A DNA stretch of 64,000 nt. Origin: an uncultured Solirubrobacterales bacterium. GTDB lineage: Bacteria > Actinomycetota > Thermoleophilia > Solirubrobacterales > 70-9. Position 1 is the first letter of the stretch. Every line of letters starts with the position of its first letter. The stretch lies in the NCBI GenBank assembly GCA_963821025.1, contig CAWGCG010000003.1, positions 1,144,931 to 1,208,930 on the forward strand, given 5' to 3'. A program made the translations under genes and the position numbers. Positions 1-64,000 of the stretch are shown piece after piece. The notes beneath the pieces are model-generated. The model was not told the DNA's origin. It saw nothing but the letters and a program-made list of their open reading frames with translations, and did no database searches.

Positions 1-336
1 CCTGCTCGAGGCCGAGCAACGACTCCGCCGGGGAGATCGGCACGTAGGCGGGCGCGACCACGGTCTCGCCGAGTCCGAGCGCCTTCCTGGCGACGAAGGC
101 CGTCATCAGCTTGGTCGTCGAGGCGATCGGATAGGACGACTTCGCCCGGTGCGCTGCCAGCACCTCCCCGTCGGCCGCATCGACGAGGATCCAGGCGCGG
201 GCGTTGGGCGCGGGCGGCGGGTCGGCGGCGACGGCGGGCGCCGATGCGAACGCGGTCAGCGCCAGTGCCGATGCGAGGACGGCGAGCGCCTGCCGGCGCC
301 CGGGGGCGCTTAGCCGCCCTCGGCGAGCACCTTGCA
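1..336 (-). CDS. D-alanyl-D-alanine carboxypeptidase (peptidase S11, low-MW PBP), N-terminal part; gene runs off the window start
   Basis: Reverse translation gives a signal-peptide-like RRQALAVLASALALTAFASAPAVAA. It is followed by SYPIASTTKLMTAFVA, which carries the SxxK active-site motif. Start guessed at in-frame GTG 336..334. The ORF is absent from the track because it is truncated. Confidence 0.65.
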
Positions 337-699
337 CCCTTCGCGGACCAGGTCGACGCAGGCGTCGACCTGGATCAGCTGCGGGTCGAGGTTCTCGTTC
401 AACCGCGTGAGGCGTTCGATCGGGATGCAGGTCTTGTCGGCGACCACGCTCAGGTCCTCGCCCGACTTGATCACGTAATAGCCATCCTCGACCGCCTGCT
501 CGGCGTCGGGCTGACATCCGGTCGAGGTCGTCTTCTCGCGCTCGCGCTGCTGGCCGTCCTCGTCCGAGCCGAGCGAACCGGTGATCAGCAGCACCAGAGC
601 GGCGGTGACCAGCGCCAGCGCCAAGGGCGCCAGGATTCGCGCCGTCCAGCTCGACGGCTTGGGGTCCGACGGACGTGGCTCGGGGCCCCGCGCTTCCAT
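310..699 (-). CDS. LysM-domain membrane protein
   Basis: 129-aa ORF with one TM helix (ILAPLALALVTAALVLLITG). C-terminal LysM-like segment YYVIKSGEDLSVVADKTCIPIERLTRLNENL. Confidence 0.6.
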   Translation of the reverse strand: MEARGPEPRPSDPKPSSWTARILAPLALALVTAALVLLITGSLGSDEDGQQREREKTTSTGCQPDAEQAVEDGYYVIKSGEDLSVVADKTCIPIERLTRLNENLDPQLIQVDACVDLVREGCKVLAEGG

Positions 700-749
700 C
701 GAGCCCGCAATCGTAGGCGCTCATTCGTGCCCCGTACTCGGCGTAACGC

Positions 750-1646
750 TCAGCGGGCGGAGCTTTGCGCAACGGCCCAGACCTGGTCGCGCAGCCGCGC
801 CGCCGCAGCCCCCGGATCGTCGGCGCCGGCGAGCGAGCGCGAGGCGGTGACCAGCGCCGATGCAGGGTTGGCGGTGAACGCCGCTCCGAGCCGGCCGACA
901 TCGCCGCCCTGCGCCCCGACGCCGGGGATCAGGAAGATCGCGCTCGGCATCAACTCGCGCAGGCGAGCGAGAAAGCGCGGCTCGGTCGCTCCGACGACCG
1001 CCCCCATGCCGCTGAGCTCGCCCTCGCCCGCCAGACGGCTCGAGCGCGCGGCCACCAAAGCGGCGATTCGCTCATGAAACGGCGACCCCGCGCTGTCGGC
1101 GTCCAGCAGGTCCACGGCACCGGGATTCGAGCTCCGAACCAGCACGAACAGCCCCGCTCCGGTGATCGCCGCCGCCTCGATCAGAGGTTCGAGCGCGTCG
1201 CCGCCGAGCAGCGGGTTGACGGTCGCCGCATCGGCTCCGAGGCCGGCCACCGAGCCCCAGGGCGTCTCGAGGCCGCCGAACAACGCCTCGGCGTAGGCGG
1301 CGGCGCTGACCGCGACGTCGCCGCGCTTGCCGTCGGCGATCAGCAGCAGATCCGCATCGCGGGCGGCGAGCGCCACCTGCTCGAGCGCCCGCCATCCGGC
1401 GGCACCGAGGCGCTCGAAGCAGGCGAGCTGGGGCTTGACCGCGACGCATGCTTCCCCGGCGCGATCGATCAGCTCGCGCGAGTGGGCGACGACCGCCTCC
1501 GACGCGGCCTCGGCCGGCGAGGAGTCCCGCTCGCCGGCTCGAGGCCGCGCCCGCAGCGCGGAGGGGTCGGGATCGATGCCCAGGCAGACCTGGCTGCCCC
1601 GCTCCTCGACGAGCGCGGCGAGCCGATCGGCGAAGGGCGCGGCCAG
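750..1646 (-). CDS. pyrF: Orotidine 5'-phosphate decarboxylase, type 2
   Basis: LLIADGKRGDV motif and C-terminal LIPGVGAQGG. The conserved N-terminal SQVCLGIDPDP lies upstream of the first canonical start (1376). The ORF was therefore extended to CTG 1646..1644; see findings. Confidence 0.8.
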   Translation of the reverse strand: MAAPFADRLAALVEERGSQVCLGIDPDPSALRARPRAGERDSSPAEAASEAVVAHSRELIDRAGEACVAVKPQLACFERLGAAGWRALEQVALAARDADLLLIADGKRGDVAVSAAAYAEALFGGLETPWGSVAGLGADAATVNPLLGGDALEPLIEAAAITGAGLFVLVRSSNPGAVDLLDADSAGSPFHERIAALVAARSSRLAGEGELSGMGAVVGATEPRFLARLRELMPSAIFLIPGVGAQGGDVGRLGAAFTANPASALVTASRSLAGADDPGAAAARLRDQVWAVAQSSAR

Positions 1647-1650
1647 GCGG

Positions 1651-1923
1651 TTAGCCCTTGACCTTCGACTTGAGCCCGGCGCCGGCCGAGAACTTCGGCA
1701 CCCGTCCGCCGGCGATCGTGATTCGCTCGCCGGTGCGCGGGTTCACGCCCTGGCGGGGGCCGCGCTCGGCGACGCTGAACTTGCCGAACCCGGTGAAGTT
1801 CACGTCACCACCGCCGACCAGCGTGCTCGTGATCCCGTCGAGGACGGTCTCGACCGCATCCCCCGCCGCCTTCTTCGAGTCGAAGTCACCGGCGATGCTC
1901 TCTACGAATTCACCCTTGGTCAA
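1651..1923 (-). CDS. hup: HU family DNA-binding protein
   Basis: 90 aa with GFGKFSVAERGPRQGVNPRTGERITI, the typical HU arm. TTG start preceded by GAGGAGGA. Confidence 0.9.
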   Translation of the reverse strand: MTKGEFVESIAGDFDSKKAAGDAVETVLDGITSTLVGGGDVNFTGFGKFSVAERGPRQGVNPRTGERITIAGGRVPKFSAGAGLKSKVKG

Positions 1924-1956
1924 TGTCTTTCCTCCTCATCGAGTGGTCGGCCGCGC

Positions 1957-1987
1957 AACATAACAGCGGCCCTAGACGGCTTGTCCA
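1957..1987 (-). promoter_or_regulatory. Candidate hup promoter (TGGACA - 19 nt - TATGTT)
   Basis: On the minus strand, TGGACA (1987..1982) and TATGTT (1962..1957) sit about 35 nt upstream of the hup start. Hexamers and spacer are suboptimal. Confidence 0.3.
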
Positions 1988-2030
1988 TGCGCCCCCGGCG
2001 CGTGGGCCCGGGGCGCCCGCGATCGCGGGG

Positions 2031-3692
2031 CTACATCCGCTCCGGGGCGCCGACGCCGATCAGCGCCAGGGTCTCGGCGATCGTCGCCTTCGCGGCGACG
2101 CAGAGCGCGAGCCTGGCCGCCTCGAGTCCCTTCGGCTCGGCCCCGACCACCCGGCAGTCGCGGTAGAAGGCGTGAAAGTCGGCGGCGGTGGCCGTTGCGT
2201 AGGCGCAGAGGCGATGCGGGGCGCGCCGTGATGCCGCGGTCTCGACCTGACCCGCAAACTCGAGCAGCCGCCGGACGAGGGCGCGCTCGGCCGGCTCTCC
2301 GGCAGTCGCCAGCGCCTCCTCGGCGCTTGCCGCTGCGGCGGTCGCTTCGCCGTCAACAGCGGCGGCGACGCCCTCGGCCGCGGCCTTGCGGAGGATGCTC
2401 GCCAGCCGTGCGTGCGCATACTGCACGTAGTAGACCGGGTTGTCCTGCGAGGCCGAGCGGGCGAGCTCGAGGTCGATGTCGATCGCGGTGTCGTGGCTGC
2501 GCTGGACCATGAAGAAGCGGGCCGCGTCGACTCCGATGTCCTCGACCAGCTCGTCGAGGGTGACGAAGTCGCCGCGGCGCTTCGACATCCGCGCGCGCTG
2601 GCCGCCCTCGACCACGCTGACCATCTGCACGATCGCCGCCTCGAATCGCTCGGGATCGACGCCGAGCGCCGCCAGCGCCGCCCGCATCCGCGGCACGTAT
2701 CCATGGTGGTCGGCGCCGAGCACGTTGATCAGGCGGTCGGCCCCGCGCTCGATCTTGTCCACGTGATAGGCGATGTCGGGGGCGAAGTAGGTGAGCTCGC
2801 CGTCCTTGCGGATCAGCACCCGGTCCTTGTCGTCGCCGAAGTCGCTGGTTCGCAGCCAGAGCGCTCCCTCGCTCTGATAGACGTGGCCACGGCCGCGGAG
2901 CTCGTCGAGCGCCCGCTCGGCCCGGCCGGACTCGCGCATGGTGCGCTCCGACGACCAGGTGTCGAACACCACCCGGAACCGTTTCAGGCTCGCCTCGATC
3001 CGGTCGCGCATCGCGGCGGTCGCGAGCCGCGCGAGCCGGTCCGGGTCGTCCGCGCCCGCGCCCGCCGCGGCCAGCTCGCCGGCGAGCTCGCTGACGTACT
3101 CGGCGCCGTAGCCGTCCTCGGGCGGCTCGACCCCGCGCATCCGGGCGGCGATCGAGTCGGCGAACAGGTCCACCTGGGTGCCGGCGTCGTTGAGGTAGTA
3201 CTCGCGCTCGACGGTCTCCCCGGCGGCCTCGAGCAGTCGCGCCAGCGAGTCGCCGAAGGCCGCTCCGCGACCCCCCGCCACGGTCACCGGGCCGGTCGGA
3301 TTGGCGCTCACGAATTCGACCAGGACCCGCTCGGATCCGTCACGGCGCGGCAGCGCCGCCCCGCGGGAGAGCAGCCCAACGGTCGCCTCGCGGTACCAGC
3401 GATCGGCGAGGAAGAGGTTGAGGAAACCCGGGCCGGCGACCTCGATCCGCTCGGCGCGCGGGCCGAGCCGGCCCTCGAGCTCGGTGCGCAGGCGCTCGGC
3501 CACCTCGCGCGGCGATGAGCCGGCGGTCGGCGCCAGCAGCATCGCCGCGTTGGTCGAGTAGTCGCCGAGCTCGGCCTTGGGCGGGCGCTCGAGCGTCAGC
3601 CGCGGTCCGCTGGCGGCGTCGATCTCCGCCGCGACCTGCTCGACCACGGCCCGCAGCTCGGCGAGCGCGTCGGATCGGGGCGTGGTGGCCAT
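2031..3692 (-). CDS. argS: Arginine--tRNA ligase
   Basis: 553 aa with FVSANPTGPVTVAGGRGAA (HIGH-region equivalent), MSKRRG, and a C-terminal anticodon-binding domain ending in M. Confidence 0.95.
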   Translation of the reverse strand: MATTPRSDALAELRAVVEQVAAEIDAASGPRLTLERPPKAELGDYSTNAAMLLAPTAGSSPREVAERLRTELEGRLGPRAERIEVAGPGFLNLFLADRWYREATVGLLSRGAALPRRDGSERVLVEFVSANPTGPVTVAGGRGAAFGDSLARLLEAAGETVEREYYLNDAGTQVDLFADSIAARMRGVEPPEDGYGAEYVSELAGELAAAGAGADDPDRLARLATAAMRDRIEASLKRFRVVFDTWSSERTMRESGRAERALDELRGRGHVYQSEGALWLRTSDFGDDKDRVLIRKDGELTYFAPDIAYHVDKIERGADRLINVLGADHHGYVPRMRAALAALGVDPERFEAAIVQMVSVVEGGQRARMSKRRGDFVTLDELVEDIGVDAARFFMVQRSHDTAIDIDLELARSASQDNPVYYVQYAHARLASILRKAAAEGVAAAVDGEATAAAASAEEALATAGEPAERALVRRLLEFAGQVETAASRRAPHRLCAYATATAADFHAFYRDCRVVGAEPKGLEAARLALCVAAKATIAETLALIGVGAPERM

Positions 3693-3780
3693 GCCTCGAT
3701 ACTAGAGGCGTGATCTGGGGGCGTCTCGAGGCCTCCGAGATCGGGAACGCCGACGCCGGGAGCACTAAGCTGCGGCCCGC

Positions 3781-4713
3781 ATGAAAGCACTGGTAACGGG
3801 CGGCGCAGGGTTCATCGGATCGCATCTGGTCGACCGACTGGTGGCGCGCGGCGACGAGGTGGTGGTCCTCGACAACCTGTCCTCGGGCCGCGCTGAGAAC
3901 CTCGTCGACGCCTGCGAGAGGGGCGCCGAACTGGTCGAGGGCGACATCGTCCATCGCGAGGCGGTCGCCGAGGCGTTCGCGCGAGCTCGACCCGAGCTGG
4001 TCTGCCACCTGGCCGCCCAGATCGACGTCCGCCGCTCGGTCGACGACCCGGCCTTCGACCTCGGCGTCAACGTCGGCGGCACGATCAACCTGCTCGAGGC
4101 GGCGCGCCAGGGCGAGGTCTCGCGCTTCCTCCTCGCCTCGACCGGGGGCGCGATCTACGGCGAGGGCGAGGGCCGCGAGCTGCCGCTCGCCGAGGACTCC
4201 GAGTGCCTGCCCGATGCCCCCTATGGCCAGTCCAAGCGGGCTGCCGAAGGCTATCTGGACCTCTACCGCCGCCTCTACGGGGTCGAGGCGACCGCGCTGC
4301 GACTCGGCAACGTCTACGGGCCCCGCCAGGACCCCCACGGCGAGGCCGGGGTGGTCGCGATCTTCAGCAGCGCCCTGATCGACGGCCGCCGTCCGCGGGT
4401 CTTCGGCGACGGCCGGCAGACCCGCGATTACGTCTTCGTCGTCGACGTCGCCGCCGCCTTTCTGGCCGCGGCGGAGCGCGGCGGAGCGGGCGCCTACAAC
4501 GTCGGCACGGGTGCCGAGACCAGCGTGCTCGAGCTCGGCCGGCGGATCGCAGGGGTGTCCGAGCTCGAGTTCGATCCTCAGATGGAGCCGGCGCGCGTGG
4601 GCGAGGTGCAGCGGATCTCGATCGACCCCTCCCGGGCCGCGACCGAGCTCGGGTGGCGCGCCGAGCACGACCTCGACGGCGGGCTCGAGCTGACCTTCCG
4701 TTCGTTCGGCTAG
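3781..4713 (+). CDS. NAD-dependent epimerase/dehydratase (UDP-glucose 4-epimerase-like SDR)
   Basis: N-terminal VTGGAGFIGSHLVDRL Rossmann motif and the YGQSK catalytic YxxxK. Confidence 0.85.
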   Translation: MKALVTGGAGFIGSHLVDRLVARGDEVVVLDNLSSGRAENLVDACERGAELVEGDIVHREAVAEAFARARPELVCHLAAQIDVRRSVDDPAFDLGVNVGGTINLLEAARQGEVSRFLLASTGGAIYGEGEGRELPLAEDSECLPDAPYGQSKRAAEGYLDLYRRLYGVEATALRLGNVYGPRQDPHGEAGVVAIFSSALIDGRRPRVFGDGRQTRDYVFVVDVAAAFLAAAERGGAGAYNVGTGAETSVLELGRRIAGVSELEFDPQMEPARVGEVQRISIDPSRAATELGWRAEHDLDGGLELTFRSFG

Positions 4714-4726
4714 GAAGCGGGCGGTC

Positions 4727-5626
4727 GTGGCCGGCGAGCCCGTGCTCGACGTGGTCATCGTCTCCTATCGCTGCGAGGGGCTGCTCCGCGACTGCCTAGC
4801 CTCGCTGCTCGCCAACCCGCCGGCGGGCGGCCAGACCGTCCGCGTGATCGACAACGCGTCCGGCGACGACACCGCGGCGATGGTTCGCCGCGAGTTCGGC
4901 GACGTGCTCCTGACCGAGAGCGATCGCAACCTCGGTTTCAGCGCCGCCAACAACCTCGGGATCGCTGCCGGCGGCGCCTCCTACGTGCTGGCGCTGAACC
5001 CGGATACCCGGATCACGCCCGGGTCGCTCGACGCCCTGATCGAGCTCATGGACTCACGCAGCGAGCTCGGCATCTGCGGCCCGCGGCTGGAGCTCGAGGA
5101 CGGCAGCTTCGACCACGCCTCGCGGCGGTCCTTCCCCACCCCGCTCGGCGCGCTCGGCCACTTCACCGGGCTCGGCCGCCGCGCCGGCGCCGGCGAGGCG
5201 CTCGCCCAGTACCGGGCCCCCGAGGTCGAGTCGGGGCCCGTCGACGCCGTCAACGGCGCCTTCATGCTGATGCGCCGCGCCCCGTTCGAGCGCCTCGGGG
5301 GCTTCGACGAGGGCTATTGGATGTACATGGAGGACCTCGACCTCTGCTACCGGTTCGCCGAGGCCGGGCTTACCACCTGGTTCGAGCCCTCGGTGACCGT
5401 GATCCACGTGAAGGCCGGAACCAGCGGCCCGGTCCGCTCGCTGCCGCTCGTCTACGCCTTCCACTACGGCATGTACCGCTTCTACCGCGCCCACTACGCC
5501 GACGCGCACGACCCGCTCTACAACGCCGCGATCTACGCCGGGATCGGACTCAAGTTGACACTGGCGGCAGCCCGCAGCGTCCTCCTGCGCACCCTCGCCC
5601 GGGTGGGGCGGAAAACGCCGCCCTGA
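4727..5626 (+). CDS. Glycosyltransferase family 2
   Basis: VVIVSYRCEGLLRDCLASL, VIDNASGDDT, and DLDLCYR (ED-like motif) are typical of GT2 rhamnosyl/glucosyl transferases. Confidence 0.8.
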   Translation: MAGEPVLDVVIVSYRCEGLLRDCLASLLANPPAGGQTVRVIDNASGDDTAAMVRREFGDVLLTESDRNLGFSAANNLGIAAGGASYVLALNPDTRITPGSLDALIELMDSRSELGICGPRLELEDGSFDHASRRSFPTPLGALGHFTGLGRRAGAGEALAQYRAPEVESGPVDAVNGAFMLMRRAPFERLGGFDEGYWMYMEDLDLCYRFAEAGLTTWFEPSVTVIHVKAGTSGPVRSLPLVYAFHYGMYRFYRAHYADAHDPLYNAAIYAGIGLKLTLAAARSVLLRTLARVGRKTPP

Positions 5627-5648
5627 CCGGCGAAATCCGTCCCACCCG
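5602..5648. repeat. 47-nt conserved stem-loop motif, copy 1 (GGTGGGGCGGAAAAYGCCG..GGCGAAATCCGTCCCACCCG)
   Basis: 41/47 positions are identical to 27227..27273 by hand alignment. GGTGGG/CCCACC flanks can pair. Overlaps the last codons of the GT2 gene and sits just after the M48 stop on the other strand. Confidence 0.6.
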
Positions 5649-5654
5649 GGGCGT

Positions 5655-6902
5655 TCAGCCGCCCCGCTGGTAGGCGAGTGCGGCTCCGATCCGGTCGACC
5701 GTGGACGGATGGGTGGCGAAGACCGCCGACCACAACCCCGGCGGGTCGGGATCGGTGAGGTTGGTGCGCGCCAGGCGGCGCTGGATGTCGATCAGCGCCC
5801 GCGGGTCGTCGGTGAGCTCGAGCGCGAACTGATCGGCGCGCGCCTCGACCTGGCGCGAGAGCTGGTTGCCGGGCACGTTGAGGATCAGGACCGCGAGCGA
5901 GAGGGCGAGCAGGTAGGCCGGGATCGCCGCCGGGGTGCGCGGATCGGCGCCCCCGCGCCGGGCGACCGCGATTCCGAGCTCCCGGGTGAACACGAGCCCG
6001 AGCGGGGCGACGATCACGACGAACAGCAGCCCGCCGCGGATGTCGTGGTTGGCGACATGGCCGAGCTCATGGGCGACGATCGAAGCGAGCTCGCGGCGCT
6101 CGGCCTCGGCGAGCAGGTTGTCGTAGAGGACCACCCGCTTGCTCGAGCCGAGTCCATCGACGTAGGCGTTCAGCGAGTTCACCCTGCGGCTCGCGTCGAT
6201 CCGGTAGACCTCGCCGATGTCGACGCCGGCCCGCTCGCCGAGCTCGACCACCTCGGCGCGCGCGCGGCTGTCGGGCGGCAGGGCCTCGAAGCGGTTGAAG
6301 ATCGGCGCCAGCAACACCGGCGCGATCCAGACGAAGGCGACTGCGAGCGCGGCCACGACCGCGGTTCCCGGCGCCCACCAGGCGCGCGGGAATTTTCGGA
6401 TCAGCGCCATCAACAGGGCGGCCGCGAGCCCCGTGAGCGCGATCCCGATCGCCGCCGACCGGGCGACATCCCAGAGCCAGGAGGCGAGCGATTGCGACGA
6501 AAGCCCCGCGTCGACGGCGCGCTCGTGCGCCCACAGACCCGTCGGCAGCGCCGCCAGCCGCGTCGCCAGCGCGACCGCGGCGCCCGCTGCGGCCGCGCCC
6601 AGCACGGGGTGTGACGCGAGCCGGTCGAGCCGGCGGCGCAGCGGCGCCGGGCGGCCGAGTGCCAGGGCCACGAGGACGACCGCCTCGATCGCGAGCCCGG
6701 CGAGCGTCAGCAGACGCTGGCCCTGACGGTAGTCGTGAGCACGCTCGAGCTCGGCGGGGCTGAAGTAGTCGCGCTCGGCGGTCGGGGCCGGATCGAGCGT
6801 CTCGCCGGAGGGGCTGAGCAGCCAGACCGCGAGCTCGGCAACCGCGATCATCGCCACCGCCGCCACGGCCACGCGAGCCGCGTTCGAGCGGGGCAACCTC
6901 AT
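5655..6902 (-). CDS. M48 family zinc metalloprotease (Ste24/HtpX-like), polytopic membrane protein
   Basis: HELGHVANHD HExxH motif and several TM helices in the N-terminal half. Confidence 0.8.
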   Translation of the reverse strand: MRLPRSNAARVAVAAVAMIAVAELAVWLLSPSGETLDPAPTAERDYFSPAELERAHDYRQGQRLLTLAGLAIEAVVLVALALGRPAPLRRRLDRLASHPVLGAAAAGAAVALATRLAALPTGLWAHERAVDAGLSSQSLASWLWDVARSAAIGIALTGLAAALLMALIRKFPRAWWAPGTAVVAALAVAFVWIAPVLLAPIFNRFEALPPDSRARAEVVELGERAGVDIGEVYRIDASRRVNSLNAYVDGLGSSKRVVLYDNLLAEAERRELASIVAHELGHVANHDIRGGLLFVVIVAPLGLVFTRELGIAVARRGGADPRTPAAIPAYLLALSLAVLILNVPGNQLSRQVEARADQFALELTDDPRALIDIQRRLARTNLTDPDPPGLWSAVFATHPSTVDRIGAALAYQRGG

Positions 6903-6948
6903 CCCCGCCTACGATAGTCGGCTCTCCAGGGGCCCTGGCGGTCTTCTC

Positions 6949-7698
6949 ATGCGGCTGGCGATCCTCAGCGACATCCACTCAAACCTGCCGGCGCTCGAGT
7001 CGGTGGTCGCCGACATCGAGGCCGTCGGCGTCGAGGAGTCGTGGTGCCTCGGCGACGTGGTCGGCTATGGCGCTCAGCCGAACGAGTGCATGGAGCTCGT
7101 TCGCGATCGTTGCACCCTCTGCCTGGTGGGAAACCACGACCTCGCGGCGCTCGACCAGCTCGACATCTCGACCTTCTCGCCCGCCGCCGCAGCCGCGGTC
7201 CGATGGACCCGCGGGGTCTTGAGCGAGCGCACCGCCGCCTTCCTGGGCGGGCTCGAGCCTGCCGACGAGTCCCACGAGGTCGCCCTCTATCACGCCTCGC
7301 CGCGCGACCCGGTCTGGGAGTACGTGCTCTGGCCCGATCAGGCAGCGGAGTGCATCCGCGTCCAGGCCGCCAGGGTGAGCCTCGTCGGCCACTCCCACGT
7401 CGCCCTCTTCTTCGCCCTCGCCGATCCCGGCCCCAGCGGCGATTCGGCGAACGCCCGCGGTGCCCAGGCGGGTGCCGGTACCAGCCTCGAGATCGGCCGC
7501 GGAAGCTGGCTGGTCAATCCCGGCAGCGTCGGTCAACCACGCGACGGCGACGCCCGGGCGGCCTGGCTCGAGCTCGACACCGAGGCCTGGCGGGCAATCT
7601 TCCACCGAGTCGAGTACGACATCGACCGCGCCGCCGACGCGATCGTCGCGACCGAGCTCCCCGAGCACCTCGCGAGACGCCTCTACGTGGGTCAGTGA
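6949..7698 (+). CDS. Metallophosphoesterase (YfcE/MJ0936-like phosphodiesterase)
   Basis: LAILSDIHSN, GDVVGYG, GNHD and GHSH motifs in the canonical order. Confidence 0.8.
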   Translation: MRLAILSDIHSNLPALESVVADIEAVGVEESWCLGDVVGYGAQPNECMELVRDRCTLCLVGNHDLAALDQLDISTFSPAAAAAVRWTRGVLSERTAAFLGGLEPADESHEVALYHASPRDPVWEYVLWPDQAAECIRVQAARVSLVGHSHVALFFALADPGPSGDSANARGAQAGAGTSLEIGRGSWLVNPGSVGQPRDGDARAAWLELDTEAWRAIFHRVEYDIDRAADAIVATELPEHLARRLYVGQ

Positions 7699-7748
7699 GC
7701 GCGCCGAACCCAAGTTCGCCGGCCAGTCGGCTATCTAGACTGGCCGCG

Positions 7749-8306
7749 ATGGCGGGCCGACTCCAGCTGACCCTGCTTGCAGGCATTTGTGCGGCCGCGA
7801 TCGCCGGTTGCGGCTCCAACGACGAGGGGACGATCCCCGCAGCCGACTCCGAGCAGCTGACCACCCTGCTGGACGCGGTCGAAGGCGACGTCGCGAGCGG
7901 CGACTGCGACGTCGCCGAGAAGCGTGCCCAGCAGTTCGTCGACCAGGTCAACCTGCTCCCCGCCGAGGTCGAGGACAAGGTCAAGGGGGGTTTGCAGGAG
8001 GCCGCGGCTCGCCTGCGAGAGCTGGTCAGCGAGTCCGGGCAATGCGAGCAGACCACCGGGCCCTCGGGCGAGTCCGGGGCCGAGCCTACGACCGGCGCGG
8101 TCGAGCCCGCGGTCGAGCCCGAGGTCACCGAGCCGACGACCGATACGACCACCGAGCCGGCGGAGACGTCACCCGAGAACGACGGCGCCGAAGGCGGCGG
8201 CGAGACCTCCAACGGCCCACCCGAGAGCCCGCCGGGCAACGGCCCGCCCGCCGGGAGCAACGCCGGCGGCAACGTCGGATCGGGCGGGATCGAGATCGGG
8301 CCCTGA
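7749..8306 (+). CDS. Lipoprotein with acidic/Pro-Thr-rich low-complexity C-terminus
   Basis: ATG at 7749 gives MAGRLQLTLLAGICAAAIAGCGS with lipobox IAGC. It is in frame inside the longer spurious ORF 7041..8306. The stop lies 2 nt before the kinase start. Confidence 0.6.
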   Translation: MAGRLQLTLLAGICAAAIAGCGSNDEGTIPAADSEQLTTLLDAVEGDVASGDCDVAEKRAQQFVDQVNLLPAEVEDKVKGGLQEAAARLRELVSESGQCEQTTGPSGESGAEPTTGAVEPAVEPEVTEPTTDTTTEPAETSPENDGAEGGGETSNGPPESPPGNGPPAGSNAGGNVGSGGIEIGP

Positions 8307-8308
8307 GC

Positions 8309-9562
8309 ATGAACTCGACGATCAGCGATCGCTACCAACTGGGCGACAGGCTCGGATCGGGCGGGATGTCGACCGTCTACCGGGCGACCGACGGGGTGCT
8401 CGAGCGCACCGTCGCGGTCAAGATCCTCGCCGAGCACCTGTCCGACGACGACAAGTTCGTGGCCCGGTTTCGCCGCGAGGCACTCGCGGTCGCGAAGCTG
8501 ATCCACCCGAACATCGTCCAGGTCTACGACACCGGCGTCGACGCCGGGCGTCACTACATCGTCATGGAGTACGTCGAGGGCAAGTCGGTCGCCCAGCTCC
8601 TGCAAACGCGCGGGCGCCTCGGCGCCGACAGCGCGGTCGAGATCGGCACCCAGGCCTGCGCCGGCCTCGAGTACGCCCACCGCCAGGGGATCATCCACAG
8701 AGACGTCAAGCCCGGCAATCTGATGGTGGTCGGCGGGCCAGCAGGCCGGCGCAGCCGCGACTCTTCCGCGCACGAGCCGCCGACCGGTGAGATGACCGTG
8801 AAGCTGACCGATTTCGGGATCGCCCGCGCCACGGCCCAGAGCCGCCTCACCCAGGTCGGCTCAGTGGTCGGCACCGCCGCCTACCTGGCGCCCGAGCAGG
8901 CCCGCGGTGAGGAGGCGACCCCGGCGGCCGACGTCTACGCGCTCGGGGTCGTCCTCTACCAGATCCTCACCGGCCGCCTGCCCTGGGAGGGCTCGACCCT
9001 GGCAGAGCTCGCGATCCGCCGCGAGAACGAGCAGCCGCTGCCGCCGTCCTCCTATGACCCAGACGTCCCGGAGACGCTCTCGCGAGCCGTCCTGCGCTCG
9101 CTCGAAGGCGATGTCGCGGCGCGCTACTCGTCGGCGCGCGAGCTCTCGCGGGCGCTCGAATCGGGTCTCCGCGGCGAGGAGCCGCCGGTGCCCGAGGACG
9201 AGCTGCCGACGAACATGCTGGCGACCGGCGCGCCAACCGCGGCGACGAGCCGCATGGATCCCGACCCGCCGACCCCGGTCGCTCCACAGCCGGTCGCCCG
9301 CCCCCGCCGGGCGCCGTCGCCGGTGCCGCGCCACGCGCCCACCCCCGCCCCGACGGCGCAGCCGCAACGCTCGCTCGCGGGCCGCGTCGGCCGTGCGATC
9401 GGGGTTTTGTTGTTGATCGCGATCCTCGCGGCCGTGATCGCGGGAGCGGTGCTGCTGCTCACCGACGCCGGCCAGAACACCGACGTCGGCGAGCTGATCA
9501 AGCAGGAGGTCGACGATCAGATCCAGTCGCTCAAGGACTTCATCCAGGAGAACACGCAGTAA
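8309..9562 (+). CDS. Ser/Thr protein kinase (Hanks type) with C-terminal TM anchor
   Basis: GSGGMSTVY glycine loop, VAVK, HRDVKPGN, DFGIA, and APE (AYLAPEQ). C-terminal helix IGVLLLIAILAAVIAGAVLLL. Confidence 0.9.
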   Translation: MNSTISDRYQLGDRLGSGGMSTVYRATDGVLERTVAVKILAEHLSDDDKFVARFRREALAVAKLIHPNIVQVYDTGVDAGRHYIVMEYVEGKSVAQLLQTRGRLGADSAVEIGTQACAGLEYAHRQGIIHRDVKPGNLMVVGGPAGRRSRDSSAHEPPTGEMTVKLTDFGIARATAQSRLTQVGSVVGTAAYLAPEQARGEEATPAADVYALGVVLYQILTGRLPWEGSTLAELAIRRENEQPLPPSSYDPDVPETLSRAVLRSLEGDVAARYSSARELSRALESGLRGEEPPVPEDELPTNMLATGAPTAATSRMDPDPPTPVAPQPVARPRRAPSPVPRHAPTPAPTAQPQRSLAGRVGRAIGVLLLIAILAAVIAGAVLLLTDAGQNTDVGELIKQEVDDQIQSLKDFIQENTQ

Positions 9563-9565
9563 TTC

Positions 9566-9606
9566 GCCATTCGCCGCTCGAGTGGCAAGTGCCGGTGGCG
9601 AGTGGC
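9566..9606. terminator. Hairpin between convergent kinase and tgt genes (ATTCGCC heptads)
   Basis: GCCATTCGCC (9566..9575) pairs with GGCGAGTGGC (9597..9606), allowing one G-U. Inner GGC-aagt-GCC stem. The hairpin overlaps the tgt stop codon. Confidence 0.5.
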
Positions 9607-10802
9607 TACCAAGGCGTCGCGCCCGCCAGCACGTCTTCCCGATAGCCGTCGAAGCGCCCGCCGAGGATCGCCGCTCGCGCCCCGGCGACCAGCCGCTCGA
9701 GGAAGCTGAGGTTGTGCAGGCTGAGCAGCCGGCCCGCGGTCTGCGGCTCGGCGCGGAAGAGGTAGTGGAGATAGGCGCGAGAGTGGCGGGCGCAGGTCGG
9801 GCACGGACAGCCCTCGACCAGCGGCGCCCGGTCGGCCGCCAGGCGCGGCTTGCTCAGGTCGAAGCGAAACCGCGACTCCGGCAACGGCGCCAGCGCCATC
9901 GCGTGGCGGGCGAGCCGGGTCGGAACCGCGCAATCGAACAGGTCGATCCCAAGTCCGATCCCGGCGAGCAGGTCGTCGGGCTCACCGATCCCGAGCAGGT
10001 GCTTGGGAGGCGCGGGCGGCAGCATCGGCAGGGTGAGCTCCAGGACTCCATGCATCTCGGGCTTGTCGCGCCCCAGGGTGCCGCCGATCGCCAGGCCGTC
10101 GACCGCGGCCTCGGCGACCGCGTCGGCTGACTCGCGGCGCAGGTCCGCGTGGACTCCACCCTGGACGATCCCGAAAACCGCCTGGGTCGTCGGGCCGTTC
10201 TCGCGCTGCCAGTCGAGGCAGCGCCGAAGCCAGCGATGGGTGCGCTCGGTCGAGCGCGCCGTGTACTCGCGGTCGGCGTGAAACGGGGTGCATTCATCGA
10301 AGGCGAGCGCGATGTCGGAGCCGAGCGCCGCCTGCACCGCCATCGACTCCTCCGGGCCCATGAATCGCTCGGAGCCGTCGAGATAGGAGCGAAAAGCGAC
10401 CCCGCGCTCTGCGATCGAGATCACGCCGCCGCTGGTGCCGGCGCCGCCGCGCCGGCCCTTGATCTCGTCGGCGACGTTGCCGTGGGCCAGCGAGAACACC
10501 TGGAAGCCCCCGGAGTCGGTGATCAGCGCGCGCTCCCAGCCGATGAACCGGTGCAGGCCGCCGAGCTCTGAGATCCGCTCCGCGCCGGGGCTGAGGAAGA
10601 GGTGGAAGGTGTTGCCGAGGATCAGCTCGAAGCCGAGCCCGGCGACGTCGCCGAGGTCGAGCGTCCTCACCGCCCCGCGGGTCGCCAATGGGATGAACGC
10701 CGGGGTCGCCACGGCGCCGTGGGAGGTGATCAGCCGCCCCGTCCGGGCGGTCCCGTCGCGGGCCTGGATCTCGAACCGAAGCCGAGCCGGATCGTCTCGC
10801 AC
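9606..10802 (-). CDS. tgt: tRNA-guanine transglycosylase (queuine tRNA-ribosyltransferase)
   Basis: TPAFIPLATRGAV, LGNTFHL, ITDSGGFQVFS, and zinc site CPCPTCARHSRAYLHYL. Start set at GTG 10802. The track ORF extends to 11357, but that extension is Pro/Arg/Ser-rich and antisense to the next gene. Confidence 0.9.
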   Translation of the reverse strand: MRDDPARLRFEIQARDGTARTGRLITSHGAVATPAFIPLATRGAVRTLDLGDVAGLGFELILGNTFHLFLSPGAERISELGGLHRFIGWERALITDSGGFQVFSLAHGNVADEIKGRRGGAGTSGGVISIAERGVAFRSYLDGSERFMGPEESMAVQAALGSDIALAFDECTPFHADREYTARSTERTHRWLRRCLDWQRENGPTTQAVFGIVQGGVHADLRRESADAVAEAAVDGLAIGGTLGRDKPEMHGVLELTLPMLPPAPPKHLLGIGEPDDLLAGIGLGIDLFDCAVPTRLARHAMALAPLPESRFRFDLSKPRLAADRAPLVEGCPCPTCARHSRAYLHYLFRAEPQTAGRLLSLHNLSFLERLVAGARAAILGGRFDGYREDVLAGATPW

Positions 10803-10812
10803 GACCGCGACA

Positions 10813-11772
10813 CTAGTGAGCGGTCGAGGCGCGCTCGAAGCGGCCGGCGAGCCGGCGCACCCGCTCGGCGAACTCGGGCGGCTCGAGGACGGTGAACTCG
10901 ACCCCGATCTCGGCGACGTAGACGGCGAGGCCGCCGAGCCAGTCAGAGCCGGCGCGCAGCAGGCAGCTGCGCTCGTCGATCGCCTCCAGCGTCCCGACCC
11001 CCGGCGGCACTCGGTCGGCGACCTCGGCGAGCGGCGCGTGCAGGAGCACCTCGGCGCGGTAGCGGTCACGCGCCGCCGAGACCCCGTCGGAGACGTAGGA
11101 GGCGAGGTCCTCGGCGGGCGGGGTGCGGGGAACGAAGCCGCCGCCGGTGCGCAGCCCGGGCGCGACCCGGTCGACACGGAAGCTGCGCCAGCCGCCGCGC
11201 GCGGTGTCCCAGGCGACCAGGTACCAGCGACGTCCGGTGTGCACGAGGCCGAGCGGCTCGACCTCTCGCCGGCTCTCTTCGCCGCGGTGGTTGCGGTAGG
11301 TGAACCGGACCCGATCGGAGTCTCGGCAGGCGGACGCGATTGCGGCCAGCGTGGCACCGTCGACCTCGGGTCCCGATCCGCGGTAGGGCACCGTCGCCGA
11401 CCCGATCGCGGTCACCCGCCGTCGCACCCCCGCCGGCAGCACCTGCTCGAGCTTGGCCAGCGCCCTGACCGAGGTCTGCTCGATCCCCGCGACCCCGGCA
11501 CTGGCAGCGGTGCGAAGGCCGACCGCGACCGCGACCGCCTCGCCCTCGTCGAGCAACAGCGGCGGCAGCGATGCCCCCGCGGCCAGCCGGTAACCGCCGG
11601 CGACGCCGCGGCGCGCCTGGACCGGGTAGCCGAGCGCCCGCAGGCGCTCGACATCGCGGCGAATCGTCCGCACTCCCACCTCGAGGCGCGCGGCGAGCTC
11701 GGGCCCGGCCCAGTCGCGACGAGCCTGCAGCAGCGAGAGCAGCTCCAGCAGCCTGGCGGAGGTGTCGAGCAT
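10813..11772 (-). CDS. HTH + WYL domain transcriptional regulator (YafY/PafBC-like)
   Basis: N-terminal wHTH ARLLELLSLLQARRDWAGPELAARLEVGVRTIRRDVERLRALGYPV. Central RRWYLVAWD WYL-type strand. Confidence 0.8.
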   Translation of the reverse strand: MLDTSARLLELLSLLQARRDWAGPELAARLEVGVRTIRRDVERLRALGYPVQARRGVAGGYRLAAGASLPPLLLDEGEAVAVAVGLRTAASAGVAGIEQTSVRALAKLEQVLPAGVRRRVTAIGSATVPYRGSGPEVDGATLAAIASACRDSDRVRFTYRNHRGEESRREVEPLGLVHTGRRWYLVAWDTARGGWRSFRVDRVAPGLRTGGGFVPRTPPAEDLASYVSDGVSAARDRYRAEVLLHAPLAEVADRVPPGVGTLEAIDERSCLLRAGSDWLGGLAVYVAEIGVEFTVLEPPEFAERVRRLAGRFERASTAH

Positions 11773-11858
11773 GATCTCAGGATCCCATCAAATGCGGACT
11801 GAAAGTGACCTTAATTGTGCTTAGCCTGGTGCGCACGTCAACCGAGAAAGGAACCGAG

Positions 11859-12227
11859 ATGGACTTCAAGATCGAACTGATCGCGATCCCGGTCACCGAC
11901 GTCGATCGCGCCAAGGCGTTCTACGAGAGCGCCGGTTTCAACGCCGATCACGACCAACGGGTCAGCGAGAGCCTGCGCTTCGTCCAGCTGACGCCGCCCG
12001 GCTCGGCCTGCTCGATCTGCATCGGCGAGGGGCTGACCAACGCGGCGCCCGGCTCGGTCGAGGGCATGCAGATGGTCGTCTCCGAGATCGAGGCAGCGCG
12101 CGCTGCGCTCGCCGACGGTGGGGTCGAGGTGAGCGAGGTCGACCACCAGGGCTGGGGCGACTTCGTCTACTTCGCCGACCCCGACGGCAATCGCTGGGCG
12201 GTCCAGGCGGTCCCCGACCGCGGCTAG
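11859..12227 (+). CDS. VOC/glyoxalase family protein
   Basis: MDFKIELIAIPVTDVDRAKAFYE and C-terminal FADPDGNRWAVQ. ATG 11859 is preceded by GAAAGGA, so it is preferred over the upstream track start 11805. Confidence 0.75.
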   Translation: MDFKIELIAIPVTDVDRAKAFYESAGFNADHDQRVSESLRFVQLTPPGSACSICIGEGLTNAAPGSVEGMQMVVSEIEAARAALADGGVEVSEVDHQGWGDFVYFADPDGNRWAVQAVPDRG

Positions 12228-12233
12228 CCCCCG

Positions 12234-13763
12234 CTAGTCGCCGACGATCAGAGAACGCCCCGTCATCGCCTCGGGCTGCTCGATCCCGAGCAGCTCGAGG
12301 ACGGTCGGGGCGACGTCCGCGAGCGCCCCTCCCTCGGCGAGCGCGATCCCATCGACCGTGACCACCAGCGGCACCGGGTTGAGCGAGTGGGCGGTGTTCG
12401 GCGAGCCGTCCTCGTTCAGCAGGTGGTCGGCATTGCCGTGGTCGGCGGTGACCACGCAGGCGCCACCGCGCTCGCGCACGGCCGCGACCACCTCGCCGAG
12501 ACAGGCGTCGACGGTCTCGATCGCGCGCACAGCAGCGGGGATCGAGCCGGTGTGGCCAACCATGTCGGGGTTGGCGAAGTTGATGATCGCGAAGCCGTAA
12601 TCGTGCTCGGACCAGCGCCGGCGAAACTCGTCGGCGGCGGCGCCGGCGCTCATCTCGGGCTTCTCGTCATAGGTTGCGACGTCGCGAGGTGAATCGACCA
12701 GGCCGCGATCCTCCCCCGTCCACGGGGTCTCTCGGCCACCATTGAAGAAGTAGGTCACGTGTGCGTACTTCTCGGTCTCGGCGACGTGCAGTTGATCGAC
12801 GCCGTGCTCGGCCAGGACCTCGGCCAGGGTCGTATCTGGCTCTCGCGGGGCAAACGCCACCGGGTAGTCCCAGTCCTCGCGGTACTCGGTCATGCAGGTG
12901 AGCGCGAGCTCCGGGGCCGCGCCGCGGTCGAACTGGTCGAAGTCGGGACCGCCGAGCGCCTCGGTCAGCTGCCGGGCGCGGTCGGGGCGAAAGTTGAACT
13001 GGAGCACGGGTTCGCCGTCGGTGATCCCCTCGTAGTCGCCGATCACGGTCGGGCGGACGAACTCATCGGTCTCGTCGCGCTCGCGTGCCCCGGCGATCGC
13101 CTCCGCGGCGCTCGCGGCGCGCAGCCCCTCGGCGTGGACGATCGCGTCGTAGGCGAGCTCGATTCGCTCCCAGCGGTGGTCGCGGTCCATCCCGTAGTAG
13201 CGCCCCCCGACGGTCCCAATCCGGCCGGCTCGACGCAGCCAGCGCTCGACCTCCTCCAGATAGCCCTCGGCCGAGGTGGGAGAGGTGTCGCGGCCGTCGG
13301 TGAGCGCGTGGACGACGACCTCGGGGACGCCCTCCTGGGCGGCGAGCTCGATGCAGGCCTCGATGTGCTCCCAGCCCGAGTGGACGCCTCCGTCGGAGAC
13401 AAGCCCGATCAGGTGCAGGCGCCCGCGCGGAGCGCCGCGGGCCGACTCGCAGGCGGCCAGCAGCGCCTCGTTCTCGAAGAAGCTGCCGTCGGCGATCGCG
13501 TCGTCGATCCGGGCCAGGTCCTGCTTGACCACCGCCCCGGCGCCGAGGTTTAGGTGGCCGACCTCCGAGTTGCCCATCTGGCCCTCGGGGAGGCCGACGG
13601 CGCGCCCGCCGGCGGCCAGCGTGGTCCGGGCAAAGTCCCCCCAGAGCTGGTCGAAGACCGGGGTCTCGGCGAGACCGACGGCGTTGCCCGGCCCGTCCGG
13701 CGCCAGGCCCCAGCCGTCGAGGACGATCAGGGCGACGGAAGGAACCGGCAGCACGGAGGGCAT
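12234..13763 (-). CDS. gpmI: 2,3-bisphosphoglycerate-independent phosphoglycerate mutase
   Basis: 509 aa with LIVLDGWG, GNSEVGHLNLGAG, and TADHGNA motifs. Confidence 0.95.
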   Translation of the reverse strand: MPSVLPVPSVALIVLDGWGLAPDGPGNAVGLAETPVFDQLWGDFARTTLAAGGRAVGLPEGQMGNSEVGHLNLGAGAVVKQDLARIDDAIADGSFFENEALLAACESARGAPRGRLHLIGLVSDGGVHSGWEHIEACIELAAQEGVPEVVVHALTDGRDTSPTSAEGYLEEVERWLRRAGRIGTVGGRYYGMDRDHRWERIELAYDAIVHAEGLRAASAAEAIAGARERDETDEFVRPTVIGDYEGITDGEPVLQFNFRPDRARQLTEALGGPDFDQFDRGAAPELALTCMTEYREDWDYPVAFAPREPDTTLAEVLAEHGVDQLHVAETEKYAHVTYFFNGGRETPWTGEDRGLVDSPRDVATYDEKPEMSAGAAADEFRRRWSEHDYGFAIINFANPDMVGHTGSIPAAVRAIETVDACLGEVVAAVRERGGACVVTADHGNADHLLNEDGSPNTAHSLNPVPLVVTVDGIALAEGGALADVAPTVLELLGIEQPEAMTGRSLIVGD

Positions 13764-13773
13764 CAGAACCTCG

Positions 13774-13843
13774 AGTAGGCAGTAGGCAGTGGGCAGTTCG
13801 CAGGCCGCAGACTCTGCCTACTGCCCACTGCAAACTGCCTACT
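13774..13843. repeat. Heptad-periodic palindromic element, AGTAGGC family, copy A
   Basis: Ten successive 7-nt units: AGTAGGC AGTAGGC AGTGGGC AGTTCGC AGGCCGC AGACTCT GCCTACT GCCCACT GCAAACT GCCTACT. 13774..13783 pairs with 13834..13843, and 13786..13797 pairs with 13820..13831. Confidence 0.8.
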
Positions 13844-14574
13844 CATCCTTCGGCCGCCTTACAGATCTCAATGAACTCAGCCACTTCCAGCGAAGCGCCT
13901 CCCACAAGCCCTCCGTCGATGTCCGCTTGCCCGAACAGCTCGGCGGCGTTCGCCGACTTGACCGAGCCGCCGTAGACGATCCGGACCCCCGCCGCGGCCT
14001 CCGGGTCGAGCAGCGAGCGGATGAAGGCGCACGCCTCCTGCGCCTGCTCGGGCGTCGCCGTGCGCCCGGTGCCGATCGCCCAGATCGGTTCGTAGGCGAT
14101 CACCACGGCGTGCAGGTCGCCGGCGTCGACCGCGGCGACGTCGGCCTCGACCTGGGCCCGCAGCACCGCCTCGGTCTCGCCGGCGTCGCGCTGCGCCTCG
14201 GTCTCGCCGACGCAGAGGATCGGCAGCAGTGCGGCTGAGAGCAGCGCCGGCAGCTTGCGCGCCAGCGCCTCGTCGGTCTCGGCGTAGAGCGCCCGGCGCT
14301 CGGAGTGACCGACGATCGCCCCGGCGACGCCGAGCTCGGCCAGCATCGGGATCGAGATCTCGCCGGTGAACGCCCCCGACTCGTGCTGGTTGACGTTCTG
14401 GGAGGCGATTCGCAGGTCCGAGCGCCGGGCGCGCTCGACCGCCGCTGCCAGGGCCGTGTAGGGCGGGCAGACTACGATCTCGATTCCGGCGAGCTCGCCG
14501 AGCTCGCCGAGGAAGCGGTCGAGGAAGTCCTCCGTCTCGGCCACGGTCTTGTGCATCTTCCAGTTCGCCGCCAC
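13843..14574 (-). CDS. tpiA: Triosephosphate isomerase
   Basis: AANWKMHKT, IVGHSERR, and YEPIWAIGTG motifs. Confidence 0.95.
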   Translation of the reverse strand: MAANWKMHKTVAETEDFLDRFLGELGELAGIEIVVCPPYTALAAAVERARRSDLRIASQNVNQHESGAFTGEISIPMLAELGVAGAIVGHSERRALYAETDEALARKLPALLSAALLPILCVGETEAQRDAGETEAVLRAQVEADVAAVDAGDLHAVVIAYEPIWAIGTGRTATPEQAQEACAFIRSLLDPEAAAGVRIVYGGSVKSANAAELFGQADIDGGLVGGASLEVAEFIEICKAAEG

Positions 14575-14587
14575 CAGCGGCCTACGC

Positions 14588-15796
14588 TCAGCGATCCGCG
14601 AGAACCTCCACCCCCGGCAACTTCCTTCCCTCCATCAGCTCGAGCGAGGCGCCGCCCCCGGTCGAGAGCCAGTCGACTCGCCGGTCGAGGTCGAACTGCA
14701 CCAGCGCCGCGGCCGAGTCGCCGCCGCCGACCACGGTGAAGCCCGGAGCCGCGGCGACCGCCTCGGCGACAGCTCTGGTCCCGGCCGCGAACGGCTCGAG
14801 CTCGAAGGCGCCCATCGGCCCGTTCCAGAACACGGTGCCGGCGTCGGCGACCACCCGGCCGTACTCCGACGCCGTCCTCGGTCCGATGTCGAGCCCCATC
14901 CAGCCTTCGGGGACCGCGGTTCCGTCGAGCTCGCGGACCTCGGTGGCGGCGTCGAACTCGCGCCCGAGCACGAGATCGGTCGGCAAGAACAGCTCACAGG
15001 CGCTGGCCTCGGCGCGCTCGAGCGCACGCTCGGCGGGTGCGATCCCCTGCTCGTCGACCAGCGAGTCGCCGGTCGCCCGCCCCTGAGCGCGAAAGAAGCT
15101 GAAGCACATCGCCCCCCCGATCAGGATGCTGTCGGCGCTCTCGAGGAAGCGGTCGATGACCCCGATCTTGTCGCTGACCTTCGCCCCGCCGAGGACCACG
15201 CACAGGGGGCGCTCGGGATCGTCGCGAACCGCGGTCAGCTCGCGGACCTCGCGCTCGAGCAACAGCCCGGCGGATCCGGGCAGCAGCTCGGCGACGCCGA
15301 CGGTGGTGGCGTGGGCGCGGTGCGCGGCGCCGAACGCGTCGTCGACGTAGATTTCGGCCAGACGTGCCAGGGCCGCCGCCAGCTGCGGATCGTTCTCGGT
15401 CTCCCCGGTCTCGAAGCGGCTGTTCTCGAGCACCAGCACGTCCCCGGGCCCGAGCCGCTGCGCCTCGGCCTCGACCTCCGGCCCGACCACCGCCGGCGCC
15501 GCCTGCACCTCGGCCCCGAGCAGCTCTCCGAGACGGGCCGCCACGGGGGCCATAGAGAGCTCCGGGTCGGGGCCATCGGGCCGGCCGAGGTGCGAGACCA
15601 ACACCAGCGCCGCGCCACGCTGGCGGATCAGCTCGATCGTCGGCAGGGCAGCTCGGATCCGGGTGTCATCGGCGACCACGCGGCCGTCGTGGTGGTCGGT
15701 GAGCGGGACGTTGAAGTCGACCCGGACCAGCGCCCGCGCACGATCGAGCGGGGCGTCGCGAACGCTCGCCTTGGTGAACGTGCCGCGCTCGTTCAA
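14588..15796 (-). CDS. pgk: Phosphoglycerate kinase
   Basis: VRVDFNVPL, SHLGRP, and GGGDSAAA motifs; 402 aa. Confidence 0.95.
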   Translation of the reverse strand: MNERGTFTKASVRDAPLDRARALVRVDFNVPLTDHHDGRVVADDTRIRAALPTIELIRQRGAALVLVSHLGRPDGPDPELSMAPVAARLGELLGAEVQAAPAVVGPEVEAEAQRLGPGDVLVLENSRFETGETENDPQLAAALARLAEIYVDDAFGAAHRAHATTVGVAELLPGSAGLLLEREVRELTAVRDDPERPLCVVLGGAKVSDKIGVIDRFLESADSILIGGAMCFSFFRAQGRATGDSLVDEQGIAPAERALERAEASACELFLPTDLVLGREFDAATEVRELDGTAVPEGWMGLDIGPRTASEYGRVVADAGTVFWNGPMGAFELEPFAAGTRAVAEAVAAAPGFTVVGGGDSAAALVQFDLDRRVDWLSTGGGASLELMEGRKLPGVEVLADR

Positions 15797-15803
15797 GCCG
15801 CTC

Positions 15804-16841
<1,038 letters not shown>

Positions 16842-17213
16842 CTAGCTCGCGTCACCCGATCTCACGGCCACCTCGACGCGGTGTCCCTCCGGGTCGAGCA
16901 GATAGGCCGAGTAATAGCTCGCACCGTACTCGGGGCGCGGCCCGGGCGCGCCGTCGTCGCTGCCACCGGCGGCGATTCCCGACTCCCAGGCCGCCTTGAC
17001 CGCGGGAATGCTGTTGGCGGTGAAACAGACATGGCCGCCGCCGGGACCGCGCGAGCCGCGCGCGGAGGCATAGAAGACGGGTCTGACGATGCCCCATCCG
17101 ATCAGCTCGTCGCTGTCGTCGTGGCGGCGCCAGCCGAGCGAGCCGAGCACCGCGTCGTAGAACCGCCCGCAGGGCTCGAGCCGGTCGACCGCGACGCTGA
17201 CGTGATGAATCAC
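16842..17213 (-). CDS. VOC/glyoxalase family protein
   Basis: MIHHVSVAVDRLEPCGRFYDAVLGSLG and C-terminal LLDPEGHRVEV. Confidence 0.7.
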   Translation of the reverse strand: MIHHVSVAVDRLEPCGRFYDAVLGSLGWRRHDDSDELIGWGIVRPVFYASARGSRGPGGGHVCFTANSIPAVKAAWESGIAAGGSDDGAPGPRPEYGASYYSAYLLDPEGHRVEVAVRSGDAS

Positions 17214-17279
17214 GCCGGAGAACCTACTTACGACTGGGCGCCGAGGCGTTCAGAGACTGTCCAGCCTTGTCCCGCGGGC

Positions 17280-18056
17280 TCAGGTTCCGCGCGGCGTCCA
17301 GCGGAAGAACCGCAGCGCGAGCACCAGCCCGAGCACGCCCCAGCCGGCGACCACGGCGAGGTGGCCCCACTCGAAGCCGCTGCCCACGGTCGCCGGCGAC
17401 CAGGAGGCATAGAAGGCCTCGAAGAAGTGCCGGATCGGGAACAGCGACGCGAACTGGAGGACGCCGTCGGGGATCTCAGTCTCGGGGATGAACACGCCGG
17501 AGAGGAAATAGAGCGGCAAAACCGTGACGTTTGCGATCGCCGGCGCCGCCTCCTCGGACGGGATCACCACGGTCAGCGCAACCCCGAGGCAACAGAAGGC
17601 CCCGGCGCCGATCGCCAGCGTCACCAAAACCGCGGGCAAGTGCTCCCAGGGGATCTCGACGTCGTAGAGCAGCCTGCCGATGGTGACCACCAAGACCAGC
17701 ATCAAGACCGAGACCACCAGCGCATTGCCAATCCGGCCGGCGAAGAACGCCCAGTCGGGCAACGGGGTGCCTCGGCCGCGCTTCAGGATTCCGTCCTCGC
17801 GGTCGGTGGTGAGCCGGATCGAGAGGCTCTGCAGGGTCGCCGAGACGATCGCCAGGGTGAGGATCGCGGGCACGTAGTAGGTCGTCGTCTTCACCGTGAC
17901 GCCCTGCTGGTCGATGTCGTCGTTGCCGAAGATCGTGGCGAAGATCAAGAGGAAGATCAGCGGCAGGGCGACGGTGAAGAAGACCGCGGCCGGGTTGCGC
18001 CAGAAGATCCGCTGATCGAATCGAAACTGATGCCAGGCCAGGCGGGCGCCGCTCAT
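17280..18056 (-). CDS. ABC-2 type transporter permease
   Basis: Start at the internal ATG giving MSGARLAWHQFRFDQRIFWRNPAAVFFT, followed by six predicted TM helices. ATGA overlap with the upstream ATPase stop. Confidence 0.75.
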   Translation of the reverse strand: MSGARLAWHQFRFDQRIFWRNPAAVFFTVALPLIFLLIFATIFGNDDIDQQGVTVKTTTYYVPAILTLAIVSATLQSLSIRLTTDREDGILKRGRGTPLPDWAFFAGRIGNALVVSVLMLVLVVTIGRLLYDVEIPWEHLPAVLVTLAIGAGAFCCLGVALTVVIPSEEAAPAIANVTVLPLYFLSGVFIPETEIPDGVLQFASLFPIRHFFEAFYASWSPATVGSGFEWGHLAVVAGWGVLGLVLALRFFRWTPRGT

Positions 18057-18979
18057 CGCGGCTCCCCGGGATCCTCGCCCGCGGCGGTCAGCTCGAGGTA
18101 TATGTCCTCGAGCGTCGGTCTGCTCACCTGCAGGTCCTCGAGCTCGAGCGAGCGCTCGAGGGCCCAGCCGGTGAGCCGGTTGAGCACCCCGACGGGCGAG
18201 TGGGTGGTGACCTCGACCAAGCCGTCGCGAGCGCTGACCCCGAGCCCCTCCGGCAGATCCGCGGGGTCGATCCCCTGCGGCAGGCGGAAGCGGATCTCGG
18301 CGGGGCGGCGTCCGCGATCGCCAAGCTCTTCCGGACGGCCCTCGGCGACGATCCGGCCTGAGGCGATGATCGCCACCCGGTCGGCGAGCCGCTGCGCCTC
18401 GTCCATGTAGTGGGTAGTCAGAAAGACCGTCTTGCCAAGCAAACGCAGGCCGGCGACAACGTCCCAGGCCTGACGCCGGGCCGAGGGGTCGAAGCCCGTG
18501 GTCGGCTCGTCGAGGAAGAGCAGGTCGGGGTCGCCGATCAGCGCGACGCCGACGTCGAGGCGCCGCAGCTGCCCGCCCGAGAGCCGCCCCGCGCGAACGT
18601 CGGCGCTCGCCTGCAGCCCGACCTGCTCGATTGTCTCGCCGACGGGTCGCGGCCGCGGGTAGTACCCGGCGTAGAGCTCGAGCGTCTCGCTCACGGTGAG
18701 CTCGGCCCGCATCCGGCACTGCTGGAGCACGATCCCGATCCGCTCCCGCCACGACCGGTTTGCCCTCGCCGGGTCGACGCCGAGCACCGAGACCTCGCCG
18801 GCCGTCCGCTCTCGGTATCCCTCGAGCACCTCCGCCGTGGTCGTCTTGCCGGCCCCATTGGGCCCGAGGAAGGCGAAGACCTCCCCCCTGGCGACCTCGA
18901 GGTCGACGCCGCGCACAGCCTCGAAGTCCCCGTAGGCCTTGCGCAGGCCGCGGACCGAGATGACTGCTTCGCCGCTCAA
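18053..18979 (-). CDS. ABC transporter ATP-binding protein (DrrA-like)
   Basis: Walker A GPNGAGKTT, signature LSGGQLRR, Walker B LLFLDEPT. Confidence 0.9.
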   Translation of the reverse strand: MSGEAVISVRGLRKAYGDFEAVRGVDLEVARGEVFAFLGPNGAGKTTTAEVLEGYRERTAGEVSVLGVDPARANRSWRERIGIVLQQCRMRAELTVSETLELYAGYYPRPRPVGETIEQVGLQASADVRAGRLSGGQLRRLDVGVALIGDPDLLFLDEPTTGFDPSARRQAWDVVAGLRLLGKTVFLTTHYMDEAQRLADRVAIIASGRIVAEGRPEELGDRGRRPAEIRFRLPQGIDPADLPEGLGVSARDGLVEVTTHSPVGVLNRLTGWALERSLELEDLQVSRPTLEDIYLELTAAGEDPGEPR

Positions 18980-18989
18980 GTGATCGTGC

Positions 18990-19901
18990 TCAGCCGAGCT
19001 CGACGTCGCGGTGTACGACGCGCAACGAGATGTCGTCGCGGCTGGCGAGATGGCGGGCGACGCGATCCGCGATCGTCACCGAGCGGTGGCGCCCGCCGGT
19101 GCAGCCGATCGCGATCGAGAGGTGCGTCTTGCCCTCGGCCACGTAGGCGGGCAGCAGGAAGTCGAGCAGCGGCAGCAACCGCTGGTAGAACTCGCCCGCC
19201 AGCGCGCCCGCCTCGACGTGCTCGACCACGGCGGGGTCGCGACCGGTCAGCGGTCGCAGGTCCTCGCGGTAGTGGGGGTTGGGCAGGAAGCGGACGTCGA
19301 AGACGAGGTCGGCGTCGCGCGGGGGGCCGTTCTTGAAGCCGAAGGTCAGGATGGTCAGCGCCAGCTTCGACTTGGTCCGCGGCCCCAGTAGGTCGGTGGC
19401 GATCCGGCGGCGCAGCATCGCCCCGGTCAGGTCGGAGCTGTCCATGACGACGTCGGCGCGCTCGCGCAGCTGCCCGAGGATCTCGCGCTCGGCTCGGATC
19501 CCCTCGACCACGCGCCCGTCGGGCGCCAGCGGATGACGCCGCCGGGTCTCCTTGAAGCGGTCGACCAGGGTCTCCTCGTCGGCCTCGAGGAAGAGCACGG
19601 TGGGCTGGAGCCCGCCCGCGTGCAACTCCTCAAGCACCGCGATCAGATCGGCGAAGTAGTCGCCGCCGCGGACGTCGGTGACCACCGCCGCGCGGCGCAC
19701 ACCGCTGCCCTGATGGCGAAAGAGCTCGCCCAGCGAGGCGATCATCCGCGGCGGCAGGTTGTCGACGCAGAAGTAGCCCGAGTCCTCGAAGGCCGCGATC
19801 GCCTCCGACTTGCCGGCGCCCGAGTAGCCGGTGATCACGAACAGCTCCACCTGCTTGCCGAACAGGCTTTCGGTGTTGGTGCTGACTGGCGCCGAGGCCA
19901 T
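18990..19901 (-). CDS. rapZ: RNase adapter protein RapZ (YvcJ family nucleotide-binding protein)
   Basis: ITGYSGAGKSEAIAAFEDSGYFCVDNLP and C-terminal IGCTGGRHRSV. Confidence 0.9.
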   Translation of the reverse strand: MASAPVSTNTESLFGKQVELFVITGYSGAGKSEAIAAFEDSGYFCVDNLPPRMIASLGELFRHQGSGVRRAAVVTDVRGGDYFADLIAVLEELHAGGLQPTVLFLEADEETLVDRFKETRRRHPLAPDGRVVEGIRAEREILGQLRERADVVMDSSDLTGAMLRRRIATDLLGPRTKSKLALTILTFGFKNGPPRDADLVFDVRFLPNPHYREDLRPLTGRDPAVVEHVEAGALAGEFYQRLLPLLDFLLPAYVAEGKTHLSIAIGCTGGRHRSVTIADRVARHLASRDDISLRVVHRDVELG

Positions 19902-19907
19902 CTGCTT

Positions 19908-21782
19908 CTAACCCGCCTTGTTCAGCTGACGGTGGATGTCGCGGGCGAGCTTACCCGGGATCCCGGGCACCGCCTCGAGCTCCTCGCGGCTGGCGGTGAC
20001 CAGCCGGTCGGGCGAGCCGAAGTGCTCGAGCAGGGCACGCTTTCGGATCGGCCCGACCCCGCGCAGCTCGTCGAGCAGCGAGCTCGTCATCGCCTTCGAG
20101 CGGCGCCCGCGATGATGATCGAGGGCGAAGCGGTGCGCCTCGTCGCGGACCCGCTGCAAAAGGCGTGAGCCCTCCGAGTCAGGGTCGAGCTCGAGCGCCC
20201 CCGAGCGCCCCGGGACGAATACCTCCTCGAGCCGTTTGGCGAGCCCGACCACCGCTGTCCCGCGCTCGACCAGCGGCGCCAGCACCCGGATGCCCGCCGA
20301 GAGCTGGCCCTTGCCCCCGTCGATCACGATCAGATCCGGCACCGCGGCGAAGCTCTCGTCGCGGTCGGGGTCGTGCGGGGAGCGATCGGACTGCTCGAGC
20401 AGCTGGGCGACCCGGCGCGCGAGCACCTCCTCCATCGAGGCGAAATCGTCCGGGCCGTTGCGGCGATCGCCGCGTACCCGAAAGCGGCGGTAGTCCGACT
20501 TCTTCGGTGCGCCTCCCTGGAAGACGACCATCGAGGCGACGGTGTGCTCGCCACCGATGTTGGAGATGTCGAACCCCTCGACCCGAACCGGCAGCGACTC
20601 GAGCCCCAACGCGTCTTGAAGCGCCGAGAGCGCGTCCACGCGCTGGGCCCGGCGTCGCTCCTGCTTCAGTCGGTCCTGGGCCAGGGCGAGCTGGGCGTTG
20701 CGCTGGGCGAGCTCGCGCAGACGTCGCTTCGAGCCCCGCTCAGCCGCCCGGACCTCAACCGGCCCACCGCGCCGGGCCGAGAGCGCCTCGGCGACCAGCT
20801 CGGCCCGCTCGCCCATCTGCGGCCCGACGACGACCAAGCGGGGCACGACCGGCGCCGCCGAGTAGTACTGGGCGAGGAACTCCTCGGTGACCTCGGCCTC
20901 GTCGCGCTCGGCCTCGTTGGCCAGATAGAACCCGTGACGCTCGGCGAGGACCCCGTCGCGGACCTGGAACACCTGCGCGTTGGCCTCGGCGCCGTCGACT
21001 GCGACCGCGACCAGGTCGGCGCTCTCCAGCGACTCGCCGGCGACGCTGCGCCGCTCCATCAGCGATCGAACCGCCTCGAGACGGTCCCGGATCACAGCCG
21101 CGCGCTCGAACTCCTCGGCGTCGGCCGCCTCGGCCATCTTGCGCTCGAGGTCGCGCTCGACGTCGCGGTATCGCCCGGAGAGGAAGGCGACGATCGCGTC
21201 GATCCCGCGCCGGTACTCCTCGCGGTCGATGTAGCCGACGCAGGGCGCCGCGCAGCGCTTGATGTAGTAGTCGAGACAGGGCACCCCCGAGCGCCGGCCG
21301 GGCTCCGGGCCCTCGCAGGTGCGGTACTGGAACAGGCGTCCGAGCAGGTCGAGGGTCTCGCGTACGCGCTTGGCCGAGGAGTAGGGGCCGAAGTAGATCC
21401 GCGCCGAGCGATGGCGCTCGCGGGTGAAATAGACGCGCGGGAACTCCTCGTCGAGGCTTATCCCGATGTACGGGTAGGACTTGTCGTCGCGAAGACGGAT
21501 GTTGAAGCGCGGGCGGTGGCGCTTGATGAACTGCTGCTCCGCCAGCAGCGCCTCGGCCTCGGTTTCGGTGACGAGGAAGTCGATCGTCGCGATCTGGGAG
21601 ATCATCTCCTCGCCGCCCCGGCTCGAGGTGCGCGAGAAGTGGCCGCCGACGCGCTTGCGGATCGAGGTCGCCTTGCCGACGTACATGACCTTGCCGTTGT
21701 GGTCGGAGAACAGGTAGACGCCCGGCTGGTCGGGCAGGCGCTTTCGTTGTTCGTCGACCGAGAGGGGGCGGTTGTCGCTCAC
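19908..21782 (-). CDS. uvrC: Excinuclease ABC subunit C
   Basis: GIY-YIG N-terminus (PGVYLF..VMYVGKA), UvrB-interacting region, and C-terminal (HhH)2 GVGPIRKRALLEHFGS. Confidence 0.95.
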   Translation of the reverse strand: MSDNRPLSVDEQRKRLPDQPGVYLFSDHNGKVMYVGKATSIRKRVGGHFSRTSSRGGEEMISQIATIDFLVTETEAEALLAEQQFIKRHRPRFNIRLRDDKSYPYIGISLDEEFPRVYFTRERHRSARIYFGPYSSAKRVRETLDLLGRLFQYRTCEGPEPGRRSGVPCLDYYIKRCAAPCVGYIDREEYRRGIDAIVAFLSGRYRDVERDLERKMAEAADAEEFERAAVIRDRLEAVRSLMERRSVAGESLESADLVAVAVDGAEANAQVFQVRDGVLAERHGFYLANEAERDEAEVTEEFLAQYYSAAPVVPRLVVVGPQMGERAELVAEALSARRGGPVEVRAAERGSKRRLRELAQRNAQLALAQDRLKQERRRAQRVDALSALQDALGLESLPVRVEGFDISNIGGEHTVASMVVFQGGAPKKSDYRRFRVRGDRRNGPDDFASMEEVLARRVAQLLEQSDRSPHDPDRDESFAAVPDLIVIDGGKGQLSAGIRVLAPLVERGTAVVGLAKRLEEVFVPGRSGALELDPDSEGSRLLQRVRDEAHRFALDHHRGRRSKAMTSSLLDELRGVGPIRKRALLEHFGSPDRLVTASREELEAVPGIPGKLARDIHRQLNKAG

Positions 21783-21843
21783 CCCTCAAAGGTTAGGGTT
21801 CGCGTCCGCCGCGAAATCGAACTCGAGGAAGGCTTTTCCCGCA

Positions 21844-22671
21844 ATGAGCACCGCCACAATCCCCTCACCGCCCGAGCTCGCAACGATGCGGATCGAGGTC
21901 GACGGCGAGATCGGGACGCTGACCCTGGACCGTCCCGACGCCCTCAACGCGATCAGCCCGGAGATGATCGGCGAGCTCGTGCTCGCCTCCGCCTGGCTCG
22001 CCGACCACGCCGGGCTGCGGGCGCTGATCGTCACCGGCAGCGGCCGCGGCTTCTCCGCCGGCGGCGACGTCAACTGGTTCAAGCGCGGCCTCGAGGACCC
22101 CGAGCACGATCTGGCCGCCGAGGTCCGCCACGGCGCCGACGTCCTCCATCAGGCGATCGTCGACTTCCGCCGGATTCCCTACCCGGTGATCGCAGCCGTC
22201 AACGGCGTCGCCGCCGGCGCCGGATTCTCACTGGCGCTGATGTGCGACCTGAGGATCGCCTCGACCGAGGCGGCATTCGTCTGCGCCTACGGCAGGATCG
22301 GCGCCTCTCCCGACGGCGGCATGACCTATTTCCTGCCCCGGGCCGTCGGTCCGGCGAGGGCGATCGAGCTGATGCTCAACGACCCGCTGATCAGCGCCGA
22401 CGAGGCGCTCGAGCTCGGCCTGGTCAGCAAGGTGGTCGGGCCCGATGCGCTCCTCGCCGAGGCCCGGGCGAAGGCCGAGAAGCTGGCCGCGAAGGCGCCT
22501 CATTACATCCGCATGGTCAAGTCGCTGGTCGCCCAGAGCCTCGACAACACCCTCGCCGACCACCTGCAGCTCGAACGCCACGGGATCGCGGACTCGATGG
22601 CCACCGCCGACCTGCGCGAGGGCATCGGCGCCTTCTTCGACGGTCGCCAGCCGGAGTTCACCGGCAAGTAG
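21844..22671 (+). CDS. Enoyl-CoA hydratase/isomerase (crotonase) family protein
   Basis: LTLDRPDALNAIS, GSGRGFSAGGD, and AAVNGVAAGAGFSLAL. ATG 21844 chosen because the track start 21772 overlaps uvrC. Confidence 0.85.
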   Translation: MSTATIPSPPELATMRIEVDGEIGTLTLDRPDALNAISPEMIGELVLASAWLADHAGLRALIVTGSGRGFSAGGDVNWFKRGLEDPEHDLAAEVRHGADVLHQAIVDFRRIPYPVIAAVNGVAAGAGFSLALMCDLRIASTEAAFVCAYGRIGASPDGGMTYFLPRAVGPARAIELMLNDPLISADEALELGLVSKVVGPDALLAEARAKAEKLAAKAPHYIRMVKSLVAQSLDNTLADHLQLERHGIADSMATADLREGIGAFFDGRQPEFTGK

Positions 22672-22799
22672 GGGCCCGGCGGGGCGAGTTTTGCTCGCAT
22701 AGCGACCATTTGTCGCCCCGGCTTGACTCGCCGCAGTCGTCGCCCCGGCGGAGCGCGTAGAGTTCGGCCCACCCTCCGACCGCTCCGAAAGGACGCCGC

Positions 22800-23216
22800 A
22801 TGAGAAAGCTCGCGCTGCTGGCATCCCTGCTCGCCCTGGCCGCCTTCGGCCTCGCCGCCTGCGGCGGTGATGACGAGGAGACGAGCACCGAAGCGGCGAC
22901 CACTGAGACCACCGAGAGCGCGGGCGGCGGCGGCTCGGTCAGCGTCGAGGCCGACCCCGACGGGGCCCTCGCCTACACCACCACCGAGCTCAGCGCCCCG
23001 GCGGGCGATGTCACGGTTGAGTTCGACAACCCCTCGAGCACCGGCCACGACGTCGTGATCGAGGACGCCGACGGCAACGAGATCGCCCGCACCGACGTGA
23101 TCACCGGCGACACGACCACCACCGACGCCAAGCTCGAGGCCGGGGACTACACCTTCTTCTGCTCGGTCGACGGCCACCGCGACGCCGGCATGGAGGGAAC
23201 CCTGACGGCGGAGTAG
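22800..23216 (+). CDS. Cupredoxin (type 1 blue copper) lipoprotein
   Basis: Lipobox LAACG. Copper ligands H (STGHDV) and C..H..M (FFCSVDGHRDAGMEG). AAAGGA sits upstream of the ATG. Confidence 0.75.
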   Translation: MRKLALLASLLALAAFGLAACGGDDEETSTEAATTETTESAGGGGSVSVEADPDGALAYTTTELSAPAGDVTVEFDNPSSTGHDVVIEDADGNEIARTDVITGDTTTTDAKLEAGDYTFFCSVDGHRDAGMEGTLTAE

Positions 23217-23218
23217 GT

Positions 23219-23292
23219 ACTCGCCACTCGCCACTCGCCACTCGCGACTGGCGTATCAATACGGCGGCGAGAGGCCAGAGGCCAGTGGCCTC
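23219..23292. repeat. Heptad-periodic hairpin (ACTCGCC units) between convergent cupredoxin and maoC genes
   Basis: ACTCGCC x3, then ACTCGCG and ACTGGCG, with the complementary arm CGAGAGG CCAGAGG CCAGTGG. 23223..23245 pairs with 23267..23289, with 4 periodic mismatches in 23. Confidence 0.75.
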
Positions 23293-23760
23293 CTACGAAA
23301 CCAGCGCGCGACCGACCGACTCGGCGACGCAGACGGGCTTCTCGCCGCCCTCGCGCTCGAGCGTGAACCTGGTGACGATGTGCCACCAGCCGTCACCGAG
23401 CTCCTCGACCGAGAGCACCTCGGCGGTGGCCCGGACCTTGGCGCCGGCCGGTACCGGGGCCGGGAAGCGGACCTTGTTCCAGCCGTAGTTGATGCCCATG
23501 GTCACGCCCCGCTGATCGATCAGCTGACCGCGGAAGCCGTCGATCAGCGACAGCGTCAGGTTGCCGTGTGCGACGGTGGTTCCGAACGGGCTCTCCCGTT
23601 CGGCACGCTCGACGTCGACGTGGATCCACTGGTCGTCGCGCGAGACCTCGGCGAACTTGTCGATGTCCGACTGGGTCACCTCGACCCAATCGCTCGGGCC
23701 GACCGGCGTGCCGATCAGCTCGCGCAACTCGTCTATTCCGGACACGGTCAGGGCCGGCAT
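23293..23760 (-). CDS. MaoC-like (R)-specific enoyl-CoA hydratase / hotdog-fold dehydratase
   Basis: FAEVSRDDQWIHVDVERAERESPFGTTVAHGNLTLS hydratase-2 motif. Confidence 0.85.
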   Translation of the reverse strand: MPALTVSGIDELRELIGTPVGPSDWVEVTQSDIDKFAEVSRDDQWIHVDVERAERESPFGTTVAHGNLTLSLIDGFRGQLIDQRGVTMGINYGWNKVRFPAPVPAGAKVRATAEVLSVEELGDGWWHIVTRFTLEREGGEKPVCVAESVGRALVS

Positions 23761-23767
23761 CGGCGCT

Positions 23768-23804
23768 CAGCCTACTAGTCCACCAACCGCGCCTCGAGCG
23801 TCGG
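23768..23804. repeat. 37-bp direct repeat, copy 1 (matches the 3' end of the 667-aa gene)
   Basis: CAGCCTACTAGTCCACCAACCGCGCCTCGAGCGTCGG matches 24440..24476 at 33/37 positions by hand alignment. Confidence 0.75.
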
Positions 23805-23869
23805 GAAGGTCACGATCCGCCGGCGCCGCCCATCGGGGCGAGGATGCCGTGGACGCCGAAAAAGGCCTT
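23775..23869 (-). pseudogene. Possible degenerate duplicate of the SLT-gene 3' end (frameshifted)
   Basis: Two frames read KAFFGVHGILAPMGGAGGS and then IVTFPTLEARLVD-stop. The intact gene ends ARILGLIGGGGGIASQPTLEVRLVD-stop. Confidence 0.3.
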
Positions 23870-24023
23870 GCGCGGCGCTCATCGCCCCGGGAGTGGGCGA
23901 GAACCTCGATCACGTCGACGCTCGCATCCGTCTGATCGCGATCGAGCAGGATCGTGACGTCGTTTCCGCCGGCCACCTCGTAGACGACGGGATGCGTCCC
24001 TGAGCGTCGAGGCTGCAGCGCCG

Positions 24024-24401
24024 CTACGGCGCGGACCTCCACTGAGCCCGCCACTCTGGGGGGTCCCAGCCCTCAGCGACGTAGATCGTCTCGCGCGCGA
24101 TCTTGCCGCCTCGGAGCTCGTGGATGGCGACCCCGAAATTGACGGGGCCCTGGTCGTAGCTGGCCGTGAGCTCAACGACCCACAAGTCACCTCCGCCCCT
24201 GATCTCCTGGAACTCAAAGCTCACAGAGGCGGGATAGTTGCTTCTCCACTCGCGGAAGTTCTCGACGCCGACGAAGCGCTCGCCCGACTGCGGGAACTCG
24301 AGAACCGCGTCGTCGTGGTACATCTCATGAGCTCGCTCGGGATCGCTCGCCGAGTACTCGAAGTTCTGTTCGAGCATCGCCTGGACCGTCGCCGCATCCA
24401 T
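24024..24401 (-). CDS. SnoaL-like / NTF2-superfamily protein
   Basis: 125 aa. MLEQNFEYSASDPERAHEMYHDDAVLEFPQSGERF and later beta-rich segments are typical of SnoaL-like polyketide cyclase fold proteins. Confidence 0.65.
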   Translation of the reverse strand: MDAATVQAMLEQNFEYSASDPERAHEMYHDDAVLEFPQSGERFVGVENFREWRSNYPASVSFEFQEIRGGGDLWVVELTASYDQGPVNFGVAIHELRGGKIARETIYVAEGWDPPEWRAQWRSAP

Positions 24402-24439
24402 GCCCGACAGTTTGGTCGATCGGCCCCGGCTGAGGCTCG

Positions 24440-24476
24440 CAGTCCACTAATCCACCAACCGCACCTCGAGCGTCGG
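24440..24476. repeat. 37-bp direct repeat, copy 2 (stop codon plus last codons of the 667-aa gene)
   Basis: Partner of 23768..23804, 672 bp away. Confidence 0.75.
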
Positions 24477-26450
24477 CTGGCTCGCAATCCCCCCGCCGCC
24501 GCCGATCAAGCCGAGGATCCGGGCGACGTAGGCCTGGGTCTCGGGAATCGAGGGCACGCAATCGCAGGCGGCAACCGGCGCCGGCCCGGCGTTGTAGGCG
24601 GCCAGCGCCAGCTCCACCCGGTCGCCGAACTGCTCCAGCAGGTCCGCCATCAGATGCGCCTGGGCGTCGATCGCCGCCGCCGGATCGAACGGGTCGGTGA
24701 GCCCATAGGAGGCTGCGGTCCCGGGCATGAACTGGGCGATCCCCTGGGCGCCCGCGGGTGAGACGGCGAACGGGTTGAAGTTCGATTCGGCCATCAGCTG
24801 GGCGGCGAGCACCGCCGCCGAGACGTTCCAGCGCGCCGCGGCGGTCGCGATTGCCCGTCGAAAGCGAGCGGGCACGTAAGCCGGCAGGCTCGTCGCACCC
24901 GACTCGCCGTCGCCGCTCGCTGCGGCTTCGGGCCCGCTCGCGGCGCCGACCTGGTTGGCGGAAGCCGAGCACGGCGGCGGTCCCTCCGTGTAGCCGAAGT
25001 GCCAAGGCTCCCAGGAGTAGCGATTGAGAAAGCCGAAGCGCGGCGCGTTCGCCGCCAGCCAGCCGTAGGCGGCCGGTGGGGCGAGATCGAGCTCTGTGGC
25101 GCAGCGGTGGAGCGAGGTGCCCGGCGGGGCGACCCACTGCGGATCGGGGTTCTGCGCGAACAGGGCCGCCTGCTCGGCGTCGGAGCGAAAGCCCGAGTTG
25201 ACGACCAGCGCCAACCCGGCAGCCCTCGCCGCGGCCGCCATCCGGTCGAACGCCGCGGCGACGTCGGGGCGCATCCCCTCGCCCTGGCGATAAACGAGCG
25301 GTCCCGAATAGCCGCCGCCGGTTGCGGTCGCGGGAGCGCCGAAGGGTGCGGATGCGCCGGCGGCGGGAACCGCCTCGGCCTCTGCGTCGGCCACCACCGG
25401 CGGATCGGGGACCCCGGCGAGCTCGAGCGAGCCGCTGACCTCGGCGCGCACCCTCAGCGGGGCGAACGAATCGGCGTCTGGGAAGCGCAGCTCGAGCCGG
25501 CGCGGGTCGACCCCGTTTCGCTTGGCCGCCTCGAGCGCCGCCAGGGAAGCCTCACGCAGGTACTCGGCCTTGCGCAAGTGTGCCGGGTTCGTGGAGCCGT
25601 CGGCGAGCCGCGGCGCCACGAACAGGCGCTGGAAACGGTCACGCATCGACCGCGCCGCCGAGAGCGCGGCGAGGTCGGCGGACCGCTGGACCCTGGACTT
25701 GCCGCTGACCGCACCGCCGAAGGCGGCGAGCAGCAGGGCGCAGAAGATCAGCGCGAGCATGCCGCCGAGCGCCAGGGGCAGCGACTGACCCGTCTCGGCC
25801 GCGAGCCGACGGCGCAGGCCGCGTGGCCGCCGGCGCGGGCTCGGCCCGTCGCGCCCGGTCAGGCCGCGGGCGAGCCGCGCCGCCCGCAGCGAGGCATCGC
25901 CCCCGGGATCGATCCCTGCGAGAGCTCGCCGTCCGCCGACCCTGCCCGGCGCCCTGGTCGCGATCCGCACCCGCAGGTCGGCGGCGATCCACTCCCCCAC
26001 GCTCAGGGCGGCCAGCGCGCGCTGGGCGGGCAGCCGCGCTCTCGCCAGCACCGCGTCGATCGCGATTCGCTCGCAGTCGAGCGCCGCGCACAGGAGCCCG
26101 GCGGGGACGACGACGACCGCGGCGCTCAACGGCGCCGCCGCATCGAGGGCGGCGGCGAGCCGCTCGAGCCACCGCTCGTCCGCTGCCAGGCTGAGCCAGG
26201 CGAGGCGACCGCGAGCCGCCGCACCGAGGTCGGCGTCGCGCAGCCGCCGCTCGAGCTCGCGCGCCGGCCCCGAAGCCAGCATCGTCGGCCCCCTCGCCCG
26301 CTCCGCACCGACCTCGACCACCAGCACGCCGTCGTCGGCGCCGGGTGGTTCGGCCCGTTCTCGGGCACTCGCCAAGGCCACCGCGACCGAGGCGGCACAG
26401 GCGAGGCCGCCGCCGGACCCGGGCAGCTCGGTTGCAAGCACAGTGATCAC
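24447..26450 (-). CDS. Multidomain envelope protein: unknown N-terminal domain + TadG-like (Tad_N) membrane anchor + VanY/M15B D,D-carboxypeptidase + SLT lytic transglycosylase
   Basis: TadG-like region: ETGQSLPLALGGMLALIFCALLLAAFGG...RVQRSADLAALSAARS. VanY: SGFRSDAEQAALF, GTSLHRCATELD, EPWHF. SLT: AESNFNPFAVSPAGAQGIAQFMPGTA. 4-nt overlap with the upstream TadE-like gene. Confidence 0.8.
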   Translation of the reverse strand: MITVLATELPGSGGGLACAASVAVALASARERAEPPGADDGVLVVEVGAERARGPTMLASGPARELERRLRDADLGAAARGRLAWLSLAADERWLERLAAALDAAAPLSAAVVVVPAGLLCAALDCERIAIDAVLARARLPAQRALAALSVGEWIAADLRVRIATRAPGRVGGRRALAGIDPGGDASLRAARLARGLTGRDGPSPRRRPRGLRRRLAAETGQSLPLALGGMLALIFCALLLAAFGGAVSGKSRVQRSADLAALSAARSMRDRFQRLFVAPRLADGSTNPAHLRKAEYLREASLAALEAAKRNGVDPRRLELRFPDADSFAPLRVRAEVSGSLELAGVPDPPVVADAEAEAVPAAGASAPFGAPATATGGGYSGPLVYRQGEGMRPDVAAAFDRMAAAARAAGLALVVNSGFRSDAEQAALFAQNPDPQWVAPPGTSLHRCATELDLAPPAAYGWLAANAPRFGFLNRYSWEPWHFGYTEGPPPCSASANQVGAASGPEAAASGDGESGATSLPAYVPARFRRAIATAAARWNVSAAVLAAQLMAESNFNPFAVSPAGAQGIAQFMPGTAASYGLTDPFDPAAAIDAQAHLMADLLEQFGDRVELALAAYNAGPAPVAACDCVPSIPETQAYVARILGLIGGGGGIASQPTLEVRLVD

Positions 26451-26782
26451 GAGCTCTGCGGCTCTCGCACCCAGGCGCTCGAGCTGACCTCGAGCGCCCG
26501 CCCGACGGCCGCCACCGCCGCCGGCGGGCGCAGGCGCACTGTCAATCTGCCGCCGCTGCGGTCGAGCTCAACCCGGCCATCCGCCCAGCCCGGCAGCGCC
26601 GCTTCGACCGCCGGCCCCGGTGGCAGACCGGAGGCGATCGCCACGGCGCCCGCCTCGGCGGCGCCGTCGGCGAGCGTCAGCGAGTAACCGGCGGCGAGCA
26701 GCTGCAGACAGACGAGGCCGGCGAGCACGATCGCCGGCACCGCCGCAAGCAGCTCGAGCGACGCCTGGCCGCGCTCATCCAT
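26447..26782 (-). CDS. TadE-like pseudopilin family protein
   Basis: The N-terminus MDERGQASLELLAAVPAIVLAGLVCLQLLAAG fits the TadE G-x4-E plus hydrophobic helix pattern. Confidence 0.65.
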   Translation of the reverse strand: MDERGQASLELLAAVPAIVLAGLVCLQLLAAGYSLTLADGAAEAGAVAIASGLPPGPAVEAALPGWADGRVELDRSGGRLTVRLRPPAAVAAVGRALEVSSSAWVREPQSS

Positions 26783-27125
26783 CGCTCGAGGTCCCCAGCG
26801 GCTCGAGCGCGGTACTCGCCTCGACGGGAATCGATGGGATGCCCGGCAACAACGCGGGAGCCTCGACCCGGACGCTCACCGGACCGCCGCTGTTCACCTC
26901 CGCATCGGTCTCGAGCCATCCGGGCAGGACGCTTCGTGCCGCGCGCTCGGGGTCGCCGCCGACGTGCGCGGCACGCGCTCCGGCGCGAGCAGCGTCAGCA
27001 GCGGTCCAGAGCGCGTAGCCGGCGACCGCGAACTGGGCGACGGCGAGCAGCAGACCGAGCGCGATCGGCACCACGGCGACCAGTTCGGCCGCCGCCTGGC
27101 CTCGCTGCTCGCCGGCACGACTCAT
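26775..27125 (-). CDS. TadE-like pseudopilin family protein
   Basis: The N-terminus EQRGQAAAELVAVVPIALGLLLAVAQFAVAG shows the same pattern. 8-nt overlap with the next gene. Confidence 0.7.
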   Translation of the reverse strand: MSRAGEQRGQAAAELVAVVPIALGLLLAVAQFAVAGYALWTAADAARAGARAAHVGGDPERAARSVLPGWLETDAEVNSGGPVSVRVEAPALLPGIPSIPVEASTALEPLGTSSDG

Positions 27126-27226
27126 CGGCCGAGCGTCGCATCGCGGACCTCACCCGGGGCGCGGGCAGCGTGTCAAAAGGCGGACGAGCCGCGAGGGGAT
27201 CGCGCACGCCGTCGGCCAGCGCTCAT

Positions 27227-27273
27227 GGTGGGGCGGAAAATGCCGGCTCAAGCGGCGAAATCCGTCCCACCCG
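27227..27273. repeat. 47-nt conserved stem-loop motif, copy 2
   Basis: 41/47 identical to 5602..5648. Lies in the 213-bp spacer upstream of the TadE operon, next to another hairpin GGGTCGG-N8-CCGACCC (27278..27299). Confidence 0.6.
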
Positions 27274-27338
27274 TGGGGGGGTCGGGTTGCCGTCCGACCC
27301 GTGGACTGGGCTCGGTCCGCCGCCGAGCACGGGTGTGC

Positions 27339-27692
27339 TCAGTAGCTCGCGCGCGCCTCGGTCCAGACCCGGACGATCCCGTAGATCGACAGCCCGAGCA
27401 CGGCGAGCCAGACGAGCAGTCCGGCGCCGGTCTCGGTCATCTCGTCGGCTCCCGCGATCATCAGCACGATCGCGCCGATCGCACCGACCAGGATCGCGCG
27501 CTGCCGCTCGGTGAGGCTGAAGTAGGTGAGGCGGTTCTGTCGGTAGATCTGGAACCCTGCGAAGCCGATCAGGGCGAGGAAGGTGAGGCTCATCGCGGCG
27601 ACGATCGCGCGCGCCGCGTTGTCGCCGCCCGGGACCACGGCGACGATCAGCGCCAGTACGGCGATGATCGCGATGTTGCGCGCAGTTCGCAC
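27339..27692 (-). CDS. Small integral membrane protein (hypothetical)
   Basis: 117 aa with four hydrophobic helices. No recognizable family motif. Confidence 0.5.
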   Translation of the reverse strand: MRTARNIAIIAVLALIVAVVPGGDNAARAIVAAMSLTFLALIGFAGFQIYRQNRLTYFSLTERQRAILVGAIGAIVLMIAGADEMTETGAGLLVWLAVLGLSIYGIVRVWTEARASY

Positions 27693-27717
27693 TCAGACGA
27701 AGGCTAACGGCGCGCGG

Positions 27718-27957
27718 TCACTTGGTCGTCATCACGACGACGCCGACCACGATCGCGGCGACGGTCGCCATCAGCCCGAGCGCGCCGAGCACCGCGTAGC
27801 AGGCCGCCTCGAGCGAGCGGCCGTCGCGGCTTGCTTCGCCGAACCGAGCCGCACCGAGGATCGCGAGCGAGAAGACCAGCGTCGTCCCCACCCCGGCGAT
27901 GAATGCAGCGACCACGGTCTGCCACAGCGCCTCGGTGTCGACGATCGTCGCGAGCAC
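27718..27957 (-). CDS. Small membrane protein (hypothetical, 2 TM)
   Basis: 79 aa with two hydrophobic helices. Sits 6 nt downstream of the PiT stop codon. Confidence 0.45.
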   Translation of the reverse strand: MLATIVDTEALWQTVVAAFIAGVGTTLVFSLAILGAARFGEASRDGRSLEAACYAVLGALGLMATVAAIVVGVVVMTTK

Positions 27958-27963
27958 GGTCGA

Positions 27964-29064
27964 TCAGGTGGCGGGGACCGGCTCGCCGTGGCGGATCCGC
28001 CGAGTGAAAGCGGCGACGATCAGCGCCACGCCGATCCCGGTGACGATCAGCGGCCCGACGGCGCCGGGGAAGAGGTCGGTGAACAGGTAAACGGCGGCTC
28101 CGATCGCGGCCGCGGCCGGGAGGGTGAGAAGCCAGGCGACGACGATGTTCCCGGCGACTCCCCAACGCACCGCCGAGAGCCGCTTGCCCGCTCCGGCGCC
28201 CATGACGCCACCGGCGATCACCTGGGTGGTCGACAGTGGATAGCCGAAGTGCGAGGAGGCGAGAATGACGGCGGCTCCGGCCCCCTGTGCGGAGAAGCCC
28301 TGGGCCGAGTCCATCTTGATGATCCGGGTGCCCATCGTCTTGATGATCCGCCAACCCCCGGTGTAGGTGCCGAGGGCGATCGCCGAGGCGGCCGAGATCA
28401 CCACCCAGGTGGGGACGTCGAACTCCGTCGCCGAGAGGTTGCCGTTGGCGATCAGCGCCAGGGTGATCACCCCCATCGTCTTCTGCGCGTCGTTGGTCCC
28501 GTGAGCGAGCGCCAGGAGCCCGCCCGAGAGCACCTGCCCGAGGCGAAAGCCTCGGGTGACCGGGCCGGGGCGCAACCTGCCGACGATCCGGTAGGCGATC
28601 ACGATCCCGACGCCGCCGACGACGAAGGCGAGCACCGGCGCGATCAACGCCGGGATCAGGACCTTGCCGAGCACGCCCTCGCCGAAGATCGCGTCGGCAC
28701 CCGCCGCCACCAGGGTCGAACCGACCACCCCTCCAATGAGCGCGTGCGAGCTCGACGAGGGAAGCCCGAAGTACCAGGTGATCAGGTTCCAGGCGATCGC
28801 CCCGACCAGCCCGGCGAAGATCACGGTCGTCGTGATCGCCAGCGGGTCGACGATGTCGGCGGCAACGGTGGCCGCGACCGCGATGGAGATGAACGCACCG
28901 GCGAAATTGAGCACCGCCGCGTAGGCGACCGCGATCCGCGGTGACATCGCCCGGGTCGAGATCGAGGTGGCGACCACGTTGGCGGTGTCATGGAACCCGT
29001 TGGTGAAGTCGAAGGCGAGCGCGGTCGCGACGACGATCCCCAGAATCAGGTCCGCCTCAGACAC
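27964..29064 (-). CDS. pit: Inorganic phosphate transporter, PiT family
   Basis: GFHDTANVVATSISTRA N-terminal and GTNDAQKTMGVI C-terminal PiT signature repeats. Confidence 0.9.
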   Translation of the reverse strand: MSEADLILGIVVATALAFDFTNGFHDTANVVATSISTRAMSPRIAVAYAAVLNFAGAFISIAVAATVAADIVDPLAITTTVIFAGLVGAIAWNLITWYFGLPSSSSHALIGGVVGSTLVAAGADAIFGEGVLGKVLIPALIAPVLAFVVGGVGIVIAYRIVGRLRPGPVTRGFRLGQVLSGGLLALAHGTNDAQKTMGVITLALIANGNLSATEFDVPTWVVISAASAIALGTYTGGWRIIKTMGTRIIKMDSAQGFSAQGAGAAVILASSHFGYPLSTTQVIAGGVMGAGAGKRLSAVRWGVAGNIVVAWLLTLPAAAAIGAAVYLFTDLFPGAVGPLIVTGIGVALIVAAFTRRIRHGEPVPAT

Positions 29065-29073
29065 GCGAACGGC

Positions 29074-29694
29074 TCACGCGTTCTTGATCACGATGCCTTC
29101 GAGGATGTGCGCTGCGGTCTCGGTCGCGTCCACCGCCCGCTCGAGCCGGAGGAAGATGTCGCGCCAGCGGATCACGAACATCGGGTCGATCCCGTTGGCG
29201 AACAGCGACGCGACCGCGTCGCGGTAGAGCCGGTCGCCCTCGTTCTCGAGCCGATGGATCTCGATCCAGTAGCCCTCCAGGTCCTTGAACCCACGCAGGT
29301 GCTCGAGCGCCGCCGCGAGCTGCTCGCACGACTTGACCAGCACCTCGGCCATCGCCAGCGACTGCTCCATCGGCGCCTCGATCCGGTAGAGGCCCATGAA
29401 GTCGGCGGTCTCCTCGATGTAGTCAACGATGTCGTCGAGCCGGGTCGCGAGACCGTAGATGTCGCCGCCGTCGATCGGGGTGACGAAGGTCGTGTTGACC
29501 CGTTGGACGATCGTGTGGGTGATCTTGTCGCCCTCCTGCTCGGCGAGCAGGATCTCGCGCGCGAGCCCGGCCTCGTCGGGCCAGCCCTCGAGCATCTCCT
29601 TGAGCAACCGAGCCGCGCGCACGGTGTTCTGGCCCGCCTGGCTGAAGAGGTCGAAGAAGACGCGGTCGCGTGGGACGAGCGAGGGCAGCGGCAC
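29074..29694 (-). CDS. DUF47 (PhoU-like) phosphate transport regulator, Pit accessory protein
   Basis: RDRVFFDLFSQAGQNTVRAARLL is a typical DUF47 N-terminus. Start set at GTG 29694 rather than the Arg/Cys-rich extension to 29757. Confidence 0.8.
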   Translation of the reverse strand: MPLPSLVPRDRVFFDLFSQAGQNTVRAARLLKEMLEGWPDEAGLAREILLAEQEGDKITHTIVQRVNTTFVTPIDGGDIYGLATRLDDIVDYIEETADFMGLYRIEAPMEQSLAMAEVLVKSCEQLAAALEHLRGFKDLEGYWIEIHRLENEGDRLYRDAVASLFANGIDPMFVIRWRDIFLRLERAVDATETAAHILEGIVIKNA

Positions 29695-29705
29695 GGCTCG
29701 CGAAA

Positions 29706-30773
29706 CTACCAGCCTTCGAGCACATCGGCGACCCGCTGCGCCGCATGCCCATCCCATTTCGGCGGTGCTTGCGAGCGGCGCTCAGACGACCTGGCCAGCA
29801 GCTGCGGGATCTCGCCGATTCGCTCCGGCGCCAGCCCGAGCAAGGTGTTGGTGCCGAGTCGAACCGTCACCGGACGCTCGGTGGCGTCGCGCAGGGTGAA
29901 GCAGGGCACCCCGAGGTAGGTCGTCTCCTCCTGGATCCCGCCCGAATCGGTCAGCACCGCGCCGGCATCGGCCTCGAGCGAGAGGAAGTCGAGGTAGCCG
30001 AGCGGGTCGATCAGCCCGACTCCCGGCGCCTGGCGGTCGCCGAGCATCTTGCGGGTCCGCGGATGGATCGGGAAGACCACGGGCATCTCGGCGGCGATCC
30101 GCTCGAGCGCGGACATCGTCGCTCCGAGCAGCGGTCCGTCCACGAGCGCCGGCCGGTGCAGGGTGACGAGCAGATAGGAGCCGGGCTCGACCCCGAGACG
30201 CGCCGCCGCGCCGCGCTCGCGAAAGCGCCGCTCCAGCGCCACCAGGGTGTCGATCATCGTGTTGCCGACGAACTGGTAGCGCTCGGCAGCGACCCCCTCG
30301 GCGGCGAGGTTCTCCTCGGCCTCGGCCGAGTGGCAGAACAGGGCTCGCGAGAGGTGGTCGGCGACGATCCGGTTGATCTCCTCGGGCATCGTGCGGTCGA
30401 AGCTGCGCAGCCCCGACTCGACGTGGCCGACGCCGATCCCGAGCTTCGCCGCGCAAAGCGCCGCCGCCAGAGTCGAGTTGACGTCGCCGGGCACGAGCAC
30501 GATCTCGGGGCGCTCGGCCCTGAGCACCGGCTCGAGTCGCTCCAGCACCCCGGCGGTCTGCTCGGCGTGGCTGCCGGAGCCGACCCCGAGCATGTAGTCC
30601 GGCTCCGGTACCCCGAGCTCGGTCAGGAAGACCTCCGACATCGCCCGGTCATAGTGCTGGCCGGTGTGCACGACCACCGAGTCGTCGGCGCCGAAGCGCT
30701 CGTGCGCAGCGGCGATCACCGGCGCCATCTTGACGATGTTCGGCCGGGTGCCGAGAACGTGCACGATCCGCAT
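29706..30773 (-). CDS. wecB: UDP-N-acetylglucosamine 2-epimerase (non-hydrolysing)
   Basis: MRIVHVLGTRPNIVKMAPV, HVESGLRSFD, and DSGGIQEETTYLGVPCFTLR. Confidence 0.9.
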   Translation of the reverse strand: MRIVHVLGTRPNIVKMAPVIAAAHERFGADDSVVVHTGQHYDRAMSEVFLTELGVPEPDYMLGVGSGSHAEQTAGVLERLEPVLRAERPEIVLVPGDVNSTLAAALCAAKLGIGVGHVESGLRSFDRTMPEEINRIVADHLSRALFCHSAEAEENLAAEGVAAERYQFVGNTMIDTLVALERRFRERGAAARLGVEPGSYLLVTLHRPALVDGPLLGATMSALERIAAEMPVVFPIHPRTRKMLGDRQAPGVGLIDPLGYLDFLSLEADAGAVLTDSGGIQEETTYLGVPCFTLRDATERPVTVRLGTNTLLGLAPERIGEIPQLLARSSERRSQAPPKWDGHAAQRVADVLEGW

Positions 30774-30830
30774 CGCTGGCCGCTCTATCCCTCGGGATCG
30801 AGCTCGAGCAGCTCGAGCCCGCGGCTCACC

Positions 30831-31112
30831 TCAGACGCACTCGTCGATCCGGCTCGCCAGCTCGAAGTCGTTCGCGGTCAGCCGGCCGGCCGAGTGGGTG
30901 GTGATCGTCACCTTGACCTCGTTCCAGGAGATCGCCAGGTCGGGATGGTGGCCCATGTCCTCGGCGGGGCCGGCGACCCGCCGCACGAACTCGACCGAGC
31001 CGACGAAGTCCCCGTTGTCGAAGCTCTTGGTGATCGCCTCGCCCTCCCGAGACCACCCCGGCAGCTCCCCGAGGCGGGCGTCGATGTCGGCGTCTTCGAG
31101 CAGGTCGGCCAT
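30831..31112 (-). CDS. 4a-hydroxytetrahydrobiopterin (pterin-4a-carbinolamine) dehydratase
   Basis: 93 aa with LPGWS, and HHPDLAISWNEVKVTITTHS, the PCD signature. Confidence 0.85.
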   Translation of the reverse strand: MADLLEDADIDARLGELPGWSREGEAITKSFDNGDFVGSVEFVRRVAGPAEDMGHHPDLAISWNEVKVTITTHSAGRLTANDFELASRIDECV

Positions 31113-31144
31113 GGTCGTGTCCTGACAACCTTATCCTCGATCGG

Positions 31145-32062
31145 GTGAGAATCGCCAGCCTGGTCCCCTCCTCGACCGAGGCGCTGTTCGCCCTCGGCCT
31201 CGGTGAATCGGTCGTCGCGGTCACCCACGAGTGCGATTACCCCGAGGCGGTGCTCGAGCTGCCGCGGCTGACCTCGAGCGTGATCCCCGCCGGGCTGACC
31301 GCGGCCCAGATCGACACCCGGGTGCGCGAGCTCACCGGTCGCGGAGAATCGCTCTATTCACTCGACGAGCCGCGCCTGGCCGAGGCCGCGCCCGACCTGA
31401 TCGTCACTCAGGCGCTGTGCGCGGTCTGCGCCGTCTCCTTCGACGACGTCCGCGCGGTCGCCGCGCGCCTGCGCGGCTCGCCGCGGGTGATCTCACTCGA
31501 CCCCGAGACCCTCGAGGAGGTCCTCGGTGACCTGGCGGAGCTGGCGCAGGCGTGCGCCGAGCCCGCCAGGGGCGAGCGCCTGCTCGCCGAGTTGCGCTCG
31601 AGGCTGCGGGCGGTCGGCGCCGCGGTCGCCGGGCGGCCGCGGCCGCGCGTGGCGGCGCTCGAGTGGCTCGACCCGGTCTACATCGGCGGTCACTGGGTGC
31701 CGGAGATGATCGAGCTCGCCGGCGGGGTCGACGTCCTCGGTCGGCCGGGGCGCAGGTCGCGGGTCGCCTCCTGGGAGGAGCTCGCCGCCTCGTGCCCCGA
31801 CGTGATCGTGGTCATGCCGTGCGGGATGTACGCCGATGAGGCCGCCGCGCAGGCGCGCGAGCACGCCGTCCGACTTGCCGCGCTCGGCGCCGAGCGGGTG
31901 GTCGCGGTCGATGCGGCGTCATCGTTCTCGCGGCCCGGGCCCCGGCTGGTCGACGGGGTCGAGCTGCTCGCCCACCTCCTTCATCCGAGCGCGGTGCGAG
32001 CGCCGGCGGGAATCGCCTTCGAGCAGCTGGGCCGGGCGATCGCCGCCGGCGCGCGGACCTAG
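31145..32062 (+). CDS. TroA/BtuF-like periplasmic-binding-protein fold protein without a signal peptide
   Basis: RIASLVPSSTEALFALGLGESVVAVTHECDYP and PDLIVTQALC are typical of cobalamin/siderophore binding proteins. The N-terminus has no hydrophobic leader. Confidence 0.65.
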   Translation: MRIASLVPSSTEALFALGLGESVVAVTHECDYPEAVLELPRLTSSVIPAGLTAAQIDTRVRELTGRGESLYSLDEPRLAEAAPDLIVTQALCAVCAVSFDDVRAVAARLRGSPRVISLDPETLEEVLGDLAELAQACAEPARGERLLAELRSRLRAVGAAVAGRPRPRVAALEWLDPVYIGGHWVPEMIELAGGVDVLGRPGRRSRVASWEELAASCPDVIVVMPCGMYADEAAAQAREHAVRLAALGAERVVAVDAASSFSRPGPRLVDGVELLAHLLHPSAVRAPAGIAFEQLGRAIAAGART

Positions 32063-32892
32063 ACGAAGCTCGGGGCGCTGGCATCGGCGGTCAGCAGCGC
32101 CGCGGCGATCGCGACCGCGCACAGGCCGACGATCCCGATCGCCTCGATCAGGTTGCGGTTCGACGCCCGACTGCGCTCGAGCGCGATCAACAGCAGCGCT
32201 GCGAGTGCGCCGCCGATCAGGCCGCCGAGGTGACCGCCGACGCTGATGTTGTTGGCGCCGAAGGTGAAGGCGAGGTTGAGGATGACGAAGAAGCCGATCT
32301 GCGAGGCGAGCTGGTCGAGGCCGCGATCGCGGGCGATCAGGAAGGCGGCCGACATCAGCCCGAAGATCCCGCCCGATGCGCCGACCGTGAGCTCGTCCGG
32401 GGTCAGCAACAGGGCCCCGAACGCTCCCGCCAGCACGGAGACGAAGTAGATCCCGAGAAAGCGGGCCGTGCCGATGGCCGGCTCGAGCAGCGTGCCGAGG
32501 ATGTAGAGGGCGAACATGTTCAGGCCGAGATGGATCAGCCCGGCATGCAGGAACGCCGAGGTGACGATCCGGTAGGGCTCGCCGCCGGCGACGCCGGCGG
32601 CGAACAGGCCACCCTCGGCGGTGATCCTGCCGCCGGCCGCGGTCGCCCCGGCGCCACCCGCGAGCTCGATCACGAACGCGGCGACGCAGAGCCCGATCAG
32701 GACGAAGGTGGCCGGCGCGTCGGAGCGCGTCGCGGCGCCGCGCGGGTCCCGCACCTCGGTCCGCTGGCGCGCGCATTCGGGACAGCGCATGCCGACCGGG
32801 GTCGAGGTCATGCAATCGGGGCAGATCGGCCGGTCGCAGTTCGAGCACGAGACGTTGGTCTCGCGCTGCGGATGTCGGTAGCAGGTGGCCAC
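32059..32892 (-). CDS. Rhomboid family intramembrane serine protease with N-terminal zinc ribbon
   Basis: CYRHP..CSNCDRPICPDC..CPEC zinc ribbon, catalytic GASGGIFG, and downstream GHLGGL histidine. Confidence 0.85.
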   Translation of the reverse strand: MATCYRHPQRETNVSCSNCDRPICPDCMTSTPVGMRCPECARQRTEVRDPRGAATRSDAPATFVLIGLCVAAFVIELAGGAGATAAGGRITAEGGLFAAGVAGGEPYRIVTSAFLHAGLIHLGLNMFALYILGTLLEPAIGTARFLGIYFVSVLAGAFGALLLTPDELTVGASGGIFGLMSAAFLIARDRGLDQLASQIGFFVILNLAFTFGANNISVGGHLGGLIGGALAALLLIALERSRASNRNLIEAIGIVGLCAVAIAAALLTADASAPSFV

Positions 32893-32923
32893 GCGGACGC
32901 CGGACTATAGGCAGGGTGATTGG

Positions 32924-33649
32924 TCAGTCCAGCGGAGCTTCGAGCAGCGGCCGGGTGGTCGGCTGGCGGCTGCCGCCGCGCGGCTCCCGGCTGACGAAGA
33001 CCTTCTCGCCGCCCTCGAGCGGCCCGGGGACCGCGGCGGTCGCGGTTCCGTCGCTTTCGAGCACGAACGTCCCGCGCGGCTCGAGCACTCCGGCGCGCTG
33101 GACCCAGACCTCATAGACCTCGTCGCGGTCGATCGCCGGGAGCTCCTGCACGTTCAAGATCGCCGAGTCGCCGGTGCGCTCGAGCGTCGCCGAGACCGCG
33201 ACCGCGTCGCCGATCGGCTCTGCCTTGACCACCTGCGACCCGGTTTCGACCGTATCGGTGCCGCGCAGCAGGTAGCCGCCCGCGACGCCAACCGTGAGCA
33301 CGATCAGCGCAGCCATCCCGACCGCCGGGCGAACGACCAGCGTCCGCAGCGACTCCCACCAGGCGACGCGACGCGGCTCGGGCTCGCTCGCCGGAGGCGC
33401 GGTGGCCTCCGCCCTCACGGTCTCCATCAGGCTTGCGCGGAGGCTGTCCGGCGGCGTTCGCTGCTCGACCGACGCCGGTAGCAGATCGACCGCCGGGCGC
33501 AGCCACTCGACTCGCTCGCGACACTGCTCACACCCCTCGACATGGCGTTCGAGCTCACCCTGCTCGTCATGATCGAGGGCGCCGAGCGCGTAGGCGGCGA
33601 GGTCGTCGTGCAGGCGTTCGCCGTCGGCGTGCCAGTCGCGGCGGCTCAC
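32924..33649 (-). CDS. Anti-sigma factor (zf-HC2 N-terminus, RskA-like C-terminal domain)
   Basis: HVEGCEQCRERVEWL zinc-binding anti-sigma motif, central TM helix, and C-terminal EVYEVWVQRAG RskA-like segment. 4-nt overlap with the sigma gene. Confidence 0.75.
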   Translation of the reverse strand: MSRRDWHADGERLHDDLAAYALGALDHDEQGELERHVEGCEQCRERVEWLRPAVDLLPASVEQRTPPDSLRASLMETVRAEATAPPASEPEPRRVAWWESLRTLVVRPAVGMAALIVLTVGVAGGYLLRGTDTVETGSQVVKAEPIGDAVAVSATLERTGDSAILNVQELPAIDRDEVYEVWVQRAGVLEPRGTFVLESDGTATAAVPGPLEGGEKVFVSREPRGGSRQPTTRPLLEAPLD

Positions 33650-34260
33650 GGCAACGCCTCCGAGGGGCCTTCGATGCCCATCCGCTCGGCGAGCGTGGCC
33701 CTGATCTTTTCCAGCCCCAGTCGCATCCGTCCTTTCACGGTACCCAGCGGCATCCCCAGCATCTCGGCGATCTCCGAGTGGGTGAAGCCGCCGAAGTAGG
33801 CCAGCCCGATCACCTCCGACTGCTCGGAGGGGAGCTCGCGCAACGCACCGCGCACCCGGCTCGCGGTGTCCCTGCGGATCGCCTCCGTCTCGGTGAGCTC
33901 GCCCGACTCCTGGGTCTCGAGCACCGCCTCGTCGTCGAAGTCGAGCTTCGGCGCCGAGCTCGAGGACCGGCGCAGCGCGTCGATCGCACGGTTTCTGACT
34001 ATCCCCAGGGTCCAGGAGCGGACGCTGCCGCGGGCGGTGTCGAAGCGCGCGCCGCTGCGCCAGACCGAGAGGAAAGCCTCCTGGGTCACCTCCTCGGCAG
34101 AGCCGGGGTTGCCGACGATCCGGTGGGCGAGCGAGTAGGCCGCACCGCCGTGGCGGTCATAGAGCACCGCGAAGGCGTCGGCGTCGCGGCGCTCGACCAG
34201 GGTCATCAGGTCCTCATCAGCGAGGCGCTGAAGCGCTTCCGGTGTCATCTTTCGGCTCAT
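33646..34260 (-). CDS. ECF RNA polymerase sigma factor (SigK-like)
   Basis: Region 2 EEVTQEAFLSVWR and region 4 SEVIGLAYFGGFTHSEIAEMLGMPLGTVKGRMR. Start at the internal ATG (MSRKMTPEAL). Confidence 0.85.
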   Translation of the reverse strand: MSRKMTPEALQRLADEDLMTLVERRDADAFAVLYDRHGGAAYSLAHRIVGNPGSAEEVTQEAFLSVWRSGARFDTARGSVRSWTLGIVRNRAIDALRRSSSSAPKLDFDDEAVLETQESGELTETEAIRRDTASRVRGALRELPSEQSEVIGLAYFGGFTHSEIAEMLGMPLGTVKGRMRLGLEKIRATLAERMGIEGPSEALP

Positions 34261-34366
34261 CCGCTGCGGCGTGTCCTCACCCTTGCTACGCGCGCCCACC
34301 GGGCGTGGATCATCGCGTCCGCCGAGCCGAAGATAGTTGCTGCATGCCCCGACGGCGACCAAGGCG

Positions 34367-34792
34367 ATGACCGAGGCCACCCCGGCGAGGCTCTACTGCA
34401 CCCTGGTCGGCGCCGCGCTGGTGATCGCGGGGATCATCGGCCTCTTCTACTCCGCCGGCTTCGACAGCGGCGCCAACGGCGTGGCCAAGGACACCGAGGA
34501 CGCCCTCGGCGTCCTCGCGGTGAACGGCTGGCACAACATGCTCCACATCGGCCTCGGGGTGCTGGCGCTGTTCGCCGCCGGCAGCCGGTCGGCGGCGCGC
34601 GCCTATTGCCTCGCGGTCGGGCTCGCCTACGTGGTGCTCGCGCTCTGGGGATTCATCGACGGCGACGGGGTGATCCTCGGGCTCTTGCCGCTCGACGACG
34701 AGGACAACCTCCTCCACCTGATCCTCGGCCTCACCGGGGTGGCGGCGGGGGCGGCGACGCCGAGGCTGGCAGCGCGCCCTCAGCCGGCCTAG
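34367..34792 (+). CDS. DUF4383-like membrane protein
   Basis: VNGWHNMLHIGLGVLAL and NLLHLILGLTG motifs with four TM helices. Start uncertain (34337 or 34367). Confidence 0.55.
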   Translation: MTEATPARLYCTLVGAALVIAGIIGLFYSAGFDSGANGVAKDTEDALGVLAVNGWHNMLHIGLGVLALFAAGSRSAARAYCLAVGLAYVVLALWGFIDGDGVILGLLPLDDEDNLLHLILGLTGVAAGAATPRLAARPQPA

Positions 34793-34812
34793 CTAGAGGC
34801 GCCGTTCGCCCA

Positions 34813-35145
34813 TCAACGCAGTTCCCGGAACATGCGCCCGACAGTGTCGCGCAAGCCTCCGGGACGGCGGCGGCGGCGGACCTCGACCAGGACGAGCGCT
34901 CCGGCGGCCGCGCCGCCGACCGTGACCGCCGCCACCGGGCGGACCCAGTTGCGCGGATCGCGCAGCGCCTCGAGCTCGCCCTCGGAGAACTCGTCGGCCC
35001 AGCTCGAGAGCTCGGCCGCGGCTTGCGCCGCGATCGACGACAGGGTGGTCTGCAGCCGCGTCGCCAGGTCCTCGGGCGGATCGATCGGGCGCAGGGCGTC
35101 CGAGAGCAGGCGCTCGAAGTTGAGCTCGCCGGCTGCCTCACTCAT
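34813..35145 (-). CDS. Hypothetical protein, possible anti-sigma factor (one C-terminal TM helix)
   Basis: Overlaps the stop of the upstream ECF sigma gene by 8 nt. Single hydrophobic helix VAAVTVGGAAAGALVLV. No family motif recognized. Confidence 0.4.
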   Translation of the reverse strand: MSEAAGELNFERLLSDALRPIDPPEDLATRLQTTLSSIAAQAAAELSSWADEFSEGELEALRDPRNWVRPVAAVTVGGAAAGALVLVEVRRRRRPGGLRDTVGRMFRELR

Positions 35146-35704
35146 GCTCCATCGACTCCTCGAGTTGCTTGATCGCCCTGTGGATCAGGACCTTGGTGGC
35201 GCCGTCGCTGCGCCCCAGTGCCCTGGCGATCTCGCGATTCGACATCCCGAGCGCGAAGCGCATGATCAGCGCCTCCCGCCGGTCCTCGGAGAGCTCGTCG
35301 AGGTGCTCGATCACCGCTCGCAGCCGCTCGCGTCCCTCGACCACGCGCTCGGTTCCATGCGGGTGCGAGGGCGGCTCGACGGCCTCGATGTTCGCCGTCG
35401 GCCGGCGGGCGCGGTCGCGATGGTGGTTCGAGGCCAGATTGTGGGCGATGCGGATCAGCCACGGCCTCAGCGGCCGGCCGCGCGACTCCCGACGGGCGCG
35501 CTCGAAGTGCCGGTATGCCTGCAGAAAGGCCTGCTCGGTGAGGTCCTCGGCGTCGTGATGGTTGCCCACCCGGTAGTAGGCATAGGAATAGACGTCGCGC
35601 AGATGGGCGCGGTAGAGCTCCTCGAAGGCGCGGTCGAGCTCGGCCTTGGTGGCGGGCGCGGCGACGGAGGCTTGCGCCGCCGGCTCGGGCGTGGGCTCGG
35701 TCAC
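35138..35704 (-). CDS. ECF RNA polymerase sigma factor
   Basis: Region 2 DAEDLTEQAFLQAYRHF and region 4 REALIMRFALGMSNREIARALGRSDGATKVLIHRA. Confidence 0.85.
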   Translation of the reverse strand: MTEPTPEPAAQASVAAPATKAELDRAFEELYRAHLRDVYSYAYYRVGNHHDAEDLTEQAFLQAYRHFERARRESRGRPLRPWLIRIAHNLASNHHRDRARRPTANIEAVEPPSHPHGTERVVEGRERLRAVIEHLDELSEDRREALIMRFALGMSNREIARALGRSDGATKVLIHRAIKQLEESMEHE

Positions 35705-35723
35705 CGGTCAAATGTAAACCTCC

Positions 35724-37436
35724 TCACGCTGCCTTCCGGGCGCGCTCGGCCCGGCGCAGGCCGGCGACCCATTCGCCCGGGTCGATCTCGCCGGAGATCA
35801 ACGAAGCCAAGCCCTGCAGGCTCGGCGAGTCGATCCCCGCGCCGGCCAGGGTCTCGGCGATCAACGGCACCGAGTCGAGGCCCTCGGATGCCTGGCCGAT
35901 GCGCGAGGCGATCTTCTCTGAGGGGACCCCTGCGCCGAGCAGCTCGCCCGCTTGGCGGTTGCGGCTCTTCGGCGCCAGCACGGTCGCGGTCAGGTCGCCG
36001 ACCCCTGCCAGACCGGAGAAGGTCTCGAGCCGTCCGCCACGTGCGAGGGCGAAGTCGACGCACTCGCGCCAGACCCCGGCGGCGGCGATCCCGGCGGCGT
36101 TGAGGCCGAAGCGCTCAGCGGCCGCCGCCGCGAGCGCGGCCGCGTTCTTGGCAGCACCGGCCATCTCGACCCCGGTGACGTCGTCGCTGCGCTCGCAAAA
36201 CAGCCCGGCGCGGTCGAAGACCTCGCCGAGCATCGTACGCAGGTCGGGATCGGGGCTGGCGAGCACCAGGGCCGCCATCCCGGCCGCCGCCTCACGGGCG
36301 TGCGCCGGGCCGCCGAGCGAGGCGACCGCGCGGGCGCGCACGCGCTCGGAGACGTAGTCGTTGGGCAGCGCCCCCATCGGCTGCACCATGCCCTTCGACA
36401 ACAACAGCACCGAGGCCCGTGAGCCGATCCGATCGGCGAGGCCACCGACAACGGCGGGCAGCGCCCTCGAGGGAACCGCGAGGCAGACGAGGTCACAGCC
36501 GGCGAGCTCGATCTCGCTCGTGCGTTTGACCGTGACCCCCTCCGGGATCTCGACCCCGGCGAGGAACTCGACGTTCTCGCGGCGCCGCATGATCTCGTCG
36601 GCCTTCTCCTGACTGCGGCTGCCGAGCTCGACCTCGAGCCCGCCGCGAGCGAGGAGCACCGAGACCGCCGTGCCCCAGCTGCCGGCCCCGATCACAGCGG
36701 CCTTGCGCAGCGGCGGCAGCCCGCCGAGCCATTCCCACTGCAGCTCGATGTTCGGCCAGATCCGCTCGGTCACCGTCGCCGCCAGCGCCGGCGAGGGCCG
36801 CTCCTGGCGAGGGAAGGTCATCGGCTTGCCCGCGCGCAGCTTCACCTTGCGCGGGCGGATGCGCCAGCCCCGGCGTACCTCCTCGGAGCCGTGCACGGCG
36901 AGCGGCAATACCGCGGCTCCGGTCTCCAGCGCGAGCCGGCCGACACCGCGCTTCGGGCGCCCGAGCGAGCCGGTGCGGATCCTCGTCCCCTCGGGGAAGA
37001 TGACCACGGTCCCGCCGCGGGCGACGACGATCGCCGCGGTCTCCATCGCGACCTCGTCGGCCTGGCCGCGCCGGATCGGGAAGGCGCCGAGGCGCGACAG
37101 GATCCAGCCCTGCCACCGGTTCTCGAACAGCTCCACCTTGGCGACGAACTGCATCCGGCGCCGCCACGGCAGCAGGGCGCCGATCACGAACGGGTCGAGG
37201 AAGCTGCGGTGGTTGGAGGCGACGATCATCCCGCCCTTGAATCGTGCGTGCTCGCGACCGGTGCGCTGGAGGCGAAACCAGACCAGGAAAGCGGGCACCA
37301 AGAGGCAGCGAAGGAAGTAGTAGATGACCCGATTGGTCCCGCGCTCGCGCGCGTAGCGGTGATAGGCGTCGTAGCGCTCCTGCGTGATCACGTCGTCGGC
37401 GCGCGGCGGCGGCGAGCGCCGGGATCCCTCGTCCAT
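35724..37436 (-). CDS. Fusion protein: 1-acyl-sn-glycerol-3-phosphate acyltransferase (PlsC) + NAD(P)H-dependent glycerol-3-phosphate dehydrogenase (GpsA)
   Basis: N-terminal half: NHRSFLDP (HX4D) and FPEGTR. C-terminal half: AVIGAGSWGTAVSVLLA Rossmann motif, GVEMAGAAKN, and GpsA-like tail. Confidence 0.85.
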   Translation of the reverse strand: MDEGSRRSPPPRADDVITQERYDAYHRYARERGTNRVIYYFLRCLLVPAFLVWFRLQRTGREHARFKGGMIVASNHRSFLDPFVIGALLPWRRRMQFVAKVELFENRWQGWILSRLGAFPIRRGQADEVAMETAAIVVARGGTVVIFPEGTRIRTGSLGRPKRGVGRLALETGAAVLPLAVHGSEEVRRGWRIRPRKVKLRAGKPMTFPRQERPSPALAATVTERIWPNIELQWEWLGGLPPLRKAAVIGAGSWGTAVSVLLARGGLEVELGSRSQEKADEIMRRRENVEFLAGVEIPEGVTVKRTSEIELAGCDLVCLAVPSRALPAVVGGLADRIGSRASVLLLSKGMVQPMGALPNDYVSERVRARAVASLGGPAHAREAAAGMAALVLASPDPDLRTMLGEVFDRAGLFCERSDDVTGVEMAGAAKNAAALAAAAAERFGLNAAGIAAAGVWRECVDFALARGGRLETFSGLAGVGDLTATVLAPKSRNRQAGELLGAGVPSEKIASRIGQASEGLDSVPLIAETLAGAGIDSPSLQGLASLISGEIDPGEWVAGLRRAERARKAA

Positions 37437-37482
37437 GCAGGTGCCTACACGTGCGTGGGTGCGGCGTTACGCGCCGCGCGCT

Positions 37483-38490
37483 TCACCAGGCCGCTTCGGC
37501 CAGGCTCCGGATCTCGGCCTCGCCGGGCGGATCGGGCGTCAGCTCGAGCTCCGGACGGGCCAGGATCGCCTTCACCGCATGATCGAGGCCCTGCTCGTCG
37601 GCGCCGAGGTCGCGCAGGCGCCGGCGCCCGCCGCCGAGCTCGACCAGTCGCGCCCGCAGACCGTCCTGCTTGCTTCCCAGCGCCCGCGCCAGGGCGGTCA
37701 TCTGCGTGCCGGCACGAGGGCGCATCGCCTCCATCGTCAGCGGCAACATCGTCGCGTTGGTCTCCGCGTGGCCGATCCGCAGCTCGCGCACCAGGGTCTG
37801 GCAGACAACGTGGTGAAGCGCGAACAAAGCCGAGTCGAGCGCGTACGCGCAGAGGATCGAGCCGAGCGCCAGCTTCCCCGGGTCGCGTCGCGCCGGGTCG
37901 GTGTCGAGCGCCTTTGAGATCAGGCTCGCCCCGCGCAACGCGGTCAGCGTCGAGACCGGGTTGGCGAGCGGGGTCGCGAGCGAGTCGGCGCCGTGGCCGA
38001 GCGCGTTCATCGCGCTTGCGCGCAGGCGCTTCTCGGGCAGGCTCGCCATCACCGGCGGGTCGGCCAGCACCACCACCGGCCTGACCAGCCCGTCGGCGGC
38101 GGCCTCGCCCTCGGGCAATCGGTGGATGGCCGTCATCTCGGCCCCCGAGAGGGTCGTCGGCAGCGCCGCCACCCGGCTGCCGCGCACGGCCGCGACCGCC
38201 TTCGCCGCGTCGATGACCCGGCCACCCCCGAGCGCCACCAGGTCGAGCTCGCCGACGTCGGCGGTCAGCCGCGCCGCGACCTCGTTCACCGGCCCCGGCG
38301 GGACGTGGTGAAAATGGGACGAGTCCTCGGCCAGCGCCACCGGCGCCGCCCCCATCGCCCGCTCGGTGGTCAACAGCTCGTAGCGGTCGAACCCGTGGCC
38401 GGCGAGGATCTCGGGCGATTCGCCGATCACCCCGGCGCGGAAGTGGATCGCCCGCTCGCCATCGCGCCAGGTGAAGTCGCTGTCGCTCAA
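37483..38490 (-). CDS. Iron-containing alcohol dehydrogenase / maleylacetate reductase family protein
   Basis: VALGGGRVIDAAKAVA and LPTTLSGAEMT motifs. TTG start is separated from the tRNA 3' end by a single base. Confidence 0.75.
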   Translation of the reverse strand: MSDSDFTWRDGERAIHFRAGVIGESPEILAGHGFDRYELLTTERAMGAAPVALAEDSSHFHHVPPGPVNEVAARLTADVGELDLVALGGGRVIDAAKAVAAVRGSRVAALPTTLSGAEMTAIHRLPEGEAAADGLVRPVVVLADPPVMASLPEKRLRASAMNALGHGADSLATPLANPVSTLTALRGASLISKALDTDPARRDPGKLALGSILCAYALDSALFALHHVVCQTLVRELRIGHAETNATMLPLTMEAMRPRAGTQMTALARALGSKQDGLRARLVELGGGRRRLRDLGADEQGLDHAVKAILARPELELTPDPPGEAEIRSLAEAAW

Positions 38491-38491
38491 G

Positions 38492-38564
38492 AGCCCGGAG
38501 TGGGACTCGAACCCACAGCCTTCGCATTACAAGTGCGGTGCTCCACCAGTTGAGCTATCCGGGC
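38492..38564 (-). tRNA. tRNA-Thr (anticodon TGT)
   Basis: Hand-folded 73-nt cloverleaf. Acceptor GCCCGGA/TCCGGGC, D stem GCTC/GAGC, anticodon loop CTTGTAA, T arm GTGGG-TTCGAGT-CCCAC. No encoded CCA. Confidence 0.85.
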
Positions 38565-38631
38565 GGGCCGCGATCAAATCTACGCCAGGCCGACCCTGAC
38601 TCCCACCACGAGCGACGACGACGAGCGACCG

Positions 38632-39330
38632 CTAGCCGAGCACCTCGCGCCCGGAGATGTGCGCGGCGACCTTGCGCTTGACCCGCTGAAGGGCGTTGTC
38701 GACCGTCTTCGTGTCGCATTCGAGCCGCTCGCCGATCTGCTCGTAGGAGTGGCCGTCGAGGTAGAGGGAGAGCACCCGGCTCTCGAGCTCGGAGAGGACG
38801 CTCGACAGGCACGAGACCAGCGCGCCCAGCTCCTCGCTGGCGATCACCCGTTCGGACGGGTCCTCGGAGATCGGCCCCGGGAGGATCTCCTCGAGCGTCG
38901 TCTCGGCGTCGCCGGACGCCGCCGGCGACTGGGCGAAGGAGACGTACTGGTTCAGCGGCGCGTGCTTGTTGCGGCTCGCGGTCTTCACCGCGGTGATGAT
39001 CTGGCGGGTGATGCAGAGCTCGGCGAAGTTGCGAAAGCTCGACTCGCGGTCGGTCCGAAAGTCGCGAATCGCCTTGTAGAGGCCGACCAGTCCCTCCTGG
39101 ATCAGGTCGTCGGAATCGCCGCCGAGCAGGAAATACGAGGAGGCCTTCAGCCGGACGAAGCCGCGATAGCGCTTCACGATCCGCTCGTAGGCATCGGGGC
39201 TGCCGCGCTTAGCCAGCGCGACCAGGTATCCATCCTCAAGCTCCGGTTGAGCCTCAGCTCGGGCTGGGCTGCGAGCGCCGGCGGCGCGCGCAGGGGCGGC
39301 GAGCGTGGTCTGACGGGTAGGTATAGCCAC
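38632..39330 (-). CDS. sigH: RNA polymerase sigma factor, SigH (Spo0H) family
   Basis: Long colinear matches to B. subtilis SigH as I recall it: YFLLGGDSDDLIQEGLVGLYKAIRDF, FAELCITRQIITAVKTASRNKHAPLN, and LYLDGHSYEQI..DNALQRVKRK. GTG start 5 nt after GGAGGA. Confidence 0.85.
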   Translation of the reverse strand: MAIPTRQTTLAAPARAAGARSPARAEAQPELEDGYLVALAKRGSPDAYERIVKRYRGFVRLKASSYFLLGGDSDDLIQEGLVGLYKAIRDFRTDRESSFRNFAELCITRQIITAVKTASRNKHAPLNQYVSFAQSPAASGDAETTLEEILPGPISEDPSERVIASEELGALVSCLSSVLSELESRVLSLYLDGHSYEQIGERLECDTKTVDNALQRVKRKVAAHISGREVLG

Positions 39331-39441
39331 AGGTCCTCCAGATTTGGTTGGAACCGGTGGCGCCTGAACCTCCCCGTAAAGGCGCCTCTCCTCGGGTTTG
39401 AACCGGGTCTTCCTCGACCTTTAGTTCACCCTTACGCGCGG

Positions 39442-39471
39442 CAGTGTATGCGCGTTGACATAGTTCTGTCA
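39442..39471 (-). promoter_or_regulatory. Candidate sigH promoter, TTGACA-18 nt-TACACT, with palindrome TTGACA-N6-TGTCAA over the -35
   Basis: Minus strand: TTGACA (39471..39466), 18-nt spacer, TACACT (39447..39442). The -35 is one arm of the perfect inverted repeat TTGACAgaactaTGTCAA. Confidence 0.5.
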
Positions 39472-39531
39472 ACCTGTGGCGGGCAGATCGCAAGATCCGT
39501 TGCAAATTCGGGGCGGCGTCCGCGGGGCTTG

Positions 39532-40197
39532 CTAGACCGTCGCGCGCTGGCGCAAGGCCTCGAACAAAAGCGCCGCCGCGGCTGCCGAGACGTTCAGCGA
39601 TCTGACCCGCCCGCGCGCCGGAATCGAGACCAGCAGGTCACACGCCTCGGCCACCCTGGGTCGCAGCCCCCTCCCCTCGCTGCCGAGCACGAGCACGACC
39701 TTGCCGGTGAGGTCGGTCTGCGTGTAGACCGCCGGCGCGCCCGCCTCGGCCCCGTAGATCCAGGCGCCCGCCGCCTTTGCTTGCCCGAGCCAGTCGGCGA
39801 GATTCCGCACCTTGGCGACGGGCAGGTGCTCGACCGCTCCCGCGGAGGCCTTCGCGGTGGCGGCGGTGACCGAGGCCGACCGCCGCTCGCAGATCACCGC
39901 CCCGGCGGCCCCGGCGGCCTCGGCCGAGCGGATCACGGCGCCGAGGTTGTGGGGGTCGGTGACCTGGTCGAGCGCCACCACGAGCGCGTCCGGGCGCTCG
40001 AGCAGGGCCGCGGCGTCCTCGTAGCGGTAGGGCTCGACCTCGGCCACGAACCCCTGGTGGTCGGGTGAGCCGGCGAGCGTCGTGAGCTCCGCGGCCGAGG
40101 TGTCGGCGGCCGTCCAGACTCGGTGCACGGCGCGGCGCCCGCGCTTTGCCTCGGCGACCGGCCGCTTGCCGTAGATCAGCTGCCCGCCCGAGTTCAC
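39532..40197 (-). CDS. rlmB: 23S rRNA (guanosine-2'-O)-methyltransferase RlmB (TrmH/SpoU family)
   Basis: DPHNLGAVIRSAEAAGA, LVLGSEGRGLR, and IPARGRVRSLNVSAAAA SpoU motifs. GTGA overlap with the cysS stop. Confidence 0.8.
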   Translation of the reverse strand: MNSGGQLIYGKRPVAEAKRGRRAVHRVWTAADTSAAELTTLAGSPDHQGFVAEVEPYRYEDAAALLERPDALVVALDQVTDPHNLGAVIRSAEAAGAAGAVICERRSASVTAATAKASAGAVEHLPVAKVRNLADWLGQAKAAGAWIYGAEAGAPAVYTQTDLTGKVVLVLGSEGRGLRPRVAEACDLLVSIPARGRVRSLNVSAAAAALLFEALRQRATV

Positions 40198-41552
40198 GTC
40201 TCGCGCACAGGCTTCGCTCCCGCGGGCGTGTCTCGGACCAGCCAGCCGAGCTCGCGCAACTCGTCGCGAACCGCGTCGGCGCGCTCGAAGTCGCGATCGC
40301 CGCGCGCCCGCTCTCGCTCGGCGAGCAACTCCGCGACCTGCGGCGGGACCTCATCCTCGACCTTGGCCAGCGTCTCGAGCCCGACGATCTGCAGCAAGTC
40401 GGCGAGCGTCTTGTGGGCGCCGGCGAGCGGACGCCGGTGGCCCTCGGCGATCAGGTCATAGATCTCGGCCATCGCCCGCGGAGTGTTGAAGTCGTCGGCG
40501 AGCGCCTCGAGAAAGGCCTCACGCGCCTGCTCGACCCGAGGGTCCGGTCCCCCGTCGGTGCGCTCGACCTCGCGAAAGAAGTCGCGTACGCGCTCGTTTC
40601 GAGCTCGCGCTTGCTCGAGCGCGCCCTTGCTGAAGGCCAGCGGCTGGCGGTAGTGGCCCGAGATCAAGAACCCGACCACCGCCTCGGCGCCGAACCGGTC
40701 GACCGCCTCGTCCAGCTGGAAGACGTTGCCGGTCGACTTCGCCATCTTCGCCTCGTCGCCGGTGAGCACCATCCCGTTGTGCATCCACAGCCGCGCCAGC
40801 GGAGCTCCGCGCGCCGCCTCGGTTTGGGCGATCTCGTTCTCGTGATGGGGAAAGACGAGATCGGCGCCCCCGCCGTGAATGGCGAAATCCGTGCCGAGCA
40901 GCTTCTCGGCCATCGCCGAGCACTCGATGTGCCACCCGGGCCGGCCCTCGCCCCACGGCGAGGGCCATGCGGTGTCCTCCTCGGGCTTGCGCGCCTTCCA
41001 CAGGGCGAAGTCGAGCGGGCTCTCCTTCAGCTCCGCGTTGCCCGCGTCCTCTCCCTGGTCCATCTCGGCCGGATCGCGATTCGAGAGCTTGCCGTAGCCG
41101 GGGAAGCTGAGAACCCTGAAGTAGACATCGCCCCCGGACTCATAGGCGTGACCGGACTCGACCAGCGCCTCGATCAGGGCGACGATCTCGGCCACCGTCT
41201 CAGTCGCCAGCGGCTCGGCGTCGGGACGCCCGAGCCCGAGCCGGCCGGTGTCCTCGAAGTAGGCACGGGTCATAGCGGCGGCGCGCTCGGCCGAGGCGAC
41301 GCCCGCGTCGCGGGCCGTGGCGTAGATCTTGTCGTTGATATCGGTGACGTTGATCACCAGCTCGGGCTCCCAGCCTTCGTGCGCGAGAAACCGGCGCAGC
41401 AACGAGAAGACGACATAGGGACGGGCGTTGCCGACGTGGATCCGCGAGTAGACGGTCGGGCCGCAGGCATAGATCCCGACCCGCGGCGGGTCGCGCGGCT
41501 CGAGCTCTCGCAGCTCGCCGCTGAGCGTGTCCCTGATCCTGACCGAGCGCAT
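40194..41552 (-). CDS. cysS: Cysteine--tRNA ligase
   Basis: YACGPTVYSRIHVGNAR (HIGH), GWHIECS zinc site, and KMAKSTGN (KMSKS). Confidence 0.95.
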   Translation of the reverse strand: MRSVRIRDTLSGELRELEPRDPPRVGIYACGPTVYSRIHVGNARPYVVFSLLRRFLAHEGWEPELVINVTDINDKIYATARDAGVASAERAAAMTRAYFEDTGRLGLGRPDAEPLATETVAEIVALIEALVESGHAYESGGDVYFRVLSFPGYGKLSNRDPAEMDQGEDAGNAELKESPLDFALWKARKPEEDTAWPSPWGEGRPGWHIECSAMAEKLLGTDFAIHGGGADLVFPHHENEIAQTEAARGAPLARLWMHNGMVLTGDEAKMAKSTGNVFQLDEAVDRFGAEAVVGFLISGHYRQPLAFSKGALEQARARNERVRDFFREVERTDGGPDPRVEQAREAFLEALADDFNTPRAMAEIYDLIAEGHRRPLAGAHKTLADLLQIVGLETLAKVEDEVPPQVAELLAERERARGDRDFERADAVRDELRELGWLVRDTPAGAKPVRET

Positions 41553-41563
41553 GCTGCGATGCT

Positions 41564-42010
41564 ATGCACCTGAAGCAGAATCGTCGGCGTGGACAGGGGT
41601 TCGGTCTGTCCCAGGAGAACATCGAGGTCGTCCGAGAGCTCTACCGGCTGTTCGCCGATCGCCAGCTGAGCGCCGCCTTCGCCGATTACGCCGATCGCGA
41701 TCTCGAGCTTCGCGTCCCTGCGATCTATCCCGACACGCCCGAAGTGCTCACCGGCAGGGCGGGAGTCGAGCGCTGGATCGCGATGATCGACGAGGCCTGG
41801 ACCGAGTGGCGCTTCGAGCCCGAGCGCTACCTCGACCGCGGCTCGAAGGTGATCGTCCTCGCTCGCTTGATCGCCGAGGGCGGCTCGAGCGGCATCCACC
41901 TGGAGCGCGAGGTCGCCCACGTGTGGACGATAAGAGGAGGCCGTGCCGCCAGCTGCCAGGTCTACCTCAACCCCGACGAGGGCCTCGAAGCCGCCGGGCT
42001 CGCCGAATAG
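41564..42010 (+). CDS. SnoaL-like / NTF2-superfamily protein
   Basis: ENIEVVRELYRLFADRQLSA is a typical N-terminus of this fold. The first 15 residues from ATG 41564 look non-native, so the start is uncertain. Confidence 0.55.
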   Translation: MHLKQNRRRGQGFGLSQENIEVVRELYRLFADRQLSAAFADYADRDLELRVPAIYPDTPEVLTGRAGVERWIAMIDEAWTEWRFEPERYLDRGSKVIVLARLIAEGGSSGIHLEREVAHVWTIRGGRAASCQVYLNPDEGLEAAGLAE

Positions 42011-42019
42011 GCGCGGCGC

Positions 42020-43678
42020 CTAAGCCAGCTCGCGCTTGAGGATCTTGCCGGTGGCGTTTCGCGGCAGCGAGTCGAGGAACTCGATCTCGCGCGGGACCTT
42101 GTAGCGCGCGAGGTTGAGCTTGACGAACTCGCGCAACTCGTCATCGGAGACCGAGTCGCGCTCGACCAGGACCACGAACGCCTTCAGGCGCTGGCCGAAC
42201 TCCTCGTCGTCGACCCCGATCACGGCGACCTCGGCGATCGCGAGGTGGCCCGCGAGCAGGTCCTCGACCTCGCGCGGGAACACGTTCTCGCCGCCGGAGA
42301 CGATCATCTCGTCGTCGCGGCCGTCGATGAACAGGCGGCCCTCAAGGTCGAAATGACCGACGTCGCCCGAGGAGAGCAGGCCCTCGTAGACGTCCTTGCC
42401 GCCGCCCCCGGTGTAGCCCTCGAACGCCATCTCGTTGCCGACGAACACGCGCCCGGTCTCACCCGGCGGAAGCTCCGCCCCGCCCTCGGTGTCGACGATC
42501 TTGACCACGGTGCCGCGCGGCGGCCTGCCGGCGGTCCCCGGCGCCGCGCGCAGGTCCTCGGGCGTCGCGATCGTCGCCCAGGCGACCTCGGTCGAGCCGT
42601 ACAGGTTGTAGAGGTTGTCGCCGAAGCGGTCCATCCACTCGATCGCGAGCTCGCCCGGCAGGGCCGAGCCGCTGGCCGCCGTCACCCTGAGGCTCGGCAG
42701 CTCGTACTTGGCCAGCGTCGGCTCGGGAAGCTGGAGGATCCGCTGCATCATCACCGGAACCACCACCAGCGCGGTCGCCTCGCGTTCGGCCACGGCCCGC
42801 AGGGTCTGCTCGGGATCGAAACGTCGCTGCAGCACGTAGGTCGAGCCGAGCGAGAGGCCGAGGACGAAGTGGGCAAAGCCCCAGGAGTGGAACAGCGGCG
42901 CCGCGATCACCGTCGTCTCCCGCGCCCGCATCGGGATCAAGGAGAACATCGCCGCGAGCGGCGCCAGCGTGGCGGGGGCGCCGCGCTGGGCGCCCTTCGG
43001 GGTGCCGGTCGTGCCCGAGGTGAGGATGACGAAGCGGGCCGGCTCGGACGGCGGCTCGAGGTCGCCGTAGCCGGCGCTCGCAATCAGCCCCTCGACCGCC
43101 TCCCCGGTCGGCTCGCGGCTCTCGCGCCAGGCGAAAAAGCTCTGCAGCTCGCCGCTCGCCGGCGCCAGCAGGTCGCGGAACTCCTCGTCGTCGATCAGCG
43201 CCACCGGTCGCTCGCGTTCGACCACGCCGGTCAGCTGGGGTCCCGAGAAGGCAGTGTTCATGTAGAGCCCGACCGCTCCGAGCTTGGAGACGGCCAGGGT
43301 CGCCTCGACGAAGTGACGATGGTTGCGGCACATGATCGCGATCCCGTCGCCGACCCCGACGCCGCGCTCGGCGAGGGCGCGGGCGAGCGCGTTGGAGCGC
43401 TGGTGGACGGCGGCGAACGTCAGCGTGCCCTGCTCGTCGACCAGCATCGTCCGGTCGGGGTCGGTGATCGCCGCGCCGGCAATCCCGGCGGCCGGTGAGG
43501 CGCCCCACCGCTGCAACTCACGGGCGACCCGGACGAGCTTGTCGGGTCGCACCGGTCGCAGCACGCCTGCCCCGGCCAGGGCGCTCAGGTTGAAGGGCAG
43601 ATCGGCGAGCGTTCCCAGGGGACCGACCGTGACCCGGCGGGCGAGTGCCAACGGCGAGGTGAGCTGACCGAGGTCCAT
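42020..43678 (-). CDS. AMP-dependent acyl-CoA synthetase/ligase (FadD-like)
   Basis: ILTSGTTGTPKG AMP-binding motif, YGSTE, SGDVG, and C-terminal PRNATGKILKREL. Confidence 0.9.
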   Translation of the reverse strand: MDLGQLTSPLALARRVTVGPLGTLADLPFNLSALAGAGVLRPVRPDKLVRVARELQRWGASPAAGIAGAAITDPDRTMLVDEQGTLTFAAVHQRSNALARALAERGVGVGDGIAIMCRNHRHFVEATLAVSKLGAVGLYMNTAFSGPQLTGVVERERPVALIDDEEFRDLLAPASGELQSFFAWRESREPTGEAVEGLIASAGYGDLEPPSEPARFVILTSGTTGTPKGAQRGAPATLAPLAAMFSLIPMRARETTVIAAPLFHSWGFAHFVLGLSLGSTYVLQRRFDPEQTLRAVAEREATALVVVPVMMQRILQLPEPTLAKYELPSLRVTAASGSALPGELAIEWMDRFGDNLYNLYGSTEVAWATIATPEDLRAAPGTAGRPPRGTVVKIVDTEGGAELPPGETGRVFVGNEMAFEGYTGGGGKDVYEGLLSSGDVGHFDLEGRLFIDGRDDEMIVSGGENVFPREVEDLLAGHLAIAEVAVIGVDDEEFGQRLKAFVVLVERDSVSDDELREFVKLNLARYKVPREIEFLDSLPRNATGKILKRELA

Positions 43679-43688
43679 GCCGCCAACT

Positions 43689-44147
43689 CTATGTCTCGGT
43701 CGCGAGCGAGGCGACGGCTATGCAGGCAACCCCCTCGCCCCGCCCGACCCAACCCATGCCCTCGTTGGTGGTCGCCTTGACGTTGACCACCGCCCCGAGC
43801 ACCTCGCCGAGGTTTCGCTGCATCTGATCGCGGTGTGGCTCGATCGCCGGGTGCTCGCAGATGACGCTCAGATCGACGTTGATCACCGGGCCACCGACCA
43901 GGCCGACGACCGTGCGCAGGAGATCGAGCGAGTCGGCATCTCGCCAGGTCTGATCGCTGGGCGGGAAGTGGGCGCCGAGGTCGCCGAGGCCCGCGGCGCC
44001 GAGCACCGCGTCGATTACGGCGTGGGTCACCACGTCGGCATCGGAATGCCCCTCGAGACCCTCCTCGGCGGCGATCTCGACCCCGCCGAGGACCAGCCGC
44101 CGCCCGGCGGCGAAGCGGTGGCTGTCATAGCCGATCCCGACCCTCAT
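43689..44147 (-). CDS. ispF: 2-C-methyl-D-erythritol 2,4-cyclodiphosphate synthase
   Basis: MRVGIGYDSHRF, GHSDADVVTHAVIDAVLGA, and VKATTNEGMG. ATGA overlap with the upstream stop. Confidence 0.9.
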   Translation of the reverse strand: MRVGIGYDSHRFAAGRRLVLGGVEIAAEEGLEGHSDADVVTHAVIDAVLGAAGLGDLGAHFPPSDQTWRDADSLDLLRTVVGLVGGPVINVDLSVICEHPAIEPHRDQMQRNLGEVLGAVVNVKATTNEGMGWVGRGEGVACIAVASLATET

Positions 44148-44968
44148 CCGAGCGGCTCCAGACGCCGCTCGCGATCCTCGAACACCGCGATCTCCTCGAC
44201 CCCCCAGCCGCGCATCGTCTCGACCGCGCGCTCGTAGTCGCGCCCCACGTCCTCGGGCAGGTGGGCGTCCGAGGAGAGCGCGAACACGGCACCGGCCTCG
44301 ACGCACATGGCCGCGAAGGCATCGGAGGGATAGAGCTCGCCGACCGGCTTTCGCCAGCCCGCGGTCGAGACCTCGACCGCGATCCCAGACTCGCCGATCG
44401 CCTCGACCACGGGCTCGTAGTAAAAGCGCGGATCCCGCTCGGGCGTCGGGCGACGCTCGCCCCAGACCTTGACCAGGTCAGGGTGGGCGAGGATGTCGTA
44501 GAGGCCGGTGCGGACCGCCTCGGCGAGCGTGTCGAAGTAGAGCTGCCAGACGCGATCCGGGTCCGAGATCGCCTCCCAGATGTCATAGACGTCCCAGTCG
44601 ACCGCGCGGTCGCGGATGAAGTGGACCGAGCCGACGACGTAGTCGAACCGGTGAGCGTCGAGGACGTTCGCGATCCGGTCCTCGCGGTCGGCCAGATAGT
44701 CCATCTCGATCCCGAGTCGAAGCGGCGTCGAGCGCACGAACTCGCAGTACTCGGCCAGATCGTCACGAGCGTTGTCTCGCCACGACGGGTGGTCCCAGAT
44801 CTCCAGTGATCGCGTGAACCTGTCGATGTGCTCGGAAACGCCGAGCTCGGAGACTCCGGCGCCGGCGGCGGCCTCGAGGTAGCGCTCGACGTTGGCCTCG
44901 GTGAAGTACTCGGCGGCGGCCGTGTCGGGTTCGTCGGGACGCAGGTGCAGGTGATAGTCCGTCAGCAC
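44144..44968 (-). CDS. PHP-family histidinol-phosphatase (HisJ-like)
   Basis: DYHLHL, GVSEHID, GIEMDY, VGSVHF, ILAHPDL, and SSDAH motifs in order. Start is either GTG 44968 or ATG 44998. Confidence 0.75.
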   Translation of the reverse strand: MLTDYHLHLRPDEPDTAAAEYFTEANVERYLEAAAGAGVSELGVSEHIDRFTRSLEIWDHPSWRDNARDDLAEYCEFVRSTPLRLGIEMDYLADREDRIANVLDAHRFDYVVGSVHFIRDRAVDWDVYDIWEAISDPDRVWQLYFDTLAEAVRTGLYDILAHPDLVKVWGERRPTPERDPRFYYEPVVEAIGESGIAVEVSTAGWRKPVGELYPSDAFAAMCVEAGAVFALSSDAHLPEDVGRDYERAVETMRGWGVEEIAVFEDRERRLEPLG

Positions 44969-44987
44969 CGCCGGTACGCTAGCCGCG

Positions 44988-46019
44988 ATGGTCCACATGC
45001 GGATCGTGGTCCCCGGGTACCAGGCCGAGCACGTGCTCGACCTGGTCACGCACGCCCACTCGGTCTGCAACGTGATCTACCTCGAGCGCGCGGCGCGCAA
45101 GCCCGAGGGCGACGTGATCTTGTGCGACGTCGCTCGCGAGGAGGTCAGCGTGATCGTCTCCGACCTGCGCGAGCTCGACGTCGACACCGAGGGCTCGATC
45201 GCGATCGAGCACATCGACTCGGCGATCTCGAAGTTCGCCGAGGAGGCCGAGCGGGCCGCCGCGGGCCACCCTGGCGACGCGGTGGTCTGGGAGGAGGTCG
45301 AGTCACGAACCTCCGAGAACACCGAGCTCAACGGAATCTTCTGCGCCTTCATGGCGCTCGCCTGCATGATCGCCTCGGTCGGGATCTTCCTCGACTCCCC
45401 GATCCTGATCGTCGGCGCGATGATCGTCGGACCCGAGTTCGGCCCGATCGCGGGGCTCTGCGTCGCGGTCGTCCAGCGCCGCCGCGATGTCGCGCGCCGC
45501 TCGTTCAGGGCGCTCGCGGTCGGCTTCCCGATCGGGATCGCGGCCGCGCTCGCCTTCGCGCTGCTGATCCGTGCGGTCGACCTGACCCCGGACGGCTTCA
45601 TCTCATCCGAGCATCCGAACACCGACTTCATCTCGCACCCTGACGTGTTCTCGGCGATCGTCGCCTTCGTCGCCGGGATCGCCGGGGTGCTGTCGCTGAC
45701 CGCGGCGAAGTCGGGCGCGCTCGTGGGCGTGTTGGTCTCGGTGACGACGATTCCGGCGGCCGCCAACATCGGCATCGCCGCCGCCTACGCCGATTGGACC
45801 GAGTTTCGCGGCGCGGTGCTCCAGCTCGCCGTCAACCTCACCGCGATCCTGGTCGCCGGGGTTGGCACGCTGTTCATCGAGCGGTCGATCTACGTACGCC
45901 GCCGGCACGCCCACCTCCAGGACACCGCCACCCGCGAAGCTGCCGGGCTGCCGGTCGGCCACAGCCGTCGCGACACCAGGGTCGGCGTCGCGCCCGGCTC
46001 AAACGCCGAGCCGCGTTGA
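44988..46019 (+). CDS. DUF389 family membrane protein
   Basis: N-terminal soluble region MRIVVPGYQAEHVLDLV. C-terminal multi-TM region with GPEFGPIAG, as in TIGR00341-type proteins. Confidence 0.65.
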   Translation: MVHMRIVVPGYQAEHVLDLVTHAHSVCNVIYLERAARKPEGDVILCDVAREEVSVIVSDLRELDVDTEGSIAIEHIDSAISKFAEEAERAAAGHPGDAVVWEEVESRTSENTELNGIFCAFMALACMIASVGIFLDSPILIVGAMIVGPEFGPIAGLCVAVVQRRRDVARRSFRALAVGFPIGIAAALAFALLIRAVDLTPDGFISSEHPNTDFISHPDVFSAIVAFVAGIAGVLSLTAAKSGALVGVLVSVTTIPAAANIGIAAAYADWTEFRGAVLQLAVNLTAILVAGVGTLFIERSIYVRRRHAHLQDTATREAAGLPVGHSRRDTRVGVAPGSNAEPR

Positions 46020-46070
46020 ACCGGGCCATCGCCGACCTGGCGCTGTCGGCCGGCCCGGCTGAGCGTCGCT

Positions 46071-47123
46071 TCAGCCGCTGTGGCTGTTGACGTTGATCAC
46101 CGTTCCGTCGGGGTCGGCGACGAAGAAGCGCCGGATTCCCCACGGCTCGTCGGTGAGCTCATAGACGATCTCGAGCCCGAGCCGTCGGGCGCTCGCGTAG
46201 GCGGCGTCGACGTCGGCGACCTCAACCGAGATCTGCGAGCGGCCGGTGTTCGGATCCCAGGACCGCTGCTCTTGCGAGCAGATGATCAGCTGAGTGGTCG
46301 GATGGCTGGGCGAGGACAACATCAGGAAGCCGGGCTCGTCCATGACCGGCTCGAAGCCGAGGAAATCCGAGTAGAAGGAACGGCTTGCCTCGAGGTCGCC
46401 GACCAGCATCGTCGGCATCGCCCGCCTGATCCACCCCTCCGAGCGATCCGCGAGCAAGAGCTCGGCTCGGTGCAGGTCGGCGGGCGTGGTCACCTTGAGG
46501 TTCTCGGGCGAGGCGGGCTCGACCACGACCGGCTCGCCGGAGCGCTCGACCAGCATCGCCTCGTCGGTTGCGCCCGCCAGCTCGACAGCGGGAACCTCGA
46601 GCGCGCTTCGCAGCGCCTGCGCGCGGAACGCCTGCGGCGTCTGCGCCGCCCACAGGTGCTCGCGGTTCTCGGTGGCGACGACCTCGCGCCCGCCGACACC
46701 GACCCGCTTGATCGTGTCGGTGACCGGGGTCGCGGCGACCACGGCGCCGAGGGCGGGATCGGCGGCGAGCCTGCCGACGACCGCGTCGATCAGCTCCGGC
46801 GTGACCAGCGGCCGGGCGGCGTCGTGGACGGCGACCAGCTCGCTGTCGGCGTGTGCGAATGCAGCGCTCACGGAGTCGGTGCGCGAGTCACCCCCGGCGA
46901 CGACCTCCAACGCGAGCTCGGGCGGCGCCAGATCCTCGATCTCGGCCTCCCGGCCCGCCGGCACGGCGACGATCGCGTCGGCCACCGTCGCCGAGGCCGC
47001 AAACGCCTCGAGGCACCAGCCGACCAGCGGTCGCCCGCCGACCTCGACCAGCGCCTTCGGACCGCCGGCTCGGAGTCTGTGGCCCGAACCGGCGGCCGCG
47101 ATCAGCGCGGTGGCGCTAGGCAG
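46071..47123 (-). CDS. ispD: 2-C-methyl-D-erythritol 4-phosphate cytidylyltransferase (IspD) fused to a C-terminal VOC/glyoxalase domain
   Basis: IspD: ALIAAAGSGHRLRAGGPKALVEVGGRPL, VHDAARP, and AQTPQAF. VOC tail: MLVGDLEASRSFYSDFLGFE...FFVADPDGTVINV. The conserved N-terminus precedes the first canonical start (46985). Start placed at CTG 47123 (alternative 47105). Confidence 0.8.
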   Translation of the reverse strand: MPSATALIAAAGSGHRLRAGGPKALVEVGGRPLVGWCLEAFAASATVADAIVAVPAGREAEIEDLAPPELALEVVAGGDSRTDSVSAAFAHADSELVAVHDAARPLVTPELIDAVVGRLAADPALGAVVAATPVTDTIKRVGVGGREVVATENREHLWAAQTPQAFRAQALRSALEVPAVELAGATDEAMLVERSGEPVVVEPASPENLKVTTPADLHRAELLLADRSEGWIRRAMPTMLVGDLEASRSFYSDFLGFEPVMDEPGFLMLSSPSHPTTQLIICSQEQRSWDPNTGRSQISVEVADVDAAYASARRLGLEIVYELTDEPWGIRRFFVADPDGTVINVNSHSG

Positions 47124-47628
47124 TGGCCTTGGCGCCGAACCGCTCCTCGAGCAGCTCGTCGATGTACTCCTCGGCGCCCTCCTCGTCCTTGTCGAGCGCG
47201 TACATGAACTCCGAGGCGAGGATCTTCTTCGCCCGGGTGTACATCTGCTTCTCGCCCGTCGAAAGGCCCTTCTCCCACTCGCGAATGGCGAGGTTACGGA
47301 CGACCTCGGCGAGCTCGAACACGTCGCCGGTCTTGATCTTCTCGCGGTTGTACTTGAAGCGGCGGTTCCAGTTCTTGGGCATCTCCGAGACCTCCCCGCT
47401 CAAGACCTCGATCACCCGCCGGACCTGGTCCTCATCGATCACCCGGCGAAGGCCCGCGAGGTGGGCGTTGTCGCACGGGACCATCACGGTCATGTCGTTG
47501 TGCAGGATCTTGATCGTCAGGTAGTCGCGCGACTCTCCCATCATGTCGCGAGCTTCCTTGGTCAGCACGACCCCTGCACCGTGGTGGGGATAGACGACGT
47601 TGTCGCCGACCTCGAACTCGCACTCCAT
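47116..47628 (-). CDS. carD: CarD/CdnL family transcriptional regulator
   Basis: FEVGDNVVYPHHGAGVV, TVMVPCDN, and WNRRFKYNREKIKTGD. Confidence 0.9.
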   Translation of the reverse strand: MECEFEVGDNVVYPHHGAGVVLTKEARDMMGESRDYLTIKILHNDMTVMVPCDNAHLAGLRRVIDEDQVRRVIEVLSGEVSEMPKNWNRRFKYNREKIKTGDVFELAEVVRNLAIREWEKGLSTGEKQMYTRAKKILASEFMYALDKDEEGAEEYIDELLEERFGAKATA

Positions 47629-47701
47629 GGAGCCGAGCTCGATGTCGTCGACCGCGTTCTCGTCTACAGCTAGATCTGTGATGTCTGTCTCCTCCCGTAG
47701 C

Positions 47702-47723
47702 GACGGCCGCTCGCGCGGCCGTC
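47702..47723 (-). terminator. Perfect 9-bp hairpin immediately after the disA stop
   Basis: GACGGCCGC-gcga-GCGGCCGTC, 4 nt downstream of the TGA. No U-tract follows, so its function (terminator or processing/stability element) is open. Confidence 0.4.
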
Positions 47724-47727
47724 TGGT

Positions 47728-48831
47728 TCACCGATAACGGTCGACGATGTCGACCTCCTGAAGTCTGCGGATCCCCTCACGGATCTCCTTCGCCCGTGCC
47801 TCGCCGACGTCCTCCACCGACTCGAGGTCGTGATCGGAGGCCGCCAGCAGCGACTCGAGGTCGCCGAAGTGGTTGACGACTTTCTGGGCGACCAGCCGCG
47901 GTAGGCGCGGCACTCCGCCCAAGACCCGGTAGCCGCGCGGGGCGACCTCGAAGTCGAGGGTGTTGACCTTGCGGTCGTAGCCGAGCAACTCGGCCAGGCG
48001 GCCGAAGTCGAGCAGCTCCGTGTGCCAGAGCTCGGTGAGCTCGCCGAGGGCGGTCTCGATCGCCTGCTCGGCGTCGCTGTGGGCGTAATCGCGAACCAAC
48101 GCCGCGCGATCGGCCATCACCCCGACCACGGTCTCCTCGAGCTGCATCTCGATCAGCCGCCCTTCGGAACCGAGCTCGATGATGTAGCGCTCGACCTCGG
48201 CTGCCATCCGGGTGACCAGCTCGGCGCGCTGCAGCGCCGAGAGCACGTCGTAGAGGACGACGCCGCCGGCGAACTCGAGCGCGGTCAGCCGCGCGTCGAT
48301 CTGATCGAGGCGGGCCCGGTACTTCTCCAGCGTCGCCAGCCCCTGGTTGGCCTTCGAGAGCACCGTCGGGATGTCCTGGAGGATGTACTTGATCCCTTCG
48401 ACGTAGAGCGAGACCACGTCGCGGCGCTGCGAGATCGCGATCACCAGCGCCTTCGTTTGCTTGGAGACGCGCTCGGCGGTGCGATGGCGGGTCCCCGTCT
48501 CCATCGAGAGGATCGTCGGGTCGGGCATCAGCTGTACGTTCGCCCAGGAGATCTTGTCGGCGCGGGTCGGCATCACGATCGCACCGTCCATCTTCGCCAC
48601 CTGGTAGAGCAGGCCCGGGGTGTAGTCGACATCGAGCTTGAGCCCGCCCGAAAAGAGGAAGGAGACATCGTCGGGCTCGGCGACCACGATCAGGCCACCG
48701 GTACGGGCGTGGATGATGTTGTCGATGCCCTCCCGCAACGGGGTGCCGGGAGCGACCATGTCAAGCGCCCGCAAGAGCCGGGGATCCTGACGCGCTTCCA
48801 GCTCGTTCAACTCGTCCCCGGCGTGCGTCAC
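47728..48831 (-). CDS. disA: DNA integrity scanning protein DisA (diadenylate cyclase)
   Basis: DAC domain with GGLIVV, DGAIV, and GTRHRTAERV. C-terminal HhH region. Confidence 0.9.
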   Translation of the reverse strand: MTHAGDELNELEARQDPRLLRALDMVAPGTPLREGIDNIIHARTGGLIVVAEPDDVSFLFSGGLKLDVDYTPGLLYQVAKMDGAIVMPTRADKISWANVQLMPDPTILSMETGTRHRTAERVSKQTKALVIAISQRRDVVSLYVEGIKYILQDIPTVLSKANQGLATLEKYRARLDQIDARLTALEFAGGVVLYDVLSALQRAELVTRMAAEVERYIIELGSEGRLIEMQLEETVVGVMADRAALVRDYAHSDAEQAIETALGELTELWHTELLDFGRLAELLGYDRKVNTLDFEVAPRGYRVLGGVPRLPRLVAQKVVNHFGDLESLLAASDHDLESVEDVGEARAKEIREGIRRLQEVDIVDRYR

Positions 48832-48925
48832 CTAGTCATTCTGGCAAACGGCCTGCGTACCGCGCATTCCGCCGAATCCCGCGTGGAGCGATCGGTTTTG
48901 CGCTTGTCAAGTGGGCGCGGGTGCG

Positions 48926-50323
48926 TCAGGCCGCCGCCCGCGAGGCCCGGGCCGGACCGAGCGCGCGGCGCAGCGCCGCCCGCAGCGTCGCCAGCCCTTC
49001 GACGCCGGGCGGCAGCTCCCGGGCCGCCGGCGCCAGCACCGGCTCGAGCCCGAACTTGAGCGCCTCGGCGGCGCGCCGGTCGCAGTGGCCGACCGAGCGC
49101 AGCTCGCCGGTCAGTCCGACCTCGCCGAAGCAGGCGAGCAGGCGACCGTCGGCATCGGCGAGCGGGTTGCCCGAGTGCGCCGACGCGATCGCCAGCGCGA
49201 CCGCGAGGTCGGCGCCCGGCTCATCGACGCGGAGGCCGCCGGCGACGTTGACGAACACGTCGGCGCCCGCCAGCGAGGGGCCCCCGTTGCGGGCCAAAAC
49301 GGCGAGCACCATCGCCAGCCGGTTGCGATCGATCCCGGTCGCCGTCCGGCGCGGCGGCACGATCTCGGTCGGTGCGACCAGGGCCTGCACCTCGACCAAG
49401 AGCGGCCGGCTGCCCTCCATCGAGGCGCAGACGACCGAGCCCGGGGCGCCGCTGGCCTCGCCGACGAAGCGCGCCGATGGGTCGAGCACCTCGACCAGGC
49501 CGCCGGAGCGCATCTCGAACACACCGACCTCACTGGTCGCTCCGAAGCGGTTCTTGAGCGCCCGCAGAGTCCGAAAGCTCCGCTCGCGCTCGCCCTCGAA
49601 AAAGAGCACGCAATCGACCAGGTGCTCGAGCACGCGAGGACCGGCGACCGCGCCCTCCTTGGTCACGTGACCGACCAGGATCACGGCGCAGTCGAGCCGC
49701 TTGGCCACCTCCATCACCGCGCTGGCGGCCTCGCGCACCTGGCCGACCGAGCCGGGCGCGCCGCTCATCGCCTCGGCATGGAGGGTCTGAATCGAGTCGA
49801 TCACACAGGCCTGCGGCCGCTCGGCCTCGAGCGTCGCCAGGACGGCCTCGAGCGAGGTCTCGGCCAGCGCCGGAACCGCGAGCGCTGCATCGCCGAGCCG
49901 TTCGGCGCGCAGGCGGACCTGCGCCGTCGACTCCTCGCCGGAGATGTAGAGGACGCTGTGGCCGGCGGCGCCGAGGTTGCCGAGCGCCATCCCGGTCAGC
50001 GTCGACTTGCCGATCCCCGGCGACCCCCCGAGCAGGACCAATGACCCGGGCACCAAGCCGCCGCCGAGCACCCGGTCGAGCTCATCCACCCCGGTGCGCA
50101 GACGCGCGACCGCCGGCGCCGAGACGTCGCGCAGGGCCACGGGTTTGCCGCCGCGGGCGCCCGCGGCGGGCCGCCCGCCGCGATTTGGCGGCGCGGCGCG
50201 ATCGGGCTTCGGCGCCTCGACCAGGGTGTTCCAGTCGCCGCAGCCGGCACAGCGTCCCGACCAGCTCAGCGACTCATGGCCGCAGGCGCTGCAGAAGAAG
50301 GATGTGGACGAACGCGCGATCAG
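48926..50323 (-). CDS. radA: DNA repair protein RadA (Sms)
   Basis: Walker A GGSPGIGKSTL, KNRFG motif, and Lon-like C-terminus. The zinc finger FFCSACGHESLSWSGRCAGCGDW lies upstream of the first canonical start (50140). Start placed at CTG 50323. Confidence 0.9.
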   Translation of the reverse strand: MIARSSTSFFCSACGHESLSWSGRCAGCGDWNTLVEAPKPDRAAPPNRGGRPAAGARGGKPVALRDVSAPAVARLRTGVDELDRVLGGGLVPGSLVLLGGSPGIGKSTLTGMALGNLGAAGHSVLYISGEESTAQVRLRAERLGDAALAVPALAETSLEAVLATLEAERPQACVIDSIQTLHAEAMSGAPGSVGQVREAASAVMEVAKRLDCAVILVGHVTKEGAVAGPRVLEHLVDCVLFFEGERERSFRTLRALKNRFGATSEVGVFEMRSGGLVEVLDPSARFVGEASGAPGSVVCASMEGSRPLLVEVQALVAPTEIVPPRRTATGIDRNRLAMVLAVLARNGGPSLAGADVFVNVAGGLRVDEPGADLAVALAIASAHSGNPLADADGRLLACFGEVGLTGELRSVGHCDRRAAEALKFGLEPVLAPAARELPPGVEGLATLRAALRRALGPARASRAAA

Positions 50324-50417
50324 TTCAGCGTACGCGCGGCCGGGGACGCATCAACCCAAGAACGTCGCGTGTCCGGGTCGCGCGGTTATCCTGTCCGCTA
50401 CGCGCCGGTTACACGCG

Positions 50418-53021
<2,604 letters not shown>

Positions 53022-53092
53022 TCCGCCTTGCTCTTCTTCTCGTGCCTTTGTCTTTCGAGTTCTAGCCGTGCCGGGGGACGCGACGGCGCCGG

Positions 53093-53139
53093 GGCTCTAA
53101 TCAGTACTTCGGCTACGGGGTGCCGTTCGGATTAGAACC
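53093..53139 (-). promoter_or_regulatory. Hairpin within the clpC 5' leader
   Basis: GGCTCTAATC (53093..53102) pairs with GATTAGAACC (53130..53139) at 9/10, plus an inner CGGC/GCCG stem. A TATACT -10-like hexamer lies upstream on the minus strand (53173..53168). Confidence 0.35.
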
Positions 53140-53266
53140 TCCGGGTTGTCGACTACCGCGAGAGGCCAGTATATCGGGGCCCTTGTGGCTACTCGACGGC
53201 CTCGAAGCCCCAACCGGGCGCTCGCGCGCAAGTTGCGGACTTCCGGCCCCCGAGCACGGGTCGACG

Positions 53267-53719
53267 CTACTCGCTGCGCGCGACGGCGACGGCCGTCGCC
53301 TCGATCTGGCGTTGACCGAAGGAGCCGCGGCGGACCGGGCCGGCGGCACTGATCCGGTCCCCGGGACCCGGCAGCGGATCGGGGCGCAGCTCGCGGGCGA
53401 CGTCGATCACCGAGATCCCCGGTGCGGTGATGCTCTCGCGGCTCAGGAGGACGAAATGGGCGTCGCCGTCGCCGTCGGGATCGACCCGCTCGACGTAGAC
53501 GATCCGACCGCGGGCACTGACACAGTCGCTCGGCCCCGGCGGGCAGCGCGCGGGCTCGAGCCGCTCCGCCGGCGCTCGCTCCGCCTCGGAGCCGGCTGGA
53601 GGGCTACCGGAGTCCGGGGTCGGAGCGGGTGGGTCGTCGCCGCAACCAACGCCCGCAGCCGCCGCGACAAGCGCCGCGAGTAAAACCGCGCGGCGCCGGT
53701 TGTGTCGAGCCTTCGCCAT
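53267..53719 (-). CDS. Hypothetical lipoprotein
   Basis: MAKARHNRRRAVLLAALVAAAAGVGCG lipobox. No family motif recognized. Confidence 0.5.
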   Translation of the reverse strand: MAKARHNRRRAVLLAALVAAAAGVGCGDDPPAPTPDSGSPPAGSEAERAPAERLEPARCPPGPSDCVSARGRIVYVERVDPDGDGDAHFVLLSRESITAPGISVIDVARELRPDPLPGPGDRISAAGPVRRGSFGQRQIEATAVAVARSE

Positions 53720-54467
53720 GCCGGAGAGCCTAGGCGGAGGGGACGCCCGCCGGCCGCCGGCTCAGCGATTGCGATCGCCTATCGTTGCCGCGGTCAACCG
53801 AAGCGGTCAGACAGCGGACGATCCCGACGAGCTCCAGTCGCTGCTCGCCGAACAGGTTGCGTACTACCGTGCCCGGGCGCCGGAGTACCTCGAGGGAGCG
53901 CTCGACCTCCCCGGAGGCAGCGAGCTCGAGGTGGCGCTGGACTCCTTTCGCCCCGCCGGGCGAGTGCTCGAGCTGGCCTGCGGGCCGGGCACCTGGACCG
54001 CGAAGCTCGCCGGACTGGCCGAGGAGCTGACTGCCGTCGATGCCTCGCCGGAGATGATCGGGCTCGCCCGCCGCCGAGTCGGCGACCGCCCGGTCCGCTT
54101 CATCCGCGCCGACCTGTTCGAGTGGGCACCCGACCGACGCTATGACGTCGTCTTCTTCGGCTTCTGGCTCTCGCATGTCCCGCTCGAGCGCTTCGAAGCG
54201 TTCTGGGATCTGGTCGACGACTGCCTCGAGCCCGAGGGCCGGGTGTTCTTCGCCGACGACGCCTACCGGACGCCCGACGAGCTGATCGAGGGGGAGGAGT
54301 CATCGACGATCCGCCGGCGGCTCAACAACGGCAGCGCCTACCGGGCGGTGAAGGTCCCGCACACCGCCGCTGAGCTCGAGCGGCGGCTCGCCGAGCTCGG
54401 CTGGGCGATCGAGGTGACGCAGACGACGGGCCCGTTCTTCTGGGGCGCGGGCGGCCGGGCCGAATAG
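53718..54467 (+). CDS. Class I SAM-dependent methyltransferase
   Basis: VLELACGPGTWT (motif I) and VDASPEMI (motif II). Start uncertain (53700, 53718 or later). Confidence 0.75.
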   Translation: MPESLGGGDARRPPAQRLRSPIVAAVNRSGQTADDPDELQSLLAEQVAYYRARAPEYLEGALDLPGGSELEVALDSFRPAGRVLELACGPGTWTAKLAGLAEELTAVDASPEMIGLARRRVGDRPVRFIRADLFEWAPDRRYDVVFFGFWLSHVPLERFEAFWDLVDDCLEPEGRVFFADDAYRTPDELIEGEESSTIRRRLNNGSAYRAVKVPHTAAELERRLAELGWAIEVTQTTGPFFWGAGGRAE

Positions 54468-54506
54468 CCGCGGGGCGCCGCCGACGGCTGGCGGCTTATT
54501 GGGTGT

Positions 54507-55361
54507 GTGGCGCAGTTTCCCGCCAGGGCGCAGGCGCAGGCGGCGGTGGCGGCGATCGCCGGACGCCAGCACGGCGTGATCAGCACCGCTCAGCTCCATC
54601 GTTGCGGCGTCGGGCCGACCCGGATCAGGGATTGGTTCCGTGCCGCGCGTCTGCACCGCATCCACCGAGGCGTTTACGCGGTCGGCCATGCCGCATTGAG
54701 CAACGAGGCGAGGTGGATGGCGGCGGTCCTCGCCTGCGGCGCGGCGGCGGTCCTCAGTCATCGATCGGCCGCCGAGCTCTGGAAGCTGCTCCAGCCGAGG
54801 CCCGGCCTGGTCGAGGTCACCGTCGCCACGGCCTCGGGGCGCGCTCAGCGCCGCGGCATCCGCATCCACCGGTCCTCGTCCCTGACCGGCACGGCCACGA
54901 CCGCCAGGGACGGGATCAGGGTGACCACGCCGGCACGCACACTCGCCGACCTTCGCCGGACCGCGCCCGGTGACTTCCGCCGGGCGCTGCGGCAGGCGGA
55001 GTACCTGCGTCTGCCGATCGGGACGATCGCGGAAGCCGACGGTACGCGGAGCGGGCTCGAGGCGCGCTTCCTCGCCTTCTGCCGGCGGCGGCGACTCCCG
55101 GTCCCCGAGGTCAACGTGAAGATCGGCCCCTACACCGTCGACTTCCTCTGGCGCCCCGAGCGGGTCGCGGTCGAGACCGACAGCTTTCGCACCCATGGCG
55201 GCGCGGTCGCCTTCGAGGAGGACCGCGCGCGGGACCTGTGGCTGAAAGCGCGCCGCTTCGAGGTCGTCCGGGTCACCGATCGCGGCCTGACCACGGATCC
55301 CCGCGGCACGGCGGCGGCGCTGCGATCGGTCCTCGCAGCAGCGCGCCGGGCCGCCCCATGA
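54507..55361 (+). CDS. AbiEi_4-like N-terminal domain + DUF559 (Vsr-like endonuclease fold) protein
   Basis: GVISTAQLHRCGVGPTRIRDW..RLHRIHRGVYAVG N-terminus. C-terminal VDFLWRPERVAVETDS...D...L...G..V.R is the DUF559 pattern. Confidence 0.6.
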   Translation: MAQFPARAQAQAAVAAIAGRQHGVISTAQLHRCGVGPTRIRDWFRAARLHRIHRGVYAVGHAALSNEARWMAAVLACGAAAVLSHRSAAELWKLLQPRPGLVEVTVATASGRAQRRGIRIHRSSSLTGTATTARDGIRVTTPARTLADLRRTAPGDFRRALRQAEYLRLPIGTIAEADGTRSGLEARFLAFCRRRRLPVPEVNVKIGPYTVDFLWRPERVAVETDSFRTHGGAVAFEEDRARDLWLKARRFEVVRVTDRGLTTDPRGTAAALRSVLAAARRAAP

Positions 55362-55429
55362 GCTGGCGCGAAACTGCGGCCTATCCCCCATTTCTCGCCA
55401 CGCGCGCCGGCGGGCGAGGTGGGCACCGC

Positions 55430-56953
55430 TCAGCGCATCGCCGGGAAGAGGACCACCTCACGCAGGCTGCCGGCTCCGGTGAGCAGCATCACCAGGCGAT
55501 CGATCCCCAGTCCGACGCCGGCGGTCGGCGGCATTCCGTACTCGAGCGCCTCGAGGTAGGACTCGTCGAAGGGCTGCGCCTCGGCATCGCCGCGGCGCAG
55601 CTCCTCGGCCTGCGCCTCGAACCGCCGGCGCTGATCGTCGGGGTCGTTGAGCTCCGAGAACGCGTTGGCGATCTCGAACCCACCTGCATAGGCCTCCCAG
55701 CGCTCGACCAGACCGTCCTCGGTGCGATGGCGCTTGGCGAACGGCGACATCTCGACCGGATAGTCGGTGACCAGGGTCGGCTGGATCAGGTGTGGCTCGA
55801 CCTCCTTGGAGAGCAGGCCATCGACCAGCTTGCCCCAGCCTTCGTCGGCGCCGACCTCGGAGTCCATCGCCTCGGCAAGCGCCTCGCGGGTCGGATGCTC
55901 GAGCACGTCGATGCCGGTGCGCTCGCGAACCACCTCGCGCAGGGTGACCCGGCGCCACGGCGGCGCCAGCTCGATCTCGACCCCCTCGCGCTCGACCCTG
56001 GTGGTGCCGAGGATCCGCTCGGCGACGTGGGCGACGAGGTTCTCGAGCCGCTCGGCCGCATCCTCGTAGTCGGCGTAGGCCTCATACCACTCGAGCATCG
56101 TGAACTCGGGGTTGTGCTTGAACGAGATGCCCTCGTTGCGAAAGTCCTTGCCGAGCTCGTAGACGCGCTCGATCCCGCCGACCACGCAGCGCTTCAGGTA
56201 GAGCTCGGTCGCGATTCGGAGGTAGAGGTCGCGATCGAGGGCGTTGTGATGGGTGACGAACGGGCGTGCCAGGGCGCCGCCGTATAGCGGCTGAAGCACA
56301 GGCGTCTCGACCTCGACGAAGCCCTCGGAGTCGAGCCACTCACGGGTCGCGGCAATCGTCGCGCCGCGTTTGCGAAACAGCTCCCGGGCGTCCGGGTTGG
56401 CGATCAGATCGAGCTCGCGATGACGGTAACGAAGCTCGGTGTCCTCGAGCCCATGGAACTTGTCCGGCGGCGGGCGCAGGCTCTTGGCGAGCAGGGTCCA
56501 GCCCGTGACCTGCAGCGAGAGCTCGCCTCGCCGGGTCTTGAATGCGAGCCCGTCGACGCCGACGATGTCGCCCAGGTCGAGGCCGGTGAGCAGCTCGTGC
56601 GACTGATCGCCAAGGACGTCGGCGCGCGAGTGCAGCTGGATCCGTCCACTCGCGTCGACCAGATCGATGAAGGCGGCCTTGCCGTGACCGCGGCGCGCCG
56701 CGATCCTGCCGGCGACCCGGTAGGCGTCCTTGGTTTCCTCCCCCGCGGCCAGGCCGTCGTGGGCGTCGTCGACCGCGGCGATCTCGACCCGCCCGTGGAA
56801 CTGCGGCGGAAACGGCTCGATTCCGGCCTCGCGCAGGCGCTCGAGCTTGGCCCGCCGCTCGGCGAGGACGTGGGTCTCGGGCCGCTCCGCGCCCCCCGAG
56901 GCGTCGGCCGAGCCGCGCCGCCGCTGAGGCGCCTTGTCATCTGGCTCGGCCAT
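55430..56953 (-). CDS. lysS: Lysine--tRNA ligase, class II
   Basis: OB-fold N-domain. Class II motifs ELYLKR, FRNEG, and GLGIDRLVMLL. Confidence 0.95.
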   Translation of the reverse strand: MAEPDDKAPQRRRGSADASGGAERPETHVLAERRAKLERLREAGIEPFPPQFHGRVEIAAVDDAHDGLAAGEETKDAYRVAGRIAARRGHGKAAFIDLVDASGRIQLHSRADVLGDQSHELLTGLDLGDIVGVDGLAFKTRRGELSLQVTGWTLLAKSLRPPPDKFHGLEDTELRYRHRELDLIANPDARELFRKRGATIAATREWLDSEGFVEVETPVLQPLYGGALARPFVTHHNALDRDLYLRIATELYLKRCVVGGIERVYELGKDFRNEGISFKHNPEFTMLEWYEAYADYEDAAERLENLVAHVAERILGTTRVEREGVEIELAPPWRRVTLREVVRERTGIDVLEHPTREALAEAMDSEVGADEGWGKLVDGLLSKEVEPHLIQPTLVTDYPVEMSPFAKRHRTEDGLVERWEAYAGGFEIANAFSELNDPDDQRRRFEAQAEELRRGDAEAQPFDESYLEALEYGMPPTAGVGLGIDRLVMLLTGAGSLREVVLFPAMR

Positions 56954-56982
56954 CGCGGCGAGCCTAGATCAACGTCGAAGCC

Positions 56983-57462
56983 CTAGGCAGCTTCGATCTT
57001 GGTGATCTTGAGCTTCTTCTTCGGTCCGCGGGGCACATCGACGCTGACCACGTCGCCACGCTTGTGGCCCATCAGCGCCTTGCCGATCGGCGACTCGTGC
57101 GAGAGCTTCTGCTCGGCCGGGTCGGCCTCGGTCGGCCCGACGATCTCGAACTTGCGCGAATCGCCGGACTTCTGATCCTTGACGTGGACGCGAACGCCGA
57201 CGCCGACCGAGTCCGTGTCGATCGCCTTGCGGTCGACGACGTTGGCGCGGCGGAGCCGCTCCTCGAGCTGGGCGATCCGTTGCTCGAGCAGCGCCTGCTC
57301 GTTTTTGGCGTCGTCGTACTCGGAGTTCTCGGCGATGTCGCCGAACTCGCGCGCCTCCTTGATCCGCGAGGCGACCTCGCGCCTCTTCGTCGTCGAGAGG
57401 TGCTCGATCTCCGTTTTCAGCTTCTCCAGCCCCTCAGGGGTGATCAGAGCTTCGCGCGCCAC
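56983..57462 (-). CDS. greA: Transcription elongation factor GreA
   Basis: ITPEGLEKLKTEIEHL..EAREFGDIAENSEYDDAK coiled coil and C-terminal SHESPIGKALMGHKRGD. GTG 57462 is preceded by AGGAAGAGG. Confidence 0.9.
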   Translation of the reverse strand: MAREALITPEGLEKLKTEIEHLSTTKRREVASRIKEAREFGDIAENSEYDDAKNEQALLEQRIAQLEERLRRANVVDRKAIDTDSVGVGVRVHVKDQKSGDSRKFEIVGPTEADPAEQKLSHESPIGKALMGHKRGDVVSVDVPRGPKKKLKITKIEAA

Positions 57463-57495
57463 TGGAACCTCTTCCTGACCTGCGTCGTGATCCTG

Positions 57496-57535
57496 AAAAA
57501 AGCCCGAAGCGCGCCGCCTCCAGGCATGCACGGGC
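57496..57535 (-). terminator. Terminator-like hairpin plus U6 tract inside the greA leader
   Basis: Minus strand GCCCG-N24-CGGGC followed by TTTTTT (57501..57496), about 35 nt upstream of the greA start. The stem is short, so this call is weak. Confidence 0.3.
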
Positions 57536-57550
57536 TCGAGCGAGTCGGCG

Positions 57551-57578
57551 ATTATAGCGATGCGGGTGCCCGTGTCTC
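57551..57578 (-). promoter_or_regulatory. Candidate greA promoter (GAGACA-16 nt-TATAAT)
   Basis: A perfect TATAAT on the minus strand (57556..57551) overlaps the dus stop codon. GAGACA lies at 57578..57573. Confidence 0.45.
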
Positions 57579-58538
57579 GGCGAGCATTTCGCGGACCCGA
57601 TCGGTGCTCTCTGTGCGCTGGAAACGGTCCGCCTCGGGCCCGAAATAGCCGAGTCTCTCGACGTAGTGCGGATAGAGCTTGCGCAGGTTGCGCGCGGCCC
57701 GCTCGGCGCCCCAGTGCTCGTCGGCGCGGTCGAGCACCCAACGCAGCTCGTCCTCGACCTCCTCGCGACGAGGTCCGCCGGAGCGTTTACCGGTCAGCTG
57801 GGAGAAGATCCAGGGGTTGCCGAGCGAGCCTCGGGCGACCATCACCGCAGCGGCGTTCGATTGCTCGTAGGCACGCCGGGCGCGCTCGGCGCTTCGGGCG
57901 CCGCCGGAAACGATCACCGGAACGTCGAGCTCGGCGACGAGCTCGCGGACGAGCGCGTAATCCGGGGCGCCGCTGTGATGTGAGCGGGCGGGTCGGGGAT
58001 GCAGTGCGATCGCGGCGACGCCGGCCTCGGCGACCAGCCGGCGCGCCAGCTCGAGGCCTGAGGTGTCGCCCGGCTCGAGCCCCGAGCGCAGCTTCACCGT
58101 CACCGGGAGCCCGGAGCCGTCGGCGGCGGCGAGCGCAACCGCGACGGCGCGGTCGGGATCGCGCAGCAGCGCGGCACCGGCGCCGGTCTTCACCACCTTC
58201 GGCACCGGGCAGCCCATGTTCAGGTCGAGCAGGGCGGGACCGGCTTCGGCGACGATCGCGGCTGCGACCCGCATCACCTCGGGGTCGCAGCCGAAGACCT
58301 GAACCGAGACCACGGCCTCGTCCGGATGGATGCGCAGCATCTCGGTCACGGTGCGCTGATTGCGGTGGGCGAGGGCGAAGCTCGAGATCATCTCCGAGAC
58401 CGCCATCCCGGCGCCATGGCGCGCCGCCTGCAGGCGCACGAACCAGTTGCCGATCCCGGCCAGCGGGGCGAGTAGGACGCGGTTCGGGATCTCGACGGGG
58501 CCGATGCGCAGTGGAGTTGTCAGCGGGGGCTGAAGCAT
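57552..58538 (-). CDS. dus: tRNA-dihydrouridine synthase
   Basis: LAPLAGIGNWFVRL, SEMIS, and LNMGCPVPKV (catalytic Cys) are typical Dus motifs. Confidence 0.85.
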   Translation of the reverse strand: MLQPPLTTPLRIGPVEIPNRVLLAPLAGIGNWFVRLQAARHGAGMAVSEMISSFALAHRNQRTVTEMLRIHPDEAVVSVQVFGCDPEVMRVAAAIVAEAGPALLDLNMGCPVPKVVKTGAGAALLRDPDRAVAVALAAADGSGLPVTVKLRSGLEPGDTSGLELARRLVAEAGVAAIALHPRPARSHHSGAPDYALVRELVAELDVPVIVSGGARSAERARRAYEQSNAAAVMVARGSLGNPWIFSQLTGKRSGGPRREEVEDELRWVLDRADEHWGAERAARNLRKLYPHYVERLGYFGPEADRFQRTESTDRVREMLAETRAPASL

Positions 58539-58539
58539 G

Positions 58540-58612
58540 AGTAGGCAGTATGCAGTTCGCAGTAGGCAGGAACGGCATACCCGTCAGCTCTGCCTACTGC
58601 CTACTGCCTACT
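58540..58612. repeat. Heptad-periodic palindromic element, AGTAGGC family, copy B
   Basis: AGTAGGC AGTATGC AGTTCGC AGTAGGC on the left, then CTGCCTA x3 on the right. 58540..58550 pairs with 58602..58612, and 58559..58569 pairs with 58590..58600. Shares GCAGTTCGCAG with copy A. Confidence 0.8.
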
Positions 58613-58632
58613 CTCCGCTCCCGGCTCCCTGC

Positions 58633-59397
58633 TCACTTGTTCCGATCCCAGATCAACCGCAGCCCGGTCAGCGTCAGCAGATCGTCGACCTCGTCGATCG
58701 TCTCGCAAAACGGGACGATCGTGCTCGCGAGGCCACCGGTGGCGATCATCGTCGGCTCGCCCCCGAGCTCGCTCTCGATCCTGCGGGCGATCCCGTCGAT
58801 CAGCCCGGCGAAGCCGAAGATCACCCCGGACTGGATCGCGCCGCTCGTCGACTTGCCGATCGCGGCCTCGGGGTCGCCGAGCTCGATCCGACCGATCCGC
58901 GCGCCGCGCTCGGTCAGGGCCGTCAGCGAGATCTCGACCCCGGGGGCGATCGCGCCGCCGAGGTACTCGCCGGCGGCGGAGACGACGTCGAAGTTGATCC
59001 CGGTGCCGAAATCGACCACCACGCAGGCGCCGCCGATGCGCTCGAACGCGGCCACCGAGTTGACCAGGCGATCGGCGCCGACCTCGTAGGGGTTGTCGAT
59101 CCGAATCGCCATCCCGGTCTTCACTCCCGGGCCGACGGTCAGGCAGGGAGCGTGGAAGTAGCGGGCGGCGATTGCCTCGTACTGGCTGCCCAGCGGCGGC
59201 ACCACGGAGGAGACGACCAGCGCATCGACCTCCCCCATCTCGATCCCGCTCAGCCCGAGCAGGCCGGCGATGCGCTCGGCGATCTCGTCGCCGGTCGCGC
59301 CCGAGACCGTGCGAAAGCGCCAGTGCTCGGCGAGCCGATCTTCGCGAAACGCCCCCAGATGGGTCTGCGTGTTGCCGATGTCGACCGCTAACAGCAT
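58633..59397 (-). CDS. coaX: Type III pantothenate kinase
   Basis: MLLAVDIGNTQTHLG, VVVDFGTGINFD, and ATGGLA motifs. Confidence 0.9.
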   Translation of the reverse strand: MLLAVDIGNTQTHLGAFREDRLAEHWRFRTVSGATGDEIAERIAGLLGLSGIEMGEVDALVVSSVVPPLGSQYEAIAARYFHAPCLTVGPGVKTGMAIRIDNPYEVGADRLVNSVAAFERIGGACVVVDFGTGINFDVVSAAGEYLGGAIAPGVEISLTALTERGARIGRIELGDPEAAIGKSTSGAIQSGVIFGFAGLIDGIARRIESELGGEPTMIATGGLASTIVPFCETIDEVDDLLTLTGLRLIWDRNK

Positions 59398-59470
59398 CGG
59401 CAGGGATTATCTCCCGAGGCTCCGGGCTGGCGCGCCCGGTGGCGGGCGGCGCCCCAGCGGCGCCTTCGCC

Positions 59471-59863
59471 TCAGCCCGGCGGCATCTCGGCGAACTGCTG
59501 CGCGTCGTCGCCGATCTCGTGCCAACTGGCCTTGTACGCGACCTGCTGGTGAAAACTCGGCTTCAGGTCGAGGTCGCTCATCAGCCCTGCGGCCACGAAG
59601 TACACCGCGCCGAGGTCGTCGAAGATGCTGGATCCGCAGTTGCTGCAGAAGTTGCGGGGCGCGAGCTCGCTCTCGTAGGTCTTGACCAGGTCCTCGCCCT
59701 TGGTGACCCTGAAGTTCTCCTTGGCCACGACCACGCCTGCAAGGCTCGAGCCCGTCCACCGCTGGCAGCGGGTGCAGTGGCAGTAGCCCAGTGCCTGGGG
59801 ATCTTCAACCTCGTACTCGACCCCTTCGCACAAGCAAGTTCCCTGGAGCACTTCAGTCATCAC
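59471..59863 (-). CDS. GFA (glutathione-dependent formaldehyde-activating enzyme/CENP-V) family protein
   Basis: Cys pattern GTCLCEGV...CHCTRCQRWTGS...FCSNCGS. Confidence 0.8.
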   Translation of the reverse strand: MMTEVLQGTCLCEGVEYEVEDPQALGYCHCTRCQRWTGSSLAGVVVAKENFRVTKGEDLVKTYESELAPRNFCSNCGSSIFDDLGAVYFVAAGLMSDLDLKPSFHQQVAYKASWHEIGDDAQQFAEMPPG

Positions 59864-59997
59864 GACCCCTTCTCGAGTTGGCCTTCTTCGATCCGCGGCA
59901 ACGCTACCACCGGGAGACGAAAGCGGTGTGGGCCGCCCCCCCGGCCGAACGGCAGATTCCGTGGCGCTACGCGACGGTTGATGCCGCTCGGCGATTG

Positions 59998-60489
59998 CTA
60001 GAGGGCGCCGACGCGCTCGGCGCGCTCGTCGCCGAGGGCAGCGAGCGCCTCGCTCAGCCGGGTGCCGTCGGGCAACTCCAGCTCCGGATCGAGCTCGAGC
60101 AGGGGCGCGAGCACGAACCGCCGGCTGGTCACCTCGGGGTGGGGCAGCGTCAGTCGCTCGGTCTCGAGCTCGACCCCTTCGATCAACAGGAGGTCGACGT
60201 CGAGCGGGCGTGGCCCGTGACGCGGTCCGGCGCGCATCCGGCCGCGCTCGACCTCGACCGTCTTGCAGACGTCGAGCAGGTCCTCGGGCTCGAGCTCGGT
60301 CGAGATCCGTACGGCGGCGTTGAGGAAGTCGGGCTGGTCGAGGATCTCGCCGACCGGTTCGGTCTCATAGACGCCGGAGACCGCCTCGACCACCACTCCC
60401 CGTTCGGCGAGCAGGTCGAGCGCCGCCCGCAGATGCTCCCTGCGATCGCCGACGTTCGAGCCCAGCCCCAGGTAGCCGGTGCGAGCCAA
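59998..60489 (-). CDS. folK: 2-amino-4-hydroxy-6-hydroxymethyldihydropteridine diphosphokinase
   Basis: YLGLGSNVGDR, GPRPLDVDLL, and PHPEVTSRRFVL motifs. Confidence 0.9.
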   Translation of the reverse strand: MARTGYLGLGSNVGDRREHLRAALDLLAERGVVVEAVSGVYETEPVGEILDQPDFLNAAVRISTELEPEDLLDVCKTVEVERGRMRAGPRHGPRPLDVDLLLIEGVELETERLTLPHPEVTSRRFVLAPLLELDPELELPDGTRLSEALAALGDERAERVGAL

Positions 60490-60906
60490 TCACTCCTCCT
60501 CGTCATCGATCTCGTCGTCGGCGCGGCTGTGGACGACCTCGACCGCGACCTCCTCGATCGCCAGCGGGATCGGCGGCTCCGGCTTGGCCGCCCGCACGGT
60601 CACGTGGTCGCAGCCGAAGCGCTCGATCAGCCGCTCGGCGATCACGTTCCCGAGCCGTTCGAGGGTCCGGTAGTTGCGCTCGGTCGCCGCCAGGGCGACG
60701 ATGTCGGCGACCTCCGAATAGTCGATCGTGTCCTCGAGCCGGTCGGTGAGCACCGCGTCGCAGTCGGGGACATCGAAGCTGACGTCGATGACCAGGCGCT
60801 GACCGATCTCACGTTCAGCCTCGCTGACCCCGTGGTGGGTATAGATCGAGAGCCCGTGCAGCTCCACCTCGACCGCCGACTCGTGGCCGTTGCCGTGCGA
60901 CTCCAT
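60490..60906 (-). CDS. folB: Dihydroneopterin aldolase
   Basis: GVSEAEREIGQRLVIDVSF, DTIDYSEV, and LERL segments. Abuts folK. Confidence 0.85.
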   Translation of the reverse strand: MESHGNGHESAVEVELHGLSIYTHHGVSEAEREIGQRLVIDVSFDVPDCDAVLTDRLEDTIDYSEVADIVALAATERNYRTLERLGNVIAERLIERFGCDHVTVRAAKPEPPIPLAIEEVAVEVVHSRADDEIDDEEE

Positions 60907-60917
60907 CGGTGCAGAAC

Positions 60918-61721
60918 CTACCTATTTGCGGCGCTTCTCCACCCGCGGTGCCCGAGGATCACCTCGGCGACGTCGAGGGCCTCGCGCACGGCGGCGACGT
61001 CGTGGACGCGAAAGACGTCGGCCCCGGCAGCCAGGGCAAGCACGTTGGAGGCGACGGTGCCGCCGAGCCGGCGGTCGACCTCGCGTCCCGTGACCGCGCC
61101 GAGGAAGCGCTTGCGCGAGGTCCCGACGACGATCGGTCGACCGAGCTGCTCGAGCTCGCCGAGGCGGCGAAGCAGCTCGAGGTTGTGATCGACCGTCTTG
61201 CCGAAGCCGATCCCCGGGTCGATCCAGATCCGCTCCTCCGATACCCCCGCGGTGATCGCCACGTCGATCCGCTCGGCGAGGAAAGCGCGAACGTCGTCGA
61301 CGACGTCGTCGTAGCGCGGGTCGTCCTGCATCGTTCGCGGGCTCCCCTGCATGTGCATGAGCACGAGCTCGCAGTCGCGCTCGGCGCACAGTGGGGCGAG
61401 CTCGGGATCGGCTCGCAGGGCGGTGACGTCGTTGACCCAGGTCGCACCGGCAACCAGGGCCGCATCGGCTACCGGCGCCTTCGAGGTATCGATCGAGATC
61501 GGCACGGTGCCAGCCAGCGCGGCGATGACCGGGAGCACCCGGTCGCGCTCGTCGGACGCCGAGACCGGCTCGGCGCCCGGGCGGGTCGACTCGCCGCCGA
61601 CGTCGAGGATCTGCGCACCCTCGGCGATCAGCACGCGGCCGTGGCCGATCGCCGCCTGCGGATCGAGGAAGAGCCCACCGTCGGAGAACGAGTCGGGGGT
61701 GACGTTGACCACCCCCATCAC
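60918..61721 (-). CDS. folP: Dihydropteroate synthase
   Basis: GVVNVTPDSFSDGG, DVGGESTRPG, and INDV-like VNDVTAL. The true start may lie a few codons upstream. Confidence 0.9.
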   Translation of the reverse strand: MMGVVNVTPDSFSDGGLFLDPQAAIGHGRVLIAEGAQILDVGGESTRPGAEPVSASDERDRVLPVIAALAGTVPISIDTSKAPVADAALVAGATWVNDVTALRADPELAPLCAERDCELVLMHMQGSPRTMQDDPRYDDVVDDVRAFLAERIDVAITAGVSEERIWIDPGIGFGKTVDHNLELLRRLGELEQLGRPIVVGTSRKRFLGAVTGREVDRRLGGTVASNVLALAAGADVFRVHDVAAVREALDVAEVILGHRGWRSAANR

Positions 61722-61759
61722 GCGGGCGGGCTTCGCCGGCGGCTTTGTGAGGCTCTCGC

Positions 61760-63724
<1,965 letters not shown>

Positions 63725-63804
63725 CTGGGCTGGTGTAGGGGATGCGTTTCCCCGCTCGGGCTTGGATCAGCCTACCAAGCACGCTAAAGCCGCCTTGAAC
63801 GAGA

Positions 63805-64000
63805 TTACTCCTGCAACGCAGCCACGTAGCGAAGGTTGCGGTAGCGCTGGGCGTGGTCGAGGCCGTAGCCGATCGCGAACCGGTTGGCGATCTCAAAGCC
63901 GACGTAACGGATCGGCAGGTCGACCCGGCGCCGTTCGGGCTTGGTCAGCAGGGCGCAGACCTCGAGCGAGCGGGGGTTGCGAGCGCCGAGGTTCTTGATC
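63805..64000 (-). CDS. hpt: Hypoxanthine phosphoribosyltransferase, C-terminal part (gene runs off the window end)
   Basis: Reverse translation reads SLEVCALLTKPERRRVDLPIRYVGFEIANRFAIGYGLDHAQRYRNLRYVAALQE-stop. The position upstream of ftsH is conserved. Confidence 0.8.
   Translation of the reverse strand, partial: IKNLGARNPRSLEVCALLTKPERRRVDLPIRYVGFEIANRFAIGYGLDHAQRYRNLRYVAALQE

Follow-up and report, generated by a model that had tools for sequence, protein, structure and literature searches.

TadG/CpaL of Caulobacter crescentus and KilN of Myxococcus xanthus are apical, minor-pilin-like subunits located at the tips of Tad pili (PMC13533445, PMC12607857, PMC12075869). In the case of CpaL, the protein's own C-terminal strand licenses tip assembly, and a layout in which an insertion is followed by the terminal strand has been described (PMC13533445), while in Myxococcus three-gene 'tip' clusters of TadE/F/G-like proteins are encoded away from the motor (PMC12075869). 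The Flp/Tad locus Rv3654c-Rv3660c of Mycobacterium tuberculosis represents the actinobacterial 'helicase/secretion neighbourhood' Tad system (PMC9531140; TIGR03816, TIGR03819, NF041390). Regarding passage through the cell wall, the peptidoglycan hydrolase LytF of Streptococcus sanguinis helps the Com pilus to cross the Gram-positive wall (PMC12424861), and according to a 2025 paper no peptidoglycan hydrolase or lytic transglycosylase had been reported with a Tad pilus (PMC12307814). Here we analyze an operon of Solirubrobacterales for which we give about an even chance to the following reading: it codes for one half, the pseudopilins, of a split Tad-like system, whose TadG/CpaL-type apical subunit carries hydrolases that open the cell's own wall.

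The window, a 64-kb stretch of DNA, contains three translationally coupled genes on the minus strand, on which all features given below are located: TadE1 (26775..27125, 116 aa, ATG), TadE2 (26447..26782, 111 aa, ATG) and a fusion protein (24447..26450, 667 aa, GTG). The TadE1 stop lies in an 8-nt overlap with the TadE2 start (26775-26782), and the TadE2 stop in a 4-nt overlap with the GTG start of the fusion (26447-26450). These ORF coordinates agree with the arrangement described in the earlier note, and the motifs quoted there are all present in the translations (RGQAAAELVAVVP, RGQASLELLAAVP, RVQRSADLAALSAARS, SGFRS, SLHRCATELD, EPWHF, AES and GIAQFMP). A spacer of 213 nt (27126..27338), presumed to hold the operon promoter region, lies 5' of TadE1; no sigma-70 or terminator consensus was found in it, and a GC hairpin at 27280-27300 is located directly past the stop of p117. 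The latter (27339..27692) is a small membrane protein with four transmembrane segments encoded directly upstream of the operon, occupying the same position in 75 of 82 loci and giving no family match in Pfam or NCBIfam, and its membership of the system is uncertain. Its assignment as an aspartyl peptidase was rejected because D24 varies among relatives.

Judged by their sequences, TadE1 and TadE2 are probably TadE-type minor pseudopilins with a predicted prepilin-peptidase site, G|QxxxE. TadE1 scores 23.1 bits against Pfam TadE (PF07811), 0.2 bits above the gathering score of 22.9, and TadE2 has no Pfam match of its own; against NCBIfam TadE_Rv3655c, with a cut-off of 40 bits, both are sub-threshold (24.6 bits and E 2.8e-5 for TadE1, 18.8 bits and E 1.7e-3 for TadE2). 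Among orthologues, Pfam TadE is matched by 29 of 40 TadE1 sequences (E<=0.01) and by 7 of 39 TadE2 sequences. By alignment of the two profiles with hhalign (probability 99.7%, E 2.2e-25, full length), TadE2 is a clear paralogue of TadE1. Both proteins display the class III signal peptide pattern, consisting of a short charged leader, Gly at position -1, Glu at +5 and a hydrophobic helix, which a hydropathy scan places at residues 16-34 of TadE1 and 11-29 of TadE2. The candidate site of TadE1 reads G9|Q10 A A A E14 (27084..27101); among 40 orthologues sharing 39-75% identity with the window protein, E14 never varies and G9 is conserved in at least 90%. That of TadE2 reads G5|Q6 A S L E10 (26753..26770), and none of G5, Q6 and E10 is replaced in any of 39 orthologues. 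Gly-1 and Glu+5 are unchanged, or almost so, across TadE1 and TadE2 orthologues 39-77% identical to the window proteins, and these filament hallmarks are under strong selection.

The fusion protein is conserved over its full length in 115 homologues and comprises, in order, a ParA-like domain, a TadG/CpaL-like pilin module, a VanY domain, an SLT domain and a C-terminal strand. Residues 1-200 (25851..26450) are assigned to a cytoplasmic pseudo-ATPase domain of the ParA/MinD fold, based on an AF2 model (pLDDT 93, pTM 0.89) and Foldseek, whose best PDB match is the ParA-family ATPase 3ea0 (E 2.5e-4, TM 0.51-0.56); all top 13 matches of the isolated domain are ParA, ParF, Soj, FleN, NifH, FlhG or MinD. 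This likeness is structural only and moderate (TM ~0.5, 14-16% identity), and the domain has no Pfam or NCBIfam match at E<=1. Its P-loop is degenerate (PGSGGGLACAAS, without GK[ST]) and varies among relatives, for instance as EAKGGLAVAAA or GAAEGSRGAAAA; the lysine of the Walker A GK[ST] is absent from every related locus compared, and residues 1-200 do not contain the deviant Walker A motif KGGxGK[ST]. The domain would therefore seem, from these residues, a scaffold at most and no ATPase. In 24 of 72 resolved loci (about one third) the ParA-like part is an ORF of its own, and it is thus separable from the TadG-like part: in these split relatives the TadG ORF begins 5-17 residues upstream of G|Q, with a short classical leader, M..(D/E)xG|Q.

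A candidate prepilin-peptidase site, G221-Q222 (25785..25790), is located between a basic linker (residues 195-221, with nine K/R residues) and the hydrophobic helix of the fusion. The site and its (E/D)xG|Q motif are invariant in 115 sequences and resemble the prepilin-peptidase sites of TadE1 and TadE2; Glu+5 is missing, which is typical of apical subunits. The pilin-like module (residues 210-362; 25365..25823) adopts a long α1 helix, containing the transmembrane segment 226-244, followed by a small β-sheet (AF2 secondary structure: H210-277, H294-311, E319-322, E333-341, E351-362). Residues 221-267 match Pfam Tad PF13400 at 29.0 bits (cut-off 22.3), and the helix matches NCBIfam TIGR03816, the Rv3654c family, at E 5.8e-5. 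The membrane anchor had previously been described as TadG/Tad_N-type; the Tad match stands, but the helix is internal, starting at residue 221 and not at the N-terminus, and the ParA-like domain ahead of it had been overlooked. The protein ends in a β-strand, P-x-LEVRLVD (residues 659-667; 24450..24476), a candidate self-complementing strand of the TadG/CpaL type: P659, L661, E662, V663, R664, L665 and V666 are at least 90% conserved next to a variable stretch (650-658), and AF2 models a strand at 661-665 with pLDDT ~90 and flanks below 50. A large internal insertion separates the 319-362 sheet from this conserved strand, and the translational coupling to two TadE-like genes corresponds to the gene context of TadG/CpaL-type proteins.

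The hydrolase half is the best-conserved part of the fusion. Residues 392-488 (24987..25277) form an M15B zinc peptidase domain of the VanY/LdcB type according to Pfam VanY (54 bits, cut-off 25, E 1.9e-14) and Foldseek, which returns LdcB (4mph) and VanY-B (5zhf/5hnm) with E-values of 1e-5 to 2e-6. The zinc and catalytic motifs of M15B, SxHxxxxxxD and ExxH, are present, and R422, S423, S446, H448, D455, E481 and H484 are invariant in the 115 sequences. Residues 534-626 (24573..24851) form a family-1 SLT lytic transglycosylase domain (Pfam SLT PF01464, 76.3 bits, cut-off 21.3, E 1.8e-21), in which E555-S556 aligns with the 'ES' of Slt70 (E478-S479; 1qsa), and E555, S556, GIAQF and AYNAG are likewise invariant in the 115 sequences. 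The family calls made in the earlier note (TadE, TadE, and TadG-like plus VanY plus SLT) hold with Pfam, NCBIfam and hhalign, barely in the case of TadE1 and by way of TadE1 in the case of TadE2. Some antibacterial effectors contain M15 and SLT domains. The fusion might instead be a killing tip that delivers hydrolases to the walls of neighboring cells, like the Kil Tad pilus of Myxococcus, in which the tip is a TadE/F/G-like trimer whose apical domain varies and some tips are encoded away from the motor (PMC12075869). We consider this very improbable: the cargo is highly conserved and not polymorphic, the module is single-copy and core and does not lie in variable arrays, and no conserved immunity-type gene was found beside the fusion, as the downstream gene varies between genomes. 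Since high cargo conservation and the lack of a conserved downstream immunity gene fit action on the own wall, the hydrolase cargo looks self-directed.

The operon occurs with the same synteny in at least 549 species genomes of Solirubrobacterales and is a fixed core-genome feature of this order, whose members are soil actinobacteria. The neighborhoods of orthologues, which the earlier note had suggested comparing, show the three-gene unit recurring with the same order and coupling in at least 75 (up to 84) related loci at constant synteny, and because of this recurrence the unit is not a chance arrangement. It adjoins pitA and uvrC, to which no obvious meaning attaches. The sources label the fusion 'hypothetical' or 'transglycosylase SLT domain-containing protein'; the family is thus common, as the earlier note had allowed for, yet unnamed and uncharacterized. 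These data also bear on an origin from a prophage or conjugative element, in which the fusion would be the remnant of a tail lysin, a tape-measure protein or a VirB1-like hydrolase. Gram-positive conjugation systems typically have enzymes that combine SLT with a peptidase, and among PDB sequences the SLT domain is matched best by a phage tape measure protein (9b45, E 9e-11), but the operon does not differ from its surroundings in base composition, its place amid housekeeping genes stays the same down to 37-42% identity, and a search of 2.9 million viral contigs gave 7 weak or partial matches, the sole good one at a contig edge. Such an origin is therefore extremely improbable.

The remaining machinery of a Tad system is not encoded nearby. 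Pfam scans of about 45 ORFs of the 64 kb, all but a few small ones, together with annotation by synteny of the stretch from 14 to 38 kb, gave housekeeping genes only and no Tad motor, Flp or prepilin peptidase, and a T2SSE-type Walker A and a Flp motif are absent from all six frames. The same absence, as claimed in the earlier note for the window, extends to motor, Flp and A24 peptidase within +-10 kb of the operon in 84 related genomes, and a complete Tad set with pseudopilins was found neither in the 64 kb nor in these flanks. This would suit a stand-alone, membrane-anchored bifunctional wall hydrolase with the TadE-like proteins as small accessory or regulatory membrane partners and with no motor or peptidase, the second option of the earlier note, as would the conservation maximum in the hydrolase half. 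We nevertheless regard that explanation as rather unlikely, given that the invariant Gly-1/Glu+5 and (E/D)xG|Q would make little sense unless a prepilin peptidase and filament-type packing were involved, that two other high-GC loci have a TadE1 homologue (37-39% identity) directly upstream of TadA, and that the order has a motor locus lacking exactly these parts.

This motor locus, a conserved CpaB-TadA-TadB-TadC cluster, is located beside the dcw cell-wall cluster of Solirubrobacterales, away from the operon. With the query TadA, proteins annotated as CpaF [Solirubrobacterales bacterium] share 82-100% identity, and 21 loci were counted whose TadA is at least 70% identical to L212 TadA. As far as the contigs reach, all 21 keep the order response regulator, HATPase_c, CpaB, TadA, TadB, TadC, uncharacterized gene, mraZ, rsmH and ftsI, and every one that extends there is located directly upstream of mraZ-rsmH-ftsI-murE-murF-mraY. 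No prepilin-like ORF, ParA Walker A, TadZ, Flp, TadE/TadG or A24 peptidase match was found in these loci; a Flp major pilin and TadV or another prepilin peptidase were detected neither there nor in the window or the 84 related loci. TadA is of the Rv3659c type (TIGR03819, 350.7 bits), in agreement with the Rv3655c/Rv3654c-type matches of the window proteins. By their gene content the operon and the motor locus appear complementary. Their presence in one genome is inferred, a point that counts against the split system and for the stand-alone hydrolase. The earlier proposal of a minimal or stand-alone device is weakened by this locus, and the possibility raised with it, that a tad locus elsewhere lacks TadE/TadG and the operon is a displaced piece, is largely borne out at the level of the order.

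The position of the motor locus also invites a different function for the same parts: a domesticated Tad-like wall-remodeling machine, not a pilus, in which motor and operon form a pseudopilus 'piston' for septal or polar wall cutting in division, daughter-cell separation or wall turnover. Its only subunits would be TadE1, TadE2 and the hydrolase-bearing TadG, and the ParA/MinD-like domain would position the machine. The fixed place directly upstream of the mraZ-to-mraY genes, the lack of Flp in both the operon window and the motor locus, the core and syntenic, not island-like, character of the two loci and the MinD/ParA fold of the fused domain speak for it; moreover, the mycobacterial TadZ homologue Rv3660c is named Ssd, for septum site determination. 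On the other hand, the dcw adjacency is perhaps mere synteny, given that the operon adjoins pitA and uvrC without obvious meaning, and Flp genes are tiny and could sit elsewhere in the genome. We place this machine on the unlikely side.

Because the motor locus of the order lacks its own TadE, TadG, Flp and TadZ, the operon is most simply the displaced pseudopilin half, and the system, a type IVc filament, would be split between two core-genome loci in Solirubrobacterales, a stand-alone role being unlikely. For such a split Tad-like system, TadE1, TadE2 and the fusion would form a tip or initiation complex on the CpaB-TadA-TadB-TadC motor, placing the VanY and SLT domains at the apex, where classical TadG/CpaL proteins have an adhesin module. 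The hydrolases would cut the thick wall of the cell itself, at both its glycan strands and its stem peptides, and let the (pseudo)pilus pass, following the wall-opening logic of FlgJ at the flagellar rod tip. Meanwhile, the ParA-like domain could take on TadZ-like docking or positioning, a function missing from the motor locus, either after its release by prepilin peptidase at G221|Q222 or as a separate protein, the form encoded in about one third of related genomes. Several points count against this reading: no Flp or peptidase was found in the loci searched, TadE1 is marginal and TadE2 has no direct family match, we know of no other prepilin-like protein with a folded leader of 220 residues, and Tad pili are typically accessory islands, for which single-copy presence in strict synteny throughout an order is unusual. 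If it is true, this is perhaps the first Tad-type pilus machine seen with its own tool for opening the wall; the novelty claimed earlier for a muralytic Tad module fits the 2025 statement (PMC12307814).

Compared with known systems, the Streptococcus sanguinis enzyme LytF differs in being a separate secreted enzyme, outside any pilin-like subunit, and in its filament class (Com, T4dP) (PMC12424861). The fusion resembles TadG/CpaL/KilN as the large third member of a TadE/TadF/TadG-like trio with a PF13400-type helix, a small β-sheet, a big cargo insertion and a conserved extreme C-terminal strand; these trios, too, can be encoded away from the motor. Unlike them, it carries two peptidoglycan hydrolases as cargo, where they have an adhesin or a domain of unknown function, has a folded ParA-like cytoplasmic domain of 200 aa ahead of its processing site, and is encoded without neighboring Tad motor genes. 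With the M. tuberculosis locus the system shares subfamilies (TadE1/TadE2 with TadE_Rv3655c, the fusion helix with Rv3654c, TadA with TIGR03819), whereas that locus consists of seven contiguous genes in which Rv3654c has 84 aa and no enzyme domain. In Solirubrobacterales there are two loci. The Rv3654c-like protein bears VanY and SLT domains, and fused or adjacent to it is the TadZ-like part, a degenerate ParA fold. Residues 1-200 resemble TadZ/CpaE, the Tad positioning ATPase, in being cytoplasmic, Tad-associated and of the ParA/MinD fold, and the motor locus is without TadZ; they differ in having no detectable sequence similarity, no Walker A GK[ST] and no receiver-like N-domain, and in being fused to a pseudopilin-like protein.

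Two further analogies lie outside the Tad family. FlgJ, a flagellar rod cap fused to a muramidase, follows the same logic: as an envelope-spanning structure grows, its tip or cap component carries, by covalent fusion, the peptidoglycan hydrolase that clears the way through the wall in front. The fold and machine of FlgJ are unrelated, and it has a single hydrolase domain and neither a pilin-like helix nor a cytoplasmic domain. The VirB1-like bifunctional hydrolases of Gram-positive conjugation (CwlT, PrgK, TcpG and TraG of pIP501) likewise join glycan-strand-cleaving and peptidase domains in a membrane-anchored protein of a trans-envelope machine in a thick-walled bacterium; their peptidases are NlpC/P60 or CHAP and not M15B, and they are not pilin-like, serve type IV secretion and are carried on mobile elements.

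The operon consists of three minus-strand genes, encoding TadE1 (26775-27125; 116 aa, ATG start), TadE2 (26447-26782; 111 aa, ATG start) and a 667-aa fusion protein (24447-26450; GTG start). Successive open reading frames (ORFs) overlap by 8 nt and then by 4 nt, the codon-position GC of all three follows the pattern of this genome's real genes, and ORF analysis confirms the positions that the earlier note had assigned to them. The same note had named the products as two TadE-like pseudopilins and a TadG-like protein carrying VanY and SLT hydrolase domains, an assignment that the domain matches uphold with unequal strength. TadE1 matches the Pfam TadE family marginally (23.1 bits against a cut-off of 22.9), while TadE2 has no Pfam match and joins the putative family only by way of TadE1, of which it is a full-length paralogue by profile-profile comparison (probability 99.7%, E 2e-25). 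In the fusion, Tad (PF13400; residues 221-267), VanY (392-488) and SLT (534-626) all exceed their Pfam cut-offs, and NCBIfam pointers indicate actinobacterial subfamilies, TadE_Rv3655c for TadE1 and TadE2 and the Rv3654c family for the fusion helix. The Tad helix, which that note described as a TadG/Tad_N-type membrane anchor, is not N-terminal: residues 1-200 form a separate conserved domain ahead of it.

This domain is conserved over its entire length in 115 homologues and has no sequence-profile match in Pfam or NCBIfam. AlphaFold models it as an alternating β/α domain (pLDDT 93, pTM 0.89), and the top 13 Foldseek matches in the PDB are all ParA/MinD-class ATPases, led by 3ea0 (E 2.5e-4, TM 0.51-0.56) and followed by ParF, Soj, FleN, NifH, FlhG and MinD. 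At the P-loop position the fusion reads PGSGGGLACAAS and relatives vary (e.g. EAKGGLAVAAA), GK[ST] occurring in none. Because of the ParA/MinD-class structural matches, the P-loop lacking GK[ST] and the missing profile match, residues 1-200 are identified as a predicted ParA-fold pseudo-ATPase. A sequence link to TadZ was sought with phmmer (residues 1-370 against 1.84 billion representatives) and none emerged: the 150 listed of 454 matches aligned to the N-terminal domain, to the TadG part or to both, and every listed match inspected is a member of the fusion's own family. The domain is followed by a basic linker (nine K/R within residues 195-221) and then by the sole strong transmembrane segment of the fusion (226-244); therefore, the ParA-like domain is cytoplasmic and everything past the helix lies outside.

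The candidate prepilin-peptidase sites (arrows) are G9↓Q10-A-A-A-E14 in TadE1 and G5↓Q6-A-S-L-E10 in TadE2. Among orthologues sharing 39-77% identity with the window proteins, neither family varies at the +5 Glu; the -1 Gly is either invariant or reaches at least 90% conservation, a few members having Ala instead. In the fusion, G221-Q222 is invariant with E/D at -3, so that the (E/D)xG↓Q context is common to it and the TadEs; it has no Glu+5, a residue that apical subunits of type IV filament tips usually lack. Without a prepilin peptidase and helices packed as in filaments, such conservation would be hard to explain.

In the structural model of the fusion, a very long helix (210-277) is followed by another helix and by three strands (319-362), a predicted pilin-like layout. 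The VanY domain, for which Foldseek returns LdcB and VanY-B (E down to 2e-6), is followed in the model by a disordered linker, the SLT domain, a variable stretch and a terminal strand (661-665; pLDDT ~90). The M15B zinc and catalytic residues S446, H448, D455, E481 and H484 are invariant, as is the SLT catalytic glutamate E555, the counterpart of Slt70 E478 in the alignment. The C-terminus, P-x-L-E-V-R-L-V-D, is at least 90% conserved; the ten residues before it are not. The predicted succession of pilin-like module, large insertion and conserved strand at the extreme C-terminus is the one described in 2026 for TadG/CpaL proteins, in which that strand completes their own pilin sheet and licenses assembly of the tip (PMC13533445); in the fusion, pairing of the strand with the sheet is a candidate feature. 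BLASTP of the fusion's pilin-like module against a short protein resembling TadG, from a different actinobacterial locus (L098), gave no significant match.

Thousands of homologues share the 667-aa architecture; the best 120 have 58-76% identity, almost all over the full length. When one genome per GTDB species was scanned, at least 549 genomes contained it; the best 80 of these are nearly all labelled Solirubrobacterales or Thermoleophilia metagenome-assembled genomes and include five complete chromosomes. Source annotations call the fusion only 'hypothetical' or 'transglycosylase SLT domain-containing protein', and the literature on Tad or pili in Thermoleophilia yielded nothing specific. 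In 84 related loci the genes keep an essentially fixed order of pitA, p79, p117, TadE1, TadE2 and fusion, followed downstream by maoC and uvrC; pitA-to-uvrC synteny is still kept at 37-42% identity, and the 4-nt overlap between the TadE2 stop and the fusion start recurs in most genomes. The operon is an order-wide, single-copy, core-genome module and not a mobile element. This distribution excludes a phage or plasmid origin, and a prophage or conjugative origin is likewise rejected, since viral contigs give only seven matches, all weak or partial. One 59-kb contig filed as viral (IMGVR_UViG_3300044468_000011; L085, 1-810) starts inside a fusion homologue (62% identity, residues 214-484) and is probably host DNA or a provirus beside the operon locus.

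The ParA-like and TadG-hydrolase parts occupy one ORF in 48 of the 84 loci and separate ORFs in 24; in the other 12, tblastn did not detect the N-terminal part, though many have long ORFs. The split arises through an in-frame stop (L023, L029), a change of frame or 1-4.6 kb of inserted genes. One sublineage (L068, 8846-9862; also L058, L063, L070, L071, L077 and L082) carries 1-4.6 kb of foreign genes between the two ORFs; in L068 the insert encodes a small secreted protein as well as a VapC-like toxin with a PIN domain, and both flanking ORFs are intact. Split-form TadG ORFs open with a short, charged, textbook leader (e.g. MDARGENG↓QVLL, MEARREDG↓QALL, MSEDG↓QVLP), and the ParA-like protein is still encoded, by a separate gene; the mature outside protein can therefore be produced with no ParA-like domain attached. 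Such a pattern would be expected if the fused precursor were normally cut at G221↓Q222.

GC content is 66-74% across the whole window, with no local anomaly. The remainder of the 64 kb is housekeeping in character (including argS, gap-pgk-tpi, uvrC, rapZ, pitA/phoU, cysS, ispD, carD, disA, radA, clpC, lysS, folBKP, ftsH), and the T2SSE Walker A and Flp motifs are absent from all its frames, in agreement with the earlier observation that no Flp or Tad motor ATPase is encoded here. A Flp gene was also looked for in the 213-nt spacer and among small ORFs, and none was found. Two small membrane-protein genes, p79 (27718-27957, minus; two transmembrane segments) and p117 (27339-27692, minus; four), separate pitA from the operon in almost all relatives, neither with a family match; at one locus (L002) p79 abuts or overlaps the pitA stop. 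p117 was considered as a minimal prepilin peptidase, given a 'PGGD' motif, but D24 is unconserved and the candidate was rejected. A GC-rich hairpin without a T-run (27280-27300, minus; GGGTCGG-ACGGCAA-CCGACCC), about 40 nt past the p117 stop, may separate p117 from the TadE operon; a sigma-70 and terminator scan of the operon gave nothing, as expected at 72% GC. A SnoaL-like gene (24024-24401, minus), 45 nt downstream of the fusion, is restricted to the lineage of this genome: a tblastn search of the 84 related loci did not detect it, and its place there is taken by other small, unrelated genes. Elsewhere in the window, a 570-aa protein (35724-37436, minus; 555 aa in L001) fuses a PlsC-type acyltransferase to an NAD-dependent glycerol-3-phosphate dehydrogenase (GpsA), and IspD (MEP cytidylyltransferase; 46071-46985, minus) has a C-terminal glyoxalase/VOC domain. 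An AbiEi-antitoxin/MTES_1575-type gene (54507-55361, plus) and a WYL-domain HTH regulator (10813-11772, minus), set amid housekeeping genes, are possible small defence or regulatory insertions.

The 84 operon loci (1.6 Mb) contain no T2SSE ATPase, Flp or A24 peptidase motif. A hand-written CpaF consensus retrieved Arthrobacter and proteobacterial CpaF from PLSDB and only Firmicutes from the protein database, and did not reach the order. A Solirubrobacterales TadA was found by scanning metagenome contigs for high-GC coding of GGTGSGKTTLLNA and ranking the matches by tetranucleotide distance to the 84 loci, the nearest (L106, P0391) serving as query. The best 120 relatives of this TadA are 82-100% identical, save one anomalous 653-aa entry at 68%, and 8 of the 11 among them with an NCBI name are labelled CpaF or secretion protein of 'Solirubrobacterales bacterium'. 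On contigs of 2.5 and 3.1 Mb the gene order is response regulator, HATPase_c, CpaB (SAF/RcpC; TIGR03177, 67.6 bits), TadA (TIGR03819 'heli_sec_ATPase', 350.7 bits), TadB and TadC; past TadC come a conserved uncharacterised gene of 345-360 aa on the opposite strand and then mraZ, rsmH, ftsI, murE, murF and mraY. This motor locus is fixed immediately upstream of mraZ and the dcw cell-wall cluster (L212, 4702-14066; L213, 6775-13971; and 19 further loci), and in all 21 loci whose TadA shares at least 70% identity with the L212 protein the same order is kept as far as the contig extends. No prepilin-like ORF, ParA-type Walker A or A24 match was found in the motor loci. Since these provide motor, platform and CpaB, and the operon two pseudopilins, a TadZ-like fold and a TadG-like subunit, the two loci, sampled from different sublineages, appear complementary. 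TadA is immediately preceded by a TadE1 homologue (37-39% identity) at two further loci of high GC, L098 and L143. A hydrolase acting alone, as in the stand-alone device suggested earlier, conflicts both with the conserved prepilin hallmarks and with this complementary motor locus in the same order.

The reading with the best support takes the operon to encode the tip or initiation complex (TadE, TadE and a TadG/CpaL-like protein) of a Tad-type system spread over two core loci that would both be present in the same genome. The three products would assemble into a complex whose apical subunit bears an active peptidase and lytic transglycosylase where an adhesin is expected. As a (pseudo)pilus grows in a thick-walled cell, the hydrolases at its apex would make local openings in the cell's own wall. 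Against an antibacterial tip, which would direct the same enzymes at neighbouring bacteria, it counts that neither an immunity gene nor cargo diversity accompanies them. A division-linked wall-remodelling machine that makes no pilus is an attractive alternative, to which the dcw adjacency, the ParA/MinD fold, core-genome status and the failure to find Flp all point, although its basis is adjacency and absence of evidence. In a fuller version, which we consider improbable, the Tad-type motor of Solirubrobacterales has become a pseudopilus-only wall-cutting machine: CpaB-TadA-TadB-TadC would build a short pseudopilus of TadE1, TadE2 and the TadG-like protein and no adhesive pilus, driving the M15 peptidase and lytic transglycosylase into the cell's own wall for division, separation or conduit opening. 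The 220-residue folded, ParA/MinD-like 'leader' would position or dock the precursor before the prepilin peptidase removes it at G221↓Q222 and, if so, would be by far the longest of any type IV prepilin-like protein.

Under the tip-complex reading, two features are odd: a Tad-like system spread over two fixed core-genome loci, one adjoining the division and cell-wall cluster, and a ParA-fold pseudo-ATPase fused ahead of a prepilin-type cleavage site. Both occur in the Solirubrobacterales, abundant soil bacteria with almost no genetics. The arrangement bears on the open question of how type IV filaments, and Tad pili especially, pass through peptidoglycan. FlgJ at the flagellar rod tip follows the same wall-opening logic, as do the VirB1-like bifunctional hydrolases of Gram-positive conjugation, and in a lineage with thick walls, hydrolases that form part of the apical pseudopilin offer a testable candidate mechanism resembling FlgJ. 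The split arrangement in Solirubrobacterales differs from that in a Gaiellaceae locus of the sister order (L181, 4635-13306), a classical Tad locus whose genes are contiguous and encode two Flp pilins (EEGQALVEYAL), a CpaF of 451 aa and a product of 623 aa resembling a TadB-TadC fusion. In Myxococcus, gene trios for exchangeable Tad tips can lie away from the motor (PMC12075869). According to a 2025 structural paper, no wall hydrolase had so far been tied to the Tad pilus (PMC12307814), and in the literature examined the only enzyme known for Gram-positive Com pili is a separate, trans-acting one (PMC12424861). TadG/CpaL-type tips with other cargo are already known, and what appears to be new here is a peptidase and a lytic transglycosylase on the putative Tad apical subunit, which would add enzymes to the 'adaptable tip' idea of TadG, CpaL and KilN with exchangeable cargo.
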